This document shows, one piece after another, positions 1-64,000 of a stretch of 64,000 nt of DNA. The notes under the pieces were generated by a model. The model did no database searches, had not been told where the DNA came from, and saw only the letters and a list, made by a program, of their open reading frames with translations. Position numbers and translations under genes: made by a program. Every line of letters begins with the position of its first letter. Within the stretch, counting starts at the first letter, position 1. This DNA comes from Candidatus Gastranaerophilales bacterium (lineage in GTDB: Bacteria; Cyanobacteriota; Vampirovibrionia; Gastranaerophilales; Gastranaerophilaceae), in contig CALVAQ010000001.1 in NCBI GenBank assembly GCA_944325595.1, positions 89,380 through 153,379 of the forward strand. Direction: 5' to 3'.

Positions 1-76
1 GCCCGCATCCCGGGCAGAAAGTGAAATGTCCGTCTTTTAAAAGTGATTCGGGTCTTTTATATACTAATGTTTCCAT
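1..76 (-). CDS. 2-oxoacid:ferredoxin oxidoreductase beta (TPP-binding) subunit, N-terminal fragment running off the window
   Basis: Reverse-strand reading from the ATG at 76 gives METLVYKRPESLLKDGHFTFCPGCG. The FCPGCG motif is typical of KorB/PorB-type beta subunit N-termini. The start overlaps the alpha-subunit stop by 13 nt. Confidence 0.55.
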   Translation of the reverse strand, partial: METLVYKRPESLLKDGHFTFCPGCG

Positions 77-1173
77 AATTTTTTGACCCCTGCTTCTATT
101 TTTGCTTCCAATCTGTTATCCAATTTTTTGTACAACTCCTGAATTTTTTCAAACATCATATCCGGCGTAAGCAATCCGCCTGCGGTTCTGCCGAAAAACT
201 CAACCGGACAAGCACCGAAGACCGCTGAACGTACATCAAGAAGCATCTGTCCTTTGTTCAATTCCAAATCAAGAATCATATCGGCGTGTTGTGCTGCTTC
301 ATGCAGCTGCTTTTCAGGGAACGGGTACAGTGTAATCGGTCTGAACAACCCTACTTTCATTCCTGCTTTTCTGGCTTTTTGAACTGCTGATTTTGCTATT
401 CTGCCTACCGTGCCAAAAGCTGTCAAAATAAGTCTTGCATCGCCTGTCATATAGCTTTCATAGGTTGTTTCTTCTTTTGCGACCTGTTCATATTTTTCAA
501 AAATTCTGTTTGTAAGTGCTTCCATCTCTCCTTCAGGCATGTGAAGAGAAACGATATTTCTGGGCTCACGATTGTTTGCCCCATCCAGCGCCCATTTTGT
601 AACGTCAGGATCTTTGTAGGGATATTCGCCAAATTCAGCCGGTTCCATCATTTGTCCTAACATGCCGTCAGCCAGCAGCATAACGGGATTTCTGTATTTC
701 AATGCAAGATGAAAAGCTCTGTATGTAAGGTCTACAGCCTCCTGAACTGTTGACGGAGAAAGAACAATCAAATGATAGTCTCCGTTTCCGCCGCCTTTGA
801 GTGCTTGAAAATAATCAGCCTGCGCCGGTGCAATATTCCCGAGCCCCGGTCCGCCTCTCATCACACTCACGATAACACCCGGAACCTCCGCACAACACAT
901 GGCGGAAAATGCTTCCTGCATAAGAGCAATTCCGCATGAGGATGATGATGTCATTGCTTTTGTTCCTGTAGTACCGGCGCCTATAACCATGTTTATGGAA
1001 GCGAGTTCGCTTTCTGCCGTGATAAACACCCTGCCCAATTCCGGCAGGTGCGCACCCATATATTCTCCGATTTCGCTCTGCGGTGTAATCGGATAACCGA
1101 AATAGCATTGACAGCCTGCTTTGATAGCGGCTTTTGCTATTGCTTCATTTCCTTTTACCAGTTCTTTTGCCAC
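64..1173 (-). CDS. 2-oxoacid:ferredoxin oxidoreductase alpha subunit (KorA/VorB type)
   Basis: The N-terminus GNEAIAKAAIKAGCQCYFGYPITPQSEI is the hallmark of pyruvate/2-oxoglutarate:ferredoxin oxidoreductase alpha subunits. It is flanked by ferredoxin and beta-subunit genes. Confidence 0.85.
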   Translation of the reverse strand: MAKELVKGNEAIAKAAIKAGCQCYFGYPITPQSEIGEYMGAHLPELGRVFITAESELASINMVIGAGTTGTKAMTSSSSCGIALMQEAFSAMCCAEVPGVIVSVMRGGPGLGNIAPAQADYFQALKGGGNGDYHLIVLSPSTVQEAVDLTYRAFHLALKYRNPVMLLADGMLGQMMEPAEFGEYPYKDPDVTKWALDGANNREPRNIVSLHMPEGEMEALTNRIFEKYEQVAKEETTYESYMTGDARLILTAFGTVGRIAKSAVQKARKAGMKVGLFRPITLYPFPEKQLHEAAQHADMILDLELNKGQMLLDVRSAVFGACPVEFFGRTAGGLLTPDMMFEKIQELYKKLDNRLEAKIEAGVKKLWKH

Positions 1174-1382
1174 TATCTGTAAACCTCTTTGATTGCTACG
1201 TCAGGGCAATTCATTGCACACATGCCGCAGCCTATACACTCATGATTCTCATCAACAAACTCTGCCGGAAAATATCCGTTTATGTTTGCTTCTTCACTCT
1301 TTTTCAATAACCCTTTAGGACATGCGCCTATGCAGAGATAACAACCCTTGCACACATCTCTATCTATTACAACCCTGCCCAT
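1173..1382 (-). CDS. 4Fe-4S dicluster ferredoxin (delta-type subunit of the oxidoreductase)
   Basis: A 69-aa protein with two CxxCxxCxxxCP motifs (CKGCYLCIGACP, CIGCGMCAMNCP). Its stop overlaps the alpha-subunit start by 1 nt. Confidence 0.8.
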   Translation of the reverse strand: MGRVVIDRDVCKGCYLCIGACPKGLLKKSEEANINGYFPAEFVDENHECIGCGMCAMNCPDVAIKEVYR

Positions 1383-1449
1383 TAAATATCGTGCCTGATT
1401 TAAACTATTTACCTATTCAATTGTACCACTTAGCAAAGAAAACACAAGG

Positions 1450-3996
1450 TTATTTCTTTGTTTGTGAATACAATGGTGACATAACTTTATCAAAAGTTTG
1501 TTTGTAAAAATCGGTGTTGATATTCAATCTGTTGCCCAATTCAAGCAGAAGCAGTACAAATTTTCTGTCGTATTCATCTTTTAGTTCGTCAATATTTGAA
1601 ACGACTTCTTCAAGAATTTCATGTATTTTGTTGAAGTATGTATTTTGGGCTTCTGATGTATCAATGCGCAGTTCGAGCAAATCAACGTACTTAAACAAAT
1701 TGAGTACCGTTTCAATCCTGTGTATTTCAGGATTTTTTGCAAGTGCATACATAGCATCCGTGACCTTGTCGGTAAAAATTTTGTTTGCCAATTTTTTATC
1801 CAGAGTAATATCGAGCATTTTTGCTTCGTTATTGATATCAATGGCTTCTTGCAAATCATGTTCATTGATAATTTTGTCAGCATTTTCAAACTGTTTGCTA
1901 AATTCAATACCGAGCACGTATCTTGCGGCAATTTTGAATTCATCCGGCGGGGTCAAGCCGAGATTTTTGAAATGGAAAATAGAGGCTTTTCCGTCTTCAT
2001 AAATATCTTTGTACAGACCGGAGAATTTGCTTGTTTTGCCTTGAATCATTACATTGAGGATTTTTCTTCTTTCTTCAATAAAGATATCCTTGAGTGTGTA
2101 GTATTCAGTGCCGAAGTTTTTATCGAGGCTTCTTATTATTTCCGTAAGCGGATAATTTACAAATGTCGAAGTCAAATTCTTCTGGATTTCGTTGAATTCT
2201 TCCGCTGTAGAGTATTCTTTTATTGCACAGTGGAAGTCCCCGCCCGAGTATTTAAGCAGAGCAAAAATCAAATCATATTTCTCAAGTGTTATCTGTGATT
2301 TTATTGCCACACGACCGATATACAGGCTGTTTTTGCCTTTGGAAACGGTTTTGTAACTCAATCGTTTTATGTCATAGCAGTAAAGGCTTGTTTCATCTTC
2401 TATTTCTTCGTCATAAAGAGAAACAATCGCCCAAAGGCTGGCAATTTGTTTTATTGTTACAACGGACGGTTTTACAAATTTTTTGTAAATATCCGCACCT
2501 GTGCCGAATTCTTTGATGTTGCTGTGGGCATTTGAGAGAATATTCACAAATTCCGACTCAAAATCTTCATCCGTAAAACTTGCTGCAAGCTGCATTGCAC
2601 GGGCAGCATATTTCATTATCTGTGTTGTTTCAATACCTGAAATATCCGCAAAGAACCATCCGCAGCTTGTATACATAAGCATTGCCTGTCTCTGGATTTC
2701 AAGAAGTTTCATCGCCGCAACTTTATCCTGATCGTTGCATTCGGGTTTGAGGTTGTTTCTGAAAAAGTTTTTTATAGAAAGTTCGCTTCTGTCCAGAATA
2801 ACATTTATGTACTCGTTTCTGACATCCCACGGGTCTTTTGTAAAGAATTTTTTGCCCTGTTTTTCGTACAGCACAATGAGTTTGTCTCTCAGATAATCAA
2901 GAGCATCTCTCAGCGGTTTTCTCCATTTCTGATTCCAGCTCGGCTGTCCGCCTGTTGAGCATCCGCAGTCCTCTTTCCATCTGCCTACGCCATGGAAACA
3001 GCTCCAAGAAGAAGCCTGTTTTATGTCGACTTCATCTTTCACACCGTATTTATCAAGATATTCGGCATAGTTTGTTATAGTAAATCCGGAATCCTTTGCT
3101 TTGACTCTCAAAACGTATGCCAGAGCCATGTCGCCGAATTTTGTGTGGTGTCCGTAACTTTCACCGTCGGTTGCAATATGTACAAGCTGTGAGTAACCTC
3201 TTGTGTCTGAAAGACCGTCTTTCAGTCTGTTAACAAACTTGTTTCCGTCTTGAAGAATATTGTCAAACGCAACGGATTTTGAGATAGCTCCGTCATAGAA
3301 GAACAAATCTATATATTTTTTCGGATTTGTTTTTATAAAATATCTGTACGGCTTTGCAGGGTCAATATTTCCCCATCCTGCATCAGTCCATTCTTTGTCG
3401 CCGATTTTTCTGTATTTTTGTGACTGATAGGGAGAAAGTATGGTGAATTTTATACCGTTGTCAGCCAGAACTTCAAGGGTTTCATCGTCTACGGCTGTTT
3501 CGGCAAGCCACATACCTTCAGGCATTCTTCCAAACCGGTATTCAAAGTCTCTTATGCCCCATCTGACCTGAGTTTCCTTGTCATGTCTGTTTGCCAGAGG
3601 CATAATCATATGATTGTATACCTGGGCAATTGCGTTTCCGTGTCCGGAAAATTTTACACGGCTTACGATATCGGCTCTTATCACCCTTTCATAGGTTTTT
3701 GGTGCGTGTTTTTCCATCCAGGACAAAAGAGTCGGTCCGAAATTGTAGCTCATCAAAGAATAGTTGTTGACGATATCAAGAACTTTGTTGTTCGCATCAA
3801 CAATTCTCGATGCGGAGTTAGGGTTGTAGCATTCGAGATTTACTCTTTCATTCCAGTCATGAAACGGCAGTGCGCTGTCTTGCAGCTCAATTGCTTCCAG
3901 CCATGGATTTTCTCTTGGCGGCTGGTAAAAATGACCGTGTATTGCCAGATAATTCTTTTTCTTTTCGTTTTTGCTTTCAGATTTGCTTTCTGCCAT
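1450..3996 (-). CDS. Glycoside hydrolase family 57 protein with a long C-terminal helical (DUF3536-like) extension
   Basis: The N-terminal HGHFYQPPRENPW and later ESYGHH motifs match the GH57 alpha-glucan enzyme family. The 848-aa length fits the GH57+DUF3536 architecture. Confidence 0.8.
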   Translation of the reverse strand: MAESKSESKNEKKKNYLAIHGHFYQPPRENPWLEAIELQDSALPFHDWNERVNLECYNPNSASRIVDANNKVLDIVNNYSLMSYNFGPTLLSWMEKHAPKTYERVIRADIVSRVKFSGHGNAIAQVYNHMIMPLANRHDKETQVRWGIRDFEYRFGRMPEGMWLAETAVDDETLEVLADNGIKFTILSPYQSQKYRKIGDKEWTDAGWGNIDPAKPYRYFIKTNPKKYIDLFFYDGAISKSVAFDNILQDGNKFVNRLKDGLSDTRGYSQLVHIATDGESYGHHTKFGDMALAYVLRVKAKDSGFTITNYAEYLDKYGVKDEVDIKQASSWSCFHGVGRWKEDCGCSTGGQPSWNQKWRKPLRDALDYLRDKLIVLYEKQGKKFFTKDPWDVRNEYINVILDRSELSIKNFFRNNLKPECNDQDKVAAMKLLEIQRQAMLMYTSCGWFFADISGIETTQIMKYAARAMQLAASFTDEDFESEFVNILSNAHSNIKEFGTGADIYKKFVKPSVVTIKQIASLWAIVSLYDEEIEDETSLYCYDIKRLSYKTVSKGKNSLYIGRVAIKSQITLEKYDLIFALLKYSGGDFHCAIKEYSTAEEFNEIQKNLTSTFVNYPLTEIIRSLDKNFGTEYYTLKDIFIEERRKILNVMIQGKTSKFSGLYKDIYEDGKASIFHFKNLGLTPPDEFKIAARYVLGIEFSKQFENADKIINEHDLQEAIDINNEAKMLDITLDKKLANKIFTDKVTDAMYALAKNPEIHRIETVLNLFKYVDLLELRIDTSEAQNTYFNKIHEILEEVVSNIDELKDEYDRKFVLLLLELGNRLNINTDFYKQTFDKVMSPLYSQTKK

Positions 3997-4073
3997 AACA
4001 AATATAACTCCGCAACTAATCTACAAATTTGACCTGATAATATTATATATTTTGTTTTGTTTTTTTCAATTTT

Positions 4074-4631
4074 TTATGCTTTTTTGTCCTTGTTTTTCTT
4101 TGAAACAATGACCAGCTTGTCTGTATCAACCCATGCATCGGTCAATGCATCAGAAAAGACTTTGCCGTACACTTCAATCACATCGCCGGAATCCAAATCA
4201 ATAAATTTCTCGGCATAAGTACGTTTGATAAAAATCTTCATCTCTGACAGAGGAATTGTATGGTCTGTGACATCATCTCTCTTTATCAGGTATGAAATAT
4301 ACTTTTGTGAATCTCTAAATGCCGGTTTGTAATCAAGCCCGAGTGTTGAAAATTTGTCAAAAACAGCTTTAAACTTAACCTGTTTTCCGACATATTGTGA
4401 AGGGTTTGCCACTACATCAAGCGGTTTTACTTCAATATAGCTGTTTTCGTTTACACAGGGATCTGTCTCGGCTTTTTTTGCTTCGGCAAGATTTAAATCA
4501 ACAGCTTTTACTGCGGGTTTAGCGGGTTGTGTCTCGGACAGCATAGGTTTGTTTGCAAAAGCAACAAGTCCTCCTGCCAGCACCAGCGCTGCTATCAAAG
4601 ATGTGAGTATTTTATTTTTCATATTATTCAT
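4074..4631 (-). CDS. Secreted or membrane-anchored hypothetical protein
   Basis: Intact 185-aa ORF with an N-terminal signal-like segment (KILTSLIAALVLAGGLVAFA). I recognise no family. Confidence 0.55.
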   Translation of the reverse strand: MNNMKNKILTSLIAALVLAGGLVAFANKPMLSETQPAKPAVKAVDLNLAEAKKAETDPCVNENSYIEVKPLDVVANPSQYVGKQVKFKAVFDKFSTLGLDYKPAFRDSQKYISYLIKRDDVTDHTIPLSEMKIFIKRTYAEKFIDLDSGDVIEVYGKVFSDALTDAWVDTDKLVIVSKKNKDKKA

Positions 4632-4696
4632 AATTTACCTTCTGTAGTTTTCTTTACGGTTTTAATTTTATCATATATCTTCAAAATAGTATGCAA

Positions 4697-6022
4697 TTAG
4701 TTTATACTGTCCGGCTTTCCGATTCTAAGAGTAATTGAAAACAGAAATACAAAGACAGGCAGGATTTGAAGAATTATTCTCTCCATGGAATTTTCCGTAA
4801 GCCAGTTTATATCGTGAGGTGAAAGAATATAAACTGCCAGATAGCCTGCAATCATAAACAACAGTATTGCCAGAGAGAGAGCAAAAGAATTTTTGAATTT
4901 TTCTTTTATCTTAAATCCCTTGATAGCAAGGATCGCCAGTGACAAAAACAGCACAAACTTTCCGAACATCAGTGTCAAAAAGGTTTGTAAAACGACAAGA
5001 TATCTATGCAAATCAAAAGCAAACGTATATGATTTTACTTCCAAAAATCCGTATACAAGGTCGTTTGGTGCACCCGCAAATTTTTTGTAAAGAATTGCAC
5101 AGGCGGCAAATATTGCTGCGATTGCTGCAGTGATGAGAGTCTTTTTGTTCCGTTTATTTGCAACAAACCAGCAAAGCATTACAAGTGTATATACAGCAAG
5201 GAGCATCAAACCTTCATTTTTTACCCATACACTTGCTCCGGCAAATATTATACTAAGCAAGAATGTGGTAAATCTTTTGTTTTTAAAATAAAAGAACAGA
5301 CAAACAATGCTGCTCAAAAAGAACATTGCAAGCGGAATATCAGCGCATTGTGCGGCACCGTTTACAAGAAAAATATCGGATATCATAAACACGGTACATA
5401 CAACGGCTGCTGCTTTTTCGCTTTTGAAATAGCAGATTGCCTGATACAGAAGATAAACAAGCCCGAAAGTAAACAAAAGCCCCATTGCCAGATTTGCCCA
5501 GAACCATTGATGACCGGCATACTGCCAGAGTCTTGCAACGGAAGCAGGCAAAAACAACGGATAATCACAGTGAGACATAAAATGCGGAAGATGAAAAACA
5601 TTTTTCCACAAAGGGCTTTGCAGATACAAAAATTCTGCCTTTATGTTCCAAATGCGAAAACCGTCCCAGCTTCCCATAGGGTTGTTAATAAAATATTTCA
5701 GAAAAATTGCAAGCGCATATATGTTTACCACATAAAACCAGTTGCTGAGTTTTTTGAATTTGTGTTTTGCCATCTCAGGTTTTTCATGATTGAAATAAAC
5801 AAGCGCAAGTACAATAACGGCAATCAGCTCAAACCATTTAAAATCCTGAAAATTGTACAAATTTAAACACTGATACAAAAAATAGAAAACGGAACTGACG
5901 GCAAACCCCATAGGGATTGAAAACAGGAGTCTAAACCTGAGTTCCATCTCTCTGTCAATAATTGAGACGACAAAATATCCGCTCAAAAGTGTTATTAATA
6001 AAGCAAACAAAACGCCAGTCAT
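4697..6022 (-). CDS. Polytopic membrane protein, GT-C/ArnT-like glycosyltransferase candidate
   Basis: A 441-aa protein with more than 10 hydrophobic segments and aromatic-rich loops. It overlaps the upstream ORF by 4 nt. The family assignment is by architecture only. Confidence 0.5.
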   Translation of the reverse strand: MTGVLFALLITLLSGYFVVSIIDREMELRFRLLFSIPMGFAVSSVFYFLYQCLNLYNFQDFKWFELIAVIVLALVYFNHEKPEMAKHKFKKLSNWFYVVNIYALAIFLKYFINNPMGSWDGFRIWNIKAEFLYLQSPLWKNVFHLPHFMSHCDYPLFLPASVARLWQYAGHQWFWANLAMGLLFTFGLVYLLYQAICYFKSEKAAAVVCTVFMISDIFLVNGAAQCADIPLAMFFLSSIVCLFFYFKNKRFTTFLLSIIFAGASVWVKNEGLMLLAVYTLVMLCWFVANKRNKKTLITAAIAAIFAACAILYKKFAGAPNDLVYGFLEVKSYTFAFDLHRYLVVLQTFLTLMFGKFVLFLSLAILAIKGFKIKEKFKNSFALSLAILLFMIAGYLAVYILSPHDINWLTENSMERIILQILPVFVFLFSITLRIGKPDSIN

Positions 6023-6468
6023 TTGTCATTCCTTTTTAGTATATAAATATTCTCATTAATTTTTTGTTCAATCAAAAAGCCGTCCGGTATTGTTTTTTTC
6101 TTTTCAAAATCGGCAATTACATATTTGTGTTTCAAATCATTTTTCAAAACAGACGGTACGATTGCATACTGTGCAATATAGTAAGATTTTATTGTATCAA
6201 CAAGGTCAAAAACACTGTTTTGTGCAATGTCTGAAACAAATCCGATTTCTCCTTCATCCTGAAAACCCTCTGTTTTTAAAGATGCTGTTTTTATTGCTTC
6301 AACAGTTGAATAGAACTGATTATGCCAGATAAAATCTTTTGCAATCATCGTAAACGGTACCTGTAAAGGCAAAAAGAAATATTTCAAATTCCAGAGTACA
6401 ACGATTAGAAATACCGCATTAAAAAAAACTTTGTCAGGGATTTTGTGGATTTTTTTTATCATGTCCAT
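6019..6468 (-). CDS. Membrane-anchored hypothetical protein
   Basis: A 149-aa ORF with one N-terminal TM (FFNAVFLIVVLWNLKYFFL). It overlaps coaE by 10 nt and the downstream membrane protein by 4 nt, an operon-like arrangement. Confidence 0.5.
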   Translation of the reverse strand: MDMIKKIHKIPDKVFFNAVFLIVVLWNLKYFFLPLQVPFTMIAKDFIWHNQFYSTVEAIKTASLKTEGFQDEGEIGFVSDIAQNSVFDLVDTIKSYYIAQYAIVPSVLKNDLKHKYVIADFEKKKTIPDGFLIEQKINENIYILKRNDK

Positions 6469-7058
6469 AATCTTTCAATTGTTTTGTTTATCTGTGTTTC
6501 AAGTTCTATGAGGTCATTGTTGTTTTCAATTATAAAATCTGCCATGTATCTTTTCTCTTCTTGAGAAACTTGAGAGTTTATGCGTTCTATTGCGTGCTCA
6601 AGACTGTAGCCGTTTCTGTTCATGAGTCTCTGGAGTCTGATTTTTTTGTCCGCACAAACAAGAATAGTCCTGTCAAAAAGGTTCTGCATGTTTGCTTCAA
6701 ACAAAAGAGGAACCGAAGCAACCGCTATTTCTTCATTTTCATGCTCTTCAAAAAACTCCAGTATTTTCTTTTCTGCAAGCGGATGCAGGATATTTTCCAG
6801 CGCCTCCATTTTTTCGGGATTAGAAAAAACAATGAGACCTATTTTGTGGCGTCCGAGACGTCCGTCTTCAAGAAAAATGTCCTGTCCTTTGAACAGTTCG
6901 GAGACTTTTTCAATGACTTCTTCGTTGCCGTCCATAAGCCTGTGACAAATCCAGTCGGCATCAATTACGGGGATACCTTTTTTTTCAAAATAACTTTGTA
7001 CAATGGATTTTCCTGAGGCGATATTGCCTGTGAGACCTACTTTTAACATGCTTGCCAA
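6459..7058 (-). CDS. coaE: Dephospho-CoA kinase
   Basis: P-loop VGLTGNIASGKS at the N-terminus, ~200 aa, CoaE-like throughout. Confidence 0.9.
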   Translation of the reverse strand: MASMLKVGLTGNIASGKSIVQSYFEKKGIPVIDADWICHRLMDGNEEVIEKVSELFKGQDIFLEDGRLGRHKIGLIVFSNPEKMEALENILHPLAEKKILEFFEEHENEEIAVASVPLLFEANMQNLFDRTILVCADKKIRLQRLMNRNGYSLEHAIERINSQVSQEEKRYMADFIIENNNDLIELETQINKTIERLWT

Positions 7059-7108
7059 CTTTCCGTAAGTTAACTGTTTTAAATTTATGCCGCAATTTAC
7101 GGCATATT

Positions 7109-8545
7109 TTATTTCAATTCAAAAACCGTGCCGTCTTTTGTGTCTTTGAGCACGATATTTATTTTATCCAGAGAATTTCTGATTGAATCTGCTGCAGCCC
7201 AGTCTTTTTGCGCTCTGGCGTTGTTTCTTGTTTCAATAATTTTTGCCATTATTTCTTTTGCGGGAGCTGTTTTATCTTCAACAAAATCAAAATCGTCTAT
7301 GATTTTATCGAGTTTTTCTTTGAGTTGGTTTTCATCGAGTTCTACTTTTTCAAAGTCAAAACCGAGAACCCTTGACAGCCTGATTAAGACAGAAATATAT
7401 TTTGTTGCTTCGTCTTTGCTGCCCGAGTCTTTTGCTTTGTTTGCTTTTGATGCAACATCAAACAGAACCGCAAGTGCTTTTGAGGTGTTTATGTCATCGT
7501 TCATTGCTTCTTTGAAAGCTTCGATTTCTTCTGTTTCAATATTTTCAATGAGTTTGTCTTTTCCGACCCACGCAAGAACACTGTTTGCCGCATTTTTGAG
7601 TCTTTGAACACCGGCATGTGCCGCAGAAAGAGCCTCGTCATTAAATTCAACAGGCATTCTGTAATGGTTTGTCAAAATGAAAAATCTGATTGTATTTGCA
7701 TCATATTTTTCTAAAAGACCGTCAATAGTGATAAAATTGCCGAGAGATTTTGACATTTTTTCTTTGTTTATTGTTACAAAGCCGTTGTGCATCCAGTATT
7801 TTACAAATCTGCAGCCGTTTGCGCATTCAGACTGGGCAATTTCGTTCTCGTGATGCGGAAAAATCAAATCCGCACCGCCTGCATGAATATCGATTTCATC
7901 TGCCAGATGTTTTTTGCTCATTGCGGAACACTCAATATGCCAGCCAGGTCTGCCTGTTCCCCACGGGCTTTTGTAACCGAATTTTTCATCTTTTTTCCAC
8001 AATGCAAAATCAAGGGGGTCTTCTTTTATCGAAGAAGCCTCTACTCTCGCACCTGCTTCCAAATCATCTATAGGCTGTTTTGACAGCATGCCGTATTTTG
8101 GGAATTTTTTTACCCTAAAATAGACATCTCCGTCGGACTCATAGGCATAACCCTTTTCTATGAGGGTTTTTACCATTTTTATCATATCTCCGAGAGTTTT
8201 TGTAGCAAAAGGCTCTACATCAGGTTTCAGGTTGTTGAGTTTTTTCATAGACTCTGAAAATATGTCATAATATTTTTTTGCAATCTCATCAGGTGTACAG
8301 TTTTCTTTAACTGATTTGTTGAGAATTTTGTCATCCACATCTGTGACATTGCGGCAGTATTTGACGTCATATCCGAGAAATTTCAGATATCTGTACAGGA
8401 CATCCCATGTAATATAGCAGCGGGCATGTCCCAAATGCGGATGGTCATATACCGTAGGACCGCAAACATACATATTTACTTTATTTCCGTTTATGGGGGT
8501 GAAGTCTTCTGTTTTTCCGGAATATGAATTAAAAACTTTTAGCAT
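7109..8545 (-). CDS. cysS: Cysteine--tRNA ligase
   Basis: Class I signature HLGHARCY (HIGH-type) and KMSKSLGN. The sequence is CysRS-like throughout. Confidence 0.95.
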   Translation of the reverse strand: MLKVFNSYSGKTEDFTPINGNKVNMYVCGPTVYDHPHLGHARCYITWDVLYRYLKFLGYDVKYCRNVTDVDDKILNKSVKENCTPDEIAKKYYDIFSESMKKLNNLKPDVEPFATKTLGDMIKMVKTLIEKGYAYESDGDVYFRVKKFPKYGMLSKQPIDDLEAGARVEASSIKEDPLDFALWKKDEKFGYKSPWGTGRPGWHIECSAMSKKHLADEIDIHAGGADLIFPHHENEIAQSECANGCRFVKYWMHNGFVTINKEKMSKSLGNFITIDGLLEKYDANTIRFFILTNHYRMPVEFNDEALSAAHAGVQRLKNAANSVLAWVGKDKLIENIETEEIEAFKEAMNDDINTSKALAVLFDVASKANKAKDSGSKDEATKYISVLIRLSRVLGFDFEKVELDENQLKEKLDKIIDDFDFVEDKTAPAKEIMAKIIETRNNARAQKDWAAADSIRNSLDKINIVLKDTKDGTVFELK

Positions 8546-8644
8546 AATAATAGATTAACCTGATAAATATCCTCAACGATTATCTATATTACATCAAAAC
8601 CAGCTATCTTAAAAGCCCCTCAAGACTAATATAATATAAGCGTA

Positions 8645-10339
8645 TTATTTTTGTTCGGCGGATGCTATTGTATTTGTTTCTTTGCCCTGAAGTTTATTCC
8701 AGGCATCATATGCGGTTTTCATTATACTTTGTTTTTCTGCGTATTTTTTGTATAAGTCATCTGCTTTTGAACCTATGACATTCAAAAGATAACCTGTGAC
8801 CAGACCCAGAATCAGGTTTTTTGCACCGGTCCAGCCTCTTGTCGTACCGTAATATGTGACACCTACACCGCCAAGGATTGGAACACCCTGTGTCAGTGTT
8901 TTTGAAATTCTTTCATTTTTGTCTTTTGAACTTACAACAAGCAAGGTACCGAGAGCCGTCGGACCAAGGATACCCAGAATATCCGTAGGCAGAGAACCGA
9001 CCTGAAGTTCGGCAAGTTTGTCAAAAGAGTTTAACTCAGAGCCTATTGCATTGTTCAGATTGTTGTTCAATTCATTGGTAATTCGTTTTGCCTGTTTATA
9101 CTGAGGAGAATTTTTTCCGTATGTTTCTTTAATAAAAGTAATTGCCTCTTGAGCAAGTCCTTTTTTGGTATTTTCGGGACTGAGTATATTGTAAAATTCC
9201 GTGATTTTTTCATTTGAATTTTTGGCAATATCACTATAGCGGCTGTCTTTTTTGAATATTTGAAAAAGACTGCTCATTTCTTCTCTGAGATGTTTTACAG
9301 CTGCTTGTCTTACTTCGGCTTCCTGTGCTCCCGCAGCATTTTTGTATGATTCAAGAGCTTCACTTAGTTTTTTGACTATATCAACAGCTTTTGTATCCTG
9401 CGGATCAACGTGAATTTTTATTTCATTTATGATTTGTTTTATGTTGTTGTAGTTATCGTTGACATTGTTTGAGAATTTTACTTTTTCTTTTAAGAGATAT
9501 TTTGCAAGTTCTCTTTTGTCCGCTGCCACATAGTCTGTTGTTACATATGATTTTGCTTTTTTCAGGTTTTTAAACAACCCTTCGCCGCCAAAGAGTTTGT
9601 TGTATACTTTTTCATCAAGCCCGTACATTTTTTTGTAAGCATTATCCGCACGTTCATAGTGGGCGGCTGTTGTAAAAGTATTTTTGAAAGAATCTTTAAG
9701 TTTTCCTTTGTATAGTTTGAGATGTGATTTAATATACGGGTCATCGGCTTGTTTTATTAAATCATCGAGATATGAGCAGAATTTCAAATTTGCTGATTCA
9801 GCTTTTGAATAATAATTCCTTGTATTTTTTGTGACAATGTTTCTGAAAACATTGTTCATTTTTTTGACTATAGGTTCGCATTTGAATTTTTTCAGCCAGT
9901 GTCTTAAAAAACTGTCTTTTATTGCAGAAATGTTTGATGCTGCCTGCATGGTATCTGCTACAGGTTTCAGAGTCTGGCTGATTTTGAGTTTCATTTTTTG
10001 TGAAGTTGTCAATTCTTTTGTGTTTGAAGACAGGTCATAGATTTTTTTTTGCAGGGATTTTGACCATTTGTTTAATTTTTGTGCAAACCCGCTTGAAAAA
10101 CCTTTTGACAGAGTAAAAAGACCTATCAAAGTAAGTAAAGCAACAGAACCCACAGATATACCGATAATGCCGAATATCTTTTTGCCGTTGCCTTTTTTAT
10201 CGCTGTCCACATCGGATACTCTCACGGAGGCAATTGCAGGTGCAGGCTGATTTTCAGACATGTTTTTAGGTGCGGAAACAGTCTGTTTTGTTATTGCAAA
10301 ATCTTTGTATATATTATTTCCTGAAATATTTATAGTCAT
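8645..10339 (-). CDS. Hypothetical membrane protein: N-terminal tail, G/A-rich TM, long helical region, C-terminal TM pair
   Basis: Intact 564-aa ORF. It has a TM at about aa 57-78 (IFGIIGISVGSVALLTLIGLF) and C-terminal hydrophobic segments. I recognise no family. Confidence 0.6.
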   Translation of the reverse strand: MTINISGNNIYKDFAITKQTVSAPKNMSENQPAPAIASVRVSDVDSDKKGNGKKIFGIIGISVGSVALLTLIGLFTLSKGFSSGFAQKLNKWSKSLQKKIYDLSSNTKELTTSQKMKLKISQTLKPVADTMQAASNISAIKDSFLRHWLKKFKCEPIVKKMNNVFRNIVTKNTRNYYSKAESANLKFCSYLDDLIKQADDPYIKSHLKLYKGKLKDSFKNTFTTAAHYERADNAYKKMYGLDEKVYNKLFGGEGLFKNLKKAKSYVTTDYVAADKRELAKYLLKEKVKFSNNVNDNYNNIKQIINEIKIHVDPQDTKAVDIVKKLSEALESYKNAAGAQEAEVRQAAVKHLREEMSSLFQIFKKDSRYSDIAKNSNEKITEFYNILSPENTKKGLAQEAITFIKETYGKNSPQYKQAKRITNELNNNLNNAIGSELNSFDKLAELQVGSLPTDILGILGPTALGTLLVVSSKDKNERISKTLTQGVPILGGVGVTYYGTTRGWTGAKNLILGLVTGYLLNVIGSKADDLYKKYAEKQSIMKTAYDAWNKLQGKETNTIASAEQK

Positions 10340-10544
10340 AGACCTGCCTTGCCTTCACATGTATATTAAAACAAATCGGACGGGATATTTGCCAAAATAT
10401 ACGGAATTGTAATTTACAAAACATAATATTTGGTTAAAATTTTTATCCGTTCCGGCTAATTCCTTTCAAGATATGTTCTTTTTGACATGTGCGTGGTAAA
10501 ATCAGTTTAAATATAATTAGAGACACAGGGGAATTTTTATATAA

Positions 10545-13340
10545 ATGCTAGACTTATTATTCAAATTGTTGGGTGACCCCAATGCAAAAAAGATAAAAAA
10601 AGTAATGCCGATAATAGAGCACATAAACAAGCTTGAACCGGAAATGGAGTCTCTTACTGACGAACAGCTAAGAGCTAAAACACAGGAATTCAAAGAATAT
10701 CTTGCGAAAAGAGAAACATCATCGGATTTCAAAAAAGACCGTGCTCTTGAGAAAAAAGCACTGGATGAAATCCTGCCGGAGGCTTTTGCTGTTGTCAGAG
10801 AAGCAGGAAAACGTGTTTTGAATATGAGGCATTTTGATGTGCAGCTAATAGGCGGTATTTTTCTTCACAACGGACACATTGCCGAGATGAGAACAGGTGA
10901 AGGTAAAACCCTTGTTGCAACTCTTCCCGCTTATCTCAATGCTCTTACCGGCAAAGGCGTACATATTATTACGGTAAATGACTATCTGGCAAAACGTGAC
11001 AGTGAATGGATGGGAAGTATATATAAATTTCTCGGATTGACTGTCGGAGTAATTCTGTCAGGCGGCAGGGATGCGGATGAATTTGAGCGTAAAAAAGCGG
11101 CTTATGCTTGTGATATTACATATGGAACAAACAATGAGTTCGGCTTTGATTACCTGAGAGACAATATGGCAGGCAGTGTAGACATGCTTGTTCAACGTCC
11201 GTACAATTATGCAATCATCGATGAAGTCGACTCTATTTTGATTGACGAAGCCAGAACACCTCTAATCATTTCCGGCAGGCTTGAGCAGTCGGCGCAAATG
11301 TATCAGACAATGTCAAAAATTGCACCGCAGCTCAAAAAAGATTTGGATTACGAAGTAGATGAAAAAAACAAAAACGTCATTCTCTCGGAAGAAGGTATTG
11401 ACCATGCGGAAAAACTTCTCGGAATAGAAGATCTTTTTGATGTACACAATCAGTATGCACACCACCTGCTGCAGGCATTGAAAGCAAAAGAACTTTATCA
11501 AAAAGATACGGATTATGTTATAAAAGACGGCGAAGTTGTTATTGTAGATGAGTTCACAGGTCGTTTGATGGAAGGCAGAAGATGGTCTGACGGACTTCAT
11601 CAGGCTGTTGAAGCAAAAGAAGGTGTCAAAATTCAGGACGAAACCCAGACACTTGCCAGCATTACATTCCAGAATCTTTTCAGATTGTATCCGAAACTTG
11701 CCGGCATGACAGGTACGGCAATGACGGAAGAAGCTGAATTCGGCAAAATTTATAACCTAGAAGTTACAACTATTCCTACAAACAAACCCGATATCAGAAT
11801 AAACTATCCCGATGTGGTTTACAAATCCCAAAAACAAAAATATCTTGCCGTTGTGGATGAAATCATCAAAATGCATTCAATCGGGAGACCTGTTCTTGTC
11901 GGTACAATCAGTATTGATAAGTCCGAATATCTTTCAGACCTTTTGAAAAAAAGAGGCATAAAACACAACGTTTTGAACGCAAAACACCATGAAAAAGAAG
12001 CATATATAATTGCTCAGGCGGGCAGATACGGTGCTGTTACAATTGCAACGAACATGGCAGGCAGAGGTACAGACATACTCCTTGGCGGTAATGCCGAATA
12101 CCTTGCTAAAGATATGCTTGACCAGAAAGGTATAACAAAAGACAGCCCGAATTATGAAGCGGAAAAAGAAATTGCCTTGAAACAGGCAAAAGAAATTACC
12201 GAAGCCGAGCATAAAAAAGTTGTTGAGGCAGGCGGGCTGCATGTAATCGGTACGGAAAGACACGAATCAAGACGTATCGACAATCAGCTCAGAGGTCGTG
12301 CCGCAAGACAGGGCGACCCCGGTTCAACAAGATTTTTCCTCTCGCTGGAAGACGATTTGATGAGAATTTTTGGCGGACAACATATTATCAACCTTATGAA
12401 TACACTCAAGGTTGAAGACGATATGGCAATTGAGTCTGCTTTGATAACAAGACAAATTCAGGCATCTCAAAGGAAGGTTGAAACATATCACTTCGACATA
12501 AGAAAAAGTGTACTTGAATATGATGATGTAATGAATATTCAGAGAGAAAAATTCTACAGCCAGAGAAGAAGAGTCCTCAAAGGCGAAGATTTGACCGCTG
12601 ACATTTATTACATGATTGAAAGAGAAATGGACAGAATAATAAAAAGCTACGTTTCTCCGGGTCAAAATCCTCAGGAATACATCTATGAAGACTTGCAGGG
12701 TATGATGAAAGAGGTTCACTCGCTTGTACCCCAGCTTTCTTATTTGGAAGTAAAAGATGTTCAGGGTTTGAGTTATGAATCCATTTTTGAAAAACTCAAA
12801 AAACTTGCAATTGATGCATACAGAGAGCACGAAGAAGAAACTATTCTCTTCTACAACGGAATACAAATGCAGTACGAACCTGACTTTGTACCGGAAGAGC
12901 CGTTCTCTCATACAAATGTTATGAGAAATATAGAGAAAGATATTCTTCTGCGTGTTGTTGACAACAAATGGATTGACCACCTTCACAACATAGATATGCT
13001 GCGTGACGGTATAGGATTACGTGCATACGGACAAAAAGACCCGCTTATCGAATACAAAAGAGAGGCGTATGACCTTTTCAATAATATGATGTACGAAATT
13101 CAGTCAGAAACAGTAAAATACCTGTTTAGAACACGTTTTGGAGTACAGATTGTAAACAGACGTGATGACGAAGTTATAGATACACAGCTTTCTCAAGCAG
13201 CACAATCGTTTAAATCATCTGAAGAAGAGGAAGAGTCTTCTAATACTCCGATTCAGAAGGGTGAAAAAATAGGCAGAAATGACCCGTGCCCCTGCGGCAG
13301 CGGAAAAAAATACAAAAACTGCTGCGGAAAAGACAAATAA
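10545..13340 (+). CDS. secA: Preprotein translocase ATPase SecA
   Basis: Walker [13 protein letters not shown]-like [19 protein letters not shown], and a C-terminal zinc-binding tail [14 protein letters not shown]. Confidence 0.97.
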
Positions 13341-13434
13341 ATTCTTTCTCGCAAATTATTATTTCGGCAATTTACCTTTGTTGCGTTTTGTGAAATAATA
13401 GGTAGAAGGAATAAAGATATTGGCGAGGCTGTAT

Positions 13435-14934
13435 ATGAGTAAAACACTGGACTTTCGTGCATTCGGAAAAAATGATATAAGAGGAATTTACGGCGAAGAT
13501 GTAACAGAAGAACTCTTCTATTATGCAGGGAGAGGCTATGTAAAATACATTGTTGAAAACCTCAATAAAGATGCTGAAGATAAAAATAAAACAGATGTAA
13601 AAGATGTCTGGGTTAGTGTTTGTATGGATGTAAGAACACATTCTCCTTCTTTGACAGCTTCTTTGATTAAAGGTGTAACATCAACAGGTGCAAATGTTTT
13701 GGATTTGGGTGTTGCTCCGACTCCGCTGGGATATTATTCAGAATTTGCTCAAATACCTGACAATGTTATCGTAAAAGGCAGGGTTAACGGTGCGCTGATT
13801 GTAACGGCAAGCCACAATCCGAGTGAATACAACGGTCTTAAGATGACATTTAACAGGGCTTCTTTAACAGAAGAACAAATTAAAAGAGTCAAAGAACTTT
13901 CTATGGCAGAAGTTGATTCAAGAGATTCCGCATACAGACACGGTATTATCAGAAAGTACAACATTATTGAGCAATACAGTGAAAATATCATAAACAAATT
14001 TGCCTCTATCGGTAAAGGAATAAAGGTTGTAACAGATTGCGGAAATGCTACGGCAGGTCTGGTTGCACCTCAGTTATACAAAGATTTGGGCTGTGAAGTG
14101 ACTGAGTTGTTCACAGAACCTGACGGAACTTTTCCGAACCACCATCCGAATCCGAGTGATGAAAAAACGCTTGAGACTTTGAAGAAAAAAGTAGTGGAAG
14201 AAAAAGCTGATATTGGTATAGCTTTTGACGGTGATTCAGACAGAATAGGTGTTGTTGATTCAAAAGGCAGAAGCATGACAGGCGACAAACTGCTTTTGAT
14301 TTATGCGACAGATATTTGCATTCCGCTTGTCAGAAGAGGTGAAAAACCTGCTGTTGTTTCAGAAGTAAAATGCTCGCAGGTGCTCTATGACACGATTAAT
14401 GCCATGGGCGGAAATGCAATCATGACAAAAACAGGTCACGGTTACATAAAAGCAAAAATGAAAGAAGAAAACGCCATTCTGGCAGGTGAAATGTCCGGTC
14501 ATACTTTCTTCAGAGACAGATACTACGGGTTTGATGATGCAATTTATGCAGGCTGCAGAATTATTGAAATCATCGCAAAACAAAAACTCAACAATCCTGA
14601 TTTTAAAATAGAAGATATGCTAAAACCATTTGACGGTGTATGCACTTCAAAAGAAGTACGTTTTCGCTGCCCGAACGAATTTAAAAAAGATGTGCTTGAG
14701 GATATGAAAAAATCCGTAAATAACAATCCGGATTTGTTCGGTACTAAAATAAAAGATATTATTACTCTGGACGGTATGAGAATTATTCTTGAAGACGGTT
14801 TTGCCATGATTAGGCAGAGCAACACGGAACCGGTATTCACTTTGAGATTTGAGGCAAAATCTGAAAAAAACTGCAAACATTATGAAGATACTCTGGTAGA
14901 TTTGCTTGATAAAACAGTAAAAAAATACTGCTAG
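13435..14934 (+). CDS. Phosphomannomutase/phosphoglucomutase (alpha-D-phosphohexomutase family)
   Basis: Active-site loop TASHNPSEYNGLK, metal loop FDGDSDR and sugar loop GEMSGH. The start is set at the ATG at 13435, which lies 6 nt after a GAGG, rather than the track's upstream TTG. Confidence 0.9.
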   Translation: MSKTLDFRAFGKNDIRGIYGEDVTEELFYYAGRGYVKYIVENLNKDAEDKNKTDVKDVWVSVCMDVRTHSPSLTASLIKGVTSTGANVLDLGVAPTPLGYYSEFAQIPDNVIVKGRVNGALIVTASHNPSEYNGLKMTFNRASLTEEQIKRVKELSMAEVDSRDSAYRHGIIRKYNIIEQYSENIINKFASIGKGIKVVTDCGNATAGLVAPQLYKDLGCEVTELFTEPDGTFPNHHPNPSDEKTLETLKKKVVEEKADIGIAFDGDSDRIGVVDSKGRSMTGDKLLLIYATDICIPLVRRGEKPAVVSEVKCSQVLYDTINAMGGNAIMTKTGHGYIKAKMKEENAILAGEMSGHTFFRDRYYGFDDAIYAGCRIIEIIAKQKLNNPDFKIEDMLKPFDGVCTSKEVRFRCPNEFKKDVLEDMKKSVNNNPDLFGTKIKDIITLDGMRIILEDGFAMIRQSNTEPVFTLRFEAKSEKNCKHYEDTLVDLLDKTVKKYC

Positions 14935-14963
14935 GCTATCTTTTATAAAACAAATTTAAAAAA

Positions 14964-15001
14964 AACGGGACAAAAGTATTAGGCTTTTTATCCCGTTTTT
15001 T
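14964..15001 (+). terminator. Rho-independent terminator after the phosphohexomutase gene
   Basis: AACGGGAcAAAAG ... CTTTTtaTCCCGTT stem followed by a T run. Confidence 0.6.
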
Positions 15002-15142
15002 CAATGTTTTTTCAAAAAAATAAGAAAAAAGGATTAGTTTTTCATAGATTAGATTTTTTCTTTTTTGAATACCTTTCAGAGAATTGAGACAAAAGCAAAA
15101 TCAGTTTAATTTCAAAACGGAAAATAAACGGTTTTTGATGTT

Positions 15143-16129
15143 ATGAAAAAAAATATAATGTATTTTGTTGTATTCTTTTTACTTTTGTTGACAGGATATC
15201 CGGTATTTTGTGCGGATAATATCTCTGTCAGACTTGCCGAGATTGAAAAATCATATTACGGCTTTACATACTCTGACAGTCCGGAGTCCAGACTTGCACG
15301 ACTGGAAAAATCCGTATACGGATCAACAAGCAAAAAACCGCAAAAAACCAGAGTTGAAAAACTATACAAAGATTTAAACCTCGATGCCGCCGCAAAAACA
15401 CCGGCAGCTTCAAATGCTCCGTCAAAAGATATCGGTCCGAAAGCCGATGCTAACATCAAATATCCCGTTGTGGATGAGATGGAAAAAATGGTTTTTAAAA
15501 AAGCGTATGAAAACGAGGATATTTATGCCAGACTCTCAAGACTTGAAAAACAAACTTTCAAAAAAGAAAGCACCCTCTCTTTAAACGAAAGAGTGGATGC
15601 TTTGCGAAGCAGAATTCTCAGAGGGAAAGAAAATAAAGCGGATACTGTCGAAATTGATCCGGTGAGAGAAGAAATTGTTCTTGAGAACGGTCAAAAATAC
15701 TTTGGAGATGAAGGCAAAGCTTCGGGTTTTAACATAAATGAGCCTGATGAAAACTCTCATTATAATTATTACAGTTACGAAAACTCCAAAAATCGTATTC
15801 CCGACCCTTACACACAGAACAATATTTATGATGAAGGCGATTATGCCGAACAGTATGCCCAGAACTACGATTTGGATATGCTTGAAAAAACCGTTTTCGG
15901 GAAACGCTATTCGGATGAATTGCCTTCAAAACGACTTGCCCGGTTGGAGTCAAAGGTTTTTGACAGAACCTTCTCTGATGGAGAAGATTCCCGTATCCAG
16001 AGACTTCTTGCCGTTACTACGGCACAAAAAACATCTCAGGAATATGACTCCAACAAATGGGCTCGCCGTTTAAATGCAGGTATGCAGATAGGAAGCATAC
16101 TGCTGATGGTTCTTGCTATGATTCTCTAG
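15143..16129 (+). CDS. Secreted, C-terminally anchored repeat protein (three RLARLEK-type units)
   Basis: It has a signal peptide and three ~46-aa units each carrying h-E-K-x-h-F/Y-G ... RLxRLE[KS]-x-h-F, plus a C-terminal TM (MQIGSILLMVLAMIL). Its TAG stop shares the palindrome CTAG (16126-16129) with the convergent gene. Confidence 0.7.
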   Translation: MKKNIMYFVVFFLLLLTGYPVFCADNISVRLAEIEKSYYGFTYSDSPESRLARLEKSVYGSTSKKPQKTRVEKLYKDLNLDAAAKTPAASNAPSKDIGPKADANIKYPVVDEMEKMVFKKAYENEDIYARLSRLEKQTFKKESTLSLNERVDALRSRILRGKENKADTVEIDPVREEIVLENGQKYFGDEGKASGFNINEPDENSHYNYYSYENSKNRIPDPYTQNNIYDEGDYAEQYAQNYDLDMLEKTVFGKRYSDELPSKRLARLESKVFDRTFSDGEDSRIQRLLAVTTAQKTSQEYDSNKWARRLNAGMQIGSILLMVLAMIL

Positions 16130-16431
16130 TCATAAAGGTGCGTAAACGGACCGAACACAGCATTGTATACACCGGTAAAAGGTGTCATTACTTTCTGGAA
16201 AAATGACTTTTTAACCGGCTGATTTGCGCAGTTGTTGCAAGGCGGCAGGTATGTTCTCTGCGCTGTCGGAGCAACTATATAAGAATAAGAAACCGGTGCT
16301 GCTGCACCCGTAATATTTCCCATAGAGCAGGAAGTTTGTCCCAAATTTAAAGGACATGCACCAAACGCTGTTGAACCGAGCATGAGGGTAGTTGCAGCAA
16401 AGACTGCTGCTGTTGATAATATCTTTTTCAT
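16126..16431 (-). CDS. Small secreted cysteine-containing hypothetical protein
   Basis: A 101-aa protein with a signal peptide (MKKILSTAAVFAATTLMLGSTAFGA) and 4 Cys in the mature part. Confidence 0.5.
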   Translation of the reverse strand: MKKILSTAAVFAATTLMLGSTAFGACPLNLGQTSCSMGNITGAAAPVSYSYIVAPTAQRTYLPPCNNCANQPVKKSFFQKVMTPFTGVYNAVFGPFTHLYD

Positions 16432-16560
16432 ACATCTTTCTCCTTATTGTTTTTGCAAGCTGTTTGCTTACATTACCATTTTTACACTCCTGAAAAAAAA
16501 TACATTGTCCTATATAGCTAAGTGGAATAATAGCCGTGCAGAGTTATAAATTAGTCACAA

Positions 16561-16590
16561 TTGCTAAAAGTACGGAAAAAATGCTATAAT
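16561..16590 (+). promoter_or_regulatory. Sigma-70-type promoter candidate
   Basis: TTGCTA, 18-nt spacer, TGcTATAAT (extended -10), ending 44 nt upstream of the ATG at 16634. Confidence 0.5.
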
Positions 16591-16633
16591 CACTTAAAAT
16601 AACGAGAAATTCAAAGTTCGGGAGCCGGAACCT

Positions 16634-17947
16634 ATGACAGAAAAAGAAAATACAATTTATTTTGTTGATGTTACAAACAGAGACGGTGTGCAGACTTCTC
16701 GTCTGGGATTGGCAAAACTGCAAAAAACAATAATAAATCTCATGCTGGATGATATGGGGATTACGCAGTCAGAATTCGGGTTTCCTACAACAAAGCACGA
16801 ACTGAATTATCTCAACGGCAATCTGGAACTTGTTGACAGAGGAGTAATCAGAAGAACAAAACTTTCAGGCTGGATGAGAGCACTCGCAAAAGATGTTGTT
16901 GAATCTTTTCAAAATGTACCGAGACTCAAATACGTCAATTTGTCTCAATCGACATCAGACCAGATGATACATGGAAAATACGGAGACAAAAAAACAAAAG
17001 AAGATATTCTCGCACAAACATGTGAAGCTGTTGATGCGGCACAAACCTGCGGGGCGGAAATTATCGGAGTAAATGCTGAAGATGCATCGAGAAGCTCTCT
17101 TGAGTACCTCATAAAATATGCAAAAGAATGTAAAAAACACGGTGCAAAACGTTTCAGATACTGTGATACACTCGGCTATGACGACCCTCATACAGCATAT
17201 GACAGAATTTATACAATTGCAAAAGAAGCACAGATTGATATGGAAATGCATTTTCACAATGATTTGGGTATGGCGGTAGGTTGTTCCGTTCTGGGTGCAA
17301 AAGCGGCAATAGATGCCGGTGTTGATGCGTATATAAATACTGCAATAAACGGAATGGGAGAAAGAGCCGGAAATGCGGATTTGATATCTTGCCTTCTTGC
17401 CGTTAAAAAATCAAGCGGTTTTGCAGGAAAATATAAGGTAGACCCGCAGATTGACCTTTCAAAAGCCTGGAAACTTGCAAAATATACATCACACGCTTTT
17501 GGTGTACCGATACCCGCAAACCAGCCCGCTGTGGGTGGAAATGCTTTTGCTCACGAATCGGGAATTCATGCCGACGGAGCGCTCAAAGACAGAAGAAACT
17601 ACGAACTTTATGACTTTGAGGAACTCGGAAGAGGCGAACCGGAAATTGTTGAAACCGGAAGAATGATTACAGTCGGAGAATACGGTGGTATTAAAGGGTT
17701 CCGAAACGTATACAAAAATCTTGAACTCGAATTTCATGATGAAGATGAAGCAAGAAATATTCTTGAGCTTGCCAGATACGCAAACGTCCATACTCAGCTG
17801 CCTTTGACGGACAGTGAGCTTCGCTTTATATATTACTATCCCGATATTGCAGCAAAAATAATGACGGTTACTCCTTATTATATGCCGACAGGTGAACTCA
17901 AAAAACGTCTGGAATCAGGTGACACTGCGCCTGCATCAATTGTATAA
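16634..17947 (+). CDS. HMGL-like aldolase-type synthase (homocitrate / Re-citrate / isopropylmalate synthase family)
   Basis: DVTNRDGVQT, HFHNDLGMAVG and GMGERAGNADL are DRE-TIM metallolyase motifs of the LeuA/NifV family. At 437 aa it lacks the LeuA C-terminal regulatory domain. Confidence 0.75.
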   Translation: MTEKENTIYFVDVTNRDGVQTSRLGLAKLQKTIINLMLDDMGITQSEFGFPTTKHELNYLNGNLELVDRGVIRRTKLSGWMRALAKDVVESFQNVPRLKYVNLSQSTSDQMIHGKYGDKKTKEDILAQTCEAVDAAQTCGAEIIGVNAEDASRSSLEYLIKYAKECKKHGAKRFRYCDTLGYDDPHTAYDRIYTIAKEAQIDMEMHFHNDLGMAVGCSVLGAKAAIDAGVDAYINTAINGMGERAGNADLISCLLAVKKSSGFAGKYKVDPQIDLSKAWKLAKYTSHAFGVPIPANQPAVGGNAFAHESGIHADGALKDRRNYELYDFEELGRGEPEIVETGRMITVGEYGGIKGFRNVYKNLELEFHDEDEARNILELARYANVHTQLPLTDSELRFIYYYPDIAAKIMTVTPYYMPTGELKKRLESGDTAPASIV

Positions 17948-17978
17948 CTGTGATATAATACATCTTGGAGAAAATGTT

Positions 17979-18527
17979 ATGTCATTAAAAGCAAGAATAG
18001 AAGCAGTTTTGTTCATCACGGCACAGGCTCTTGAGGTAAAAGATATTGCAGAAATACTCAAAGAAGAAGAGTCTGTGGTTGAAGAAGCTTTGCTTGATTT
18101 GATTATGGATTATTCTTCAAGAGAAGGCGCTCTTGAAATTGACGACGAGAACGGATATATTCTTCAGGTCAAAGAAGATTACATGGACATTGTTGAACAG
18201 CTTTGTCCGGTTGAACTCAAGCCTGCTGTTTTAAAAACATTAACGGTAATTGCGCTCAAAGAGCCTATCAGACAGTCTTACCTGAAAGAATTGCGCTCAA
18301 ATGCCTATGAACATGTTCAGGAACTTTTGAAAATGGGGCTCATTTCCCGTCACAGGGACAAAAACGGACGTTCTTTCAATTTGCGCACAACCCCGAAATT
18401 TGCCGAGTATTTTAAACTCAAAGGTGATGCAAAAACACTTGCAAAGATTATGGACCTTGAAAAACAGGCAAGAGAAGATAACGAAGATCCCGAAGATATT
18501 GACCTGTCAGAGTTTGTGGAAAAGTAA
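17979..18527 (+). CDS. scpB: Segregation and condensation protein B
   Basis: The N-terminus LKARIEAVLFITAQALEVKDIAEIL and the second winged helix (LKTLTVIALKEPIRQSYLKELR) are ScpB-like. The ATG at 17979 follows a GGAG at 17967-17970. Confidence 0.85.
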   Translation: MSLKARIEAVLFITAQALEVKDIAEILKEEESVVEEALLDLIMDYSSREGALEIDDENGYILQVKEDYMDIVEQLCPVELKPAVLKTLTVIALKEPIRQSYLKELRSNAYEHVQELLKMGLISRHRDKNGRSFNLRTTPKFAEYFKLKGDAKTLAKIMDLEKQAREDNEDPEDIDLSEFVEK

Positions 18528-18613
18528 GTTTTATATAATTAACTGAAAACTGCAAAATAAATCATTGCACCAAAACAGGTATCCGGCAGCTTTTTATTAT
18601 TCGAAAGATATAC

Positions 18614-21600
18614 CTAAACCGGTATATCATTGAGCTGACAGAAGGCTTTGAATGAAGCAAAATTTTTCTTTGTTTCTTCTGTTTGTTCCGGCAAATCAAG
18701 CCCCTCAAGAAGCGTTATTGTTTTTTTGTATGTAGTTATTGCATTTTGAGCATAATTTGCTTTGTTCTGCGGTTTCTGGGTGACCATCTCCTCAAGATAT
18801 TTTGCATAAAGCTGATAAAGCGAAACTTTGAGGTATTTCATGTCGTATTCTTTTATTATCATCAGCGATTTTTCTATATACATTTTGACAGCTTCCATAT
18901 CTCCTTTTATGAGGTATATTTCGGCCATGAGTTTTTGATAAAGAACCATAAAATAGTAGTTGGATATTCTCGGATTTTTTGCCACATCAAAAGCTTTTTG
19001 AGAAATTTCAAGCGCTTTGTCCGTACCTTCCGTAATCAGTGTAATTTTTGCTATATAGTACCAGCAGAGCATTGCGCCTATAGCTATTTTTTCTCTGGCA
19101 AAAATTGTCACCTGTTCATTGAATATGTCAAGTGCTCTTGAGAGGTTTCCTTCTTCCTGCAGAACTTTGCCAAGAAAGACTTTCAGGAGATTTTTGACAA
19201 GTACGTCGTTGTAGTTGTTTGCAAATGTGACAACCGAATACAAATCCTGTTTTATATTTTTCCACTCACGTTTAAATATTTTGTTCAGTATATTTGTAAA
19301 ATTCCACATAGAAATAATTTCAGGTTCTACAATTTCTTTTGAGGTTTGCTGCGTAAACTCGACCAGAATGTCTTCTGATTTTCCGATTTCTCCCTGTATT
19401 GAATAAGCCAGAGCCTTTGTCAGTTGGAGTCTTTGCAGATAGTTTTTGTTATCAACATTGTTCTTCTCAACTATTTCATCAATAACGGCGAGAATATCAA
19501 AAGCTTTTTTGTTGCCCTGAGAAATCAAAGCCATTGCAACAATCAAGTTGCATTCAAGCCATGTTTCATAAATTACATCCATTGATATTCCGTTATTCGG
19601 AATTAAACCTGACAGAGCCTGTTCAACTATTGGAATAATCTCAATCGATGCCAGATTGTATATTTCTTCAGCATTACCGATACAGAACATTGCCTTGAGT
19701 TTTTTGTATTTTATCAAAGCGGTTTCGAGTTTTTTCTCGGGGGTTTCTATGTATTTCAGTATTGTGTTTATTGCTTCAATTACACCGTTGTAGTTTCCTG
19801 TCAAAGAACAGCTTTTTGAAAGGTATCCGGAAAGTTCAATAATTTTTGGCTGGTTGTTTACTTTCATGGCATTTGTAATTGCATTTGAAAGATACGGTAT
19901 TGCCTCAGCCGGTCTGGATTTGTACAGCAGTTTGCCCAAACGTTCCTGAATGTTGTTTATTATAACGGTGTTGTCCTCGGGGTTTACCTCCTGTGCAATT
20001 TTGAGACACTGTTTTTGAGAAAGTGTCCACAAATGCTCATCACCAAGATATGCACAGAGTTTTATATTTTCCGTCCAGATATTCAGGGCAAGAAGCTTCT
20101 GGTTCAAATTCTGTGCAATCAGTGCTTTAAGGGCATTGCTCGAGAGGGTAAATGAGTTGATTATATCGTATATTTTTTCATTCAATACGACAAAATCTTT
20201 GTTTTGTTTAGCTTTTTCGTATACAAATTTCCAGAGAATTGTGTTTTTGAATTCAAAAATGTTGTTGTTAAATTGTGAAATATAAGCCGATGCACTCAAA
20301 AGGCCGATAGTGTTCTGGAAGTCTTCCGGCGATTGTTTCATAATAATTTCAAGCAGTCTGACATTGAATTTGTTGCCCATAATAGCTGCCGTACACAGTG
20401 TTCTGAAAGCGAGCGGCTGTTTTTTCTCGAGATATTTCAAACGATATGATAAAATTTCGTAGATATTTCTGGGAACACGTTTTTCAAGCGGTGTTTGTCT
20501 GTATTTTATTGCTTTTCCGTCTGTTGTAATAGCTTTGTATTCGTTTAGCAGTATGAGGATTTGTTCTATATATGCACTGTTTCCCTGCGAGTATTTGAAA
20601 ATTTCTTCAAACATATGCTGCGGCAGCGGATTTGTGCCGTTGAAAAACATTTTTATCAGATTGTTTGTATCTGTTTTTGTCAGCTTTGCGAGTCTGATAT
20701 CTTCGTACTGGTTTTGTGCAATTTTTTCGGAATAGAAATAGCCCTGCGTTATGCGGTTGTCTTTGTAGGTAATAATTAATTTTATATTTTCGCCCAGATA
20801 TCCCTGATCTACAAAATGTGACAAAAATGCATAAGATGCACCGTCTATCATATCAAAGTCATCTATGACAATAACAAGTTTTGCTTTTTTGGATATTTCA
20901 AGAATAATTCTTTCAAGCAAAGCAAAGGTTGTATCTTTGTTTATCAGGATATCTTCAAAGTTTGAACCCAGATGAGGATACAGGAAATTAAACAGATTGA
21001 AAACTTCTTCCTGCGACAGGGCGGGGAAAGTCGATGACAGCATGTTTTTTGCCTGTTTTATAAAGTCCTGAGACATATTTGAAAAATTAGGCATATTGAA
21101 AAATGTCAAAATCATTTCCTGAAATATGCCGTACGGACTGATTTGAGAGTTTGCCGAACATTCTCCCCAGAGCCAGGCATAATTTTCGTGCATGAAATCG
21201 GCAAACAGGTATTTCAAAACCGTTGATTTTCCGCTGCCTTCTTCTGCGCTCATTCCGATTATAAATTTATTCGGATTTCTCACGGCTTTTACTATCAGAT
21301 TTTTGCATTTCATCTGATCGGCAATCTGATTTGGTATTTCCGTTAAGGGCTCTTCATTTTCTTCTTCTGTTTCGGCAGTTTGTGTCTGTTCGGGCTGTTC
21401 TGTTTCTTCTTTTGATTCGGTTTCTGCGTTTTGCGGTTTTTGTTCCTGATTTTTGTTTTCGTCTTGAACAGGCTTTTCTTCCGGCGTTTCCAGTGATTGA
21501 GCTTCGGCTGTAGTTTCTTCTTCATCGGAGGAAAGTATCATTTCATCGAGCTCTTTTTCTTCCTCTTCCTCGGGATTTTTGTTTACTTCTTCTATTTCAT

Positions 21601-22057
21601 CTGCCGCCTCTTCAAAAGATTCTTTGAGCAGGCTGTCATCTTGCTCATACTCAGAAATCTCTTTAAGCACGGAATTATCGGTTTCTTTGTCCTCAAAATC
21701 GCTCAATTCAAACTCATCAACTTTGTGAAGTATAATCGGAGAATCATCGTCATCAACAGTTTTTGATGTTTGTGTATTAACAGAACTTTTAGAGTCCGTT
21801 AAATCTGAAACAGATACAAGTCCCTCTTCCAATTCAAAAGCATTGCCGCATTTTCGGCAGTTTTGTGCATCCGGTACATTCACACAACCGCAGGCTATGC
21901 AAAATTTTAAAAGCTGAAGTCCGCAGCCCTCGCAAAATTCTGCTGTTATCGGATTTTTTGCACCGCAAATCGGGCATACAGTTTTGACTTTTGTATGACA
22001 AAAACTGCATGTCAAAATGTCATCAGCTATTTCTTTTTTGCATTTTGGGCAACGCAT
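18614..22057 (-). CDS. STAND-type P-loop NTPase with N-terminal triple zinc ribbon, acidic linker and C-terminal TPR-like array
   Basis: aa 3-71 contain CPKC..CSFC, CPIC..CEGC and CIAC..CRKC. Walker A is AEEGSGKST (21221-21247) and Walker B is LVIVIDD (20858-20881). About 700 aa of helical repeats follow. Confidence 0.8.
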   Translation of the reverse strand: MRCPKCKKEIADDILTCSFCHTKVKTVCPICGAKNPITAEFCEGCGLQLLKFCIACGCVNVPDAQNCRKCGNAFELEEGLVSVSDLTDSKSSVNTQTSKTVDDDDSPIILHKVDEFELSDFEDKETDNSVLKEISEYEQDDSLLKESFEEAADEIEEVNKNPEEEEEKELDEMILSSDEEETTAEAQSLETPEEKPVQDENKNQEQKPQNAETESKEETEQPEQTQTAETEEENEEPLTEIPNQIADQMKCKNLIVKAVRNPNKFIIGMSAEEGSGKSTVLKYLFADFMHENYAWLWGECSANSQISPYGIFQEMILTFFNMPNFSNMSQDFIKQAKNMLSSTFPALSQEEVFNLFNFLYPHLGSNFEDILINKDTTFALLERIILEISKKAKLVIVIDDFDMIDGASYAFLSHFVDQGYLGENIKLIITYKDNRITQGYFYSEKIAQNQYEDIRLAKLTKTDTNNLIKMFFNGTNPLPQHMFEEIFKYSQGNSAYIEQILILLNEYKAITTDGKAIKYRQTPLEKRVPRNIYEILSYRLKYLEKKQPLAFRTLCTAAIMGNKFNVRLLEIIMKQSPEDFQNTIGLLSASAYISQFNNNIFEFKNTILWKFVYEKAKQNKDFVVLNEKIYDIINSFTLSSNALKALIAQNLNQKLLALNIWTENIKLCAYLGDEHLWTLSQKQCLKIAQEVNPEDNTVIINNIQERLGKLLYKSRPAEAIPYLSNAITNAMKVNNQPKIIELSGYLSKSCSLTGNYNGVIEAINTILKYIETPEKKLETALIKYKKLKAMFCIGNAEEIYNLASIEIIPIVEQALSGLIPNNGISMDVIYETWLECNLIVAMALISQGNKKAFDILAVIDEIVEKNNVDNKNYLQRLQLTKALAYSIQGEIGKSEDILVEFTQQTSKEIVEPEIISMWNFTNILNKIFKREWKNIKQDLYSVVTFANNYNDVLVKNLLKVFLGKVLQEEGNLSRALDIFNEQVTIFAREKIAIGAMLCWYYIAKITLITEGTDKALEISQKAFDVAKNPRISNYYFMVLYQKLMAEIYLIKGDMEAVKMYIEKSLMIIKEYDMKYLKVSLYQLYAKYLEEMVTQKPQNKANYAQNAITTYKKTITLLEGLDLPEQTEETKKNFASFKAFCQLNDIPV

Positions 22058-22155
22058 TTGAAAAAACCGCTTAGCTAAACTGAGATTATTATATTATAAA
22101 GTAAAATTAAATAACATCAGGTATAAATACTAAGATTTTAAATTAAATCTTCAAA

Positions 22156-22737
22156 TTAATTAAAATGTTTTTTTACAATCTGAGAAATCTCAACCAGCCT
22201 TTTGCTGATTTCTGACTGGGAAAGATTGGTTTCCTGCGCTATTTCTTTCTGTTTTTTCTCTTTAACGTATCTCAGATAGAAAATTTTCAGATATTCTTTT
22301 GAAGGGTCATTCTTTTGAGCGACAAGAACAATATCAACAATTTTTTGAAGAATATCTTTTCTTACAATTTTCTCTTCAAAAGAATCTCTCGGGTCTTCAA
22401 TTTCATATACAAAAGATGAAGAAATTTCTTCTGCTTTTTCTTCTTTTTCGGCATGTTTTGCCGGTACGGGATTTATGAGAATTTCTTTTGTGCTGATGTA
22501 TTTGTTTTCACGTCTTCTGACTCTGCCGTTTTCTTTGAGTACAGTCAGAATAGCCGTATTTGCAACTTTTGTCATGTATGCACTGATAGAGTTTATATCA
22601 GCGTTTTCCAGCAAAAAGTGCGAGCGTTTATATGTTTCGGAGCAAAAGTCTTCAAGAAGGTCTTCATTTCCGCTAAATTTGTTATTAGTTTTGATTAATT
22701 TTTCTATAAAATCCCGTTGTTCTTGTAATGTATCCAA
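22156..22737 (-). CDS. Divergent ECF-like sigma-70 family protein
   Basis: Region-2-like DLLEDFCSETY ... AYMTKVANTAILTVLKENGRVRRR and a region-4 HTH LKIFYLRYVKEKKQKEIAQETNLSQSEISKRL, separated by an acidic linker. Confidence 0.6.
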   Translation of the reverse strand: MDTLQEQRDFIEKLIKTNNKFSGNEDLLEDFCSETYKRSHFLLENADINSISAYMTKVANTAILTVLKENGRVRRRENKYISTKEILINPVPAKHAEKEEKAEEISSSFVYEIEDPRDSFEEKIVRKDILQKIVDIVLVAQKNDPSKEYLKIFYLRYVKEKKQKEIAQETNLSQSEISKRLVEISQIVKKHFN

Positions 22738-22795
22738 TTCTCTAACCCAATTCTATATATATACATCAAGTAACTGATAATATAATATCATAGAA

Positions 22796-25432
22796 TTAGA
22801 AATTTATAATTAAAGTTAAGAAATAATCGGATTTGAAATCTTTAACTTTGGGTACGCTTACGTATTTTAGAGTATTTTTAATACTTCTTAATACGATTTC
22901 ATCAATCTGGTCAGAACCGCTGGATTCCAGTACCTGCATACCTTTCATGGTATTGTCCTGAGCAATTGTGAAGGAAACTTTTACTATATTGTTAAAGTTT
23001 ATATCAGCAGAATTTGCCAAATCATTTTGCAAATTCATCTGAATATTTTTACCTGCGGTTTGTAAATATTCCTTAACAGAAGCATCTGCTGCAAGTTTTT
23101 CACTTACCTGCCATGACAGTTTTGTAATAGTAATAGCAGCAGGTTTGTCAGAGAATGAATTTGCCATTGATTTGTTGATATCTTGAGAAACGGCAGGTGT
23201 CTGGTCTTCTTTTTGTGCAGCATTGTTTGTTAAATCAAAGAACTCGCCGTCTTGATTTGCTGTTTCAAGAGCTGTGTTGTCCGGTGTTTTTGAATTGTTA
23301 AAGTACCATGAAACGGCTCCGCCGCCTGCAAGAAGAAGCAATATTGCCGCACCCACAATAATTTTCTTTGTAGCGTTTACAGTTTTTTCAGAAACGGGCT
23401 CTGCTGCGAGTTCAAATTGAGCCGGGTCGTTGCCGTTTTGTTCGGGAACAGTTGTGCCGCTATAAAGAGATTCTATAGTTTCATCTTCTTGAGACGGTTC
23501 TTCTACTGTTTCCGCAGACGGTTCTTGCTGCTGTGAAGGAGCATCATAACTAAATGCCGTAAAATCATCCGGCTGTTTTCCTTCTTCTCCTGCCGGTTCA
23601 CTATCAAGCACCGGTGTTTGTTCTTCTTGCTGTTGTTCTGTGGTATCGTTTCCTTCAGAAAGCAATGCCATCAAATCATCATCAAGAAGAGCTTGAATAT
23701 CTTCATCTGTTTGAGAAAGTTTGTCGGTTCCATCATTATCTTCTTTTTCCGGTTCTTCTACAGTGTTTTCCGTATTTTCAGAAGTTTCTTTTTCCGCAAT
23801 TTCCTCCGGTTGTTGTTCTTCTGTTTCTTCTTCATCATAAACAAGTTCGACCGGCTCTTGAGAATATGAAACCGGAGTTTCTTTTATTTCTTCCTCGGCA
23901 ACATCTTCTGTTTTTTCTAAATTGTCATCATTAGATATCTCAGCTTCTTGAACCGGTTCAACATCTTGTTCGGGTTCAATTTGCTGCAGATCGTCTTCTT
24001 CTGTTTTTAACGGTTCAAAGTCTTCTTTATTTTCTTCAAGCTGCTGCAATTCTGCTTCCGACTCCGGTGAAGTTTCTTCAAGTGTTTCCGGTTCCTGAAT
24101 AAGAGGCAGAGAGTCTTCCTCTTCTTGCAAAAGAAGATTATCTTCGTCATTTTGCAGTGCAATAAGATTTTCTTCTTCAGGGGTTTCAAGTCCGGGCAGC
24201 GTATCTTCTGTATTTAAGTCTGTAAAATCTTCTGTTTCTTTTTCTTCAAGTGATACATCATTTTCTTCTTTTTCGGGTGTTTCGTCTTCATCTGTAGTAT
24301 CTTCGCTTTGTTCCTGATCTTCAGATAAATCTAACAGAAAATCGTTCAAATCATCGGATTCTTCTTCTTTTTCCGAATCATCGGAAACAGTCTCTTCAAG
24401 AAGGGGTGCACCCATAGGCAAAATCGGAGGTAAATCCTCTGAAACATCAAGAGTTTCGGGTTCTTCTTCCGGGTGTATTACCGGCTCTTCGACATCATTT
24501 TCCTGCAAGGATTCTTCTTCTTTTTCTTCAACAATTTCTTCTGTTGTTTCTGTCATGTTTTCTTCCAATGGCTCTATAGGCAGCTCTTCTAAAGATTCTT
24601 CAGAATTTTCTTCTGAAATATAAGGCAGTTGTTCATTAAATTCTGCGGTAGTTTCTTGCTCATTCTCAACAACGCCCATGTTTGCCAGCGCTGCTTCATC
24701 AACTTCCTGTTTGTTGCCTGACAAGACACTAAGTGTGCTGTCATTCAATAGTTCAGGATAGTTTTTGACCTGTGTAACAATTGCATCAAAACCGCCGAAT
24801 TCACAAAAAACTTCACGACAGACGGGACAGGCTATTACATGTTTCATAAAATAAACATTTTCGCTGTCTGATAGCTCGCCTTCCACAAAAGAAGAACACA
24901 ATTCTTTTACTTTTTCATGGTCAGCGGCAGAAAATATTTGTTGTTCTTGTTTAATTTCTGCCAAAAAGACTTTCAGTTCTTTAACAGGCGTCAAAACAGA
25001 AACATTATACGGAAGATATTCAGTGTTTGACTGTACGGGTGACAGGTCTTTTGTCGGCACAAAACCGAGAATTTCGGCAGATGAAAGGTCTTTTGAAAGC
25101 TGTACAACTACATATGCACAGGGTTTTGCATCATATTTTTCCTGAATTTTAGGAATGCAGAAAGTTTTTCCGTCAACGCAAAGTCTTACGTCAAGGCGTA
25201 TTCCGTTAATATAAATATCAGCAAATTCAAGTTTTTCGGCAAAAGAAGGAATGCGATACAGGCTGTGGTTTGTTTCAACTTCGAGACCGGATTCAGAGAG
25301 ATATTCTGCGGCAACATTTGCGATAATATTCAGGGCATATGCTCTTTTTCTGAGAGATTTGTCTTCAATTTTTGTTGAAACAATTTTTGCTTTTTCAATA
25401 CATGCTTTGCTAATATTTACATTTTCTGCCAT
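22796..25432 (-). CDS. Single-pass membrane anti-sigma-like protein: DUF1822-like N-domain, zf-HC2 motif, ~440-aa acidic linker, TM, extracytoplasmic C-domain
   Basis: KRAYALNIIANVAAEYLSESGLEVE and AYVVVQLSKDLSSAEILGFVP resemble the cyanobacterial DUF1822 family. HVIACPVC (24818-24841) is an H-x3-C-x2-C motif. The TM is at aa 691-711 (23300-23362). Confidence 0.7.
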   Translation of the reverse strand: MAENVNISKACIEKAKIVSTKIEDKSLRKRAYALNIIANVAAEYLSESGLEVETNHSLYRIPSFAEKLEFADIYINGIRLDVRLCVDGKTFCIPKIQEKYDAKPCAYVVVQLSKDLSSAEILGFVPTKDLSPVQSNTEYLPYNVSVLTPVKELKVFLAEIKQEQQIFSAADHEKVKELCSSFVEGELSDSENVYFMKHVIACPVCREVFCEFGGFDAIVTQVKNYPELLNDSTLSVLSGNKQEVDEAALANMGVVENEQETTAEFNEQLPYISEENSEESLEELPIEPLEENMTETTEEIVEEKEEESLQENDVEEPVIHPEEEPETLDVSEDLPPILPMGAPLLEETVSDDSEKEEESDDLNDFLLDLSEDQEQSEDTTDEDETPEKEENDVSLEEKETEDFTDLNTEDTLPGLETPEEENLIALQNDEDNLLLQEEEDSLPLIQEPETLEETSPESEAELQQLEENKEDFEPLKTEEDDLQQIEPEQDVEPVQEAEISNDDNLEKTEDVAEEEIKETPVSYSQEPVELVYDEEETEEQQPEEIAEKETSENTENTVEEPEKEDNDGTDKLSQTDEDIQALLDDDLMALLSEGNDTTEQQQEEQTPVLDSEPAGEEGKQPDDFTAFSYDAPSQQQEPSAETVEEPSQEDETIESLYSGTTVPEQNGNDPAQFELAAEPVSEKTVNATKKIIVGAAILLLLAGGGAVSWYFNNSKTPDNTALETANQDGEFFDLTNNAAQKEDQTPAVSQDINKSMANSFSDKPAAITITKLSWQVSEKLAADASVKEYLQTAGKNIQMNLQNDLANSADINFNNIVKVSFTIAQDNTMKGMQVLESSGSDQIDEIVLRSIKNTLKYVSVPKVKDFKSDYFLTLIINF

Positions 25433-25620
25433 TAGTTTTCTCCAATTTTCTTCTATATAAATATAGATTACAGATGTAAAAAAAATATTCCAAAACCATA
25501 AAAAAGGTGTTATAATGTAACAAAATGTTTCATAATTAGACTCATGTTTGAAACATGGAGCAATAAATTTTCTTTCTGCGTTTTATAAGATTATGAAGTG
25601 TAAAAAATAGGAGTGTTAGT

Positions 25621-26025
25621 ATGTCAGTAAACTTTTCAACAATCCAGCCTATGAGTCAGGCAACAATTTCCAAAGCTCCGGCTTATTCAAAAACAGCAGG
25701 ACAACCCGCAGCAGCAAATACACTTGTTGGTCCGGCAGGTACTTATGAACCCAAACAGAAAAAAAGCCGCTGGTTTTTAAAAACTCTTATCGCAGCAGCA
25801 GTAGTTCTCGGCGGTGCAGCACTTTTGAGAGGTAAAGTCGGCGTATTTAAGGATTTTGATGCAGCAGCCAAATTAGCAGATGATGCAAAACTCCTCGACA
25901 AAGTAAAACATTACGGTAAAAAAGCTGTTGCTGTTGTCGGTGATTTTACAAAAGATTATGCAATGAGAGGTTATAACTGGGTTAAAAACCTTTTTACAAA
26001 AAAACCCGCTACACCTGCAGCATAA
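25621..26025 (+). CDS. Small single-pass membrane hypothetical protein
   Basis: A 134-aa protein with a ~50-aa N-terminal tail and a G/A-rich TM (LKTLIAAAVVLGGAALL). RBS AGGAG lies upstream and a terminator downstream. Confidence 0.55.
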   Translation: MSVNFSTIQPMSQATISKAPAYSKTAGQPAAANTLVGPAGTYEPKQKKSRWFLKTLIAAAVVLGGAALLRGKVGVFKDFDAAAKLADDAKLLDKVKHYGKKAVAVVGDFTKDYAMRGYNWVKNLFTKKPATPAA

Positions 26026-26049
26026 CTGACATATAGCTTTTTATAATAA

Positions 26050-26084
26050 AAAAGACTGCCGCTTTTTGCAGCAGTCTTTTTGTT
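26050..26084. terminator. Bidirectional rho-independent terminator between convergent genes
   Basis: AAAGACTGC (26051-26059) pairs with GCAGTCTTT (26071-26079), with an A run before and a T run after. Confidence 0.7.
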
Positions 26085-26171
26085 TAATTTAATGTCGCAG
26101 TTGCCGCCTCAAACCATCTGCTTTCAAAACGGCGGGAGTGAAAATCTTATTACAAATTTTTCCGGGACGGC

Positions 26172-27059
26172 TTATACCCAGTTTTCCAGATCAGGAGTCT
26201 TTTTCCTCCAGTCTTTTGAAACTTTTACTTTTAGTTCAAGATAGACTTTTTTGTCGAGCATTTTTTCGAGTTCAAATCTTGCCTGAGAGCCGATTGTTTT
26301 GAGCATTTTTCCGCTTTTTCCTATCATTATGCCCTTCTGGCTTTCATGTTCAACATGGATTGTTGCAAAAATCCTGTCTATATTCTCTTTTTCTTCATAA
26401 TTTTCTATTATTACAGCGACACTGTGAGGAATTTCGTCTTTTGTGTTTTTTAGAATTTTTTCTCTGATAATTTCCTGTGCGATAGAACGCATGCTCTCAT
26501 CTGTCAAATCATCCTCATCATATATGGGGTCGCCTTCCGGAAGTTTTCTCATTATGGTTGAGATGAGTGTGTCTATATTTCTGCCGGTTTGAGCGGATAC
26601 TTTTGCTGTTGGCATATTTGTTTCAAAAAGCATTTTGTATGTCAAAAGGTTCTGTTCTTTTTTTATCGGGTCTTTGATTTTATCAACTTTGTTCAATACG
26701 ATAATTATCGGAATATTTGTTTTCTTTAGCAGATTTTCGACAATCCATTTGTCTCCGGCACCTGCGGGTTCTGAAACATCAACAAGGAACAAAATCAAAT
26801 CGGCATCAGGGATTGAGCATTTTGCTTCATCCATCAGATATTCACCGAGTTTGTCCAGCGGTTTATGGATACCGGGTGTGTCAATGAAGACAATCTGCCC
26901 TTCTTCGTTTGTAAAAATACCCTTTATTCTTCTTCTTGTTGTTTGTGCTTTGTCTGTTGCTATTGCAATTTTTTGACCGACAATCGTATTGAGCAATGTG
27001 GATTTTCCTACATTCGGTCTGCCCAGCACGGCAACAAAGCCTGATTTAAAATTTTTCAT
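26172..27059 (-). CDS. era: GTPase Era
   Basis: G1 GRPNVGKST, G3 DTPG, G4 NKVD and a C-terminal KH domain (GKSGKMLKTIG). Confidence 0.95.
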   Translation of the reverse strand: MKNFKSGFVAVLGRPNVGKSTLLNTIVGQKIAIATDKAQTTRRRIKGIFTNEEGQIVFIDTPGIHKPLDKLGEYLMDEAKCSIPDADLILFLVDVSEPAGAGDKWIVENLLKKTNIPIIIVLNKVDKIKDPIKKEQNLLTYKMLFETNMPTAKVSAQTGRNIDTLISTIMRKLPEGDPIYDEDDLTDESMRSIAQEIIREKILKNTKDEIPHSVAVIIENYEEKENIDRIFATIHVEHESQKGIMIGKSGKMLKTIGSQARFELEKMLDKKVYLELKVKVSKDWRKKTPDLENWV

Positions 27060-27205
27060 ATCCTTATTTTCCTGAAATTTATTACTTATTTATACAATAA
27101 ACAGAGATTTTTATCATTTTGTAAAACGATTTTGCGGCATTCATGCAATTTTTTTATCAATTTTGTTTTTATTTGTACATAAGTGAAGTTAAGGTAAGGC
27201 AAAAT

Positions 27206-28135
27206 ATGCACATATCTCCCGTTAATGTAAATTATCATCCGTCATATCAAAATATTAGTTACAAAAACAAAACTGTGCAGTCTCCCGTTGAGACACAAAA
27301 AGAGGATAAGAAAAACTCAAAAGGAGCAAAAATCGGTATTGCTGTAGGTGTAGGAGCTGCACTTGTTGCAATTGGTGCAGTACTTGTTTCAAGAGGAAAA
27401 GCTCTTCAGAACAAAAAACTGCTCTCTCAAATTCCCGCTGATTTAAGAACCCGTTTTGAAAAACTGAAAGGTTTGTCAGGAGAAGAATTTACACAAAAAG
27501 CATATGCAGAAATGGTCGAGCATATGGGATTGAAAGGTATTGCTCCCGAGAAAATTGTAATCAAAGGAGCAGATTCTTTGAACGGCGTTCAGGGAGGATA
27601 TTCCTGTTTAAAAAATACTATAGAATATACCGAGGGATTTTCAAAAATGTCGCAAAAAGCTCAAATCGGGCTTTTGTCACATGAATTGCATCACTGCAGA
27701 CAGTTTTCAAATATGCTGCGTACAGAAGGTATCACTGTAGAAAAATATGTTGATGCAACTGCGGAAAACCTGATTAAAAATATGCAAAATGACATTTCCA
27801 ATTTTTCTTTCCGTATGTCATATAAAAGAGCACAAGAAGCGGGAAAACTCGATGAGTTTTTGGCAAAAGTAAAAAAACAGGCAGTAGATACATTTACGGA
27901 GGATGTGAATAAAAATTACAGTCATGTTTTGAAAATGCCAAAAATAAAAGCCGATTCACCGGAAGGAAAAAAGGCATTCGAATATCTGAAAGCTATGAGA
28001 GAATATGAGGGGTTGGACTCAATATTCGGATTTGCATCAGAAGCGTACAAAAATAATCTTCTTGAAGTTGAAGCATATGATTTGCAACACAAAATAGAAG
28101 ACCTGTTTGAAAAATTTATGCAAGCTACAAAATAA
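27206..28135 (+). CDS. Single-pass membrane hypothetical protein with an HExxH motif
   Basis: The start is set at the ATG at 27206. The protein has an N-terminal tail, a G/A-rich TM (KIGIAVGVGAALVAIGAVLV) and HELHH at 27680-27694. I recognise no family. Confidence 0.55.
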   Translation: MHISPVNVNYHPSYQNISYKNKTVQSPVETQKEDKKNSKGAKIGIAVGVGAALVAIGAVLVSRGKALQNKKLLSQIPADLRTRFEKLKGLSGEEFTQKAYAEMVEHMGLKGIAPEKIVIKGADSLNGVQGGYSCLKNTIEYTEGFSKMSQKAQIGLLSHELHHCRQFSNMLRTEGITVEKYVDATAENLIKNMQNDISNFSFRMSYKRAQEAGKLDEFLAKVKKQAVDTFTEDVNKNYSHVLKMPKIKADSPEGKKAFEYLKAMREYEGLDSIFGFASEAYKNNLLEVEAYDLQHKIEDLFEKFMQATK

Positions 28136-28152
28136 AAATCCGCCGGCAGAGT

Positions 28153-29064
28153 TTATTGAAGAGCAAGCAAACCTGCTCCAATCATTCCGGCATTGTTCTT
28201 TGTTTCCGCAAGTTTCACTTTAACCGGTGTGACAACAGATTCTGAATTGATTTTTTCTTCGAGTTTTTTAATATCAACAAATCCGCACATACCGCCGGAA
28301 ATCACAATACAATCGGGATTAAAAATGTCCGTCAGGCCGACAAGTCCGACAAACATGTAATACTGCCATTGTTCAAAGACTCTAAGGCAGAAAGCATCAT
28401 TTTTTTCTACCCCGTCCGTAATATCATAGGTCGTGAGTTCTTCCGGATTTTTGTCTTTATAGATACTTGTACAAAATTCGGGATATTCCAGAGCTCCTGT
28501 TTTGGCGCAGTTTTTTAACCCAGTACCGGAGGCATAGGACTCCCAGCAGTCATATCTGCCGCATGTACATTTTTGTCTTTTGTCGGCAAAAATCTTGAGG
28601 CTTCCGACTTCGAGGGCATTTCCCGTGGAACCTCTGAAAAGTTTTCCATCAGAGACTACACCGCCGCCTATACCGGTGCCTATTGTTACCATTAACACGG
28701 TATTAAACCCTTTTGCTGAGCCGCTTTTGTATTCTGCCCACACGGCACAGTTTGCATCGTTTTCGACAAAGACCTTTTTGTCGGACAGTTTTGAAAAATC
28801 AATAGAGTTGTATCCGGCAGGCAGATTCGGGGTGGAACTCAAAACCATGGTGTTTTCAAGGTTTACGGCTCCGGCAGAAGACAAGCCGATTACATCTATA
28901 TTGTTATAATGTTCTTTTATAATTGATTTTAAAACGGAAATAATCTCTTCCGCTGTTTTTGGTGTGGATGTTTTTTTTATTTCCGACAAAATATTTCCGT
29001 CTTTATCCAGTACGGAATACAATATTTTTGTTCCGCCTATATCAATCCCCAGTGCTTTCTGCAT
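28153..29064 (-). CDS. ROK-family sugar kinase (N-acetylmannosamine/glucose kinase-like)
   Basis: GIDIGGTKI ATPase motif and ROK zinc motif CTCGRYDCWESYASG. It overlaps nanE by 1 nt. Confidence 0.8.
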   Translation of the reverse strand: MQKALGIDIGGTKILYSVLDKDGNILSEIKKTSTPKTAEEIISVLKSIIKEHYNNIDVIGLSSAGAVNLENTMVLSSTPNLPAGYNSIDFSKLSDKKVFVENDANCAVWAEYKSGSAKGFNTVLMVTIGTGIGGGVVSDGKLFRGSTGNALEVGSLKIFADKRQKCTCGRYDCWESYASGTGLKNCAKTGALEYPEFCTSIYKDKNPEELTTYDITDGVEKNDAFCLRVFEQWQYYMFVGLVGLTDIFNPDCIVISGGMCGFVDIKKLEEKINSESVVTPVKVKLAETKNNAGMIGAGLLALQ

Positions 29065-29753
29065 TATGCTTTTTTCTCCCTGTTCACAAATCTTTTGGTA
29101 ATCAGCTGCGGTCTTGTGATTGCGGAACCTATTACTACCGAATGCGCACCTATCTCAAAGGCTCTGTCTACCTGCTGCGGTTCCCAGATTCTGCCCTCCA
29201 ATACAACCGGACAATCAAGTGTATCAACAAGACCTTTTAAAAGTTCAAAATCAGGTGATGTTGTATTTTCCGGCGATTCCAGAGTATATCCCGAAAGTGT
29301 TGTAGAAATAATATCTGCGCCCAGTAGTCTTGCGGCAATACCCTCGGACAGTGTCGAAACATCTGCCATGACAAGACGTTTGTTTATCTTTATGAACTTT
29401 ATAATTTGTCTTAAATTGTTTTCCCCTCTGGGTCTTGATGTTCCATCCAGTGCAACAATATCTGCGCCTGCTTGTATCAAGTCTTTTGCATCTTTGATTG
29501 TAGGGGTGATATAAACAATTTCTCTCCAATTTGGCGGTATAACCTCGGGTTTTGTAATACCGATAACGGGGATTTTAAACAATTTTTTTGCATTCACAAC
29601 ATCTCTGACACCGGCAACTCTCAAAGCTGCGGCGCCGCCTTTTACAACGGACTGCATCATAGCAGCCATACATTCTTCTTTGTACAAAGGCTCTGACGGC
29701 ATTGCCTGTACTGATACTATAACTTTCTGTTTTATTTGAGAGATTATATCCAT
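29064..29753 (-). CDS. nanE: N-acetylmannosamine-6-phosphate 2-epimerase
   Basis: VIVSVQAMPSEPL, PVIGITK, DGTSRPRG and GSAITRP match the NanE family. The start is set at MDIISQIK. Confidence 0.85.
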   Translation of the reverse strand: MDIISQIKQKVIVSVQAMPSEPLYKEECMAAMMQSVVKGGAAALRVAGVRDVVNAKKLFKIPVIGITKPEVIPPNWREIVYITPTIKDAKDLIQAGADIVALDGTSRPRGENNLRQIIKFIKINKRLVMADVSTLSEGIAARLLGADIISTTLSGYTLESPENTTSPDFELLKGLVDTLDCPVVLEGRIWEPQQVDRAFEIGAHSVVIGSAITRPQLITKRFVNREKKA

Positions 29754-29868
29754 GAATATAATTATAATCTTTCTTTTCGGTATATGCAATTGATTTAAAT
29801 AAAAGAACAGCTCCGGAATATTTCATCCGAAGCTGTTTTAAGTTTTATGCGTGTTATAGATTTATATA

Positions 29869-31077
29869 CTAACCGATAATTTTGTCTACAACACCGGCGC
29901 CAACAGTACGTCCACCTTCTCTGATAGCGAATCTCATACCTTGTTCGATAGCTACAGGAGCAATCAATTCAACGTCCATTACAACGTTGTCGCCAGGCAT
30001 AACCATTTCGCCGTCAAATTTGATAGAACCGGTAACGTCAGTTGTTCTGATGTAGAACTGAGGTCTGTAACCGGGGAAGAACGGAGTATGACGTCCGCCT
30101 TCTTCTTTTGTCAAAACGTAAACGTTAGCTGTGAATTTTGTGTGAGGTGTGATAGATCCGGGAGCAGCCAATACTTGACCTCTCTGGATTTCAGTTTTGT
30201 CGATACCACGGAGCAATGCACCGATGTTATCACCTGCAAGACCTTCATCCAACAGTTTTCTGAACATTTCAACACCTGTAACAGTTGTTTTCTTAGTTTC
30301 GCCGAAACCAACGATTTCAACTTCCTGACCAACTTTAACTCTACCTCTTTCAACACGACCTGTAGCAACAGTACCACGACCTGTGATAGAGAATACGTCT
30401 TCAACAGGCATCAAGAAAGGTTTGTCGAGGTCACGTTCAGGAGTCGGGATGTAAGAGTCGATTGCATCCATGAGTTCCCAAATTTTGTCAACCCATTTGT
30501 CTTCGCCTCTTTTGATAGAAGGATTAGATTGAACAGCTTCAAGAGCTTTCAGAGCAGAACCTTTGATAATCGGAATATTGTCTCCGTCGAATTCGTATGA
30601 AGAAAGCAATTCTCTTGTTTCCATTTCAACGAGGTCGAGAAGTTCTTCGTCATCAACCATATCGCATTTGTTCAAGAATACAACCAATTTCGGTACACCA
30701 ACCTGTCTTGCCAAGAGGATGTGTTCTCTTGTTTGAGGCATCGGACCGTCTGTAGCAGCGATAACGAGGATACCGCCGTCCATTTGAGCTGCACCTGTAA
30801 TCATGTTTTTAACATAGTCAGCGTGGCCGGGGCAGTCAACGTGAGCATAGTGTCTTGTTTCTGTTTCATATTCTACGTGAGCAGTAGAGATAGTAATACC
30901 TCTTGCTTTTTCTTCCGGAGCAGCATCGATTTCATCGAATTTTTTAGCTTGAGCTTGACCGGCTGCTGCCAATACAGAAGTGATTGCTGCTGTCAATGTA
31001 GTTTTACCGTGGTCAACGTGGCCGATTGTACCAATGTTAACGTGCGGTTTCGTACGTTCATACTTTTCGCGTGCCAT
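29869..31077 (-). CDS. tuf: Elongation factor Tu
   Basis: [15 protein letters not shown] and NKCD. It is near-identical in pattern to cyanobacterial/Thermus-type EF-Tu, including the [20 protein letters not shown] insertion. Confidence 0.98.
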
Positions 31078-31139
31078 TAGAGTAATCTCCTTTTTCTCTA
31101 GTTATGTACTACTTTTCTATTGTATTTCAAATAGTTGCA

Positions 31140-31161
31140 CAAAAAGGCAAAATATGCCCTT
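31140..31161 (-). terminator. Weak terminator candidate after the TPR gene
   Basis: The minus strand reads AAGGGCAtatttTGCCTTTTT. The stem is short, so support is modest. Confidence 0.35.
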
Positions 31162-31183
31162 CCATTATAATAATCTTATATGC

Positions 31184-31837
31184 TCATTCCAATTTGTCAA
31201 GCGGATTTGCGTGTTCGTTTATATATTTTTTTACACCGTTTGAGATTATCAGGTCAGGTTCGGTATAAACAAATTCTTGCAGTTTTGCTATACCTGCTTC
31301 ATCTTTTCCCTGTTCAATAAGAATAAAGCCGACCATTACCTGTGCCAGCGGATTTTTTCTGCTTTCTTTTTGATAGTATTTTAACTTTTGTTCGAGGATA
31401 TTTTGTCTTTTGAAAGTTACTGCCAAATCCTGATACAAAGACAAGTTCATCGGATTTTTCTTTATTGCTCTTTGCAGAGTATCCTGTGCCAAAGCGGGAT
31501 AGCCGATTTTCATATAGCAGTTTGCAAGGTTTGCATAATAAACAGAGCTTGCCTGTGTATCCGGGTCTAGCATGACAGCCATCTGGAATTCTTTTATTGC
31601 AGGAGCATAGTATCTGTCCTGCATATAAATAACACCCCGATTGTTGTGGTCAACTGCATTTCTCTGCGCATCAATTTTGAACACTTCCATTTTTGCCTGT
31701 GCCGCTGCCGGTGCAAACAACAAACACAAAATTGTCAAAACTTTAGCAAAGTACAATTTCCTGACCTTCTTTCGGAATAAAACAGTTCTTACAATTTTCA
31801 GTATAATGTTTTTCAATTTCTTGTAAAAATTCGTCAT
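31184..31837 (-). CDS. Secreted TPR-repeat protein
   Basis: Signal-like LTILCLLFAPAAAQA followed by TPR-like repeats (AIKEFQMAVMLDP, YANLANCYMKIGYPALA). The start is uncertain: the ATG at 31837 and a TTG at 31756 are both possible. The ORF-track start at 31912 lies deep inside the upstream gene. Confidence 0.6.
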   Translation of the reverse strand: MTNFYKKLKNIILKIVRTVLFRKKVRKLYFAKVLTILCLLFAPAAAQAKMEVFKIDAQRNAVDHNNRGVIYMQDRYYAPAIKEFQMAVMLDPDTQASSVYYANLANCYMKIGYPALAQDTLQRAIKKNPMNLSLYQDLAVTFKRQNILEQKLKYYQKESRKNPLAQVMVGFILIEQGKDEAGIAKLQEFVYTEPDLIISNGVKKYINEHANPLDKLE

Positions 31838-32678
31838 TGTAGTTCGGGTCAAGATGGAAAAAGGCAAGAGATTTTGCTTTTGCCTGAGAGAATGTCTCCA
31901 GCGCCATATCAAAAGTTGAGTGTCCGTAACCCTGTTTTGAAAAGTAAGAGTTCAAATATTCATCCGAAGTGTACTGCGCATCGTGGATGAGCAAATCTGT
32001 GTCTCTTGCAAACAAAACAAGTTTTTTGTTTGCACCGACATAGCCTTCGGTATCTGTGGCGTAGACAAGAGACTTGTCTTTGTAGGCTATTTTGTAAATC
32101 ATCACGCCTTCTTTCGGGTGTGAGTTTGATTTTAAGCAGCTTACGACAACCTCTTCTCCTTCGGGTTCATAATCTTCATCGCTTTGTATTTTAACAAATT
32201 CGGGTTCGTCTTCTTCATCATTAAATATCATGGCGTAGCTGTCGTTTATTTCATAAAAATTGAGCTTTGCATTTAAATCGTTAAGGCTCAGAGGGAATGA
32301 CTTGCCAAAAGCCGCCTTCGAAACAACCTCATCTATATTTTCTTCATAATCGGTATAACCGGCTATGTTTATATTTGAAGTATTCAAATGGAATGGTTTA
32401 AAATACGGAAGTCCCTGTACATGGTCGCCATGGAAATGACTCAAAAGGATTGTGGCGGTTATGGGTTCTTTGTGGAACTCGGCGACATAATCTTTCAAAA
32501 GTTCGTTGCCGCATTTAATAATTCCCGTACCCGCATCCAGAATAATCAAATGTCCGTTTACATTCACTTCAACACAGGCTGTATTTCCGCCGTATTCAAG
32601 AAAGTTGAAGTCCGGTGTCGGGTGGCTGCCTCTTACACCTCTGAACTGTACAATAAACTTTCCTTTTGAATCTCTCAT
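31743..32678 (-). CDS. MBL-fold metallo-hydrolase
   Basis: The HFHGDHVQG (HxHxDH) motif, preceded by ILDAGTG. Confidence 0.75.
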   Translation of the reverse strand: MRDSKGKFIVQFRGVRGSHPTPDFNFLEYGGNTACVEVNVNGHLIILDAGTGIIKCGNELLKDYVAEFHKEPITATILLSHFHGDHVQGLPYFKPFHLNTSNINIAGYTDYEENIDEVVSKAAFGKSFPLSLNDLNAKLNFYEINDSYAMIFNDEEDEPEFVKIQSDEDYEPEGEEVVVSCLKSNSHPKEGVMIYKIAYKDKSLVYATDTEGYVGANKKLVLFARDTDLLIHDAQYTSDEYLNSYFSKQGYGHSTFDMALETFSQAKAKSLAFFHLDPNYNDEFLQEIEKHYTENCKNCFIPKEGQEIVLC

Positions 32679-32734
32679 TTTCAGACACTCCTAGTTATCC
32701 ATCTGTATTTTGGGGTTTACTATGTTATTGTAAC

Positions 32735-33697
32735 CTATTTTTCGAGAATAACAATCCCGTTTCTGTCCGATTCTTCTCCTTTATATGTTCCTGATGAAAA
32801 AGTCAGGAGTTTTGCCTTTTTCTGTGCATCTTTGATATTTGTTTCTCTGTAATCGAATGTAAACACAACACGATTTTTCAGGTTGTTCACGGTTACAATT
32901 CGGAATGCACAAGGATATGTAACAAGAGAGGGTGTGCTAACATGCAGGATATGACCTTCCTTTGAAATTTTTGCGGCATGATAATGACCGGAAAATACAG
33001 CAATAGGCATGTTATATTTGTCCAAAACAGCCCTGAACTCTTCTGCATTTAGCAGTCTGTGGTGAAAACTAGGAAAAGGTTCTCTTAGAGGATGATGAAG
33101 AAAAATCAAAGGCACCTGATTTGATTTTTGTGCGGCAAGCAGTTCGCTGTCCAGCCAGTCTAGTTGTTCTTGAGGCAGTTCTCCGTTTGCGGTAATTCTT
33201 GTGTCTATCGTTGCATCCAGCACAATTACCCTGTAGCCTCTTTTGGGAACAAAAGAATAGTAGCGTGTATCTGATTTTATGTTTTTATTTCGTTTTTTTA
33301 TGTAATTAAAATATTTGTCTTTTTTAAAACTTGTGCCGACAGCCGCATCATGGTTTCCAAAAGCAAAATACCATGGGTAGTTGAGTTTGTTCATTCTGTC
33401 ACATGCTTCTTCCACCAGCGGTTTTTGCGGTTTGTCTGCAAGGTCTCCGGTTACAATTACAAAATCAATGTTCGGTACAGCGTTTATTTGATTAATCTCG
33501 TCTTCAAAAAGTTCTTTGGAGCGGGACAGTACTTTGTAGCTGGTATCGACTGTTTTGTCAGACAGGTGAACATCTGAAATATGAGCAAATTTTAATGTGT
33601 CTGCATATGAAAGTGCATTAACGCCAAAATATACAAATACCGCAAAAACTGTCCAGTATATTACTCTGCCGAGAAAGCTTTTTTTCTTTTTTGCCAT
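32735..33697 (-). CDS. Membrane-anchored calcineurin-like metallophosphoesterase
   Basis: HISDVHL, GDLAD, GNHD and GHYH motifs. The start is set at the ATG at 33697, preceded by AGGAGA. One N-terminal TM. Confidence 0.8.
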   Translation of the reverse strand: MAKKKKSFLGRVIYWTVFAVFVYFGVNALSYADTLKFAHISDVHLSDKTVDTSYKVLSRSKELFEDEINQINAVPNIDFVIVTGDLADKPQKPLVEEACDRMNKLNYPWYFAFGNHDAAVGTSFKKDKYFNYIKKRNKNIKSDTRYYSFVPKRGYRVIVLDATIDTRITANGELPQEQLDWLDSELLAAQKSNQVPLIFLHHPLREPFPSFHHRLLNAEEFRAVLDKYNMPIAVFSGHYHAAKISKEGHILHVSTPSLVTYPCAFRIVTVNNLKNRVVFTFDYRETNIKDAQKKAKLLTFSSGTYKGEESDRNGIVILEK

Positions 33698-33707
33698 TTG
33701 TTTTCTC

Positions 33708-34526
33708 CTAAAACTCCTTTTCATGCGCTTCATCAACAACTCTTTGAATGATATCAATGTCAAAATCAGTACTGTCATTTACAAGCTGAACAAGATATTC
33801 AATATTGCCAGCAGGACCTTTTATCGGTGAAAAAGTCAATTGTTTCGGATATAAACCTATGTTTTTTGCATAATTTATAACATTTTCAATGACTTTTATA
33901 TGTGTGCTTTTTTCTCTGACCACACCGTTTTTGCCGACAAGTTCTTTTCCCGCTTCAAATTGCGGTTTTATCAAAGAAACAATTTCCTGCTTTTGGGGCG
34001 ACATAAGTTTTTTTATGTTATCCAGAACTTTTGTAATGGAAATGAAAGACAAATCCATGGCGCAAAAATCCGGAAGAGTATCATTTTCTTCATAAATTTC
34101 TGATAAACCGCAGTTTTTTATATTGGTTCTTTCCACCACTTTGACTCTGTTGTCGTTTCTGAGTTTCCATGCAATTTGCCCGTAGCCGACATCTACCGCA
34201 TAAACATATTTCGCATTGTTTTGAAGCATGCAATCCGTAAATCCGCCGGTTGAAGCGCCGGCATCAAGACAAATTCTGTCCAAAAGGTTTATGCCGAAGG
34301 TTCTTATTGCTTTGTCCAGTTTCAATCCGCCTCTTGAAACAAAAGGAAGAGACTTTATCTCTATTTTTGTATTTTCTTTGAGTTCAAGCAAATATCCGGC
34401 TTTTGTTATGACTTCATCGTTGATTTTTACATCACCCGCCATAATTGCGCCCTGAGCTTTGCTTTTTGTTTCAAAGTATCCTTTGTCTGTGAGGATTTTG
34501 TCTAAACGTTCTTTATTTTTTGCCAT
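33708..34526 (-). CDS. tlyA: TlyA-family rRNA 2'-O-methyltransferase
   Basis: An N-terminal S4 domain (RLDKILTDKGYFETKSKAQGAIMAG) and the FtsJ-type SAM motif LDAGASTGGFTD. Confidence 0.85.
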   Translation of the reverse strand: MAKNKERLDKILTDKGYFETKSKAQGAIMAGDVKINDEVITKAGYLLELKENTKIEIKSLPFVSRGGLKLDKAIRTFGINLLDRICLDAGASTGGFTDCMLQNNAKYVYAVDVGYGQIAWKLRNDNRVKVVERTNIKNCGLSEIYEENDTLPDFCAMDLSFISITKVLDNIKKLMSPQKQEIVSLIKPQFEAGKELVGKNGVVREKSTHIKVIENVINYAKNIGLYPKQLTFSPIKGPAGNIEYLVQLVNDSTDFDIDIIQRVVDEAHEKEF

Positions 34527-34533
34527 ATCTTTA

Positions 34534-35142
34534 TTATGGCATAAGCTGTTTTATTTCTGAACTGTTTTTTATCCATTCAACCATGGAATTTAGTGCTCTT
34601 GCTCTGTGGCTCAGTGTGTTTTTTTCATGTAGTGTCAAATCTGCCATGGTTTTGTTTAATTCCGGAATAAAGAACAACGGGTCATAGCCGAAGCCGTGTG
34701 TTCCCGAAGGTTCCTGAGCAATAAAACCGTTTATTTGTCCCTTGCAGACATGGAGCTTTTCTCCGTCAGGATTAACAAGAGTCATTGTGCACAAAAAATG
34801 AGCCGTTCTTTTTTTGTCGGGAACGTTTTTTAATTCTCCCAGCAGCTTTTCAATTTTTGATTTTTGATCGGGAGCATATCTTGCGGAATAAAGTCCTGGT
34901 CTGCCGTCTAAAGCATCGACACACAACCCTGTATCGTCGGCAAGTGCGGGGATTTTCATGACTTTTGCCGCTTCTCGGGCTTTTATGTATGAATTTTCTT
35001 CAAATGTAGTTCCGTTTTCGACAGGGTCAAAATCGCCGTCAACCAGAACAAATTCTATACAATCAGGACATATGTGTTTTAAGATATCGTTGATTTCTTC
35101 CAGTTTATGCGGATTTGAGGTTCCGAGTGCAATTTTCATCAT
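34534..35142 (-). CDS. rdgB: Non-canonical purine NTP pyrophosphatase (RdgB/HAM1)
   Basis: LGTSNPHKLEEI and FGYDPLF motifs. The ATG at 35142 begins 1 nt after the uppS stop. Confidence 0.85.
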   Translation of the reverse strand: MMKIALGTSNPHKLEEINDILKHICPDCIEFVLVDGDFDPVENGTTFEENSYIKAREAAKVMKIPALADDTGLCVDALDGRPGLYSARYAPDQKSKIEKLLGELKNVPDKKRTAHFLCTMTLVNPDGEKLHVCKGQINGFIAQEPSGTHGFGYDPLFFIPELNKTMADLTLHEKNTLSHRARALNSMVEWIKNSSEIKQLMP

Positions 35143-35143
35143 T

Positions 35144-35869
35144 TTATTTTCCAAACCTTCTGTTTCTTTTTCCAAACTCTGTTATAGCTTCTTCAAGCGA
35201 TTCTTTTCTAAAATCCGGCCAGAGTGTATCTGTTACATATAGTTCCGAGTATGCAAGCTGCCACAAAAGATAGTTGCTGATTCTTTTGTCTCCGCCTGTT
35301 CTGATTAATAAATCGGGGTCAGGCATGTTTTTTGTATAAAGGTAATTTGAAATCAGTTTTTCCGTAATTTCTTCCGGTTGAATTTTGTCGTTTATGATTT
35401 TTTTTACGGCATTTACAATCTCGTCTCTTGCGCCGTAATTGAATGCAATATTCAAGTTTACGCCGGTATTGTTTTTTGTTTTTTCTTCTGCGTTTTTGAC
35501 TATTTCAATTAGATTATCCGACAGCTTTTCTATATTGCCCAAAAATCTGATTTTTACATTTTCCCTGTGCATTTCGTCAAGCTCATTCAAAAGCGTTTTT
35601 GCCAGAAGGTTCATCAAAAAGTCAACTTCTTCCTTTTTTCTGTTCCAATTTTCTGTAGAAAAAGCATAAACGGTCAGATATTTTATGCCGAATTCATCAA
35701 AAAGACGCATGGTTTTTTTCAGCGATTCCACGCCTTTTTGGTGTCCTACGGCGGACGGCAAAAATTTTGCTTTTGCCCATCGTCTGTTACCGTCCATAAT
35801 TATTGCGATATGCTGAAGATTTGTTGTTTTTATAATATCTTTTATTGTTTCAATTGTTGTTTGTGTCAC
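35144..35869 (-). CDS. uppS: Undecaprenyl diphosphate synthase
   Basis: HIAIIMDGNRRWA, FSTENWNR and the RISNYLLWQLAYSELY motif. Confidence 0.93.
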   Translation of the reverse strand: MTQTTIETIKDIIKTTNLQHIAIIMDGNRRWAKAKFLPSAVGHQKGVESLKKTMRLFDEFGIKYLTVYAFSTENWNRKKEEVDFLMNLLAKTLLNELDEMHRENVKIRFLGNIEKLSDNLIEIVKNAEEKTKNNTGVNLNIAFNYGARDEIVNAVKKIINDKIQPEEITEKLISNYLYTKNMPDPDLLIRTGGDKRISNYLLWQLAYSELYVTDTLWPDFRKESLEEAITEFGKRNRRFGK

Positions 35870-36136
35870 GTTTTTGTCCTTAATTTTTGTTATAAATAAA
35901 TTATATTAAAATAAAGAATTAAATACAAAAAACAATATCGTGATATGTTTCACGAATTTTGTTACAATCGTGATTTTTTGACAAAGTGCCATGTGCGGCT
36001 CAAATCCAGATATACTACGGAATTAGCAAATCGAAAAAATTTTTTTATTATAAATTGTAAAAATTCTTGAAAAATCTGAAAAAAAATATTTTTGCTTGTG
36101 TTTATATATATAAGTGGAAAGTGAAGGTGTTCTTGA

Positions 36137-36295
36137 ATGTATAGTTCCGAATTTATCAAGATTTTGGTTGGACGTGACATAGACAACTATGTTAGTGAAG
36201 AAAAACAAACTGAAACAAAAACAGAAAACGGCGGAATGTTTCGTTTTGCCAGACTGGCAACTGTGCCTGTTGAAGTTAAAGTTCAAAACAAATAA
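36137..36295 (+). CDS. Candidate 52-aa small protein, below the ORF-track cutoff
   Basis: The ATG at 36137 is preceded by GAAGGTG 8 nt upstream. It reads MYSSEFIKILVGRDIDNYVSEEKQTETKTENGGMFRFARLATVPVEVKVQNK, with the TAA at 36293-36295 and a strong terminator 30 nt downstream. Confidence 0.3.
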   Translation: MYSSEFIKILVGRDIDNYVSEEKQTETKTENGGMFRFARLATVPVEVKVQNK

Positions 36296-36324
36296 TTGAA
36301 ATGTGAGAAATATATTTAATCGAT

Positions 36325-36357
36325 AAAAAAACGGCTTTTGTTTAAAGCCGTTTTTTA
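36325..36357. terminator. Bidirectional rho-independent terminator
   Basis: AAAAACGGCTTT tgtt TAAAGCCGTTTTTT, flanked by A and T runs. It lies between the small + ORF and the minus-strand DUF1858 gene. Confidence 0.7.
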
Positions 36358-36378
36358 TTTTATTCTCTTTTTCCGGTT

Positions 36379-36585
36379 CTATCTTTGTTCAATCAAAGCA
36401 TTGATTTCAGAAACCATAACTTCCGGATCTACGCCGTGAACTTTTGCACCGGCTTCGAGGTTTTCATATCTTGCTGCAGCGCAACCGATACAGCCCAGAC
36501 CGTATTTTTGAAAAACTTCTAATGCTTCCGGATAATTTTGAACTATCTCAATTAGTCCCATGTCTTTTGTAACTTTTCCTGTCAT
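36379..36585 (-). CDS. DUF1858 / hybrid-cluster-protein-associated redox disulfide domain protein
   Basis: A 68-aa protein. IVQNYPEALEVFQKYGLGCIGCAAARYENLEAGAKVHGVD matches the small CxxC redox-disulfide family. Confidence 0.75.
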   Translation of the reverse strand: MTGKVTKDMGLIEIVQNYPEALEVFQKYGLGCIGCAAARYENLEAGAKVHGVDPEVMVSEINALIEQR

Positions 36586-36692
36586 AATTATTTTATCCTT
36601 TCATACTTCATTGCTTTTGTTTGGAGGTTTTGACAAACTCCCGAAATTCATTAATAAGATTATACATCAAATTATTTTTTAAAGGATATGCC

Positions 36693-36896
36693 ATGCCATT
36701 TTTGCTAAACATTATTAACGCAATAAAAAAATTTTTCTGTATTCCTCAAGCACCCGTTGGTTTGAGAGCCATGGGAATCAGGGCAAAGTATCTGGACAAA
36801 GTTTACGGTTTTAACTATAGCGCAAACAGATTTTACACAGATATTCTTTCTCCGGTTGATATGCCGTATTTTTTCGGTAAACAACATCAAGGTTAA
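36693..36896 (+). CDS. Hypothetical small protein (weak)
   Basis: A 67-aa ORF from the ATG at 36693 after AAAGGA. I recognise no family and coding is uncertain. Confidence 0.25.
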   Translation: MPFLLNIINAIKKFFCIPQAPVGLRAMGIRAKYLDKVYGFNYSANRFYTDILSPVDMPYFFGKQHQG

Positions 36897-37045
36897 ATAA
36901 AAATTATTTTGCTGAAAATTTAATCTGTACGGCAATTTATTTTTGTCAGATAATAACTTATACTGCTCGGGTAAAACATTTTAAAAGAGTGCTTTTATGC
37001 TTACAGCAAAAAACGGCACCCGATTAAAGAAAAAGGAGCGACAAG

Positions 37046-37183
37046 ATGGATAAATACATTTGTTTGGTTTGCGGTTATGTCTATGACCCTAAAGAAAACA
37101 ACAATATTGCGTTCGAAGATTTACCCGATGATTGGAGATGCCCTGTGTGTTCAGTCGGAAAAGACCAGTTCACAAAAGCATAG
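37046..37183 (+). CDS. Rubredoxin
   Basis: A 45-aa protein absent from the ORF track: [45 protein letters not shown]. It has CxxCG and CPxC motifs, and RBS AAAGGAG lies 7 nt upstream. Confidence 0.9.
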
Positions 37184-37320
37184 TCAATCAAAAATTGTCC
37201 GAGAAAAATTCGTGATAGATGCTGCCGAACAAAAGCAGCCGGCGGCAACTGCGATATCGGATTAGGCATAACAGAGGATTTTTGGCAGTGAAATCCCTTA
37301 GACATAAGGAGAGCACTACT

Positions 37321-38502
37321 ATGGATTTAAAAATCAGACCGATAAAGAACAATGTTTTCTATATAGGTTCAAAAGATGCCAACAGAAAACTCTTTGACCA
37401 GCTTGTACCGCTTCCGCAGGGTACAACATACAATTCTTATCTTGTAAAAGGAAGTGAAAAAACGGCTATAGTTGATACAGATTATCCCAAAAAACTTGAA
37501 GAATACAAAAAAAGACTTCAGGAAAACAATATTGACCATGTAGATTACATTATCTCAAATCATGCAGAACAGGATCACTCCGGCGGAATACCCATGCTTT
37601 TGGAAATGTTCCCTGATGCAAAAGTTGTCACAAATGCAAAAGTTAAAGAAAATGTGATGAACATGCTTCACGTTGATGAGGACAAATTTATTGTTATAAA
37701 TGATGGTGATGAATTATCTTTGGGTGACAAAACTTTCCAATTTATTATTGCACCGTTTGTACACTGGCCGGATACAATGTTTTCATACTTAAAAGAAGAC
37801 AAAATGCTTTTCACCTGCGACTTTTTGGGTGCGCATTATACAAAACATGAACTCTTTGCCGATTACACAGACAGTCTGGTTGAGGCAGCAAAAAGATATT
37901 ATGCTGAAATCATAATGCCTTTCAGAAGCTTTGCAAAGAAATATACGAAAAAAGTTAAATCAATGGATGTTGATATTATCCTGCCAAGCCACGGTCCTAT
38001 CTATGACAAACCTCAATGGATTCTTGATTTGTATGAAGACTGGACATCCGACAGGGTAGAAAACAAAGTTGTTATACCGTATGTTTCGATGTACGAAAGT
38101 ACAAAAATGATGGTGGAAAGACTTGCCGAAAAACTGGAAAGCGCTGATATAAAGGTAAGACTGTTTGATCTTGTTCACTGCGATGAGGGCGAACTTTCGA
38201 TGGAACTGGTTGATTGTGCAACGGTTGTAATCGGTTCATCCATGGTCCTTGCCGGTCCTCATCCGGCAGCTGTTACTGCCGCATATCTCGTAAACGCACT
38301 CAGACCGAAACTCAGGTACTACTCAATTGTCGGTTCTTTCGGCTGGGGCGGAAATCTCGAAGGTACGATTGAGAAGATGTTTACAATTATCAAACCCGAA
38401 AAACTTGATTATGTAGTGATAAAAGGTCAGCCAAGAGATGAAGATTTTGCCAAAATCGACGTTCTGGCTAATCAGATAATTGAAAAACATAAAAATTTAT
38501 AA
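37321..38502 (+). CDS. Flavodiiron protein (rubredoxin:oxygen/NO oxidoreductase type)
   Basis: MBL-like diiron motif NHAEQDHSG and a C-terminal flavodoxin-like domain. The ATG at 37321 follows AAGGAGAG. Confidence 0.88.
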   Translation: MDLKIRPIKNNVFYIGSKDANRKLFDQLVPLPQGTTYNSYLVKGSEKTAIVDTDYPKKLEEYKKRLQENNIDHVDYIISNHAEQDHSGGIPMLLEMFPDAKVVTNAKVKENVMNMLHVDEDKFIVINDGDELSLGDKTFQFIIAPFVHWPDTMFSYLKEDKMLFTCDFLGAHYTKHELFADYTDSLVEAAKRYYAEIIMPFRSFAKKYTKKVKSMDVDIILPSHGPIYDKPQWILDLYEDWTSDRVENKVVIPYVSMYESTKMMVERLAEKLESADIKVRLFDLVHCDEGELSMELVDCATVVIGSSMVLAGPHPAAVTAAYLVNALRPKLRYYSIVGSFGWGGNLEGTIEKMFTIIKPEKLDYVVIKGQPRDEDFAKIDVLANQIIEKHKNL

Positions 38503-38515
38503 TTTATAATTTATA

Positions 38516-38553
38516 AAAGCCGCCTCAAAAATCGTTTTTAGGGCGGCTTTTTT
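38516..38553 (+). terminator. Rho-independent terminator
   Basis: AAAGCCGCC ... GGCGGCTTT stem followed by TTTT. Confidence 0.75.
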
Positions 38554-38627
38554 GTAAACTGTTTTTCAACAAATTTGTTTCGTACTATAATCTTTTACAG
38601 AATTTGTTTTTAAGGATAGAAAATATT

Positions 38628-38834
38628 ATGTCAAAAAATATTTTTAAATATTCTTTTATATTTTTCATTCCGATATTTTTGCTACCGCAGCAGGCATTTG
38701 CATATCTTGACCCCGGTACCGGAAGTATGATTATCCAAACTCTGATTGCTGTATTCGGAAGTATCGGATATGCGGGGATTTTGTTCAGAAAAAAAATAAA
38801 AAGCTTTTTTGAAAGATTTAGAAAAACAAAATAG
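38628..38834 (+). CDS. Small membrane protein with a YLDPGTGS motif
   Basis: A 68-aa protein with a signal-like FIFFIPIFLLPQQAFA, then YLDPGTGSMIIQTLIAVFGSIGYAGILF and a basic tail. Its stop is 2 nt before the next start. Confidence 0.5.
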   Translation: MSKNIFKYSFIFFIPIFLLPQQAFAYLDPGTGSMIIQTLIAVFGSIGYAGILFRKKIKSFFERFRKTK

Positions 38835-38836
38835 AT

Positions 38837-40198
38837 ATGACTACTTTTCATACAGCTTCCTTCAAAGACCGTGATGCGCAGGTCGTAATTAAAAACAATG
38901 AGGTATACAGGCTTATTTATGATTCTTATAAAGAGCCGTATGAAAAACTTATGCAAAGCGGTCTGTATGAAATGCTGATTTCAAAAAAAATGCTGATTCC
39001 TCATATCGAGACAGAAAATTTTGAACCCGTATACAAAACCCTGAAACCTCAAAAGGTTTTTGTTTCTTATCCTTATGAATGGTGTTTTTCCGAACTAAAA
39101 GATGCTGCTCTTTTAACACTTGAAATTCAAAAGCTGGCGCTTGAATACGGCATGTCGTTGAAGGATGCAAACGCATACAACGTACAGTTTTTTGAGGGAA
39201 AACCGATTTTTATTGATACGTCCTCTTTTGAAATATATGAAGAAACAAAACCCTGGTGTGCATACAGACAATTTTGCATGCAATTTTTGGCTCCGCTTGC
39301 TGTTATGGCATACAAAGATGAAAGACTTGTATCGTTGTTGGAAACAAATCTTGACGGATTACCGCTTGATATCGCATCAAAACTTCTGCCAAAGTCAAGC
39401 TGGCTTAATTTAAAACTGCTGTCTCACGTTCATTTGCATGCACTTGCACAAAAAAATTATTCCGGCTGCCACAAAAAGATTGAAGTAAAATTTTCCAAGT
39501 TTCAAATGGAGGCATTGCTGAATGATTTGACAGAGTGTATAAAAAACATAAAACTGCCGAAATCAAAAACCGAATGGGGAAACTATTACAACGAAACAAA
39601 TTACTCAGATGAGAGTTTTGAACAAAAAAGAAAAATTGTTAATGTGTTTGGAGAAAAAATTAATCCCGAAACGGTAGTCGACTTTGGAGCAAACAACGGT
39701 GCTTTTTCAAGATTATTTAAAGAAAAGTCAAAACTTATTGTCAGCGCAGATATAGATTTTTCTGCTGTTGAACAAAATTATGCAATAACAAAAAAGGAAA
39801 AAGAAACAAACATACTGCCGCTTGTGTTGGATTTGTGCAATCCCTCCGCATCTGTCGGATGGGCAAATGAAGAAAGAAGCAGCTTTTTTGAAAGAATAAA
39901 AGATTCTGAGCTGGTTCTGGCGCTGGCTCTTGTTCATCATCTTGCAATAGGCAGAAATGTTCCTTTTTCAAAAATTGCAAAATTGTTTTCGTCTGCGGGG
40001 AAAAATTTGATTGTAGAATATGTGGATAAAAAGGACTCTCAAGTTGAAAAACTGCTGTCTAACAGAAAAGATATTTTTGATGATTATAGTATAGAAAATT
40101 TTGAAAAATCATTTGGCGGGTTTTTTGACATTGTTGAAAAACGACATATAGACAATACTTTCAGAACAATATACCTGATGAGAAGAAAAGAAAAATGA
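38837..40198 (+). CDS. Class I SAM-dependent methyltransferase with a novel N-terminal domain
   Basis: SAM motif I VVDFGANNGAFS, an acidic post-I residue (VSADID) and LALALVHHL. The stop overlaps the next start (ATGA). Confidence 0.7.
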   Translation: MTTFHTASFKDRDAQVVIKNNEVYRLIYDSYKEPYEKLMQSGLYEMLISKKMLIPHIETENFEPVYKTLKPQKVFVSYPYEWCFSELKDAALLTLEIQKLALEYGMSLKDANAYNVQFFEGKPIFIDTSSFEIYEETKPWCAYRQFCMQFLAPLAVMAYKDERLVSLLETNLDGLPLDIASKLLPKSSWLNLKLLSHVHLHALAQKNYSGCHKKIEVKFSKFQMEALLNDLTECIKNIKLPKSKTEWGNYYNETNYSDESFEQKRKIVNVFGEKINPETVVDFGANNGAFSRLFKEKSKLIVSADIDFSAVEQNYAITKKEKETNILPLVLDLCNPSASVGWANEERSSFFERIKDSELVLALALVHHLAIGRNVPFSKIAKLFSSAGKNLIVEYVDKKDSQVEKLLSNRKDIFDDYSIENFEKSFGGFFDIVEKRHIDNTFRTIYLMRRKEK

Positions 40199-41922
40199 AC
40201 ATCAAAAACGGATATATCTTATTTATAATTTTCTGTTTTATCATTGTATATTCTTTCACAATGACTGCTTATGGTTTTTATTTTGATTTTATTCCTTTTT
40301 GGATATTGAAGGTACTCTCCGGAATTTTGTATTTGTCTTTTTTGTTCTTTTTATACAAATTTATAAAAGAAACACCACAGAAAGAAAGTGAGCCGGACAG
40401 CAAACAAAATATTTTTATATACTTTGTTCCGCCCGTTGTGTTTTCAATATATCCTCTTATTCATATTTATCTTTTAAATACAGGCGAAGTGACATTTTGG
40501 ATGTTTGCTCAGGCGGGATTGTCGGTGCTGGTATTGTGTACAGCTTTGTGCGGATTGTTTTATATAGTATACAAAGATATTGCCAGATGCTGCATAATGG
40601 CGGCAGTAACGGTATTTGCATTATATCAGTATTTGATATTTAAAACATATCTGGACAGTGCTGTGTTCTGGTGTTTTTTGCTTTTTGCCGGAGTTGTAAT
40701 TTCTAAAATCAGGATAAAAAATCTTTTCAAAATTTTTGTTTTTATCTCGATGATTTTGTTTTTGTTTAATGCTTTTGAGATTACAGTTTTTGTTAAAGAC
40801 AGTTTGCAAAATATTTTTTATGTCAAAACGAAAGAAGCAAAACCTCTGCCGTTGAAAACCGCAAAAAGTGAAAAACAGCCTGATGTGTACATAATTCTTT
40901 TGGATGCGTATCCGTCAAATGATGTTTTGAAAAGAGATTTCAATTTTGACAATTCAGCATTTATAAACACGCTTGAAAAAAAGGGATTTTTTGTTTTTGA
41001 TTCAATATACAGCAATTATACAAAAACAATATGTTCTTTGCCGTCGTTTTTGAATCACAAATATACAGAAAATTTTGAATACACACCGTCACTGGCTCTC
41101 AGCAATGCCGCTTTATTTAAAACAGCATATGATAACGGATACAAAGTGGATTTTATAAATTCGTTTAGCGGTTTTAAGCTTGAAAAAGGCTATGTTTCTT
41201 CGGTTACGGATGTCAGCAAACATTACGCCGGTACGGCAACGACGATAAATCAGGCTTTTTTCTACGGTACGTTTTTTCAAAAAATGTTTCCTTTTTTCAA
41301 CAAAAGAAATAATGTAAAAGATATATTCTGGACAGAGTTGAGTAAAGAAATAAATGTAAGCTCACCAAAGTTTGTTTTTGCACATATAATGGCGCCTCAT
41401 CTTCCGTATCTCAAAGACAGAAACGGCAAAAAGCTGAATGCTTTCAAAAGGGATGATATTCTTGTAAATGAAATAACCAAAGAATACAAAATCAATAAAA
41501 AAAATTGTATAGAATACTTGCTTTACACTAACAATAAAACAAAATCCGCCGTTGATGAAATTTTTGAGAAAACCGGCGGCAACGTATATATTATTATTTT
41601 GGGTGACCACGGTTTGAGGCTGCATTATTATACAAAAAATGAAGACAAAAATCTTTCGATTTTGCTCAAAGAAAAAAATACCATGAATGCTTTTTTCAAT
41701 ACTTTTCTTGCATTCTATTCGCCGTATAAGGATTATGATAAATATAAAGACAGTACAACAATAATGAATTTTTTCATAAACTTTTCCAACAATGTTTTTA
41801 AGACAAAATATGAAAAACAACCGGACAAATTCTATTTTGTATACTTTAATCAAAACAATGACAGGTTAAAAGATATACAAAAAAACACAAAACTTCTGGA
41901 AAAATCACAGATAGAATATTAA
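40195..41922 (+). CDS. Membrane-anchored alkaline-phosphatase-superfamily (sulfatase/LtaS/EptA-like) protein
   Basis: An N-terminal block of about 6 TM, then PDVYIILLDAY, HIMAPHLPY and IILGDHG motifs typical of sulfatase-fold transferases. Confidence 0.65.
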   Translation: MNIKNGYILFIIFCFIIVYSFTMTAYGFYFDFIPFWILKVLSGILYLSFLFFLYKFIKETPQKESEPDSKQNIFIYFVPPVVFSIYPLIHIYLLNTGEVTFWMFAQAGLSVLVLCTALCGLFYIVYKDIARCCIMAAVTVFALYQYLIFKTYLDSAVFWCFLLFAGVVISKIRIKNLFKIFVFISMILFLFNAFEITVFVKDSLQNIFYVKTKEAKPLPLKTAKSEKQPDVYIILLDAYPSNDVLKRDFNFDNSAFINTLEKKGFFVFDSIYSNYTKTICSLPSFLNHKYTENFEYTPSLALSNAALFKTAYDNGYKVDFINSFSGFKLEKGYVSSVTDVSKHYAGTATTINQAFFYGTFFQKMFPFFNKRNNVKDIFWTELSKEINVSSPKFVFAHIMAPHLPYLKDRNGKKLNAFKRDDILVNEITKEYKINKKNCIEYLLYTNNKTKSAVDEIFEKTGGNVYIIILGDHGLRLHYYTKNEDKNLSILLKEKNTMNAFFNTFLAFYSPYKDYDKYKDSTTIMNFFINFSNNVFKTKYEKQPDKFYFVYFNQNNDRLKDIQKNTKLLEKSQIEY

Positions 41923-41960
41923 TTCATTCCGGTACTGTCTTACGCCATAGGTTTAGCAAA

Positions 41961-42398
41961 TTATATCTTTAAATCTTTGTTTTTTTGATTAAACATAGAA
42001 ACGGTATCCTGAATTTTTGCCGCCAGATCGTCTATATCCAAATTTTCAACATTTTCAATCTGTTCAAACGCTATGGGTCTTTTTTTATCCCATATAAAAT
42101 CGTTTAATGATTTTGATGCGGAATTAAAATTTAGTAAAGCTACAAGCTGTTCAAAAGAAATATCCAGCTTTTCCATTACATCAGGATCAAGAAGATACTT
42201 GAGAGGATTTGTTTTTTGTACCTGAACAGTCAAGTCTCCGTTTTGGTTTGCTCCGAGAAAAACATCGTTTTCGGGGAACATATCGTCTATTTTTTGAACA
42301 GTTTTTGCTACTTTGACTCTGTTTTCAGGGTTTATGTCGTATATGTTCGACAAAAAATAGACACCTTTGAAAGATATGTTGTTCAGTTTGTTTATCAA
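41961..42398 (-). CDS. Hypothetical protein
   Basis: Intact 145-aa ORF. I recognise no family. Confidence 0.45.
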   Translation of the reverse strand: MINKLNNISFKGVYFLSNIYDINPENRVKVAKTVQKIDDMFPENDVFLGANQNGDLTVQVQKTNPLKYLLDPDVMEKLDISFEQLVALLNFNSASKSLNDFIWDKKRPIAFEQIENVENLDIDDLAAKIQDTVSMFNQKNKDLKI

Positions 42399-42451
42399 TT
42401 TTGCTCTCCTGTTTTGACAAATTAAAAATCCTGAAAAAAATTTTTTGCTGA

Positions 42452-44638
42452 TTATTTTTGTATTTTATCTCTTTTTTTATATATTGTCATATAATTTGCA
42501 TTTTCTCTTATATTAGATTTGAAATTGATATTTTGAATCATGTCAAAACCTTTTTTTTCAAAATAGCTGTCAGGCACATTGCATGTAGAGCCTATAATTC
42601 TGCTGTTTTTGTCAAGCGGATTGTATATATAACTTGTGTGCTCCTGTATGTATATACAGGTATAAGGATAGGGTTTATCAAAATATGCTTCGCCTTTTTT
42701 ATTAATTTTATAATTTATTTTTGTATCTTTTGTCTTGTTAATCAAAACAGTGCTAATCAAGTTCTTGTTTGTTGTGATTATATAGTCATATTTTGAAAAG
42801 TCATAGCCTTCCATTTTTTCTACAAGCATTGTGTCTATTTTGTAACCGTCATTTTCGAGCATTTTTACAACAAACATTCTGCTGTCAGCGCTGGGAAAAA
42901 TACCGAAAGATGTTCCCGCCGGTGTTTGTTTAATCATGTCCCGGAGATAACAGAAAGACATTTTCCCTCTGTATCCGACAAGAAGAGCACACCTTATTCT
43001 GTCTCTTGCTGCAGAGATGCTTTTTTCTTCTTTTATTACACGTATTATATTTTTTATCGGTCTTGATATCAGATTTGGCGTAATAACAACAAAATAGGAC
43101 ATTACAAAAAACAAAATCAGCAGCTTAAGCAGATTTGTTTTTTTCATGTATGACAAAACAAGCACAGGTGCCGACAGAAGAACAATAAATGTCATAAACC
43201 TTACACTAAACACCATATATGCAATGGAAAATGACAAACAAAAAATGTTGATATAAAACATTAGTCCAAATGCAAATATAGCTAAAGATTTTGTTGACAG
43301 TTTGTTCTGAATTTTTCTGACTGCCGCAACAACAATTGCTGCAATGGTGCCCGGCAAAAACAGCAAAAAGCCTAACAATCCGGTTCCCATTTTGACATCG
43401 AGAAGTCCGTTGTTTATTACATTGTTGTCAGACATTTCTACACCGAGATTTTCAGGTATATGCAAAAATCCAAGCAGAGAAAGTTTTGCATTAGTAATGT
43501 ATTCTCCGACATACTCACTGTATCTGAAGCCTGAAAAATCAAACATCATAAAAATATATCTGATGTAATTTGCAACAAAAGCTTTTATTCCGCCTCTGAA
43601 ACCATGGATTGCCTTTGCCGATTCAGAACCCAAAAAGTCCTGATACTGTATAAAATTCAGAATATAATTGTAGCTTGAGAAGATTACAAAATTAATAATC
43701 AAAAAGCCCAAAAATATACCGAGGGTTTTGAGACAGTTTTTCTTCTCTTTTTGGTATGCCCAAAAAGACAAAAGCAAGAATACTCCCGGAAAAGCTATTA
43801 TAGCAGGAGATTTTGTACCCGCAGCTATTGCATAAGAAAGTGCGGCAAAATATAAAAACATCAATTTTTTGTCTTTTAAATAATTGATAAACAATGTTAT
43901 TGCAGTCAGAACAAGCCCTGCTATCAACACATCTGTTTCAAGACTCGATACTTCTGCTATAACCGAGGCAAAGGAAGACAGAATGAATATTGTCCAGATT
44001 TTTTTTCTTTCGCAAAAACCCAAAAAGCTCAGAATATTATAAATACTGAAAATTGATGCAATGTATCCAAAGAATGAAACAAAATTCAATCCTATATCAC
44101 TTTTTACAAACAGCAGAATCCACATATAAAGGATTTCTGAATTTATCGGCATAACGAGGTTTCTGTCATCTGCAATATCAAAATGATTCAAACTGCCCTG
44201 AAACGACCAGAAAGCAGCCCTGTTCAAATGGTATGCCAGTGCATCTGAACTTGTTACCGGCATAAATATATTCAAAAACAGGGTTACACAGATAAAAAAC
44301 AAAAAACCAAAAGCCATTATCATCAGAATTTTGTCTTTTTTTAATGCGTGAAAAATTCTTTCCGCAGTTCTTTTAAATTCCGGTTTGTATAAAGGTTTGC
44401 CTTTTTTCAGCCAGAAAAAACCGGCCGCACAGGAAAACAAAATATTTAAAATCAAAACATTTATTCTGCTAATTGCACTAAATACTGACAAAATCTCCAT
44501 CGTCAATATTACATTTGCAAATATCGATACAAGAAGGATTAAAAAACCGGATATCTTTCTTTTTTCAGAACCATTACAAACAATACTTGTAACAAAATAT
44601 GCCGTTAAAAAAACCAACAAAAATGAAATCAAAAACAT
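42452..44638 (-). CDS. Large polytopic membrane protein, GT-C (ArnT/PMT-like) glycosyltransferase candidate with a soluble C-domain
   Basis: A 728-aa protein with about 12 or more TM segments, an acidic first-loop motif (SSDALAYHLNRAAFW) and a soluble C-terminal region of about 190 aa. The call rests on architecture. Confidence 0.55.
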   Translation of the reverse strand: MFLISFLLVFLTAYFVTSIVCNGSEKRKISGFLILLVSIFANVILTMEILSVFSAISRINVLILNILFSCAAGFFWLKKGKPLYKPEFKRTAERIFHALKKDKILMIMAFGFLFFICVTLFLNIFMPVTSSDALAYHLNRAAFWSFQGSLNHFDIADDRNLVMPINSEILYMWILLFVKSDIGLNFVSFFGYIASIFSIYNILSFLGFCERKKIWTIFILSSFASVIAEVSSLETDVLIAGLVLTAITLFINYLKDKKLMFLYFAALSYAIAAGTKSPAIIAFPGVFLLLSFWAYQKEKKNCLKTLGIFLGFLIINFVIFSSYNYILNFIQYQDFLGSESAKAIHGFRGGIKAFVANYIRYIFMMFDFSGFRYSEYVGEYITNAKLSLLGFLHIPENLGVEMSDNNVINNGLLDVKMGTGLLGFLLFLPGTIAAIVVAAVRKIQNKLSTKSLAIFAFGLMFYINIFCLSFSIAYMVFSVRFMTFIVLLSAPVLVLSYMKKTNLLKLLILFFVMSYFVVITPNLISRPIKNIIRVIKEEKSISAARDRIRCALLVGYRGKMSFCYLRDMIKQTPAGTSFGIFPSADSRMFVVKMLENDGYKIDTMLVEKMEGYDFSKYDYIITTNKNLISTVLINKTKDTKINYKINKKGEAYFDKPYPYTCIYIQEHTSYIYNPLDKNSRIIGSTCNVPDSYFEKKGFDMIQNINFKSNIRENANYMTIYKKRDKIQK

Positions 44639-44785
44639 AAACTTATTTCCGTAATAATATGCTTCTTAGATTATATCCTAAACAACACAAATATTTATAC
44701 ATCCGGCTAATTCAAGAAATCGCAGTACTTTAATAGTATAAAACTGTGCATATTCCACTCTCACTCGTAAACTGTTTACTTTAAT

Positions 44786-44812
44786 GCCGCATCAAAAGTG
44801 CGGTTTTTTTTT
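44786..44812 (+). terminator. Orphan plus-strand terminator-like hairpin with a 9-T run
   Basis: CCGCA tcaaaag TGCGG followed by TTTTTTTTT. No plus-strand CDS lies upstream. Confidence 0.4.
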
Positions 44813-44851
44813 AAATCTTTTTTGTCGGGATATTTTATTTTTTCGGACATT

Positions 44852-45523
44852 TTAAGTTTCAGACCGGTTTTTGATATTGAATTCGGTGCAGCTTGTGACA
44901 AATACTGTCAAATCTTTAACTCCGGCGTTTTGAAATGTTTTTATCATTTCTTCCATGGTGCTTCCCGTTGTCAAAATGTCATCAATCAAAAGCAGCTTTT
45001 CACCGTTGTAGTGATGTTCACTGTATTCAAAAGCATTGTGCAAATTTTTCTTTCTCTGTTTTTTTGTGAGTTTGTATTGCGGTTTTGTGTCTTTTATTCT
45101 TTTTATTATTTCCGTATTTATGCTGTATCCGGTCAGTTTTGAAAACTCCTGAGCCACAAGTTCCATGTGATTGTATTTCCTTTTTTTCTGCCTTTTGTCA
45201 AAAAGAGGAACCGGAACAATGGAATAAGTGTCTTGACTTATATTCAACTGCTTCCAATAGTCATACATTATTTTTGCTTGGAAAAACGCAAGCTCTGTTT
45301 GGTTGTGATATTTTATACCCCTTATGATTTTCTGAATTTCTTTTTCATAAATCGCAGAACAGTAGACGGCTACACCATCGATATGCTTCAAAATTTTTAC
45401 GGGCAGACGGCGGATTTTTTTAAAACACTTAGAGCAGAGCTTTGTATTTTCTCCTGAGCATCCGCAGACATAACAACGCTTTTTGTATATCAAATCGAGT
45501 AATTGCGATAAAAATTTAATCAT
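44852..45523 (-). CDS. comF: ComF-family phosphoribosyltransferase-fold protein
   Basis: An N-terminal Cys4 cluster (CYVCG...CSKC) and the PRPP loop LLIDDILTTGSTM. The start is set at MIKFLSQ. Confidence 0.8.
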   Translation of the reverse strand: MIKFLSQLLDLIYKKRCYVCGCSGENTKLCSKCFKKIRRLPVKILKHIDGVAVYCSAIYEKEIQKIIRGIKYHNQTELAFFQAKIMYDYWKQLNISQDTYSIVPVPLFDKRQKKRKYNHMELVAQEFSKLTGYSINTEIIKRIKDTKPQYKLTKKQRKKNLHNAFEYSEHHYNGEKLLLIDDILTTGSTMEEMIKTFQNAGVKDLTVFVTSCTEFNIKNRSET

Positions 45524-45582
45524 ATAATAATTATAATATGATAAAATAGTCTTACACAGGTTTTTAAAAAAGAGAGAGAACA

Positions 45583-46953
45583 ATGAATATTATAATAATG
45601 CTTTTGCTCATAAGTTTTTTGATTTTAATTCACGAACTCGGGCATTTTATGTCAGCAAGAGCACTCGGTATAAAAGTGGACAAATTCGGTTTTGGGCTTC
45701 CTTTTGGACCGACTCTTTTTAAAGGAAAAATCGGCGATACGGAAATACTTGTTCATGCTCTGCTTCTTGGCGGATATGTTGCATTTCCCGATGATGATAC
45801 AGACTCGAAAGAAGAAAAAAATCCGGATGATTTGTTCAAAAACAAACCCATATGGAAAAGGACAATAGTTGTCTCAGCCGGTGTAATTGCAAATGTAATC
45901 TGTGCTTTTTTGATTGTTGTTTTAACTGCGGCAATATGGCACAAACTTCCGGCAGGAAAATACAATATAACCGTAGAAAAAATTACGGCACCGCAAAACG
46001 CTTCCGTTCACTATTCAGGACTTAAAAAAGGCGACAGAATATATAAGGTTAACGGAGCGGAAATTTTTCAACCGCTTCAAATCAACAAATTTGCTCAGGA
46101 GAGCAAAACAAAAGACGGTTTAATTTCATACGAAATATACAATGACAGGCTAAAAGCCCTGCAGGAAAAAAATTCTTCAATAAAAGATATCTACAAACCG
46201 CTTGAAAAGAATACGAAAATAAACCTTGTTCCGCTAAAAGATGAAAAAGAAGTTACGCTCACAAAAGCAGCTCTTCTCGGTATGGAAAAGATAAAACAAG
46301 ATCCGATTAAACTGAACAAAAAACAAATTTTATTAAGGGACAAAATTCAGGGCAAAAAAGAATATATTGCAGACGGAGAAACTTCGCTTTGTGATATCGC
46401 AAAATCACTTTCGGATACAAGAAAGCCGATGCATTTTGTTGTAATCAGAGACGGAAAAGAAGTAAATTTGAAACCGATATACTCGGATGAAAAAGGCTTA
46501 ATCGGTATACAACAAAACCTTGAAGAAATTCTTCTCAAAGCTGATACACCCCTTGAAATTCTAAAATCTTCCGCTGCTTATACATACAGAATAACTGATT
46601 TTACTATTCTCGGGCTTGAAAAACTGTTTACCGGTCAAATTCCCGTAAAAGAACTCCACGGCATTGTTGCAATTACAAAAGTCGGCGGTGATATGATTGA
46701 ACAAACAGGACTGTTCAACGGATTTTTGCTCACAGCAATAATCAGTATAAACCTTGCAATAATGAATCTCTTGCCTATTCCGGCACTGGATGGCGGTCAC
46801 CTGCTGTTTTTGCTGATTGAAAAAATCAAAGGAAAGCCGCTGGATGAAGAAGTTATTGCAAAAATCAGCAATTTCTTTTTCCTGTTTCTGATTGTTCTTA
46901 TGCTTTTGATAGTATTTAACGATATCTTTGCATTGATTACGAAAAAAATATAA
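45583..46953 (+). CDS. rseP: RIP (site-2) zinc metalloprotease RseP/RasP family
   Basis: HELGHF in TM1, a central PDZ-like region and the C-terminal NLLPIPALDGGH motif. Confidence 0.9.
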   Translation: MNIIIMLLLISFLILIHELGHFMSARALGIKVDKFGFGLPFGPTLFKGKIGDTEILVHALLLGGYVAFPDDDTDSKEEKNPDDLFKNKPIWKRTIVVSAGVIANVICAFLIVVLTAAIWHKLPAGKYNITVEKITAPQNASVHYSGLKKGDRIYKVNGAEIFQPLQINKFAQESKTKDGLISYEIYNDRLKALQEKNSSIKDIYKPLEKNTKINLVPLKDEKEVTLTKAALLGMEKIKQDPIKLNKKQILLRDKIQGKKEYIADGETSLCDIAKSLSDTRKPMHFVVIRDGKEVNLKPIYSDEKGLIGIQQNLEEILLKADTPLEILKSSAAYTYRITDFTILGLEKLFTGQIPVKELHGIVAITKVGGDMIEQTGLFNGFLLTAIISINLAIMNLLPIPALDGGHLLFLLIEKIKGKPLDEEVIAKISNFFFLFLIVLMLLIVFNDIFALITKKI

Positions 46954-46962
46954 AATCAAAAT

Positions 46963-47760
46963 ATGGAACACATAACCTATCTTCAAGATAATCTAAAAGA
47001 CAACCGTATTATAAGGTGGCCGGAGAATTGTTTTCCGCTTAAATTTTATATTGCTCCGTTTCGCTGGTATGCAAAAACAGGAAATGACAGCTACAAATAT
47101 CAGGCACTTGTAAAAAGAGCTTTGCAGGAATGGGAAAAAGTCGGCGGCGGAAAAGTCAAATTTAAAGTCGTAAACACTTTGAATGAATCACAGATTAATC
47201 TTGACTGGAAAAGAGTGGACAGAAAAGCACTCGGGCACTGCTATTTTCATTTTGATAACAACAGCAGACTATACAGCGCCGAGGTTCAAATAGGTTTGTC
47301 AGACGGGATTTTGCATCATCAGTATCAGGATGAAAACGAAGTTTATCACACAATTTTGCACGAAATAGGACACGCTCTGGGTTTGGGACACAGCACTTAC
47401 GATACGGATATAATGTATACCCCGCACAAATACGGCGTAGTAAGCCTTTCACCCAGAGATGCATTGTCGGTTCAATGGCTTTACAGACTTCCTTACGGCA
47501 CAAGTGTCAAGGAATTTGCGCAAAAACACAATATGAATACGGACAATATTGATGATGTAATTCTGAAAATTGCAACTGAAGGAAAGTCACATGCGTTTGA
47601 AGATGTAAAAAATTCTATCCGACTTCCGCAAAAAGATTTGATGCAGGAACAGGACAAACTGGCAGAGATGAAAAAATACAATCTGCAATTGCAAAATGTT
47701 CGGGTTTCAGAAGAAGTTAAAGAGTTTTTCAAAAAAGCAAGAATAGAAAAAGACAAGTAA
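46963..47760 (+). CDS. Matrixin-like (M10) zinc metalloprotease without a recognisable signal peptide
   Basis: HEIGHALGLGHS (47359-47394) followed by a Met-turn-like DIMY. Confidence 0.8.
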   Translation: MEHITYLQDNLKDNRIIRWPENCFPLKFYIAPFRWYAKTGNDSYKYQALVKRALQEWEKVGGGKVKFKVVNTLNESQINLDWKRVDRKALGHCYFHFDNNSRLYSAEVQIGLSDGILHHQYQDENEVYHTILHEIGHALGLGHSTYDTDIMYTPHKYGVVSLSPRDALSVQWLYRLPYGTSVKEFAQKHNMNTDNIDDVILKIATEGKSHAFEDVKNSIRLPQKDLMQEQDKLAEMKKYNLQLQNVRVSEEVKEFFKKARIEKDK

Positions 47761-47763
47761 AAT

Positions 47764-48885
47764 CTAATTCGGAAAAAGTCCTGACATTTTTTCCGTATAA
47801 AATTCCTGATATCTGTCTTCAAGAATTGCTTTTCTTGCCTCTTTTGCCAAATCTATGAGAAACTGAATATTGTGAATGCTCAAAAGTATTGCCGCTGTTG
47901 CTTCACCTGCTCTGTAGAGGTGTCTTATATATGCCTTTGTATGGTTTCTGCAGGCATAGCAATTACAATTTTTGTCCAACGCAGAAGCATCCTTTTCAAA
48001 TTCTTTGTTTTTGATGATTTTTCTGCCTTCTGATGTAAAGAAAGAACCGTGGCGGGCATTTCTTGTCGGCAAAACGCAGTCAAACATATCTACGCCCCTC
48101 AAAATTCCGTCAAGCAAATCTTCCGGTGTGCCTACACCCATCAAATATCTTGGTTTGAGTCTCGGCAAAAGAGGTGCTGTCAGTTCAACAAAGTGATTTT
48201 TTACATCTGCCGGCTCACCGACACTCACTCCTCCTATTGCATATCCGACAGCATCAAACGTGGAAATAACTCTGGCGCTTTCCCGTCTCAAGTCATCATA
48301 AAATGCTCCCTGAACAATGGGAAACAGAGCTTGATCTTCTCTTGTGTGGGCTTTAAAACATCTCTCAAGCCAACGGTGAGTTCTTTCCATAGCTGTCTTT
48401 GCTTCTTCGTATGTGCAAGGATACGGTGCACATTCATCAAAAGCCATTGCAATGTCAGCACCCAAATCCTGCTGAATCTCCATTGATATTTCGGGATTAA
48501 TAAAATACTCCGTACCTGTTTTGGCGTCTTTAAATTTGACACCTTCTTCCGTTATGTTTCTCAAATCAGCAAGGCTAAAAACCTGAAATCCGCCGGAATC
48601 TGTCAAAATCGGCTTGTCCCAGTTCATCCATTTGTGAAGACCGCCGAATTCTTTTATCAGTTTGTTTCCGGGGCGTAACGACAGGTGATATGAGTTGCCC
48701 AAAATAATTTGTGCGCCTGTATCTTTCAGGTGATCATTTGTCATCATTTTGACCGCAGAATTTGTACCTACAGGCATAAATATCGGAGTTTCAATATCTC
48801 CGTGCGGTGTATGCAAAAGACCGGCTCTCGCTCCGGTCTTTTTATCTTCGTTTAATAATGTATAACTGAAAAAATCACTTTTCAT
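47764..48885 (-). CDS. tgt: tRNA-guanine transglycosylase
   Basis: TPIFMPVGT, LTDSGGFQ and the zinc motif CNCYAC...H. The start ATG overlaps the ndk stop (TAATG). Confidence 0.95.
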   Translation of the reverse strand: MKSDFFSYTLLNEDKKTGARAGLLHTPHGDIETPIFMPVGTNSAVKMMTNDHLKDTGAQIILGNSYHLSLRPGNKLIKEFGGLHKWMNWDKPILTDSGGFQVFSLADLRNITEEGVKFKDAKTGTEYFINPEISMEIQQDLGADIAMAFDECAPYPCTYEEAKTAMERTHRWLERCFKAHTREDQALFPIVQGAFYDDLRRESARVISTFDAVGYAIGGVSVGEPADVKNHFVELTAPLLPRLKPRYLMGVGTPEDLLDGILRGVDMFDCVLPTRNARHGSFFTSEGRKIIKNKEFEKDASALDKNCNCYACRNHTKAYIRHLYRAGEATAAILLSIHNIQFLIDLAKEARKAILEDRYQEFYTEKMSGLFPN

Positions 48886-49340
48886 TACATGTTTTCCCAA
48901 ACATATTCCATCATTGTTTTCCAATTTTCGCAGAGTTCTTCAGGCTTAAAATAGATATTTATTTCTCTTTCTGCACTTTCAGGACAATCTGAGCCGTGAA
49001 TTGTATTGCATTCTTTTGTCTGGGCAAAATCAGCCCTGATTGTTCCTACCTGCGCATCATTCGGAACAGTAGAACCCATCATATGACGCATGCCCTCAAT
49101 TACATTCTGCCCTTCTACAACCATTGCAACAATAGGTCCTGAAGTTATATAATTAATCAAATTCTGGTAAAACGGTTTACCTTTGTGTTCAGCATAGTGT
49201 TGTTCAGCAATTTCAAGCGTAGGCTGGAGCATTTTGAGCCCGACAATTTTGTAGCCTTTGTGCTCAATTCTTCTGATGATATTGCCTATCAATCCTCTTT
49301 TTACGCCGTCCGGCTTGATTGCAACAAATGTTCTATCCAT
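48885..49340 (-). CDS. ndk: Nucleoside diphosphate kinase
   Basis: RTFVAIKPDGV and NTIHGSD (active-site His). The ATG at 49340 follows GGAGG. Confidence 0.93.
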   Translation of the reverse strand: MDRTFVAIKPDGVKRGLIGNIIRRIEHKGYKIVGLKMLQPTLEIAEQHYAEHKGKPFYQNLINYITSGPIVAMVVEGQNVIEGMRHMMGSTVPNDAQVGTIRADFAQTKECNTIHGSDCPESAEREINIYFKPEELCENWKTMMEYVWENM

Positions 49341-49576
49341 TAAAAAAACCTCCAATCAACCTTATTGAAACATAAAAAGCCCACAAAAGCAAACATATCA
49401 GGTATCTATATTTTTTCTATAACGACTTTTAAATATTTTTGTTTTATAATCATCTATGAAAAAATGTTAAGAATAAAATTTTGCGCTAGCATTTTTTTTC
49501 ATGTTTGTATTTCATATAATTGACCGGATAAATACTTTCCGGTTATTTTGACTCAAGAGAAAGCCGAACACCGCAC

Positions 49577-50155
49577 ATGAATTCTTTTCTCAAAAAAATA
49601 GCAAAAACCGCATATAATCTGGGGGATCACAATGACCCTTTAAACGCAGTGCTTGCAATTGCTATTTTTAAAGGTATCAACCGTCCTATTTTTACCATGA
49701 TGGACAAAGAGTCAGACCCGAAGACCAAAAAATATGCAGCGTTCAGAGAAGGACTGACAGAGGTAATTGCTGCTCTCACATATGTTGCAACAAACAAAGC
49801 TCTTGTCGGACCCCTTACAAAGTTTCTTCACAAAAAAACAGGCGGACATGAAGGCAGAATTAAAAACGCACTTGAGTTTGTGTGTGTTTGTTTGAGTGCT
49901 GTTTGTATTATTCCGGCTGTTTGCAATATTGCTTTGAATCCGGTAATGAACGGTGTTCAAAAGCTTCAAAATAAAAAAGCTGGGAAAGGCAGTGTTTCCA
50001 AACTGGACATAAAAGAAACAGTTGTTGACGAGAAACCTGCAGCAATGCATGCATTGCCGGAACGGACAGTTGTTGCCGGTCCAAACAGCCTGCTTACCGG
50101 ATTGCAGTTGAAATATACTCAGAACATCGGCGGAAATATGAAGGTGGGGGGATAG
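49577..50155 (+). CDS. Hypothetical membrane protein, paralogue of the downstream gene
   Basis: It shares GxxRPxFTxxDKxxDxxTKKY and a C-terminal hPhM motif with the next ORF. Confidence 0.55.
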   Translation: MNSFLKKIAKTAYNLGDHNDPLNAVLAIAIFKGINRPIFTMMDKESDPKTKKYAAFREGLTEVIAALTYVATNKALVGPLTKFLHKKTGGHEGRIKNALEFVCVCLSAVCIIPAVCNIALNPVMNGVQKLQNKKAGKGSVSKLDIKETVVDEKPAAMHALPERTVVAGPNSLLTGLQLKYTQNIGGNMKVGG

Positions 50156-50158
50156 AAT

Positions 50159-50893
50159 ATGCTTAGCGGAATTGTAAATGCAATATCTCAGCCGGGTTTT
50201 CAAAACCTCATTCAAAATACTACCGCTCAGGTTTCGATAGAAACCGGATTGAAAGCCGTAGGTCGTCCTTTGTTTACCCTTGCCGACAAACATGCCGATA
50301 AGGAAACAAAAAAATACTCTGCGACAAAAGAACTCCTGTATCAAATTTTGTGCCTCGGTATTTATCTTCTTGTTATTCCTCCTATTTTTAAAAGAGGCGG
50401 TTTTAAAATATTTCAGAAACTCTGCAACAAAATAGACGGTGACAAAGCAGGAAAAGGCGCAGAATTTTTGAAAGAAATAACCAAAGGCAAAATCAGCAAA
50501 TGTGCAGTAAATGAGTTTAAAAATGAAAAAGGGCTTCTTGCAATGTTCAAACTCAGCCATATGCCTGTTGCTGACAGAAATGACCCGAAAAACAAACTTG
50601 CTGTTAATTTGCTTAAAACACTTAAAGAAAATCTGACAGATTCAAAAGAGTCTGAAGAAATTCTCAGAAAAATAAAAACACTCAGCAAAGAAGATGACTA
50701 TTTCAGACAGTTTTATATTGCCAAAGGCGGTATTGAAATGAGCTCTATAGTCGGTTCTGTTGTAGGTTTGACTGTGCTGGCGCCCGAGTTGAGCCATTTG
50801 ATTCTTCATCCGATAATGAAGGCAATCGGAATGGAAAAATCAAAAGAATCTGCCCAAACAGATATTTCAAACAAACTCGATAAACAGGCATAG
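50159..50893 (+). CDS. Hypothetical membrane protein, paralogue of the upstream gene
   Basis: AVGRPLFTLADKHADKETKKYSATKE aligns with GINRPIFTMMDKESDPKTKKYAAFRE of the previous ORF. The start is 3 nt after the upstream stop. Confidence 0.55.
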   Translation: MLSGIVNAISQPGFQNLIQNTTAQVSIETGLKAVGRPLFTLADKHADKETKKYSATKELLYQILCLGIYLLVIPPIFKRGGFKIFQKLCNKIDGDKAGKGAEFLKEITKGKISKCAVNEFKNEKGLLAMFKLSHMPVADRNDPKNKLAVNLLKTLKENLTDSKESEEILRKIKTLSKEDDYFRQFYIAKGGIEMSSIVGSVVGLTVLAPELSHLILHPIMKAIGMEKSKESAQTDISNKLDKQA

Positions 50894-51141
50894 ACCATTT
50901 GTAAAAATTTTGTGATTTGAATAATTATTTTTAAAATTCAGGAACAAATTTATATATTTGTAAAAATTGCTACATATTTTTAAATTTTTATTAGATTTTT
51001 GTTCAAATTTCATGATAGATTAAAGTTACCTTGAATCCGTATATTAAGAATAGAAAAGAAAACAAACGTAAAAATGGTCTTACGTTTTCGGAAGATAAGG
51101 AATTAGACAGTTGAAGATTTAAGTCAAGGAGATTTATTAAG

Positions 51142-51771
51142 ATGCCGGATTATTTGACCAAAGAAGAGATAAAACAGTGGAGAAGTTCTTTGGAGAAAAT
51201 TACCCTAGAAGACTATGCAAAAAGATTGGGGAAAGTAATTTCGGAGGAAAAAGAAACAAATGATATGGTGGATATGGTATACAAACACCATTCTTCAGAA
51301 GTCAGATATGTGACAACAGAAGAACCGTCTGTTTCAAAAAGCAATTTTAAAGTAGAAAAAATAGGCGCTCTCGCCCAGCAGTCTTTTGAAAGAGAAAAAG
51401 AATTGTCTCTTGAAAAAGCCGAAAGAAATGCAAGAAAAAAACTTGATGAAAAAAGAGCTGCAAAACATGAGACAAAATCAGCAGCCGCAGCAAAAAAAGT
51501 TTCTTCAAAAGAAACAGCAAAAAAACGGATTGCTCCTGTCCTTGATGATATTCAAGTTTCTTTCAAAAAAAATCTTACACCGAGAGAACAGGCTGTTTTT
51601 GAGCATTTTGTCAGCCACAAAAACAGCATAGTCTATGCAAAAGAACTGGCTCAGGTTCTTGATTTGCCGAGAGATTATGTATACAAATACATCAAAAACC
51701 TCAGAGCAAAGATGAATGAAAATGCTATTCAGAATGCTGACAACGGCGGATTTATTCTGGAGATAAAATAG
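51142..51771 (+). CDS. Putative DNA-binding protein with a C-terminal OmpR/PhoB-like winged helix and no receiver domain
   Basis: LTPREQAVFEHFVSHKNSIVYAKELAQVLDLPRDYVYKYIKNLRAKM resembles the trans_reg_C pattern. A Lys/Ala-rich linker precedes it. Confidence 0.5.
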   Translation: MPDYLTKEEIKQWRSSLEKITLEDYAKRLGKVISEEKETNDMVDMVYKHHSSEVRYVTTEEPSVSKSNFKVEKIGALAQQSFEREKELSLEKAERNARKKLDEKRAAKHETKSAAAAKKVSSKETAKKRIAPVLDDIQVSFKKNLTPREQAVFEHFVSHKNSIVYAKELAQVLDLPRDYVYKYIKNLRAKMNENAIQNADNGGFILEIK

Positions 51772-51789
51772 AATTAATCAATTAAAACA

Positions 51790-51825
51790 AAAAACAGATA
51801 CTTTTTGAAAGTATCTGTTTTTTTA
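51790..51825 (+). terminator. Rho-independent terminator
   Basis: An 11-bp stem, ACAGATACTTT ttg AAAGTATCTGT, followed by a T run. Confidence 0.8.
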
Positions 51826-51861
51826 TGTCTAAAAAAATGATTAAGCTATGTAAACCTACAT

Positions 51862-51890
51862 TTGACCTTGATTTTCCTTTGTTTTACTAT
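51862..51890 (+). promoter_or_regulatory. Sigma-70-type promoter candidate for metK
   Basis: TTGACC, 17-nt spacer, TACTAT, ending 54 nt upstream of the metK ATG. Confidence 0.45.
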
Positions 51891-51943
51891 GTTCGTAATC
51901 CCGGAGAGTCACCCGGGTTAGTTATGAAAGGGAATATGACAAA

Positions 51944-53215
51944 ATGACATCAAAGAGATTTCTTTTTACATCGGAATCAGTTACCGAAGGTCACCCCGAC
52001 AAAGTATGCGACCAGATTTCCGATGCAATTTTGGATGAATTTCTTACAAAAGACAAACACTCAAGAGTTGCTGCAGAAACTACAGTAACAACAGGTATGG
52101 CTCTTGTCTGCGGAGAAATCACATCTGACTGCTACGTGGATATCCCCGCAGTGGTAAGAAACACTATCAAAAATATCGGCTATGCCGGAGCTGAAGGCGG
52201 CGGTTTTGACTACAAAAACTGTGCGGTTTTGACATCAATTGATGAACAGTCTACTGATATTGCCGGAGGCGTAAATAAAGCACTTGAGGCAAGAAATGAC
52301 AATGCAGATACTTCTGCCAGCGAAACAGAAGAAGTCGGTGCCGGCGACCAGGGTATTATGTTTGGTTTTGCATGTGATGAAACACCTGAACTTATGCCTT
52401 TGCCTATCAGTCTGGCACACAAACTGTCATACAGACTTGCTCAGGTTAGAAAAAACGGCTCTTTAGGCTACTTGAGACCGGACGGAAAATCACAGGTTAC
52501 TGTAGAATATGTTGAAGGCAGACCTTCAAGAATTGATACAATTGTTCTTTCAACACAACATGATCCTGAAATTAAAGGAGTTTCCGACAATAAAGAAGTT
52601 CAGGAAATAATCAGACAGGATTTGATAGAAAAAGTAATCGAACCCGTATTTGAGAACTGTTCAATCAAACCTGATGAAAATACAAAATATCTTATCAACC
52701 CTTCGGGTCGATTTGTTATCGGCGGTCCTCAGGGTGATGCCGGTTTGACAGGAAGAAAAATTATTGTTGATACATACGGCGGATATTCCCGTCACGGCGG
52801 CGGTGCATTCTCGGGAAAAGACCCGACAAAAGTTGACCGTTCCGCAGCTTATGCATCACGTTATGTTGCAAAGAATGTTGTTGCTGCAGGTTTGGCTCAA
52901 AAATGCGAGGTTGAACTTGCATATGCCATCGGCGTGGCTGAACCGGTTTCTGTTATGGTTGATACGTTTGGTACAGGCGTTATTTCCGATGATGAAATTT
53001 CAGCACTGGTCAAAAAGAATTTTGACTTGAGACCTGCCGCTATTATCAAACAGTTTGACCTCAGAGGCTTGCCGGCTAAAAACGGCGGCAAATTCTATCA
53101 GCTACTTGCTGCATACGGACATATGGGTCGTACAGACATAGATGTTCCGTGGGAGCATACAGACAAAGCTGCTTTGCTAAAAGAACAAGCAGGACTTGCC
53201 TGTTGTAAAGCATAA
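51944..53215 (+). CDS. metK: S-adenosylmethionine synthase
   Basis: [24 protein letters not shown] and [16 protein letters not shown] motifs. Confidence 0.97.
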
Positions 53216-53230
53216 ACTTGTGTGAAAGCT
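53209..53230 (+). repeat. Direct repeat copy 1 (AGCATAAACTTGTGTGAAAGCT), containing the metK stop codon
   Basis: A perfect 22-nt match to 53341-53362. Confidence 0.9.
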
Positions 53231-53340
53231 TGAAGGGCTTTCAGAAGTGAAAGACCGAAAAGCTGTAACCGTTAGAAACCGCCGTTGTGAAGGTAATGTA
53301 ATTACCTGAACGAACAAATCTCAGATTTGACAGGCGGGGT

Positions 53341-53362
53341 AGCATAAACTTGTGTGAAAGCT
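53341..53362 (+). repeat. Direct repeat copy 2 (AGCATAAACTTGTGTGAAAGCT)
   Basis: A perfect 22-nt match to 53209-53230, offset by 132 nt. Confidence 0.9.
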
Positions 53363-53384
53363 ACAACCGTAAAATTTAATTGAA

Positions 53385-53420
53385 ACAGACCGATTTTTTA
53401 AAAAATCGGCCTGTTTTTTT
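53385..53420 (+). terminator. Rho-independent terminator downstream of metK
   Basis: ACAGACCGATTTTTT / AAAAAATCGGCCTGT long stem with one mismatch, followed by TTTTTTT. Confidence 0.75.
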
Positions 53421-53467
53421 AAAAAACACACAAAATTTATCAAAAATTCATCAAATTTCGCTATTTT

Positions 53468-53497
53468 TTGGAAAAAATCTCAAAAAAATGCTAAAAT
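53468..53497 (+). promoter_or_regulatory. Sigma-70-type promoter candidate for ilvB
   Basis: TTGGAA, 18-nt spacer, TAAAAT, ending 41 nt upstream of the ilvB ATG. Confidence 0.5.
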
Positions 53498-53537
53498 ATT
53501 CTATCTGGATAAATATTTTTGGAGAAATTTTATTTAA

Positions 53538-55268
53538 ATGACAACTACTGAAACAGAAACAAAGAAACTAACCGGAGCGCAAATTTTTCTTGAATGTCTA
53601 AAAAAAGAAGGCGTAAGCGAAATCTTCGGATATCCGGGCGGTGTAATCCTCGGAATATATGAAGCATTATACAATTGTGATTATATAAAACACTATCTTG
53701 TCCGTCATGAACAAGCAGCAATTCATGCTGCCGAAGGTTATGCCAGAGTTACGGGTAAACCCGGTGTGGCTCTTGTTACATCAGGTCCCGGTGCAACAAA
53801 TGCAATTACCGGAATTGCAAATGCATACTATGACGGCTATCCGCTTGTTGTATTTACCGGTCAGGTGGGTGTAAACCAGATTGGAAATGATGCTTTTCAA
53901 GAAGCTGATATTATCGGCATAACACGTCCTTGCTGCAAACATAACTATCTTGTAAAAGACGTGAAAGACCTTTCAAGGATTATAAAAGAAGCATTTCATA
54001 TTGCCACAACCGGCAAACCCGGTCCGGTTGTCGTAGATATGCCCAAAGACGTTTTGAGCAGTTCAAGCGAGTTTGTTTGGCCGGAAACTGTCAAACTGCC
54101 GGGATATAATCCGAATTATAACGGTCACCCGAAACAGGTTTCAAAAGCACTTGAGTTGTTGTGTGATGCAGAAAGACCGGTTATTCTTGCAGGCGGCGGG
54201 ATAGTTGCTTCTGATGCAATGGAAGAACTCAAACAGCTTTCAGAAAAGCTGAATATTCCCGTCACCAATACTCTTATGGCAAAAGGTGTTTTTCCGGAAA
54301 CTGATTCGAAATCTCTTGGAATGCTGGGTATGCACGGAAATTTCTGGGCAAACTTTGCAGTGACAAACTGTGATGTCTTGTTTGCTATAGGTACAAGGTT
54401 CAACGACAGAATTACGGGCTGTTTGAAACGATTTGCAAAAGATGCGCAAATTATACATGTTGATATAGACCCATGTTCTATCAACAAAAATGTAAAAATT
54501 GACATACCGATTATCGGTGATGCAAAAAATGTTATGAGGGCAATGCTTGATGAATTTGATTCAAACAATTATGAGATAAATTACGAGGTAAAACAATCCT
54601 GGCTTGAACAAATTCATGAATGGAAAAAAAGACGTCCTGCAATTGAACATCCTACAGACAAGTTGAGCGCTGTTACGGTAATCCAGAAACTCTATGATTA
54701 TGTAAAAGATATGGATCCAATAATCACAACAGAGGTCGGACAGCACCAGATGTGGGCAGCACAGCTCTGCAAAATGACAAAACCCCGCCGGTTTATTACC
54801 TCAGGCGGTCTGGGTACAATGGGGTTTGGCTTTCCTGCCGCAATGGGGGCATCCGTTGGCTGCAAAGACAAAACGGTTATAAATATTGCCGGTGACGGCA
54901 GTATTCAGATGAATATTCAGGAGCTTGCCACATGTGTAGCTTACAATATTCCGGTTATTAACGTCATCATAGACAACGGGTATCTCGGAATGGTGCGTCA
55001 GTGGCAGGAGAAACTCTATCACAAACACTATTCTCAAACAAAAATCTCCGGTCCGGATTTTGTCAAAGTTGCTGAAGCATATGGTGCAAAAGGTTTTAGG
55101 ATAACCAGAGAAGAAGAGATTATTCCGACACTGAAGGAAGCAATAGAATGTAAAAAACCGGTGTTTATTGATGTTGTTGTAGAAGAATGTGAAATGGTTT
55201 ATCCGTGGGTTCTTGCGGGTAATCCGCTTAACAAAGTTCTTCTCTCAAATGATTGTCCTATTAATTAA
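53538..55268 (+). CDS. ilvB: Acetolactate synthase large subunit
   Basis: TPP enzyme: GYPGG, the GPGATN loop and the TPP motif GDGSIQMNIQELAT...NN. Confidence 0.95.
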   Translation: MTTTETETKKLTGAQIFLECLKKEGVSEIFGYPGGVILGIYEALYNCDYIKHYLVRHEQAAIHAAEGYARVTGKPGVALVTSGPGATNAITGIANAYYDGYPLVVFTGQVGVNQIGNDAFQEADIIGITRPCCKHNYLVKDVKDLSRIIKEAFHIATTGKPGPVVVDMPKDVLSSSSEFVWPETVKLPGYNPNYNGHPKQVSKALELLCDAERPVILAGGGIVASDAMEELKQLSEKLNIPVTNTLMAKGVFPETDSKSLGMLGMHGNFWANFAVTNCDVLFAIGTRFNDRITGCLKRFAKDAQIIHVDIDPCSINKNVKIDIPIIGDAKNVMRAMLDEFDSNNYEINYEVKQSWLEQIHEWKKRRPAIEHPTDKLSAVTVIQKLYDYVKDMDPIITTEVGQHQMWAAQLCKMTKPRRFITSGGLGTMGFGFPAAMGASVGCKDKTVINIAGDGSIQMNIQELATCVAYNIPVINVIIDNGYLGMVRQWQEKLYHKHYSQTKISGPDFVKVAEAYGAKGFRITREEEIIPTLKEAIECKKPVFIDVVVEECEMVYPWVLAGNPLNKVLLSNDCPIN

Positions 55269-55279
55269 AAAGGTGAAAA

Positions 55280-55792
55280 ATGCAAAACAAAAATCATGTA
55301 ATATCAGTTCTTGTAAAAGATGAGGCAGGTATAGTATCCCGTGTCAGCGGTTTGTTTTCGGGCAGAGGATACAGTATTGAAAGCATTACTGCTGCACAGA
55401 CAAGCGAGAAAGGCTATGCCAGAATTACTATAGAAACTTCAGGCGGCGATGCAGATGTAATTGAACAGATTACAAAACAGCTCAACAGACTCATTCCCGT
55501 GCTAAAGGTTGTTGATTTGGGCGATGTTGAGTCTATAGAGCGTGAACTTATTCTATGCAAAGTTGTGGCAAAAGATGAAGACAGGTCTGAGATTTTGAGA
55601 ATTGCGGAGATTTTTAATGCGAAAATCATAGACGTTACGCCAAGAACATACACACTTCAAGCTCTCGGAGATGAAAGACAAATCCGCTCGCTCATCGAGC
55701 TTTTGAGACCTATAGGTATCAGAGAACTTGTCCGTTCGGGAAAAGTGGGTATTACCCGTTCAAATCAGTTTACGACAAAGGCGGCAGAATAA
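55280..55792 (+). CDS. ilvN: Acetolactate synthase small (regulatory, ACT) subunit
   Basis: HVISVLVKDEAGIVSRVSGLFSGRGYSIESIT is the canonical IlvN/IlvH N-terminus. Confidence 0.92.
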   Translation: MQNKNHVISVLVKDEAGIVSRVSGLFSGRGYSIESITAAQTSEKGYARITIETSGGDADVIEQITKQLNRLIPVLKVVDLGDVESIERELILCKVVAKDEDRSEILRIAEIFNAKIIDVTPRTYTLQALGDERQIRSLIELLRPIGIRELVRSGKVGITRSNQFTTKAAE

Positions 55793-55795
55793 TCT

Positions 55796-57178
55796 ATGAA
55801 TATTGCTTTTGTGCCGATAGACAACAGACCGGTTTGCTATAGCCTTGCAAAACAAATTGCGGATATAGATAGTGAGATTAATCTTTTTTTGCCGGACAAA
55901 AGTCTGCTCGGTGATTTGACAAAAACCGCTGATATTGAGGGCATTTTAAACTGGCTAGAAAACCTTTCACAAATTGACAAAGTAGTTGTTGCCCTTGATA
56001 CAATTGCATACGGGGGGCTTGTTCCTTCAAGAAGATGCAATGATTCTTTTGAAACAATAAAAAAAAGAATAGACAGGTTGAAAAATATCCTTCAAAAAAA
56101 ACATGCTCAGGTATACGCTTTTTCCAGCATAATGCGTATTTCAAACAACAATGTAAATGAAGAAGAGAAGGAATACTGGAATTTATACGGAAAAAAGATT
56201 TTTAAATACTCTTACGACTACCACAAAAACGGAAAAGCCGATATTGATATTCCCGAAGATATTTTAAAAGATTATCTTCAAACCAGAAACAGAAATTTTG
56301 AAATAAACAAGCTGTATATAAAATGGTCTCAGGAGCATTTTTTGAACACTCTGGTATATTCAAAAGATGACTGTGCCGAGTACGGACTGAATGTAGCAGA
56401 GGCAAAGGTTCTTGAAATTCACATAACGGCAAACAAACTCAACGCTCTGGTCAAAACGGGTGCGGACGAAATACCGCTCAGTCTTCTGGGCAGAGCAATT
56501 TTGGATGAATATGGTAAGAAAATCAAAATAGCGCCTGTATACACGGAGCCGGATTATACTGCTAAAATTTCGAGATATGAGGATGTTTCTGTCTGTGATT
56601 CGGTAAAAAGTCAGATAGAACTGATTGGTGCTGAATATTGCGAAAATATCGAGGAAACAGACCTTGTTCTTTTTGTAAATAATTTCAAAGAAGAACAGGG
56701 TGAACTTGTTATGGGTGTGGATGTTGAAGGCTTCAAAGGTACTCTGGATATGCCTCAAAAACCATATCTTATAGCTGATATTAGAAATGCAAACGGGGCG
56801 GATAATGATTTTGTTCATCAGTTGTTAAAGCACAAACCGGATTTCAAAAACTTTCTCGGATACGGCGGCTGGAATACGACAGGTAATACTCTGGGCAGTA
56901 TTTTGTGCTGTGCAATCGTAAAATATCTGGCAAAAACACCCGACATCAATGCTTTCAAAAAAGTACAGGCTATCAGGTTTTTGGATGATTGGGCATATCA
57001 GGCGAATGTGAGAAAGAAACTGAAATCGTATTTGTCAGAAATTTCTGTTTCCAATCTTCAAAAAGAAATGTTGCCGTATGAAGAAACAATCAAAAAGTAC
57101 CTTTCATATGACTTTAAGGAGCCAGAATATTCATATCCGTGGAACAGATTTTTTGAGATAGAACTTGAAATAGTCTGA
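55796..57178 (+). CDS. DUF4127-like protein of unknown function
   Basis: The N-terminal FVPIDNRPVCY resembles the (V/L)PLDERPCNY start I associate with DUF4127. It is 460 aa and starts 3 nt after the ilvN stop. Confidence 0.55.
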   Translation: MNIAFVPIDNRPVCYSLAKQIADIDSEINLFLPDKSLLGDLTKTADIEGILNWLENLSQIDKVVVALDTIAYGGLVPSRRCNDSFETIKKRIDRLKNILQKKHAQVYAFSSIMRISNNNVNEEEKEYWNLYGKKIFKYSYDYHKNGKADIDIPEDILKDYLQTRNRNFEINKLYIKWSQEHFLNTLVYSKDDCAEYGLNVAEAKVLEIHITANKLNALVKTGADEIPLSLLGRAILDEYGKKIKIAPVYTEPDYTAKISRYEDVSVCDSVKSQIELIGAEYCENIEETDLVLFVNNFKEEQGELVMGVDVEGFKGTLDMPQKPYLIADIRNANGADNDFVHQLLKHKPDFKNFLGYGGWNTTGNTLGSILCCAIVKYLAKTPDINAFKKVQAIRFLDDWAYQANVRKKLKSYLSEISVSNLQKEMLPYEETIKKYLSYDFKEPEYSYPWNRFFEIELEIV

Positions 57179-57866
57179 TGTGCCAAGCCTGCAGGTAATC
57201 AAGTTTCTTTGACTACACTTATTTTTTAAAAGAATGGGTGGAAGATAAAACAAAAATCTTTGTTTTTGAAACCTAAACCACAACAGGGCTCCGCCCTGAA
57301 ACCCGTTTTATTCTCTAATTATTAAAACGTAGGTCGGATTTACTAATCCGACAAAATTATACTCCCGCAGGAGATGGAGAATTATCAGGCAAACTGTCAT
57401 TCTGAAGCGTTAAAAAAACATCGCCGTAAGGATAACGCTGTGTTCAGAATCTTACCAATCCAAAGTATATTCACCCATCCGGTAAGATCCTGAGCTTGCT
57501 CGCTGTGCTCACTCCTCAGGATGACAGTAGAAACGAGGCTCAATGATGCTTTAAACAAGATTCGGGTCAGAGTTAGATTTAATCAATTGGGGGTTACAGG
57601 GGGTGTCCCCCTGTTGGGCGAAGCTTATGTATGTCTTGAAATCAGACGTTCGGCAAAAGCGTGGTTTTGCCTCACATGGCTGTTCGCTCGTTTTAATTTC
57701 TATACGGCACGGAAAAACTACGTTTTTCTCTTTGCCTACCTCCATTCAAAACTTGACATTTAGTCAATATTTGAACGGAGTCCTTACAGCCGCACGGAAT
57801 CCGCAAAAAAAAGCTGTTGAATTAGGGGTTCAACAGCACAGTCTAAACAGGGATGATAAAATAAAT
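57179..57866. other. Noncoding island of about 690 nt densely packed with perfect hairpins
   Basis: Stems seen:
- 57284-57298 (CAGGGC/GCCCTG)
- 57333-57352 (GTCGGATT/AATCCGAC)
- 57399-57450 (ATTCTGAAGCGTTA/TAACGC..TTCAGAAT)
- 57451-57486 (CTTACC/GGTAAG)
- 57488-57521 (TCCTGAG/CTCAGGA)
- 57596-57614 (ACAGGGGG/CCCCCTGT)
- 57652-57671 (GGCAAAA/TTTTGCC)
- 57712-57728 (GAAAAAC/GTTTTTC)
The region contains no convincing ORF. Confidence 0.7.
57803..57836 (-). terminator. Rho-independent terminator of the receiver-like gene
   Basis: GCTGTTGAA (57812-57820) pairs with TTCAACAGC (57828-57836). On the minus strand an 8-T run follows (57803-57810). Confidence 0.7.
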
Positions 57867-58271
57867 TTATATGTTTTGTAAATTTGATATTTCGGAGTAT
57901 GGATAAGGCAAAATTCTTGAATTGTCCTGAACTACATCCAAAATCTCATCGTATGAATTTATAAAGGTTAATGTTTTGTCATTCATCATACGTAATGTTT
58001 TTTGTTCAGGCTTTGCATTCGTAATAATTGTGTGAATGGGGAAATATTCGGAGAATTTTTCAATAATTGATGCTACTACATAGTTGTACATATCTGCATC
58101 AACGATTACATAGGAGATACCTGCGATTTCAAGATATCTTTCTGCTGAATCCGCATCGGAAACAGCAAAGATATTTTTTTCACATATACCTGTTTCAAGG
58201 CATTTTTCCGTAAGTTCAGAAACTGCTTTGATGTCTTTTTGTATTAAAAGTACTGTGGTTTTGTTTATCAT
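57867..58271 (-). CDS. Stand-alone degenerate receiver-like (CheY-fold?) protein
   Basis: A beta1-like TVLLIQKD and a beta3-like YVIVDADM with an Asp at the expected phospho-acceptor position. The conserved Lys region is not recognisable. The start is set at MINKTT. Confidence 0.35.
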   Translation of the reverse strand: MINKTTVLLIQKDIKAVSELTEKCLETGICEKNIFAVSDADSAERYLEIAGISYVIVDADMYNYVVASIIEKFSEYFPIHTIITNAKPEQKTLRMMNDKTLTFINSYDEILDVVQDNSRILPYPYSEISNLQNI

Positions 58272-58438
58272 TTCTCTGCCAATTCCTCTACATTTATTGA
58301 TATCGAACAAATATTTTTAATCTTTATAACTAAAGTTGTAATATACTGCATATGGTGTAGTTTAAAAATTAAAAAACAGGGTACCTTCTCCAACTGCACA
58401 CAAAGGCAATAGAAATACATTTGAAGAATTTTTAAAAT

Positions 58439-59824
58439 ATGAATATGCCGGAAAACAAAAAACAAAAAATCGTTATCATAGGCGGTGTTGCAGCGGGTCC
58501 CAAAATTTGTGCAAAACTTCTGCGTACACAGGATTTTGACTGTCAGATTGACCTTTATACAGAAGAAGACATAATATCCTATTCTGCATGCGGGCTTCCG
58601 TATTATATTGAAGGCTTGATAGAAGATGTAAACCGTTTGATAGTGCGAACTCCGCAGCAGTTTGAGGAAAAAGGAGCATATATCCATCTTAATAAACGCT
58701 GTACAAAAATTCTTCCGCAGGAACACAAAATTGTTATCGCAGATACCAAAACAGGAATTATACAGGAAGTTGAATATGACAAACTTGCTATCACAACCGG
58801 CGCAAGACCGATTGTGCCGCCCATTCAAAATCTTCATCTGAAAAATATTTTTACCTTAAGAAAAATAAAAGACGGTGTAAATATAAGAAACAAAATCCGT
58901 GAAGAAAACACAAAAAAAGCTGTTATTGTCGGCGGAGGATACATTGGCATAGAAATTCTTGAAGCTTTTTACAAAAACGGACTTGAAATTACTCTTCTCG
59001 AAAGAGATGCTCATATTCTTCCTATTTTTGATTCTGAAATCAGCGACATGATAAAAGATGAAATAATAAAAATGAGCCAGGGCAAAGTAAATATCCTGAC
59101 ATCCGAGGCAGTTATTGCTTTTGAGGGTGATGAAAAAGTCCAGAGAGTAATCACATCAAAAGGAAATGTAATTGATACCGACATAGTGGTAATTGCTGCA
59201 GGGGTAACACCGAATACAGAAATAGCTGCAGAAGCCGGTATAGAACTCGGTGTGAGCAATGCAATCCGTGTAAACAACAGAATGCAAACCTCAATAAAAG
59301 ATATCTACGCAGCAGGTGATTGTACTGAGAATTATCATCTTGTATCAAAAAATTACTGCTGGATTCCTTTAGGTTCTACTGCAAACAAAGAAGGACGCTG
59401 CGCAGCAATAAATATTTCCGGGCAATACGATGCATTTCCCGGTGTATTGGGTTCTGCCGTAACAAGATATGATGGTCTGTCTATTTCACTTACCGGATTA
59501 ACAGAAACGGAAGCGAAAAAGTTTGGATTTGATGTTGTTTCTGCAACAATGACAAAAAAAGACAAGGCAGGTTATATGCCCGGAGCCGAAAATATTACGA
59601 TAAAACTTGTTGTGGATAAACGCTTGAAAAAAATTCTCGGTGCGCAGGCTTTTGGAAACGGAGATGCCGACAAGAGGGTCAATGCCGTAGCTTCGGCGAT
59701 TATGGCGGATCAAACGCTGGACAACTTTCTGCATACAGATATGACTTATGCTCCTCCTTTTTCTACAGCTGTCGATCCTTTGATTTCTGCAGCATTGCTC
59801 ATAAATAATCAAATATACAAATAA
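58439..59824 (+). CDS. FAD-dependent pyridine nucleotide-disulfide oxidoreductase (NADH oxidase / CoA-disulfide reductase type)
   Basis: FAD motif IVIIGGVAAG, single redox Cys in YSACGLPY, a second Rossmann motif VIVGGGYIG and AAGDC. Confidence 0.8.
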   Translation: MNMPENKKQKIVIIGGVAAGPKICAKLLRTQDFDCQIDLYTEEDIISYSACGLPYYIEGLIEDVNRLIVRTPQQFEEKGAYIHLNKRCTKILPQEHKIVIADTKTGIIQEVEYDKLAITTGARPIVPPIQNLHLKNIFTLRKIKDGVNIRNKIREENTKKAVIVGGGYIGIEILEAFYKNGLEITLLERDAHILPIFDSEISDMIKDEIIKMSQGKVNILTSEAVIAFEGDEKVQRVITSKGNVIDTDIVVIAAGVTPNTEIAAEAGIELGVSNAIRVNNRMQTSIKDIYAAGDCTENYHLVSKNYCWIPLGSTANKEGRCAAINISGQYDAFPGVLGSAVTRYDGLSISLTGLTETEAKKFGFDVVSATMTKKDKAGYMPGAENITIKLVVDKRLKKILGAQAFGNGDADKRVNAVASAIMADQTLDNFLHTDMTYAPPFSTAVDPLISAALLINNQIYK

Positions 59825-59856
59825 AAAAATCGGCTTTGTGAGCCGATTTTTTTTAT
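59824..59856 (+). terminator. Rho-independent terminator
   Basis: AAAAATCGGCT ttgtg AGCCGATTTTT followed by a T run. Confidence 0.8.
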
Positions 59857-59963
59857 TTTCCCCAAATCAAGTATTGCCTAGTTTTGTTTTTCCTCTATTA
59901 GTCCGTTTTATTATCTCTATTAGTCTAGTTTTGTCTCAACCCCAAATCGAATAGCCGTTTATC

Positions 59964-60152
59964 TTAGTCCAGCAGAGCTTCAAGAATGCTTGCATTTTTT
60001 GCTGCCAGAGAGTTTTCTCTGACTCTTTGTTTGTGAATGTATGTTCTCAAAGCTTCACGGATAAGTTCGCTTCTTGTACGATTTTCTGATTCAGCTACTC
60101 CATCAATTTTTGTTAAAAATTCTTCGGGCATTGAAATTAAAACTCTTGCCAT
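59964..60152 (-). CDS. Ribbon-helix-helix (CopG/MetJ/Arc family) protein
   Basis: MARVLISMPEEFLTKIDGVAESENRTRSELIREALRTYI fits the beta-strand plus two-helix RHH pattern. The ATG at 60152 follows GGAGG with an 8-nt spacing. Confidence 0.7.
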   Translation of the reverse strand: MARVLISMPEEFLTKIDGVAESENRTRSELIREALRTYIHKQRVRENSLAAKNASILEALLD

Positions 60153-60470
60153 AGTTGATTCCTCCAATTATTAAATCTTGTATCTCTTTTGTGGTTTGTG
60201 TTTCGGATTAATTTTCCTTACTCTTATATAAAGTATTTTTTAGATAATTTATTGCTAAAATTTATCTACAAAATATATACTAATTTCTAAAACCCTTTGT
60301 GCAGCTGCTGTTTTTGGGTTTACAAAACTTAACAATATCGTTTTCAAAATAAAAACTATACGGTTTTAAAACTTTTTGCAAACAGCTTTTCTTGATATAA
60401 TACAATTTGAAAATTATCTGAAAATTTTTATATAAAAAAATTGCCGCAGCTGCTTTTGAAAGAGGTAAAA

Positions 60471-61838
60471 ATGAGTTATATAAACGCTGATTCAATACTT
60501 GAGACAATAAATATGATACGGGTTCATCATCTTGATATCAGAACGGTTACACTTGCATTGAGTCTGCGTGACTGCTGTGATGCTGATGTAAAAATTGTTG
60601 GAGAAAAAATTTATGAAAAAATTACCCGATATGCAAAAAATCTTGTATCAATGGCAAACGAGATTGAAGAAGAGTACTCTATTCCGATTATAAATAAAAG
60701 AATTTCCGTTACTCCTATTTCACTCGTCGGTGAGTCTTGCAAAGAATACGATTATGTACATCTGGCAAAAGTTTTGGACAAAGCGGCAAGAGATGTAGGA
60801 GTAAATTTTATCGGAGGTTTTGGCGCACTGGTAGAAAAAGGCTGTACAAGAGGTGATGAAGCTCTTATAGAAAGTATACCCGAAGCGCTTAAACAGACGG
60901 AAAGAATTTGTTCTTCCGTTAATGTTGCAAGTTCAAAAGCCGGTATAAATATGGATGCAGTACTCAAAATGGGAACAACCATAAAAAAAGCAGCCGAACT
61001 TACTGCCGACAGAGACGGACTGGGAGCGGCAAAACTCGTGTGTTTTTGCAATGTTCCGGGCGACAATCCTTTTATGGCAGGGGCTTTTCATGGCTATGGC
61101 GAACCGGAATGTGCGCTCAACGTCGGTGTTTCAGGGCCGGGAGTTGTCAGAGCCGCTATAGAATCTATGCCGGAAAATGCTGATTTCAGTGATATAGCAA
61201 ACAAAATAAAACAGATTGCTTTCAAAATTACATCGACGGGCGAACTCGTGGGCAGGGAAATGGCTCAGAGAATGAACCTGCCTTTCGGAATTATAGACTT
61301 GTCTTTGGCGCCGACACCGGAAATAGGTGACAGTGTTGCAGGAATATTTCAGGCTATGGGGCTTGAACATGCCGGAGCTCATGGCACAACGGCAGCGCTT
61401 GCAATGCTCAATGACGCGGTTAAAAAGGGCGGTATTATGGCAAGCTCCCATGTCGGCGGGCTGTCCGGCGCATTTATTCCGGTTTCTGAAGATGCAGGCA
61501 TGATAGAAGCAGCATCAAGAGGCTGTCTCACTTTTGATAAACTGGAAGCTATGACATCAGTTTGTTCTGTTGGTCTTGATATGATTGCAATCCCGGGTGA
61601 TACTCCGGCAGATACAATTTCCGGCATAATTGCCGATGAGATGGCAATTGGTATGATTAACAAAAAAACGACAGCGGTCAGAATAATTCCCGCACCGAAC
61701 AAAAAAGCCGGTGACAAAGTGGTTTTTGGCGGGCTGTTGGGTGAAGCGCCTATTATGAACGTAAACAATTTGTCTTCAAGCAAATTTGTACAAAGAGGCG
61801 GCAGAATACCGGCACCAATTCATAGTTTGAATAACTAA
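60471..61838 (+). CDS. UPF0210 (DUF711) family protein
   Basis: The N-terminus [27 protein letters not shown] resembles UPF0210 proteins (…[20 protein letters not shown]). About 455 aa. The start is set at MSYINAD. Confidence 0.8.
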
Positions 61839-61867
61839 GATTATAAGAAAAAATAAGAGAAGATATC

Positions 61868-61900
61868 AAAAAACCGGACTTTGAAAAAAGTCCGGTTTTT
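61868..61900. terminator. Bidirectional rho-independent terminator
   Basis: CCGGACTT (61874-61881) pairs with AAGTCCGG (61888-61895), with an A run before and a T run after. It lies between convergent genes. Confidence 0.8.
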
Positions 61901-61933
61901 ATAAGTTAAAAAATAAGATTCGGATTAATCAAA

Positions 61934-63286
61934 CTATCTGCCGAGGTTTGAAAGTGTCTGCAGAATTTCGTTTGTTGTTGTGAATACACGGCTGTTTGCT
62001 TCAATAGCTCTTTGAGAAACAACCATATCTGCAAATTCAGATGCCAAATCAACGTTAGAGCCTTCCAGTACACCGGATTTTACGTTGCCGAAAGCTGCTG
62101 ATGAGATACTTCCGTAAAGAACCATACCTGCATTCGGAGCATTTGCATATGTATTGTTACCCTGTGCTGTTAAACCTTGAGGATTCACAAAGCTTGCCAT
62201 TTGAATTTGGAGGTTAGCCGGTTCAACAAGCTGGTCATTTACTGTTAAATCTGAACCTGTAATGATAGTACCGTCATTCAATGTATATTTCAAAATCATT
62301 TTTGACGGGTTGTGCGGGTCTTGCATAACGCTTAGTGTATCATTGTTTCCGTATTTGACTTCAATAAGCCCGTTTTCGTTGATAGAAACTGATGTAAAGT
62401 TTTGTGCATCTTCGCTGCCCGGTGTACCTTCACCGATTGTCTGGTGATAGTTAATTACTTCTGAAGCAGCCTGTTTTGTATTGGGATCCATTGTGCCGAT
62501 ACCAAGCTGTGTAACAACGTTAGATGTACCGTTTTCAACTTCAAATCTTTCTACGTCACCTGCTGCAGTAATCTGTAATGAACCGTCAACAATTGTTGCT
62601 GTTATGTCATCTATACCGTTAATTTCATCCAGAAGCTCATTAACCGTCATATCACTGCTGTTGATTGTTATAGGATGTGTTGTAGGTGTTCCCGCATCAT
62701 CATATGTAATAATATTAAATGTACCTGCAGATACACCGCCTGATTTGATACCGTTCAATTCATCAAGAGCCTTGTTGCCCATTTGAGCAATAGTGGATGG
62801 TGTTGTAACAGTGTTGATGTATGTCGGGATTTTAATCGGTGTTGTACTTGATGTTGTATCAAGCAGGTTGTTTGTACCGAGAAGTTTGTATCCGCTTGAT
62901 GTTACCATGTTTCCGTTTGCATCTACCGTAAAGTTACCGTCTCTTGTGTAAAGAATTTCTACTGTCGGAGAGGCTACTGTAAAGAAGCTGCTTCCGTTGA
63001 TACAAAGGTCGGTGTTAAGACCAGTAGTCAATGTAGTACCGGCTGAAAAGTCTCTTGTGATAGAAGCTGTCTGTACGCCGATACCGGTTTGTTTCGGGTT
63101 GATACCGCCCATTTGTCCTGTAGGTGCCTGCCCTGTAGATGATGTTCTGTAGTAAACATCTGAGAAGTTTACATTAGAAGCCTTAAAGCCGATAGTGTTC
63201 ATGTTTGCAATGTTGTCGGCAACAACAGTAATTTTTGTTTGTCCTGCTGCCATACCTCCGATAGCAGTGTAAAATGCTTGTGTCAT
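61934..63286 (-). CDS. flgE: Flagellar hook protein FlgE
   Basis: The N-terminal Flg_bb_rod motif GGMAAGQTKITVVADNIANMNTIGFK and the C-terminal LEGSNVDLASEFADMVVSQRAIEANSRV. Confidence 0.9.
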   Translation of the reverse strand: MTQAFYTAIGGMAAGQTKITVVADNIANMNTIGFKASNVNFSDVYYRTSSTGQAPTGQMGGINPKQTGIGVQTASITRDFSAGTTLTTGLNTDLCINGSSFFTVASPTVEILYTRDGNFTVDANGNMVTSSGYKLLGTNNLLDTTSSTTPIKIPTYINTVTTPSTIAQMGNKALDELNGIKSGGVSAGTFNIITYDDAGTPTTHPITINSSDMTVNELLDEINGIDDITATIVDGSLQITAAGDVERFEVENGTSNVVTQLGIGTMDPNTKQAASEVINYHQTIGEGTPGSEDAQNFTSVSINENGLIEVKYGNNDTLSVMQDPHNPSKMILKYTLNDGTIITGSDLTVNDQLVEPANLQIQMASFVNPQGLTAQGNNTYANAPNAGMVLYGSISSAAFGNVKSGVLEGSNVDLASEFADMVVSQRAIEANSRVFTTTNEILQTLSNLGR

Positions 63287-63349
63287 TAATCCTCCCGTTT
63301 ATCTTATTTTTTAACTTTAAATTATTTTCAATATTATATTTTTATTTTT

Positions 63350-64000
63350 TTATGAATTTGATGAACCGCTGTTTCTGTTGTAGTCAAGAATTCCTGTTTC
63401 CAAATCTCCCGTTTCCGACTGGAACATCTGCATTTTTTCGACAATGTTTGCTGCAGCTGCGGTGGAGTCACCAATTTTGCCCTGTGTGATACTGATTGAT
63501 TTGTAATCACCTTTTTGGATTGTCAAAATACCGTTTTCGAGTGAAGTTTTAACACCGGCTTTTTCCAATTCGTTGATGAAATCTTTTACTGTCATGTCAG
63601 TTGATATTTTGATTTCTTTGTTTGTTTTCTTGTATCCGTCATCTTGCATTGTCAGTGTAATGTATCCGTTTGTGATACCTGATGCACCGTTGAGCTCGCT
63701 CAATTTTTTGTTCAAAATTACATCATTTGATGAAGCTGCAGCACCGTCTGTAATAGAAGCGACAAGCCCGAGCGGATATTCATTTCCGTTAACTGTGATT
63801 GTTGCTGAACCGTTTGTAAAGTTTGCACTGGAAACAACCCCTGTAATCAATCTTGAAGTGTTGTTGGGATCAACAATCTGAACAGTTTTTCCGACGAGAC
63901 TGTTTGCCTGTTGAATCATGTTGTTTGTTGCGATGGACTCATTGAGTTCCTGAAGCTCCTGAAGCTGTGTGAACTGTGCCTGTTGAGCCAGCATTTCGGA
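63350..64000 (-). CDS. flgD: Flagellar hook assembly/capping protein FlgD, N-terminus beyond the window edge
   Basis: MLAQQAQFTQLQELQ matches the conserved FlgD segment (...AQLAQFSxLEQ). It lies immediately upstream of flgE. The reading frame is open to the window end. Confidence 0.8.
   Translation of the reverse strand, partial: SEMLAQQAQFTQLQELQELNESIATNNMIQQANSLVGKTVQIVDPNNTSRLITGVVSSANFTNGSATITVNGNEYPLGLVASITDGAAASSNDVILNKKLSELNGASGITNGYITLTMQDDGYKKTNKEIKISTDMTVKDFINELEKAGVKTSLENGILTIQKGDYKSISITQGKIGDSTAAAANIVEKMQMFQSETGDLETGILDYNRNSGSSNS

Follow-up and report, generated by a model that had tools for sequence, protein, structure and literature searches.

Three genes lie one after another on the minus strand of the window, by which we mean the whole 64-kb stretch of DNA that was analysed. 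They are predicted to encode a membrane anti-sigma factor, an ECF-type sigma factor and a large STAND NTPase:

22796..25432, minus: gene 1, 878-aa ORF; DUF1822 N-terminal domain, ZAS anti-sigma domain, acidic linker, transmembrane helix and TonB-C-like domain
22156..22737, minus: gene 2, 193-aa ORF with a TTG start; putative divergent ECF-type sigma factor
18614..22057, minus: gene 3, 1147-aa ORF; predicted zinc-ribbon STAND NTPase-TPR protein
22782..22790, minus: extended -10-like box TGATATTAT in gap 1, directly after the gene 1 stop codon
22088..22098, minus: -10-like box TATAATATAAT in gap 2, recognised by conservation of TATAAT

The ORF coordinates agree with the initial annotation, in which the genes were separated by 58 nt (gene 1 to gene 2) and 98 nt (gene 2 to gene 3). 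Its statement that the gaps lack terminators also stood, as a scan for a minus-strand hairpin followed by a T-run found none in either gap. The gaps are, however, not featureless. TGnTATAAT occurs at the same gap 1 position in 25 of 39 loci, and in 30 of 31 loci the STAND start codon is preceded by TATAAT at a distance of 26-38 nt. As -10-like boxes are conserved in both gaps, internal promoters are likely and each gene may have its own, which argues against a simple single operon. A comparison with Rfam gave no match to an RNA family in any part of the window.

Architecture of the three proteins

All gene 1 orthologues share an architecture of five parts, which in the window are placed as follows:

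24920..25417, minus: DUF1822 N-terminal alpha/beta domain, aa 6-171 (Pfam PF08852, 35 bits)
24713..24919, minus: class-I zinc anti-sigma domain, aa 172-240 (H172-x25-H198-x3-C202-x2-C205)
23393..24697, minus: acidic, length-variable cytoplasmic linker, aa 246-680 (435 aa; 36.8% D+E, no Arg)
23300..23362, minus: transmembrane helix, aa 691-711, with KK just before it (read directly from the sequence)
22799..23197, minus: extracytoplasmic TonB-C/TolA-like domain, aa 746-878 (TonB_2, 27.9 bits, cut-off 22)

The DUF1822 match exceeds its cut-off of 25 bits only when the N-terminus is scanned alone. It recurs in 19 of 20 orthologues, and hhalign places aa 14-155 of gene 1 on aa 28-163 of a canonical Nostoc DUF1822 protein with a probability of 93.7%. 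Only profile positions 2-161 of 370 are covered, so that gene 1 contains the N-terminal DUF1822 domain and is not a canonical, full-length DUF1822 protein. The AF2 model of this domain has a pLDDT of 77.7. Foldseek matches that would make the N-terminus a PD-(D/E)xK nuclease were of low probability, and this reading was not adopted.

The adjoining domain contains the motif HVIACPVC, and the four putative ligands H172, H198, C202 and C205 are invariant in 15 gene 1 sequences, down to 27% identity. Their spacing is that of ZAS proteins, in which an upstream His or Cys stands 23-26 residues before H-x3-C-x2-C. The zf-HC2 profile matches 14 of 20 orthologues (best E=8.1e-7) and falls just under the curated cut-off on the window's own protein. 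When a profile of the anti-sigma domain alone was compared with the PDB, RsiW (E=9.8e-4) and RslA (E=6.8e-3) came out on top; DdvA (E=0.2) and RsrA (E=0.56), also among the top seven, were not significant. The partial RslA match returned by Foldseek for the N-terminal model was likewise not significant (probability 0.57). As judged from sequence and profile comparison, gene 1 carries a class-I anti-sigma domain of the ZAS subtype, with predicted sigma and zinc binding.

Variation in the length of the acidic linker accounts for orthologue sizes of 852-1274 aa. Two short motifs are conserved within it, QEPVELxYDEE (aa 525-535) and IQALLDDDLMALLS (aa 579-592). QEPVELxYDDE is intact in 21 of 29 loci with an adjacent STAND gene versus one of seven without, an association to be taken as a lead and not as evidence because the STAND-less loci form only about three clades; for LLDDDLLALLS, no correlation with STAND adjacency was seen in the loci compared. 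In most orthologues, ~188 aa separate the transmembrane helix from the C-terminus. Gene 1 is an N-in single-pass membrane protein. The outside domain is its best conserved part, with TonB_2 and TonB_C matches in 13 of 13 orthologues and weak matches to TonB in the PDB.

Gene 2 comprises a sigma2-like domain (aa 22-84), an acidic linker and a sigma4 domain (aa 127-192). The ECF profile TIGR02937 (sigma70-ECF) matches 14 of 14 homologues (best E=2.7e-16) and scores 41.1 bits against a cut-off of 42.9 on the window's protein, where the alignment spans aa 17-188. Region 4 is readily identified: Sigma70_r4_2 and Sigma70_r4 match all 14 homologues, the former falling just under its curated cut-off on the window's own protein, and the modelled sigma4 domain superposes on region 4 of E. 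coli SigE (2h27) with a TMt of 0.67. Region 2 is much less recognisable, as Pfam Sigma70_r2 matches a single homologue of the 14. The initial annotation, which saw a trimmed ECF sigma with both regions recognisable, was thus borne out for region 4 more than for region 2. A gene 2 sigma profile found no PDB sequence at E<=0.01. The top Foldseek matches of the model are all ECF sigma factors (probability 0.8-0.99), aligned over ~190 columns at probabilities of 0.9-0.99. Gene 2 is accordingly described here as a divergent two-domain ECF-like sigma factor, with a predicted role in promoter-specific initiation.

Gene 3 is divided into four regions:

21836..22057, minus: three zinc ribbons, aa 1-74, with six CxxC pairs (DZR, 48 bits)
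21338..21817, minus: acidic variable linker, aa 81-240 (36% D+E; conservation 0.16-0.23)
20738..21274, minus: AAA_16 P-loop NTPase core, aa 262-440 (Walker A AEEGSGKST, Walker B LVIVIDDFD)
18617..20200, minus: C-terminal helical/TPR (MalT-like) array, aa 620-1147 (TPR_MalT and TPR_12; conservation 0.7-0.92)

All 12 ribbon cysteines are invariant in 31 orthologues and in the distant relatives, and both Walker A (G274-x-GKS) and Walker B (D399) are conserved. Among 14 orthologues, DZR and AAA_16 match every one, TPR_12 matches 13 and TPR_MalT 12, while a CHAT or caspase domain was found in none; comparison with PDB sequences gave nothing significant. A P-loop with both Walker motifs, the AAA_16 profile and a C-terminal repeat sensor mark the protein as a STAND NTPase. 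It is a cytoplasmic protein with an intact AAA_16 P-loop, for which NTP-driven oligomerisation is predicted.

All the protein features listed in the initial annotation for the three genes were located: the DUF1822-like head, zinc motif, D/E-rich linker, single transmembrane helix and outside domain of gene 1, and the zinc ribbons, acidic linker, Walker motifs and TPR repeats of gene 3. The sigma, anti-sigma, DUF1822, zinc-ribbon and STAND-TPR assignments survive tests at the level of profile, family and fold.

Conservation and nearest precedents

In 36 of 36 GTDB-species loci with upstream DNA, gene 1 directly precedes the sigma gene, and in 29 of 36 Gastranaerophilales species the sigma gene is directly followed by the STAND gene. 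The STAND gene is also adjacent in seven of seven distant loci, where the flanking genes are unrelated, sigma identity is 40-46% (four loci measured) and STAND identity 23-39%. In several of these (L046-L048 and L052) the sigma and STAND genes are 6-12 nt apart or have overlapping stop and start codons, which suggests translational coupling. In the remaining seven Gastranaerophilales species, no STAND gene adjoins gene 1 and the sigma gene; the genes that come next are convergent and unrelated. Because these species keep the pair, the STAND gene is not an obligatory neighbour; in them it would be either dispensable or encoded elsewhere in the genome. In Gastranaerophilales the genes on either side of the module are housekeeping genes, for instance era, scpB and tuf. 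Each recovered locus has one copy of the module, and the STAND C-terminal region is 70-96% identical within the order. The lack of synteny in related genomes that the initial annotation named as a refutation was thus not borne out. We conclude from this comparative evidence that the locus is very probably a genuine three-gene regulatory cassette conserved among gut Melainabacteria.

The suggestion that the module is lineage-specific did not hold in any narrow sense: an exhaustive HMMER search placed the gene 1 N-terminal module in 753 representative clusters at 50% identity. Word-index searches with the same N-terminus had returned only five partial fragments from a single sequence and seven from a profile, figures that reflect a limit of the index and not rarity.

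How does the cassette compare with known systems? The SigW-RsiW pair of B. subtilis and the SigL-RslA pair of M. tuberculosis likewise place a two-domain ECF-like sigma factor beside a single-pass membrane protein, and ZAS anti-sigma factors share with gene 1 a cytoplasmic helical domain containing H-x3-C-x2-C and an upstream His, RsiW and RslA being its best PDB matches. Unlike in these pairs, however, the anti-sigma domain of gene 1 is not N-terminal, as a 170-aa DUF1822-type domain precedes it, and a 435-aa acidic linker stands before a transmembrane helix that leads to a TonB-C-like outside domain. Further, the anti-sigma gene here precedes the sigma gene and a -10 box lies in between, region 2 of the sigma factor has diverged strongly, and a STAND NTPase forms the conserved third gene.

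FecI-FecR-FecA offers another parallel, in that an anti-sigma factor of the inner membrane could reach an outer-membrane partner through its periplasmic domain, yet gene 1 lacks a FecR domain. The likeness to TonB is confined to the C-terminal TonB_2/TonB_C domain; TonB has an N-terminal transmembrane anchor, whereas in gene 1 the helix comes just before the C-terminal domain and leaves ~690 residues in the cytoplasm, and the Pro-rich periplasmic spacer is missing. Gene 3 resembles MalT/LAL and PknK-like AAA_16-TPR proteins in having a P-loop with intact Walker A and B motifs followed by a MalT-like TPR array, and locally matches the AAA_16 region of TIGR03903. In contrast to these proteins, it has no LuxR/HTH, kinase or cyclase output domain, begins with three zinc ribbons and an acidic linker, and is encoded beside a sigma factor.

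The nearest precedent is found in the neighbourhoods of DUF1822, ECF sigma and EACC2-caspase genes described by Kaur, Iyer, Burroughs and Aravind (2021, eLife, PMC8195603), where the third protein varies at its C-terminus, STAND NTPase domains being among the possibilities. The present cassette differs in that gene 3 has neither EACC2 nor caspase/CHAT and starts with zinc ribbons, and in that only the N-terminal half of DUF1822 is present, fused to an anti-sigma domain, a transmembrane helix and TonB-C. The context here is the core genome and not a variable island. A 238-aa neighbour of the Nostoc DUF1822 gene was considered as a relative of gene 2 and is not detectably related to it (hhalign probability 0.2). 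The main text of the ECF classification paper (PMC7826278) mentions neither DUF1822 nor AAA/STAND partners. The claim that the combination is undescribed thus stood in part: the searchable literature yielded no description of a large ATP-driven switch protein combined with a sigma factor and a membrane-anchored anti-sigma factor that has an extra domain, while the theme of DUF1822, ECF sigma and a third signalling protein is already present in PMC8195603.

A predicted sigma switch and its alternatives

ECF sigma factors are a major route of bacterial signalling, and the modes of control known for them are by anti-sigma factors, by fused extensions and by kinases. No publication was found in which a STAND NTPase regularly partners an ECF sigma factor. 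A STAND protein kept beside an ECF sigma/anti-sigma pair over deep divergence would point to a new way of controlling these factors. By Rosetta-stone reasoning, the fusion of a DUF1822 N-terminal domain to a bona fide anti-sigma domain is also evidence for an action of DUF1822 proteins on ECF sigma factors. Studies of sigma factors in gut Melainabacteria did not turn up in the literature searched. The module is a core feature of this lineage in the genomes sampled, and it is amenable to study in a heterologous host.

On balance, we slightly favour the view that the cassette is an ECF-type sigma/anti-sigma switch in the core genome of Gastranaerophilales and distant relatives, with the STAND NTPase as a conserved partner. 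The independent DUF1822-ECF sigma association of PMC8195603 and the promoter-like motif upstream of gene 1, unique in the window and conserved in position, speak for it. In the resting state, the sigma factor would be kept at the membrane by the anti-sigma domain. Should the TonB-C-like domain sense a cue from the envelope, proteolysis or a conformational change could set the sigma factor free, and oxidation of the zinc site might be a further trigger. The STAND protein would supply a second, cytoplasmic input: ligand binding to the TPR array could lead to NTP-dependent oligomerisation, and the clustered zinc ribbons might go on to engage either the DUF1822 domain or the sigma/anti-sigma complex, altering sigma availability. 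That STAND oligomerisation gates sigma release, as first suggested, is pure conjecture. Counted against this switch are the seven species without an adjacent STAND gene, the -10 boxes in both gaps, the faint sigma region 2, the short spacing of the promoter-like block upstream of gene 1 and the absence of Cys ligands from some family members (L048, P0159).

The sigma and anti-sigma assignments themselves could be mistaken, gene 1 being a membrane scaffold with a structural zinc site and gene 2 an HTH regulator or adaptor in place of a working sigma factor. Scores just under the curated cut-offs for zf-HC2, TIGR02937 and Sigma70_r4_2 on the window's proteins speak for this, as does the nearly undetectable Sigma70_r2. 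Matches at the family level nevertheless exceed the thresholds, the top PDB matches are specifically anti-sigma factors for gene 1 and ECF sigma factors for gene 2, and the strict adjacency of the two genes fits sigma/anti-sigma logic; we regard such a misassignment as very improbable. A more conventional account accepts the pair as an envelope-stress system governed by regulated proteolysis, beside which the STAND gene is simply co-located as a regulon member or an independent regulator with its own promoter, its product having no action on the sigma/anti-sigma complex. RsiW, the closest solved relative of the gene 1 anti-sigma domain, is a substrate of regulated proteolysis, TATAAT precedes almost every STAND gene, and the pair occurs without an adjacent STAND gene in seven of 36 species. 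Mere co-location, however, sits poorly with the adjacency retained in all seven distant loci amid unrelated flanks and despite the low sigma and STAND identities, and with the gene spacing there that suggests translational coupling. We consider this account unlikely, if deserving of serious weight.

The remaining alternatives assign the STAND protein a different role. It might co-activate transcription at promoters together with the sigma factor, as a 'split' MalT/LAL regulator, its NTP-driven oligomer recruiting or stabilising the sigma-RNA polymerase complex via the zinc ribbons and not via the anti-sigma factor. The AAA_16 and TPR_MalT core is that of MalT/LAL regulators, an HTH is absent from the protein but provided, in sigma4, by the adjoining gene, and zinc ribbons commonly bind nucleic acids or RNA polymerase. 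Set against this, neither a DNA-binding domain nor an RNA polymerase-binding motif was found in the STAND protein, and PDB and Pfam searches gave no link beyond generic zinc ribbons, which makes a co-activator role improbable. Alternatively, the cassette could be a diverged relative of the conflict systems (immunity or programmed death) that combine DUF1822, an ECF sigma factor and caspase/STAND proteins, with the STAND protein as a sensor of invaders and the sigma factor as the switch for a defence programme. The shared theme of PMC8195603 and the position of the canonical Nostoc DUF1822 gene, on a plasmid between two CHAT-domain genes, lend this some appeal. Core-genome position amid era, scpB and tuf, a single copy per recovered locus under strong purifying selection and the lack of any effector or CHAT/caspase domain all argue the other way, as does the absence of a meaningful match to PADLOC defence-system models for any of the four proteins compared; a defence function appears highly improbable.

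Within the favoured sigma/anti-sigma switch, a bolder extension can be entertained, tentatively and as rather doubtful: STAND NTPases may form an unrecognised class of ECF sigma regulators, with the DUF1822 N-terminal domain as the docking module that couples the anti-sigma factor to them, or in cyanobacteria to caspase/CHAT proteins instead, and with the zinc-ribbon head engaging DUF1822. If true, a ligand signal in the cytoplasm would lead to sigma release, one switch would integrate two inputs (envelope and cytoplasm), and a function would be assigned to DUF1822, a domain found in cyanobacteria.

The region upstream of gene 1

The region between gene 1 and a small divergent ORF contains two conserved blocks:

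25465..25495, minus: promoter-like block TTTTGGAATATTTTT-N7-CTGTAATCT upstream of gene 1, recognised by positional conservation
25508..25532, plus: conserved block with the extended -10 TGTTATAAT, facing the small divergent ORF
25621..26025, plus: divergent ORF for a single-pass membrane protein of 134 aa; tblastn matches in 40 of 44 loci

TGGAAT-N12-17-GTAATC is unique within the 64-kb window; in 35 of 44 loci it is found upstream of gene 1, a single time in each. Characterised ECF promoters have a spacing of 16-18 nt, which that of GGAAT-N15-GTAATC falls short of. On the opposite strand, the block can be read as the -35 element (TTCCAA) of the small ORF's promoter, and its spacing is a clean fit to neither an ECF-type nor a sigma-70-type promoter. 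The GGAAT...GTAATC block is a candidate sigma-dependent promoter of gene 1; together with a constitutive -10 box before the sigma gene, it could set up negative feedback.

The divergent 134-aa protein is a possible fourth member of the module. A small divergent ORF lies upstream in six of the seven distant loci and, among those inspected, resembles the 134-aa protein in L045 and L046 and not in L048. In the plus-strand block that faces it, TATAAT is invariant and the 'n' of TGnTATAAT is the sole variable position.

A conserved three-gene module

Genes for a class-I zinc anti-sigma factor anchored in the membrane, for an ECF-like sigma factor and for a STAND NTPase form a triad that is deeply conserved. 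In the window, the three genes are encoded by successive ORFs on one strand:

22796-25432, minus strand: gene 1, 878 aa (membrane anti-sigma candidate)
22156-22737, minus strand: gene 2, 193 aa, start codon TTG (sigma factor)
18614-22057, minus strand: gene 3, 1147 aa (STAND NTPase)

The ORFs are separated by gaps of 58 nt and 98 nt, and a consensus terminator scan revealed no minus-strand hairpin with a T-run in either of them. Everything that the initial annotation had listed for the three genes, including the ORFs, the gap lengths and the lack of a terminator, was found. No Rfam family reached its gathering score across the whole 64-kb window (1-64000). The module has housekeeping genes around it, era, scpB and tuf among them, a setting unlike that expected of a mobile island. 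Each gap contains a conserved -10-like box:

22782-22790, minus strand: extended -10-like box TGATATTAT at the start of the gene 1/gene 2 gap (TGnTATAAT in 25/39 loci)
22088-22098, minus strand: -10-like box TATAATATAAT in the gene 2/gene 3 gap (TATAAT 26-38 nt upstream of the STAND start codon in 30/31 loci)

Because of these boxes, each of the three genes may have its own promoter, an arrangement compatible with read-through. The TTG start of the sigma gene is seen again in most aligned gap sequences.

When one genome per GTDB species was scanned with the sigma profile, 38 loci were obtained, most of them named Candidatus Gastranaerophilales and the rest bearing generic or apparently mis-assigned MAG names (Clostridium sp., 'Cyanobacteria bacterium'). 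Gene 1 lies directly upstream of the sigma gene in all loci having upstream DNA. The STAND gene follows directly in 29 of the 36 loci having downstream DNA, the most divergent of them included (sigma identity 44-60%); in the remaining seven, the sigma gene is followed by unrelated convergent genes, with no adjacent STAND gene. An exhaustive profile search with the N-terminal module of gene 1 returned 753 representative clusters (700 at E<=1e-10), the best 150 of which are nearly all 600-1200 aa long and match at the N-terminus. All seven second-tier members looked up are encoded in the order gene 1, sigma gene (191-195 aa) and large P-loop NTPase gene (959-1164 aa) within unrelated flanks; in the NTPase, DZR was detected in 6/7 and AAA_16 or AAA_22 in 6/7. 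Identity to the window proteins, compared for four of these distant loci, is 40-46% for the sigma factor, 23-39% for the STAND protein and 30-36% for the gene 1 N-terminus. Three of the seven have a sigma-STAND gap of only 6-12 nt, and in a fourth the stop and start codons overlap. Since synteny is kept in both close and distant loci, there is strong evidence that gene 1, the sigma gene and the STAND gene form a functional triad.

Domain architecture of the three proteins

When gene 1 was scanned at whole length, TonB_2 alone passed (23.8 bits, cut-off 22), with zf-HC2 near threshold. Scanned separately, its first 253 aa match DUF1822 (PF08852) with 35.1 bits against a cut-off of 25, the alignment covering profile positions 2-161 of 370; DUF1822 is matched in 19/20 orthologues from related loci. 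In hhalign, aa 14-155 align to aa 28-163 of a canonical Nostoc DUF1822 protein (probability 93.7%); gene 1 thus has just the N-terminal domain of DUF1822 (DUF1822-N). With AlphaFold2, aa 1-245 are modelled (pLDDT 77.7, pTM 0.71) as an alpha/beta domain to about aa 160 and then four helices at 169-222. Several weak Foldseek matches of the DUF1822-N model (aa 6-171; 24920-25417, minus strand) are PD-(D/E)xK nucleases, namely HincII, influenza PA-N, AspBHI and DrdV (probability <=0.16). D72 and D81-x-R83 are invariant, the counterpart in the canonical Nostoc protein being D...E-x-R. The domain might have a nuclease-like fold.

The anti-sigma domain matches zf-HC2 in 14/20 orthologues. H172, H198, C202, C205 and R206 do not vary among 20 close orthologues or in three relatives just 27-32% identical, and the first four are spaced as H-x25-H-x3-C-x2-C, the zinc class-I anti-sigma (ZAS) signature of the anti-sigma literature. 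A PDB search with a profile of the 81-aa anti-sigma region alone gave as best matches the solved anti-sigma factors RsiW (E=9.8e-4), whose alignment spans the entire domain, and RslA (E=6.8e-3); DdvA and RsrA were likewise returned, with non-significant E-values. The Cys ligands are absent from P0159, a family protein in which DUF1822-N and the helical module are duplicated in tandem, and the gene 1 protein of the distant locus L048 likewise has no H-x3-C-x2-C.

The linker that follows (aa 246-680) has 36.8% D+E and no Arg, and orthologues range from 852 to 1274 aa because its length varies; another family protein, P0202 (L047:8001-13991), reaches 1996 aa owing to a giant linker. Two short conserved islands stand out in this variable acidic stretch:

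23843-23875, minus strand: QEPVELxYD(D/E)E (near aa 525-535), mostly retained in lineages where the STAND gene adjoins
23657-23698, minus strand: IQxLLDDDLxALLS (aa 579-592)

Either motif might serve as a docking peptide, with the STAND TPR array as one conceivable partner. One TM helix (aa 691-711, with KK just before) leads to a TonB-C-like domain, the most conserved section of gene 1 (TonB_2 and TonB_C each in 13/13 orthologues).

Gene 2 is classed here as an ECF-type sigma factor whose sigma2 domain is unusually divergent and whose domains are joined by an acidic linker. The window protein scores slightly under the curated cut-offs (TIGR02937 41.1 vs 42.9; Sigma70_r4_2 25.1 vs 25.7). TIGR02937 (best E 2.7e-16) and both region 4 models match all 14 sampled homologues, and Sigma70_r2 matches only 1/14. 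The family profile found no PDB sequence at E<=0.01. The top Foldseek matches of the AlphaFold2 model (pLDDT 71) are ECF sigma factors (M. tuberculosis SigH, SigE and SigL, E. coli SigE, AlgU and SigW; probability 0.8-0.99).

Gene 3 begins with six CxxC pairs (aa 3-70), whose Cys residues are invariant (12/12) across 31 orthologues, followed by a weakly conserved linker (aa 81-240, 36% D+E). Walker A (G274-x-G-K-S) and Walker B (D399, D402, D405) are conserved, and conservation is 70-92% in the last 530 aa. Orthologues including distant relatives match DZR (14/14), AAA_16 (14/14), TPR_12 (13/14), TPR_MalT (12/14) and nSTAND_NTPase5 (7/14). No solved close relative was found in the PDB, and no PADLOC defence model matched.

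Possible mechanism and relation to known systems

The sigma factor would be held at the membrane and freed by an envelope cue acting via the TonB-C-like domain, with oxidation of the zinc site as a possible further trigger. The STAND protein could provide a cytoplasmic input, a ligand driving its NTP-dependent oligomerisation, and the zinc ribbons of the oligomer might then become available to either the DUF1822 domain or the sigma/anti-sigma complex. The main alternatives assign other roles to the STAND protein or to the module. The STAND protein may be an independent neighbour or regulon member, a reading in whose favour speak the -10 box of its gene and the seven species with no STAND gene nearby, or it may assist the sigma holoenzyme as a MalT-like co-activator. 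That the module is a conflict system is argued against by the core-genome setting and the lack of an effector domain.

The anti-sigma domain and sigma factor are taken to work as in SigW-RsiW and SigL-RslA; the module differs from these in domain order, linker, outside domain and third gene. Kaur et al. 2021 (PMC8195603) report EACC2-caspase genes in the company of an ECF sigma factor and DUF1822. The module here is without EACC2 and caspase domains and has its DUF1822-N fused to the anti-sigma domain. DUF1822 is rarely mentioned in the searchable literature, and no literature linking Melainabacteria with sigma factors was found. The module is real, ancient within its lineage and uncharacterised, and a putative new mode of ECF control is plausible. 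Nostoc sp. HK-01 plasmid5 (AP018323.1; L049:6185-11121) has a canonical DUF1822 gene (215 bits) flanked by two CHAT-domain genes. The 238-aa protein beside it has no Pfam match and shows no detectable relationship to the gene 2 sigma factor.

Upstream region and divergent membrane protein

The region upstream of gene 1 contains three strongly conserved blocks (25465-25565, minus strand): TTATTGC, one reading TGnTATAAT on the plus strand, and TTTTGGAAT...GTAATCT. Two features are located here:

25465-25495, minus strand: block TTTTGGAATATTTTT-N7-CTGTAATCT, fitting the pattern TGGAAT-N12-17-GTAATC
25621-26025, plus strand: 134-aa single-pass membrane protein (MSVNFSTI...KKSRWFLKT-TM), upstream of gene 1 and divergent

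There is a single match to this pattern in the 64-kb window, and 35/44 loci have one match each. The block resembles the ECF promoter grammar (GGAAY ... CGTA), although its spacer is short, and may be a promoter of either the ECF or the sigma-70 type. The plus-strand TGnTATAAT block faces the gene for the 134-aa protein, which was detected by tblastn in 40/44 loci. A small divergent ORF is also present upstream in 6/7 distant loci; among the three inspected, it is like the window protein in L045 and L046 and unlike it in L048. The 134-aa protein could belong to the module as its fourth component. A 330-aa ORF at 27143-28135 (plus strand; N-terminus ISPVNVNY...KKNSKGAKIGIAVGVGAALVAIGAVLVSRGK) is laid out similarly, a short N-terminal segment being followed by Lys-rich sequence, a TM helix and RGK, and the two may belong to a paralogous family.
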